A stretch of 64,000 nt of DNA, taken from NCBI GenBank assembly GCA_002269645.1, contig NIVC01001896.1, positions 80,239 to 144,238 on the forward strand, in the 5' to 3' direction. Numbering within the stretch: position 1 is the first letter of the stretch; every line of letters starts with the position of its first letter. The notes below the pieces were generated by a model. It was not told where the DNA came from. It ran no database searches and was given only the letters and a program-made list of their open reading frames with translations. The translations under genes and the position numbers were made by a program. This DNA is from Macrostomum lignano. Lineage: Eukaryota. Below are positions 1-64,000 of this stretch, one piece after another.

Positions 1-2040
1 TCTTAGTCTTCTAGCCACCTCCACCCGCTTGACCCGCGTCCGCCTTCCCGATCTTGACCTTACTGTTATCAGCGTACATGCTAACGAACACAGCCGCCTT
101 TTCGACATCCGATCTGGCTTCGCGCCCTTTGTCAGCTAAAATTTGGTTAGGCGGGCAGTATCTCTAGCTGAGTACAGTGATTTGATGGTACTCCAGGTCT
201 TCTTCCCGTCGTCGTTTTCTTTAAGGCTTTCCACATGTTCGGCCCAGAAGGACCGCTTCTTTTCCCTGATTTTAGCCTCCAGGTTCCTGTTTACCTCCAA
301 CCACTTTTCTCTGCTGACAGTCGTGCTTCTAGAGCAGTTGTCCCGCTCATTCTGCAGAGCGCTCAGTTCATCGTCCCAAAAAGGTTTGTACTTTCTCCCA
401 CTTTCTTCTTAGGGATGCTCAACTCCGCCGCCTTGACCATGGCTGCACTCAGCCCTCTGACCTCGGCTGCTAACTCGGTCCTTGGCACTTTCTCGAACAG
501 ATCATCCGCATTACGTTGGAACTCCGAGAAGTCCGCTTTCTTCCACGCCCAGTTTAGCTTGGTCTTCTTTTGCCGGATTTCTCTCCTGGTAGCCACGGTG
601 ACCAGGATGGGGAGATGGTCTGAGCCGAGACCTTCGAGGGTTTTCCACTCGCAGCGCTCCGCCAGCTCTCCCGCCGCCAACGAAATGTCCGGGACGCTGG
701 TCCGTCCTGTACGCCAATCCACGCGCGTCGCGGCTCCATCGTTTAGGATCCTGTAGTCAAATTCTTCGCACCAGGATTCCAGCTCTAAAGCCTCCCTTCT
801 GCTGTCTCTTCCTTGGTCGTCACAGCTTCCCCAGCTTCTGCTGTGTAGGTTTAAGTCGCCGAGAATCAGCTCTCTTCTGTCTGGTTTAAGCCAGCTCCAG
901 ACACTATCATCCTCCCTGTCGTCACTGCCTTCGACAGTGCGCACAGGGGGGCGGTAAACATTAGTGATGACACACCTTTCCTTCCTGTTAACGTCCACGA
1001 TCACGCGGCAGCCCTCCGTGGTAGTGCCTTTCCAGCCTGTCCAGCGCTTGAAAGGAAGATTGTGCTTGATCAGGGTGATCAGGCCTCCCCTTTAGACTTA
1101 TCGCTTCTGCGGATCTCCACCCTGTCCTTCCGGGCGGTGGTGTAGCCGGCGAAGCGGGGGTTGGCGACTCGCTGTCAAGTTTAGATTCCTGAATGACAGC
1201 CACGTCAATGTCATGCGCTTTCAGAAACCGCTCAAGCTCCACTTTCTTATTTCTAATGCCATCGGCGTTCCATTGCAGAATCCTCAGGTTTTCCCTCCGG
1301 GCGCTCGACCAGCCCTCGCCGGCCGGGTTTCTGGTCTCTTCCTTATCCACGGCGATATTATCGGTTCTGGCTCTTTCCAACTTGTCTGAGCACATCTGGC
1401 AGGTCCAAAGGCCTTTTTTAATTTCACCGTCGATTTGAGCTCTGCTGGCTCCAGTACACTTGTTATGGAACAGTTCGTCACATCTAGTGCACCGCGCAAT
1501 AACCTTAGTGACCTTGAGCTTGCCTCCACAGCCAGGCTTAGCACATCTGCTACCCTTCTCGATCCTCTCGATGCAGCGTTTTCTTCTCTCCTCAGCCGCC
1601 GCGGCATCTTCCGCCAACCAATCCTCCTGCTGAGAGCATCCGCCGCACTTCCAATCCTTCTTTCCTTCTCTCGCTTTGCTCTGGCCCGCTCTAGTCAAGC
1701 CTGTGCAGCTGCCGTGGACTTCGTTACCGCAGCCGACGCAGCGGACCGGGTTTTGGCCCCTAGTGATGTTTTTTCCACATCTGGCGCACGGGCCAGGGTT
1801 GGGTTCCACATCGCCGTCCCTGTCAAGCCGCTCAGTTCTCCAGCCTCTCCTGTCTTCCTGCGCGTTGGTAGCGGGTTTCACAGCATACCCTTCCAATCTC
1901 TTCCACCCTCTCTTATCATGGTGAACATGGTGATCCGCGTTACTCCGGGTGTTCGTATCCAAATTAGGAACTCTCATCCGCCGCGAAGAGGCCCCCAGAG
2001 TGTAGGACGAGTGTTGTTGTTGTTGTTGTGCCAGATGCAT
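1..2040 (-). mobile_element. 5' part of an APE-type non-LTR retrotransposon (I/Ingi-like): leader, 2A, PHD, PHD, AP endonuclease, linker; RT lies beyond the left edge; several 1-nt frameshifts
   Basis: ORF 988-2091 has DVEPNPGP, two C4HC3 PHD fingers and the EEP start LRILQWNADG...VAVIQESK. ORF 363-1004 continues with ITNVYRPP, ILGDLNLHSRSWG, LNDGAATR, PDISL, GSDHLPI and WKKADF. Frames are joined by single-base losses near 1156-1160, 1087-1090, 385-387 and about 140. First in-frame ATG is at 2040. Confidence 0.9.
1789..1842 (-). other. 2A-like ribosomal StopGo peptide (WRTERLDRDGDVEPNPG|P)
   Basis: Exact D(V/I)ExNPGP core at 1789-1812, in frame and directly upstream of PHD finger 1. Confidence 0.8.
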
Positions 2041-2152
2041 CGCACCTGAATCAGGGACGGTGCCCGACTCCGGGCGCTCTTCGCTGCCCAAAAAGTGACA
2101 TTGCCTCTCCGCTGCGAGAAAGACGCGGTGCCGGATATGGCCTGCTGGTTAC

Positions 2153-2285
2153 CTGGGGGCTGCTGTTGCTGCTTCATAATCATCTGCGCACTGCTTATTG
2201 ACTGCGAACAATAACTCAGCAGAATGAGCAGTGAAATGGCAACCAATTTAACTCTAAATTGGATTAACCTCGTTTTGCAGAACAT
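2153..2285 (-). CDS. Possible first exon of a secreted host protein; the retroelement would sit in its first intron
   Basis: ATG 2285, MFCKTRLIQFRVKLVAISLLILLSYCSQSISSAQ (basic then hydrophobic), donor-like CAG|GTAACC at 2153/2152. No downstream exon in the window, and a competing GTGAGA donor at 2287-2292. Confidence 0.25.
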
Positions 2286-3004
2286 CTCACCTCGGTGTGT
2301 GACGTGTGGCTCTGGTATCGGATTTGCTCTTCAAGGTGATTCCAAATTTGATTGCAAATTTTGACAGGTGGTTGTCTTAGAAAAGTAGCCTCAAAGTGAA
2401 ACCTACGGCCTGATATTTTCTTTAGAAAAATTCAAATTTAAAGAAAAACTTGACTACTTAAACTTTAGCAATTAACGAGATAAAGTCTGACTTGAGGTGG
2501 GGCAGGTCGGCTCGGCTCATTCACGGAGCGGCAGGTCAAGTGTTCAAAAATTCAACGAAACCGCTTGCTTTGAGTTGCCGCCCCCCGATAGCGGCTTCCA
2601 TGTCTTTAAGGCCCAAACACAGACAATAAAAATTTAGGAATAAACTATTTATTTGTTAAGCTCAAATTATGAGACGCCCCTGTACAGGCTGATGACAGCA
2701 TTTATTAAACCTAATTTTCAGGTTACTAAATCGTCCTAATTATCAACATTATAGGCAAGTTGGATACGGAGTCTCACAAAATCCATGTTACTTGGCCAGC
2801 TCAGGTGAAAGAGTGCAATACTAGTAAGGTTTTTACTGAGTCAGCAGAAAAACGCATTTTAGGCTGCTATTGAGAAACTCAACGACTTATTTTCGCAATA
2901 ACAAAGTATCTTTATCGAATTTGAGTAAAATCTACTTATATTTGAATAATTACTGCAAATATAGTGTCTAAATATACATAATAATAGGAATAAAATTTGA
3001 TTTC

Positions 3005-3241
3005 ATCTGTCCTAATGGTTTTATGTGCAACCGACAACTCAGCCGTAGGCGGCGCATTTGAAGGCTGCAAACGGCTGTTCAGTCCAAGGACTGGGGGTTG
3101 CCACACACACCCTCAATTACCACCCATTTTACAGCTGGGTGAACTGAAGCAATGTAGAGTTAAGTGTCTTGCTCAAGACACAAATTGTTCCGAAGTGGGT
3201 CGAGAATCAGAGTCCGACGCTCTGACCACTAGGCTACAACC
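3005..3241 (-). mobile_element. tRNA-derived SINE copy 1 (internally deleted)
   Basis: Head GGTTGTAGCCTAGTGG and central GTGTCTTGAGCAAGACACTTAAC...CTGTAAAATGGG on the minus strand, shared with five other copies. Confidence 0.8.
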
Positions 3242-3420
3242 ATCTGATGATGCATGTTTTGAAAATGAATCAAAAACGTGATTTTAAAGAAAATGTACGT
3301 GATGTTCATAGTTTGGAAAGAATAGCGCTGCAGAGTGTTATGCACCTGTAACGGACACTACAATACACTGTGGCATGTGGCACTGCAATAGCTGAGCTCT
3401 GCAATAACTCTTTAGCTGGT

Positions 3421-14556
<11,136 letters not shown>

Positions 14557-15075
14557 TATGAATTTTCTGGCAAATTTGTAATTTTCAAAACTGCGGCAAT
14601 TTAAAATTAATACTTGAACAGATCTCTTACACAGTTTTTAGTGCCTAAAAATTAAAACAGGCCTCCGCGTTTTAGCGTTCCAGCACCGGGCGCTTCGGTA
14701 CTTTGCTTTGTAGCGCACAAACGCTGCGCTGTCGAGCCCCTCTCGAACTCTTTAACGCAAAACAACTGCCAAAAGTCTTCACTGCAAGCGTAGTGGGGCC
14801 CAATAAGCAGTTGCACACTCTTGCAATGCATCTCTGCTCGGTGCATCTCTGCCCTCAGGACAATAGTGAAACTGGCCGGGCGCGTTGGAGTCATGGAGTG
14901 TACGATTTCACAATGCATATTTGTACTTTCTGTGTGCAATATTTCTGCAAATGCTACAATGTAATTCTGCGATGCATTATAAATCAGGTGGTGCAGTTTT
15001 TCACAGTAAGGCTTGAGACACTTGAGAAAGATTAAGTGGTTTGCTAGATTTTAGCTGAGTGTAGTTAGCGACCTA

Positions 15076-15325
<250 letters not shown>

Positions 15326-17409
15326 ATTTAGCTTGACCTATTTCTGAGAGGCTTCTATAATATTTTTGAGCTTGATGTTGCTGGATGTAAATATTTTTCC
15401 AACAACACATCTGCGGTTTCTTGACTTGCGAAAACTGATAATGCCATAAACTGGGACCAAGCACAAGTTTGCACTACCATGGCAGATAAATAACTAAAAG
15501 CTGACAGAAAAATGGCCTATAGGCAAAGGGCAGAGCCACTGTCGCAGTTGCTCATAAATTTCAGCCACAGCTTCTATCACTGTAGGTAGCATTGTGAATT
15601 CAAACCACTGAGTTGCACCGCAGCTGCAGGCAAAAGACTTCTCAGGCTGTGAGTGGCTGCTATAGGCTGACTTTTTATCTCTATCCGCCGACAAAAGAGA
15701 AAGAGAACGAGCTCACAATGGAGACAAATTTTGGAGAAGGAAAAAGCCAGACTTCCAAACCGAAAGCCGGCAAAAAATGTGGCGCGTTCTGTTTCAACTG
15801 GGTTCAGCAACAATGGAATAGAAAAATATTTATGACACTCCGTCTGTCAGGCCATATGTTACAGGCCTTATTATTCACTCCCTTCCTTCGTTTCTCTTCT
15901 TTATATCTTTTGCTTTACTAATGCTTATAGTATTCGCAAACTGAAGTATAGTCAGAAGCTTATTTTAACCAGTACTTAAATTGCTCAAAATAATGAACTG
16001 TAGACTCAGATTGTGTGCTCGAAAATTGGGTTCTCGTGCCATTCACAGCTACGAGGGCCAGCCCCAAGGCACAGAGGGTGTTCTACATACCTGACGATTA
16101 GTATGTAAGCGTGTCTTCGTACAGTATTGGCGCACTTGCATGTGCTCAGAGGCAGCAGAATGAGCAGAATTGTCGTCAGCGCTGCTTGTGAGACGATGCC
16201 ATCGAAGGCGTTGCGCCAGGGTGCCCGCAGCCCTTCTGCGAATACACGACTGCGAATATTGATCTTTAGTAAGGGAATAAAATCGATGCAGTAGGAAACA
16301 CAATTTATTGAGAGAAAAATTGTCTTTTTTAAAACCTCTTGTTGAATTTCTAAAGTTACTTTGCAGAGTTTCCCAGCTCAGCGGGAAAAGAATAATAAAA
16401 TCAACGAGGCCAAGTGGCTCACTCTCCGAAGAATGTTTCATTAATAATATAACGCGTCAATGGGCCCTGTTCTTCTGGTCAGAAATTGGTTTGGGTCGAT
16501 TTTTTGTTCGTTCATTTGCCCTAAAAAATTCGGGGTTGGACAAGCGATGGCAGCTGGACTGACAACCCACGGTGCTTAGCCATGCTTTCGGGTCACCCGC
16601 CACGGTGCGGGGGGCGGCTTGGTGTCTTACAGAAATGCAACAAGAATATGGAACCGCTCGGGGGCAATATGAAGATGGGCATGGACACAAAAATGGGAGA
16701 AGGGCATTATTTATGCATGCTGGCTGTTGAGAGTTTTGCTGCGACCAAGAAAAGCCGCTCTCTTCTTCCAACACGGCGGAGGCGTCGCTTGAGATGCAAC
16801 CGTGTACTGTCTGTATTCTGGGAAACTGTTTCACAGCAAAGCTATAGAGAAAGATACTGACACTGTACAAACACTGAGAGGGATGAATTTCTTGCCTGTA
16901 TCTATCTCCTATTCACGTCACTCCATCTTGGCTCCCACTCCTAGATCGACACTGTTTGTCATGCAGGCGGCTGCTAGATTTCCATCTGCAGTCCCATCAG
17001 ATAGGCGCTGAGAGAGGCCCTAACCCGGAATTAGCACTCTCTTCCTTCTCTTTCTGTTTCGAATTAAATTTGCCCAATATTAGGGGTGTTTTTCGCGCCT
17101 CTGCATTAATTGGCGAGGTTTTGGAAATAGGGGAAGCTTCTGCTCACGATTCGCCTTCTAGCAGCGCATCCGGGACTCACTTTTGATTGAAAAGGATAGC
17201 CAAAGGAAAGACGGAACCGCTCTGCCTGTCCCTGGCCTTGCTCGCGGCCCCCTGCCTGAATAATTTGAGTCGGCAAGGGCTGTCCAATTAGCCAGAAGCT
17301 GCTTCCGTTGCTTATCTAAGCCAGCCGGTCTTCTTAAAATTCAGAATCGCAGACAATTCGACGGTGGCTGCTATAGCTCAAGCCAAATTAGTTGCGAACG
17401 AATCAATCA

Positions 17410-20400
17410 ATGGCGTTCTCTTTTGCAGCCTCGTCGCTGACTGTTCTGCAGTCTCTGGGCATCACTGAGAAGCTTCAAGAGCAGGTTACTCGAATTCGAG
17501 GCGAATTTGAAAGGTAGGACAATACTTAATGCTCTGTCACCAACCGAGGGATACCCATTGGACTAAGCCTCCAATAGTCTTTAAAGAGGTTGTGAACTTA
17601 AGCGCGATTTGGAAGCCGTGAGTCCAGCAACCAAACCAACTCGAAATATGGCCCGTAAAAAAGCATCAACGCAAGAGGGGTGCGGTTTTCGACGATTCTT
17701 CTCTCATTGTCGGTCCAGTAGAGAGATCCGATAGAGAAACCGGCTCAATCGGCCACCGCTTCCATTTCAGAGCCTTAAGTTCACATGAAATCCCCATTTT
17801 TCCCTATTTATCCCATGCGGAAGCGGCCGGGGTGGAAGAAAGATCAATTACGCTTTTCTTGTCTATTTTGGGTCTGAATAGTGAGAATTTCGCAGCGGTT
17901 TGGTTGCTGAACTCACGGCTTCCAAATCGCGCTTAAGTTCACATCCTCTTTATACCAAGGACTTGCATTTTTAACCGATTGTTCTCCAAAAAACTCTACT
18001 TCTAAAACGAGTTTTATGGTCTCTATTGTTGGCTTCCTAGAAATTGAGATAGTAAAGATAGATAAAGTTTGAGACTTCTCTTGTTTTATTATATGCGTTT
18101 GTTTGGATTTCGCCCTCGTTAATACCTAAAAAGTATACTGTATGGATAAAAGCATACTACAGGCAATAGAAAACCGTCAGGCAAACAGAAGACACAAATA
18201 TCTTTTGACAATGCAATAAGTCTTTAAATGTAGGCAGCTGCCCAAGCCACTTGTAGTTGTCAACTTGCAGTGCATCTGAGATGGCTGTACGCTATCAGTG
18301 CGAGAGTATTTTATAATGAAAACCGTCAAAATAGAAGCGCAGCGAGTGCAGAAAAACGTCTGTGCCGTGCTAAATTAATTGTTTATTCAAGCTAGGCAAG
18401 CAAATGCCAAGTTTTTATCACAGTGTCGCTTATCACAGTATCGCTTATCAACAGTGTCGCTTATCACAGTGTCGCTTATTAGAGTGTCGTTTATTACAGT
18501 GTCGCTTATCACAGTGTCGCTTGTCACAGTGTCGCTTATCAGAGTGTCGCTTATCACATTTTCGCTTATTATAGTGTCGCTTATCACAGTGTCGCTTATT
18601 ACAGTGTCGCTTATCACAGTGTCGCTTATTACAGTGTCGCTTATTACAGTGTCGCTTATCTCAGTGTCGCTTATCTCAGTGTCGTTTATCACAGTGTCGC
18701 TTATTAGAGTGTCGCTTGTCACAGTGTCGCTTTTAGAGTGTCGCTTATCTCAGAGTCGCTTATCTCAGTGTCGTTTATCACAGTGTCGCTTATTACAGTG
18801 TCGCTTATTAGAGTGTCGCTTATTAGAGTGTCGCTTATCATAGTGCCGCCTATCGCAGTGTCGCTTGTCCCAGTGTCGCTTATTAGAGTGTCGCTTATCT
18901 CAGAGTCGCTTATCTCAGTGTCGTTTATCACAGTGTCGCTTATTACAGTGTTGCTTATTAGAGTGTCGCTTATCTCAGTGTCGTTTATCACAGTGTCGCT
19001 TATTACAGTGTCGCTTATTAGAGTGTCGCTTATTAGAGTGTCGCTTATTAGAGTGTCGCTTATCATAGTGCCGCCTATCGCAGTGTCGCTTGTCACAGTG
19101 TCGCTTATTAGAGTGTCGCTTATCTCAGAGTCGCTTATCTCAGTGTCGTTTATCACAGTGTCGCTTATTACAGTGTCGCTTATTAGAGTGTCGCTTATCT
19201 CAGTGTCGTTTATCACAGTGTCGCTTATTACAGTGTCGCTTATTAGAGTGTCGCTTGTCACAGTGCCGCTTATCACAGTACCGCTTATCACAGTGTCGCT
19301 TATCACAGTGTCGCATATCACAGTGTCGCTTATCACAGTGTCGCTTATCAACTCGAGTTTTCTAATGCCAAAGCTTCACTGCATAATTACTTTCGCTTTC
19401 ACCCACTCACAGCGGCACTCAGACAAGCCGTCTGCTGCTGTTCCGCATCTGCGCAATCGTTGGCGGAATCGAGTTGTGCTACGCCGCCGAGACGGCCCTC
19501 GTATCGCCAATCATGATGAAACTGGGCACCCCAGTTTACCTCATGTCCCTGTCGTGGTGCATCAGCCCCATCATCGGGTTCCTTCTAGTGCCGCTGCTCG
19601 GCTCCATGAGCGACAACTGTCGCAGTAGCCTCGGTCGTCGGCGACCCTTCATCATCGGACTGTCGGCCTGCATCCTGACCGGAGCTATCATTCTGGCTGT
19701 GGTCCCGGATAGCTACAATATTTCGACAGCTTTTGCTCTCAACGCGACGCACGGCGGGGGAACAGGTGTCTCCGGGGGACGTCGCTACCAGCGCATCGGA
19801 TCAACGCCTGGCGCCGTCCTGCTGTTCACCTGTCTGGGAGTGGCTCTGCTCGACTCCTGTTGCGATGGCTGCCAGTCACCGGCCAGAGCGTTTCTACTTG
19901 ACGTGGTGCCAGCTGTGGACCACGCCGCAGGCCTGACAACTTTCACCGTGCTGGCTGGCTGTGGCGGCTTCTTCGGCTACCTGATCGGCTCGCTGGACTG
20001 GGAGAGCGCCGGCGGAGGCGGCAGCGGTGGCTCGTCGTTTTATCACGAGAAAGTTGTATTCAGCCTGCTTGCCGTGGTGTTCACCATCTGCATGCTGACG
20101 ACTGTGACGAGTGTCCGGGAGGTGCCGCTTCAGGAACGGGATGGCGAGGATTCGGCCAGGACGCGTGGAGGCCCCGCGGACGAGGCCCCCATCGGAGGTG
20201 AGAATCAACACTTACTGAAACTTCTTCTGGAGATGACATAGCTAAGGCGTGAAAAGCCTAATTCACTGCCAAAGCATATTGAAAGTATTCAATAGTTAAT
20301 CCTTGGACTTGACCAAGATGTCCAACAAACTTAAGAATCTAGGCCAAGAAAGATTTGTAAAGAACCAATCAATGTACCGAAACTTCAAAGGGAATTTTCC

Positions 20401-22492
20401 ACTACAAAAACTCAATATCTGCAACAGTTTCCACCCAGAACCATCGGATGAGGCGCACAGACTCAATTGCTGAGCAGCTGCCCAGCGAGGTCGGCTTGAA
20501 AACCTACCTGATGTCAATCGTGCACATGCCGGCTTCAATGCGTCTTCTGTGCCTGACCAACCTGCTCTGCTGGATGGCTCTGGTGTCCTACTCGCTGTTC
20601 TTCACGGACTTCGTCGGCCAGGCCGTTTATCGAGGCAATCCCGACAGTCCGCCGTGGTCGCCGGAGCATAAGCGGTACAACGCTGGGGTGCGGATGGGCA
20701 GCCTCGCGATGTCCGTCTATTCTCTGGTCTGCTGCGTCTACTCGCTGGTCATCGACCGGCTGATCAACAAGTTCGGTGAGTTATAAGTAGCTTCTATAGC
20801 TTAGGCTTATACGAACGACAGCAAAAAAGCTTGATTAATGATACCTAATGATACTACCTACAAGTTACAATTAAGTATTAGTTTAGAGTTTAGAGTAAAT
20901 TCAGAGATCGTGTAAGTTTTAGGAGGCCAATTTCTTGGAAAAATGCATCAGGAAGATAGGAAAAAATCTTTTTTTTTCATTACAAAATTCATGATTGAAT
21001 TTAATCTGGGGCATTTAAGATTACCATTCCTTTGATTTAACATGTTGATGTTACTCTGTTTTATTTTATATAAGGGGTTGTAGCCTATGATCAGAGCGTC
21101 CGACTCGCGACTGAAAGGTCGGGGGTTCGATTCTCGACCCACCTCGGAACAATTTGTGTCCTTGAGCAAGTCACTTAACTCTACATTGCTTCAGTTCACC
21201 CAACTGTAAAATGGGTGCCAGCATTTGCTGGGGTAATTGAAAGTGTGTTTGGCGACCCCACAGTCCTTGGACTGAGCAGCCGTATGCAGCATTCAGATTC
21301 GCCGCGCAATAGCTGCTGCTGAGCTGTCGGTTGCACATCTGACCCAATTAGGGCAGGTGTAACCAATTATTATTAATATTAATATTTTACGCTCGTATAC
21401 AGGTAGTTGTGTAGTAAAAGTTGCATTTTTAGATTGTTTTTATTCCGTAATCCAAAGCCAAATACTCACAAGTGAAATATCTTTTCTGTTCTTTTTTGAA
21501 TGAACTTATGAAGTATACGTGTGATAAAATTGTTGCATGCAGGTAGTCTTAGGCAATTATTGTAGGTATAGTTCCTACAATAGGCCTCGCTTAAGGCTAA
21601 GAATATCTGCATACAACAATTTTATTGCATACAAAATAGAAGACAATAGCTGATGCATTTTGCAGCGAAATTTGCACAAACTTTCCGAACATGAAATGGC
21701 TTACCTCTTAGGCAGTTTCACTATTTATTGAAACTTGTAGGCATCCGCAAAGTTTACACCTGCGGCCTGCTGTGCGCTTCCGTCGGAGCGCTTATGATGG
21801 GCCTGCTGCCTAAAACGCCGGTGATACTGGTGTGCTCAGCAAATATTGGCGTGCTGTACTCAACATTGTTTACTGTGCCATACATTCTGGTGGCCAGTTA
21901 TCACTTTAACGATTTGGTGAGATCAGTTGGGCAGCTGTAGTAGTAGTTGTTGTGGCCGTAGTTGTAGTCGTAGTCGTAGTCGTAGTCGTAGTCGTAATCT
22001 TAGTCTTAGTCGTTGTCGTTGTTGTGGTCGTAGTCGTAGTCGTAGTCATAGTCGTAGTCGTAGTCATAGTCGTAGTCCTAATCTTAGTCGTAGTCGTAGT
22101 CCTAGACCTAGTCGTATTGATAGTAATCGTAGTATCCTCTTTGCATACTTGCCCTCCAGTTCGCCTACACGGACGGTCCCAGCACCGAGTCCCGAATCCG
22201 TGGCCTCGGAACTGACATCGCCCTGGTCAGCAGCATGGTATTCGTTGGCCAACTCGCGGTGGCCTCCCTAATGGGCAGTCTGACTCAGGCCACCGGCTCA
22301 GTTCGCACCAGCTGTTTCGTCTCTTCGATTTGCAGTCTTCTGGCCGCTATTTCCTGTCGATTCGTCACCGTACTGGACAGCGACCCCACAGCTGCTCAGC
22401 CTCAGCCACCGCCACCGACGGCTCAGATGTCCGACCAGGCAGGCTTCGAGGCTAAAGAGACAATTGTGGAGCAATTGTACGACGGGAAATAG
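17410..22492 (+). CDS. SLC45: SLC45-family (MATP/SLC45A2-like) MFS sugar:H+ symporter, about 581 aa
   Basis: Exons 17410-17513, 19413-20197, 20428-20775, 21741-21916, 22160-22492 (1746 nt, phases match). Motifs IELCYAAETALVSP, PLLGSMSDNCRSSLGRRRPFI, LLDSCCDGCQSPARAFLLD, LTNLLCWMALVSYSLFFTDFVGQAVY, RGLGTDIALVSSMVFVGQ. Exon 1 is supported only by ATG, donor and phase. Confidence 0.9.
17584..17950. mobile_element. Tc1/mariner-type MITE, 367 bp, in SLC45 intron 1
   Basis: TIRs of about 54 bp (AAGAGG(T/A)TGTGAACTTAAGCGCGATTTGGAAGCCGTGAGT(C/T)CAGCAACCAAACC, 2 mismatches) with TA on both flanks. Confidence 0.85.
18412..19350. repeat. 15-bp minisatellite (TTATCACAGTGTCGC), about 60 units, SLC45 intron 1
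   Basis: Seen directly; explains the ITVSL and VISDT ORFs. Confidence 0.97.
21074..21383 (+). mobile_element. tRNA-derived SINE copy 3 (SLC45 intron 3)
   Basis: B-box GGTTCGATTCTC, GTGTCCTTGAGCAAGTCACTTAAC, CTGTAAAATGGGTGCCAGC, AT-rich tail. Confidence 0.88.
21937..22133. repeat. (GTA/GTC)n compound microsatellite in SLC45 intron 4
   Basis: Seen directly. Confidence 0.9.
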
Positions 22493-22516
22493 TTTTCATA
22501 AGTTTATTATTGATAA

Positions 22517-22848
22517 GGGGATTGTAGCCTAGTTTGGGAAGTTTGGGAATTTGGGAACTCACGACTGAAAGGTCTGGGGGTTCGATTCTCGATCCACTCG
22601 GAACAATTTTGTCTTTTGAGCAAGAAACTTAACTGTGCATTGCTTCAGTCCACCCAGCTGTAAAATGGGTGCCAGCATTAGCTGGGGCAATTGAGGGTGC
22701 GTGTGGCGACCCCCAGTCCTTGGACTGAACAGCCGTACGCAGCCTTCAGATGCGCCGCGCAATAGCTGCGGCTGAGCTGTCGGTCGCACATCTGGCCGAA
22801 TTGGGGCAGGCGTAATCAATTATTTTTATTATTAATTATTAGTATTAA
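22517..22848 (+). mobile_element. tRNA-derived SINE copy 4, about 25 bp after the SLC45 stop
   Basis: Same head, B-box, central domain and tail as the other copies; small tandem insertion in the head. Confidence 0.85.
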
Positions 22849-25290
22849 TGATAAGAGTATGTCAGTAAGGCTTTCATCGCTGATTGATAGAATCTTTCAA
22901 GACGTTGGTAGCTTGCAAGATCTAAATTTCACAAACTTGAAATTTCACATCGCTAAAAAATGTGGCTAATCACTTCCGCTGTAATATTAATGCGACGTGT
23001 CTCAACAAGAGACAAGTTCTAACAAGTTGCTTGGCTTTTTCAAACAAGACTTTTCGACGATGTGAAATTTATTCAAAAGCTAGGATACTCCTAAATTTTA
23101 AATCAATATTGTACTTAGACTCAGTTCTGAGTTCAATTTGCTCTTCACAGTTTCAATGTTGTATAAGTAATTTTTACGAATTAGTAAAGCGAATAGTAAA
23201 GTAAAGTAATTTACGAATTAGTACGAATTAGTAATTTTTACGTATTAGTAAGTTAAGATGATAAATGTACTAAATAACCTATTACGTTGTGTCCAGCTAC
23301 ATGTAATATTTAGTTAGTTAAAGAACCAATTTACGAGGTATATTATTTTTATTAGAATTGTTCACTGTCATTTATGCTTGCTTCTTTAAAAGTTTACATA
23401 AATCACATTGTTTAATTAACTTTCAAATAAGTTAATTTGTTTTAGCGATACTCGCTCTATGTGAGCTGGGACGTTATTGCCCGAGAATTCAAGCTTTGTA
23501 CTTGAATATTAATTAAAATATTCAATCAACTTAACAAGTTAAACCAAAAACACTTTAAGTTAAAAGATGGAAAGTTACGTACAATTTGTTTCTTAGAATT
23601 TCCTAAACGCTAAGAACTCATGACGAATCGATAAAGTTATATAAAATGACACGATTTTTCAAACATAAATTAAGGCTTAAAAAATTTGGATCGATAAAGA
23701 CGGCTGTACGAGCTATTTCATCAAAAGATGTGAGCATTTGACAGGCCTAATTCCGATTAAAGATTAATCTCTAAGAAACAAGATTTCCCGTCGCGTCCTT
23801 AATTTTGCTTCTATTATTAAATTATATTGCCCAAGTGTTTCTGCTCATGCATGTTTTATGCGGTAATTATTGCTTGAAACTTTAGTAGTTGTATATATTA
23901 GACACATGTATGAAAATCGATAATTTAATTATAATTTAATGTGTCATGCAAAAAATAAACGTCCTAGTTTGCTTAGAAATTAAACACACATCTTAGAGCT
24001 ACCTGGTAGTTTCATTGTTCGATCTGTTCTAGTCGTACAGAATTAGCTAGTCCTTCCTATTAAGTTTTCTTTAATTTTTTTGTAAAAACGTATCGACCAT
24101 TTAGCTATTGGAATTAAAATGGGGTGAATGAATGAACGCACACATACTGTAATAATTTCGATAAACTGCTATACATGTAGAAGTCTAACCTTTTTATTGT
24201 TAACTTTCTGAATGGGTCAGAAATTCAGTTTAAATGTTTGATGCAGTCAGAAGCTCCATGCAGCCAGCTGGTCGCATTTCAGATAAATAAAAACACTCTG
24301 AGAGTCTGAGATCAGATTAGCTACATTTTATTTAGTCAACATTTTTGCTTTACCTTGCAGGCAAGAACACTTTAGGTGGCTTTTTTCAGAGGGGGGCACC
24401 TGGAAAATACTAGATTTATTTTAGCGCTTATTTAGTCGGCATTTTTGTTTGAATTACATTGAAATTGTGACTCCATAATACAGTTGGATGGTTGCCATTT
24501 ACAATTTAATTACAAAAAATACAGTATTTTATGCAGCAGCGGATCAAAGTGAGAATGCGCATATCACATGCCGACTTGGACACAAAAAATGGCACTGTGA
24601 ATATATGGTTCAAGTCAAACAAAATGTATATAATTTTATCTTAGCAGTTACTTTTACTAGACTATAGAGGCTGAACATGTGGATATCCGAGTAAAAAAAT
24701 AAAATTGAGTGTACTCACTTTGCCATGTCGCTAATTGATTGCTGGTCACGAAGTGTCAATTTCCACGAACGCCAATCTTTTTAATTCTAATATTGCACAA
24801 ATGAACAAAGGAAACAAGCAAGACGGTGCTTCACTGTCTTCTTAGAGATCTATGAAAATAGGCAGCTATGACATCAAATAAATTTAGTGCATCTGAAATA
24901 TATGCATGTTTTAGGAATGTTTTTGCTGCTTCAGCAACATGCTCAAAGGTCTGACACGCGGACACTGCTAATCTTAGTCTCGTCTCACTAAATCGGGATA
25001 TTTTGAAACGCCACCAGAGAGGAATTTTGAGCGCTCAGCTTCAGTTCCAGCTCCAAGCATAAAAATCGCGTGATATCATTGACAACTGCAGTACAATAAC
25101 GCTACGCTCGGTTATCATAGAAATGCCTTCGTCAGCCACAAGCCGTCCTCTCCCACCACTCTCAGTGTGCACAAACTTTTATTGCGACATTTTCGGGCTA
25201 TGTGAAAGATTTTACGATTCAACTCTTTATTCGTCTACTTTTCTTAGTAGTCTAAATTGAGTTTCTTACACATACTAAATATACCAGCGA

Positions 25291-25556
25291 TAATTATTGT
25301 AATAACACTTGATTGCGCCTGCCCTAGTGGGCAGATGTGCAACCGACAGCTCAGCCGCAGCAACAGTAGGACTGGAGGGTCACCAAACACTCACTCAACT
25401 GCCCCATCTACGAGTAATACTGGCACCCTTTACAGCAATGCAGAGTTAAGTGTCTTGCTCAAGGACACAAATTGTTCGAGTGGGATCGGGAATCGAACCC
25501 CCGATCTTTCAGTCGTGAGGCCGACGCTCTAACCACTGGGCTACAACCTACAACCC
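25291..25556 (-). mobile_element. tRNA-derived SINE copy 5
   Basis: Plus strand shows GAGTTAAGTGTCTTGCTCAAGGACAC...GGGAATCGAACCCC...CTCTAACCACTGGGCTACAACC. Confidence 0.82.
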
Positions 25557-26058
25557 CTCTAGCGATACGAAAATTCTTACATTCCTCAACGGCCTCCAGG
25601 TAATTTTTTAGAAAATCGAGTGTAGCATCCTCCTACTGCAGCTGGACTGGCTTTGCCAGAATGAAAATACATAATGTTCGATATTCTAAGCAGATTAGGT
25701 GGAAATTCGCATGCTGCCGATCCACGGACAATACTGTCAAGTAGTAAAGAAAATGCATGAGCAAAGCACGGAGCGAAAAGTGTTTACGCAGCTTACTAAC
25801 AAACACTTCACTGGTTGCTTGATAATGCGAATGTTTTTCTTTTTTAGAAACGTTTTGCACCCCCTAAACAGAAATTTTTCAGTCCTCAAAACTATCTCAC
25901 GCTTGTACTGAGAACCACTGGGGCTAAAAATATCACCTTTATTGAAAATTGTACTAAACAAAATCTGTCAGGGAATCGATGTACTTTTTAAGTGTTAACA
26001 TACTTTAACTGTGCACCAGTGACCCTCGTATCCAGTTGTCATTTACATCTGTCCCACC

Positions 26059-62116
<36,058 letters not shown>

Positions 62117-62559
62117 GCCTGGACAAATGAGCAGTGTTAACTATCTCAACTGTCAACTACTCACGGTATTAATGGTAGTGCTCAATTACAACTGAGATTA
62201 ACGGCCTGCATTGGGTCAGAGCCTAATAACACGATAAAAATAAAGCCAGTTATATGTCTGTCTATCAGCATTATACGTATAGAGCTCACACCGCATGAAG
62301 TCTTTTTTGAGCACAGGCTGTAGCTAGCTAAAAAATGGCTTGAAGGAGGGGGGGCGCTGCTGGGACGAGCAGGAAAAGGGAGGGGAGAGGGGAGAAATCT
62401 ACGGGATGGGGTGGGACAGCGTTTTCTAGGAAAACCAATCCTCAGCGTGACGGACTCAAATGCTAGCCGAGGATACACTGCGGCAGAAGAGAGAAGGAGC
62501 TGAGAGACTTAGGGCATTCTCTCCCTCTCTCTCCCTCTCTTCCTCTCTCCTTTCTTCCT

Positions 62560-63030
62560 CAGGCCTGTGACCCCTGGGCCATCGGGCCCCGCTTCATTCC
62601 TTGGGTTCGTCAGTCTCGCCTTCTATCCGTCTCGCGCCACACACAGACAGACAGACAAGCACACACATACACACCCGAGACTCGACTCTGCTGCTTCTTC
62701 TGCGACCGCAAGCAAGCAGCTTTCTCCTTTCCTCTGCCGGGGGCTGACGGGGGGTTGGGAGAAGAGATGGGATGGGAGTGAGACGGGTGTGGCCTCAGAC
62801 TGCGGTTGAGGCTGCGAGCTCATTGCCACGGAGGGAGTCTACGGGGAAGGGGGACTTAAGGAGGGTCCCGACCGGGGGCGGGGCGGGGCGGTTCAGTAAA
62901 AGACGGGCGGGAAGAGCCCGCTGCGAGGATCTGGGAGCGGAAAGTAGCGAGGATAGGGAGGGGATGCAGAGGCCTGCGCAGGGGAAAGGGCACTGCGGCT
63001 TGGGTTAACCGCTCAGGACACTTCCTGCCG
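62560..63030. promoter_or_regulatory. GC-rich region upstream of the first PLC exon; possible promoter or 5' UTR
   Basis: High GC with GGGGCGGGGCGG boxes near 62875-62890, about 0.5-0.9 kb upstream of ATG 62116. Position and composition only. Confidence 0.25.
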
Positions 63031-63039
63031 CGTCTCCTT

Positions 63040-63922
63040 ATCTATTCCTCTCTCTCTGTCTCTCTCTCTCTCTCTCTCTGCCTCTCTCCACGCCTCTCTC
63101 CCAGCCTCTCTCCGTGCCTCTCTCCCTGCCTCTCTCCCTGCCTCTCTCCCTGCCTCTCTCCCTGCCTCTCTCCCTGCCTCTCTCCCTGCCTCTCTCCCAG
63201 CCTCTCTCCCTGCCTCTCTCCCTGCCTCTCTCCCTACCTCTCTCCCTGCCTCTCTCCCTGCCTCTCTCCCTGCCTCTCTCCCTGCTTCTCTCCCTGCCTC
63301 TCTCCCTGCCTCTCTCCCTGCCTCTCTCCCTGCCTCTCTCCCTGCCTCTCTCCCAGCCTCTCTCCCTGCCTCTCTCCCTGCCTCTCTCCCTGCCTCTCTC
63401 CCTGCCTCTCTCCCTGCCTCTCTCCCTGCCTCTCTCCCTACCTCTCTCCCTGCCTCTCTCCCTGCTTCTCTCCCTGCCTCTCTCCCTGCCTCTCTCCCTG
63501 CCTCTCTCCCTGCCTCTCTCCCTGTCTCTCTCCCTGCCTCTCTCCCTGCCTCTCTCCCTGCCTCTCTCCCTGCCTCTCTCCCTGCCTCTCTCCCTGCCTC
63601 TCTCCCTGCCTCTCTCCCTGCCTCTCTCCCTGCCTCTCTCCCTGTCTCTCTCCCTGCCTCTCTCCCTGCTTCTCTCCCTGCCTCTCTCCCTGTCTCTCTC
63701 CCTGCCTCTCTCCCCGCCTCTCTCCCTGCCTCTCTCCCTGCCTCTCTCCCTGCCTCTCTCCCTGTCTCTCTCCCTGCCTCTCTCCCAGCCTCTCTCCCAG
63801 CCTCTCTCCCAGCCTCTCTCCCTGTCTCTCTCCCTGCCTCCCTCCCTGCCTCTCTCGCTGCCTCTCTCCCTGCCTCTCTCCCTGCCTCTCTCCCAGCCTC
63901 TCTCCCTGCCTCTCTCCCTGCT
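63040..63922. repeat. 12-bp minisatellite (CTGCCTCTCTCC)n
   Basis: Seen directly; explains the ERGR ORF. Confidence 0.97.
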
Positions 63923-64000
63923 TCTCTTCAATAGTGTCAACCTTGGCTCTGAGCAGATGAATTTTAAGCGCCTGCTCATATTTTTACGCACTTTCTTAAT

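What the first reader, a model, noticed from the sequence alone, without database searches (positions are those of the whole stretch)
1789..2040. Viral-type 2A StopGo peptide at the N-terminus of a retrotransposon polyprotein
Seen: from ATG 2040, an 83-aa leader ends in WRTERLDRDGDVEPNPG|P and runs directly into two PHD fingers and the AP endonuclease. Known: D(V/I)ExNPGP drives ribosomal skipping in picornavirus-like viruses. 2A-like motifs occur upstream of APE in trypanosome L1Tc and in several metazoan non-LTR families. Inference: the element releases a short leader and a separate PHD-PHD-APE-RT protein starting at Pro. The upstream context (charged RLDRDG rather than LLLLSG) is atypical, so this may be a new 2A variant. 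The leader also has an internal echo (DKRGWKR / DRRGWRT).
Basis: partly seen in the sequence, partly recalled or inferred. Interest (0 to 1): 0.75.

Follow-up and report, generated by a model that had tools for sequence, protein, structure and literature searches.

The report
Ribozyme-headed retrotransposon with atypical 2A peptide
A young jumping gene, probably of a flatworm, starts with a predicted self-cutting RNA and carries a virus-type 'ribosome skipping' motif that likely frees its main protein from a short leader; the motif and its position are already known from such elements, but this copy has lost the usual leucine run in front of the motif.

Summary
The core DVEPNPGP (1812-1789, minus strand) is real and precedes two PHD fingers and an AP endonuclease. 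This layout is published (Odon 2013), and 114 of 286 fetched relatives carry such a core. Read contigs place the element's 5' end at the CAA run (2029-2012), so ATG 2040 is flank; the element's only in-frame ATG is 1977 (62-aa leader). The element's first 70 bases (2011-1942) fit a complete HDV-like ribozyme: the only descriptor hit in the window, 0 of 5000 shuffles. One relative fits at DNA level and one by back-translation; Rfam does not detect it. This is the ribozyme + 2A + single-ORF plan of trypanosome L1Tc/Ingi. The upstream context is atypical, less hydrophobic than all 102 distinct relative peptides. It appears derived from the leucine-rich class A and misses the tryptophan register of class B, so skipping is probably partial or weak. 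No activity was tested. Two 5' leaders of relatives lack any Met, which hints that 2A gives a fixed N-terminus after AUG-independent initiation. Verdict: new variant of a known kind, moderate interest.

The parts
1789..1812 (-). StopGo/2A core DVEPNPG|P; skip predicted between Gly (1794-1792) and Pro (1791-1789)
   Evidence: motif definition in PMC12846837 section 9
1813..1848 (-). Atypical upstream context RGWRTERLDRDG: charged, one leucine, Trp at 18 from the last Pro
1792..1977 (-). 62-aa leader from the only in-frame ATG inside the element; this ATG lies in the P1' strand of the predicted ribozyme
1942..2011 (-). Predicted HDV-like self-cleaving ribozyme: P1 7 bp, P2 9 bp with one bulge, P3 3 bp, 7-nt L3, P1.1 2 bp, P4 3 bp, candidate catalytic C at 1955; predicted cut 5' of C2011
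   Evidence: support from relatives; not detected by Rfam; not tested experimentally
2012..2029 (-). (CAA)6 run at the 5' junction; likely insertion target or target-site duplication
   Evidence: three relatives end in CAA-type runs
2038..2040 (-).
1837..1920 (-). Internal echo HDKRGWK (1920-1900) / EDRRGWR (1857-1837), 21 residues apart; likely an old local duplication
   Evidence: both tryptophans have counterparts in P0001
1636..1788 (-). PHD finger 1
   Evidence: PF00628, residues 85-135
1375..1551 (-). PHD finger 2 (approximate limits)
   Evidence: second PHD stretch reported without coordinates; limits taken from the weak FYVE match at residues 164-222
600..1285 (-). AP endonuclease domain; frame breaks near 1155 and 1086 in the window, where contigs of 4 of 4 runs differ by one base (likely assembly errors)
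1..599 (-). Linker after the endonuclease; the element runs off the window before the RT; further frame breaks near 400 and 150 were not checked against reads
2041..2160 (-). Flank: relic of another repeat with a degenerate HDV-like core, itself preceded by a CAG/CAA run
   Evidence: 13.6 bits, E 8.9, below threshold; diverged copies in reads

Best explanation
This is the 5' end of a young single-ORF non-LTR retrotransposon, likely Ingi-like, whose first 70 bases are predicted to fold into a self-cleaving HDV-like ribozyme and whose open leader ends in a canonical StopGo core that likely makes the ribosome skip part of the time, releasing a PHD-PHD-endonuclease-RT protein that would begin at proline. 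Shown: the boundary, the base-pairing potential, the open frame, the core, the domains. Inferred, in order: (1) the RNA is cut from a longer transcript 5' of C2011; (2) ribosomes start on the uncapped RNA inside the ribozyme, at AUG 1977 here and at a non-AUG codon in relatives; (3) the 2A site trims off the variable leader and fixes the polyprotein's N-terminus; (4) because the leucine run of class A has eroded, a sizeable share of ribosomes would read through.
For: Core exact and unique. Same position in 114 of 286 fetched proteins; 29 of 40 scored have 13 or more cysteines between core and endonuclease. The sister family P0001 (SH-aLRT 96; 45-58% identical) keeps 7 of 7 fixed core residues while 0 of the 6 preceding residues match, which points to selection on the core. 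Gly before the core Asp is the preferred state. Ribozyme: 1 descriptor hit in both strands of the window, exactly at the read-defined boundary; 3 hits in 240 kb shuffled; 0 of 5000 local shuffles. L080 fits the same topology at DNA level with different stems and a long L3 (0 of 3000 shuffles). P0001's leader is compatible in the same register (19 of 2000 shuffles; 0 of 113 other windows). Precedent: L1Tc ribozyme cuts at C1 and cap-independent translation is proposed; Ingi-1_AC 2A skips over 97%.
Against: No activity data for either signal. The context is the least hydrophobic when set against 102 peptides. Leucines at -13 to -10 go with skipping in a 3,271-peptide screen. Only 43 of 580 retroelement-associated 2A contigs scored as highly active in another screen, 56% mid-range. 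P0001 lacks the glycine before the core. Rfam finds no ribozyme at 2011-1942, and plain folding gives no unusual stability (z 0.22; it cannot model pseudoknots). My descriptor was written after I saw the sequence and was widened once for L080. 15 of 16 other 2A sites with DNA show no such fold (most are distant elements, but L001 and L005 are not), and P0138 fits only weakly (275 of 2000 shuffles). RT and RNase H are inferred from P0001 and from contig lengths of 4.1-4.5 kb.
Confidence: 0.5

Rival explanations
1. The 2A is largely decayed: ribosomes read through, the protein keeps its 62-aa leader, and the core persists as a relic, a pause or a structural cap on the first PHD finger.
For: Lost leucine run, Asp at 12 in 0 of 102; derived from class A in the tree; core alone is not sufficient and several canonical-core retrotransposon 2As were inactive; Trp register matches neither class B nor motif 4.
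Against: 7 of 7 fixed core residues kept between two families whose preceding six residues share nothing; the element looks young and intact; another relative, P0148, has a similarly charged context; 28% of viral StopGo contexts fit no defined motif.
Confidence: 0.3
2. The GWR(x)TE motif is a new upstream determinant: a tryptophan at 18-19 replaced the leucine helix and gives efficient skipping.
For: GWR and TE are kept in both sister families while the six residues next to the core are not; class B and motifs 1/4 use an N-terminal Trp; Leu, acidic residue and Gly match motif 4 in register.
Against: Only two families; Trp register differs between them (18 against 19) and one-residue shifts abolish class B activity; Trp occurs somewhere at 9-20 in 15 of 102 peptides, mostly ordinary class A ones; no further GWR-type member among the 150 best of 485 hits.
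Confidence: 0.12
3. The element borrows host ribosomes: it inserts in CAA/CAG glutamine codon runs, keeps its ribozyme open in the glutamine frame, and uses 2A to cut itself loose from the host protein.
For: Glutamine run, His, then 71-77 open codons to the last Pro in 4 of 4 elements with a short visible leader (window, P0001, P0138, L080); P0001 is annotated as an in-frame fusion to a host Shg1-domain protein; no Met in the P0138 and L080 leaders.
Against: The window copy and L080 have an in-frame stop a short way upstream, so they sit in no host ORF; the two protein models are ascertained for open frames; shared ancestry explains a shared frame; ribozyme cleavage would separate the host 5' end; L001 and L005 have in-frame Met codons.
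Confidence: 0.07
4. One reading: the element starts translation at ATG 2040 and releases an 83-aa leader.
For: The ATG is in frame and the frame is open; it could serve this one copy in an uncut read-through transcript.
Against: It lies outside the sequence that copies share and upstream of the predicted cut.
Confidence: 0.01

Closest known systems
Trypanosomatid L1Tc / ingi (Pr77 HDV-like ribozyme, 2A, single ORF with APE, RT, RNase H); PMC3185411, PMC4035085, PMC6765202 (passages), PMC3708506
   Same: Predicted ribozyme in the first ~70 nt starting with C; short leader; 2A; single ORF with APE, and in the sister family RT and RNase H.
   Different: Animal host (inferred); two PHD fingers between 2A and APE; the frame is open through the ribozyme and the ATG lies in its P1' strand; CAA-run junctions; no promoter tested.
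2A-bearing APE-type non-LTR elements of animals (Ingi-1_AC; CR1, Crack, L2, Rex1 families); PMC3708506 parts 1-4 of 6
   Same: 2A about 40-80 aa from the ORF start; PHD between 2A and APE is described for CR1-1/17/26_BF, Crack-17_BF and several sea urchin elements.
   Different: No flatworm listed in the parts read; no ribozyme mentioned there; two PHD fingers; charged upstream context.
Class A 2A peptides (Rao 2025; motifs 2 and 6 of Li 2026)
   Same: GDVE centre, Asn before PGP, Leu at 13, Arg at 11, Gly at 9; relatives are class A, as are the 2 of 3 Macrostomum rows shown from Rao's table.
   Different: No leucine run; Asp at 12 and 10.
Class B / motif 4 (WV(R/K)DLTx[acidic]G) 2A peptides; PMC12338488 passages, PMC12846837 sections 9, 10, 14
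   Same: N-terminal Trp; Leu, acidic residue and Gly in motif-4 register; Pro before Asn.
   Different: Trp one residue off motif 4 and two off class B; no DLT; described mainly from viruses, ticks and dinoflagellates.

Membership tests
StopGo/2A peptide | Core (D/G/C/N)(V/I)ExNPGP | tested here: met
StopGo/2A peptide | In frame between two coding parts, conserved position among relatives | tested here: met
StopGo/2A peptide | Measured skipping of the Gly-Pro bond | not testable with these tools
   needs a reporter assay
Class A 2A | Leucine/hydrophobic run before GDVE | tested here: not met
   1 hydrophobic residue against 2-8 in 102 peptides
Class A 2A | Gly before core Asp; descent from class A relatives | tested here: met
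   (quick tree, endonuclease part only)
Class B / motif 4 2A | Trp in fixed register (about 16 for class B, 17 for motif 4, counted from the last Pro) | tested here: not met
   Trp at 18; registers
Class B / motif 4 2A | (R/K)DLT stretch | tested here: not met
   ERLD in its place
HDV-like ribozyme | Five helices P1, P1.1, P2, P3, P4 in double-pseudoknot order | tested here: met
   own descriptor, built from recalled consensus features
HDV-like ribozyme | Catalytic C followed by a constrained A; U and G in L3 | tested here: met
   C1955 in CGAA, L3 with first U and sixth G; features named
HDV-like ribozyme | Match to an Rfam ribozyme model | tested here: not met
HDV-like ribozyme | Covariation across homologues | tested here: inconclusive
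   L080 at DNA level, P0001 by back-translation, P0138 weak; no DNA alignment possible
HDV-like ribozyme | Self-cleavage in vitro | not testable with these tools
   bench test
Ingi clade | Single ORF, no ORF1 | tested here: met
   ORF begins within the first 40 nt of the element; feature
Ingi clade | RNase H present (absent in Vingi) | tested here: inconclusive
   present in sister family P0001; this element's 3' half is outside the window; distinction
Ingi clade | RT groups with named Ingi references | not testable with these tools
   no named Ingi protein was returned by the searches; references seen only as supplement text and compared by eye

The most novel reading that the evidence does not exclude
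In this clade the 2A is an N-terminus normaliser coupled to a 5' ribozyme: the self-cut, uncapped RNA (or an uncut host transcript read in the glutamine frame of the CAA target) is entered without a fixed AUG, the ribozyme itself is kept open as coding sequence, and 2A releases an identical Pro-starting polyprotein wherever the ribosome began; the flatworm lineage does so with a leucine-free, tryptophan-based context.
Probability: 0.2. Interest if true: 0.7.

Novelty: new variant of a known kind. Interest (0 to 1): 0.42.

Why it matters
The 2A itself is expected here. Two things add value. First, the ribozyme + 2A + single-ORF plan of trypanosome L1Tc/ingi appears in a young, probably intact animal element of about 4.4 kb, from the sister clade of the Vingi elements now used as RNA-only gene writers. 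Second, why retrotransposons carry 2A is stated as an open question. Leaders of 71-77 codons that run open through the ribozyme, two of four without any Met, give a testable answer. The peptide is also a natural test of whether skipping survives loss of the leucine run.

Tried and rejected
No whole genome is held and no second copy lies in the window, so copies were compared through read contigs only. These show no substitution in the 2A codons in 8 of 8 runs, but the whole element is near invariant (0 listed differences over 900-2016; 2), so this says nothing on selection. No RNA holder is listed; contigs of two runs guessed as RNA stop at 2013 and 2025, one study, not used as evidence. Depth over the element is about 3-6 times the flank in the four runs X2, X3, X6 and X7; the tool warns that this is no copy number. 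Viral contigs gave no relatives. Rfam found nothing in 5 related loci or at the L080 5' end. I considered the signal-peptide-like frame 2330-1974 as a disrupted host exon and did not adopt it: its 3' part overlaps a repeat relic. The RNase H labels in my tree came from a crude pattern and were ignored; the tree is the quick version. Literature: searches for Macrostomum + ribozyme, Macrostomum + 2A peptide, and Ingi/Vingi + ribozyme or PHD listed no report of this element. The peptide was not found in the supplements of Rao 2025 or Li 2026. Ruminski 2011 and Kojima 2011 are not held and may already describe ribozymes or PHD fingers in animal Ingi elements. Supplements of the two preprints are closed and could list this peptide with a measured activity; file 1 of Odon's supplements was not searched.

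Full report
Observation. Translation of 2040-1789 on the minus strand gives the 83 residues and the NPG|P end described. It is the only NPGP in six frames of 64 kb, against an expectation of 0.00008 for the full core. Pfam finds a PHD finger with two stretches directly after the proline and an endonuclease domain split over two frames. The element runs off position 1 before the RT. The internal echo is real (3 of 2000 shuffles; 14 of 21 nt identical) and looks like an old local duplication.

What the element is. The best protein match is P0001, annotated from Macrostomum lignano: 45% over the N-terminal part and 58% over the endonuclease, with APE, RT and RNase H in one ORF. The host is therefore probably a Macrostomum flatworm; this is an inference. 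Twenty of 24 listed public runs hold the stretch or a part of it. In the four runs laid on 900-2900, contigs match 900-2016 with no substitution; three of the four runs give a single contig of 4.2-4.5 kb. All four differ from the window by one base at each of the two frame breaks (1086, 1155), so these are likely assembly errors. The family looks young and probably intact. P0001's element part needs about 4.4 kb, which agrees with the contig lengths.

Where it starts. Element contigs stop at 2013-2029 in 8 of 8 runs, inside a (CAA)6 run. Three different sequences lie beyond it: the window's, one with CAT repeats, and a longer CAA run in a second organism label. In run X10 the flank continues into a CAA/CAG repeat without the element. 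ATG 2040 is therefore flank. The only in-frame ATG inside the element is 1977, which gives a 62-residue leader. Relatives L001-L003 have CAA-type runs just after their ORF ends, so the run is likely target or target-site duplication.

A ribozyme at the 5' end. The first 70 nt after the CAA run (2011-1942) can form all five helices of an HDV-like ribozyme: P1 7 bp, P2 9 bp with one bulge, P3 3 bp, P1.1 2 bp, P4 3 bp, with a candidate catalytic C at 1955. My descriptor, built from recalled consensus features, gave this one hit on both strands of the window, 3 hits in 240 kb of shuffled sequence, 0 of 5000 local shuffles and 2 hits in 1.17 Mb of fetched loci. The boundary came independently from reads. 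L080, a relative at 32% to the query P0007, has the same topology with different stems right at its own CAA/CAG run, if a 20-nt L3 is allowed (0 of 3000 shuffles; background 35 in 1.17 Mb). P0001's leader peptide is compatible by back-translation with the same fold in the same register (19 of 2000 shuffles; 2 of 2000 at its 10-bp P2; 0 of 113 other windows). Against: Rfam does not detect it; plain folding is unremarkable; P0138 fits only weakly; 15 of 16 other 2A sites with DNA show no such fold. ATG 1977 lies in the P1' strand.

The 2A in its family. Of 286 proteins fetched, 114 have a 2A-like core before a cysteine-rich or endonuclease region; the others include many that begin downstream of this site. 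Among 102 distinct 20-residue contexts the common pattern is a leucine run and Ala/Ser-Gly before the core. The window peptide has one hydrophobic residue where all 102 have 2-8. It has four charged residues in the six before the core, matched by 1 of 102 (P0148), and Asp at position 12 from the last Pro, seen in 0 of 102. It keeps Leu-13 (80 of 102), Arg-11 (28) and Gly-9 (95). In a quick tree of 108 endonuclease segments it pairs with P0001 (96) inside a 10-row group (99) whose other two visible 2As are class A. P0001 has its own odd context, shares GWR and TE and 7 of 7 fixed core residues, but none of the six residues before the core. So the context is atypical and derived from class A, and the core is under selection.

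Is it active? The core alone is not enough, and retrotransposon 2As range from inactive to over 97% (PMC3708506, parts 1-4 of 6 read). Class B needs Trp at about 16, and a shift of one abolishes activity (PMC12338488, passages). Motif 4 puts Trp at 17 by my count (PMC12846837, sections 9, 10, 14). Here it is at 18, and at 19 in P0001. Leucines at -13 to -10 go with skipping (bioRxiv 10.64898/2026.06.17.732966, passages). Of 580 retroelement-associated 2A contigs, 43 were highly active and 56% mid-range (bioRxiv 10.64898/2026.09.24.754024, sections 28, 31). Partial skipping is my best estimate; near-complete read-through is the main rival.

How it likely works. A longer transcript is cut 5' of C2011, as shown for L1Tc at its first C (PMC3185411, passages). 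Ribosomes would enter the uncapped RNA at the ribozyme, as proposed for L1Tc and R2 (PMC6765202, passages). The 2A would trim the leader and leave a polyprotein starting at Pro-Cys of the first PHD finger. In four elements with a short visible leader the CAA run is read as glutamines, followed by His and 71-77 open codons to the last Pro. The P0138 and L080 leaders hold no Met, and P0001's first Met is 51 residues in. This suggests initiation without a fixed AUG, with 2A fixing the N-terminus. Read-through from host glutamine tracts is possible (P0001 is annotated as such a fusion) but is not the case for the window copy or L080, which have nearby upstream stops. L001 and L005 do have in-frame Met codons. 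All these steps are inferred.

Comparison. It works like L1Tc/ingi: 5' ribozyme, short leader, 2A, one ORF. 2A followed by PHD and APE is published for CR1, Crack and sea urchin elements, and Ingi is listed among clades with 5' ribozymes (PMC5786205, passages). Membership of Ingi is supported by architecture and by RNase H in the sister family (PMC13708176, passages), but was not tested on an RT tree. My searches found no report of this element or peptide. Two key papers were not available and the preprints' supplements are closed. Also read: PMC4035085 and PMC3774820 (passages) and PMC3894237 (part 2 of 3).

Verdict. Real motif, known placement, wrong start codon, unnoticed ribozyme. New variant of a known kind; interest 0.42.

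Noticed in passing
window 2160-2041, minus strand: A second, degenerate HDV-like sequence directly upstream of the element, also after a CAG/CAA run; weak Rfam match (13.6 bits, E 8.9) and at least two diverged copies in read contigs. Possibly the 5' part of another ribozyme-headed repeat into which the element inserted.
   Followed up: partly
L080:548-626: HDV-like fold with a 20-nt L3 that holds its own hairpin, unusual for this ribozyme class as I recall it; the contig is filed in a bacterial MAG and is likely eukaryotic contamination.
   Followed up: partly
L003:4038-4065: An HDV-type P3/L3 core cut off by the contig end, about 460 nt after the CAA tail of a related element.
   Followed up: no
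P0001 / P0137 residues 1-150: Public gene models fuse a host Shg1-domain protein in frame, through a glutamine run, to the whole retrotransposon ORF.
   Followed up: partly
P0148: A relative with a similarly charged 2A context (four charged residues before the core), suggesting that leucine loss happened more than once.
   Followed up: no
L001:4065-5104: The end of one element is followed by a CAA-type run and a second 2A-PHD start with a 232-codon open frame upstream; tandem or nested copy.
   Followed up: partly
L020:606 and 1153: Two 2A-like cores 547 nt apart, in different frames, in one distant element.
   Followed up: no
window 5393-6994, minus strand: A 534-codon frame with an alpha-macroglobulin TED domain (E 8e-26) that seems to lack the thioester cysteine motif (motif recalled); further pieces of the same gene may lie near 10527-12756.
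   Followed up: no
window 1974-2330, minus strand: An open frame with a signal-peptide-like start that crosses the flank repeat and the junction in another frame; may be chance.
   Followed up: partly
L080-L142: 63 loci of eukaryote-type retrotransposons sit in bacterial and archaeal genome records, likely host contamination.
   Followed up: no
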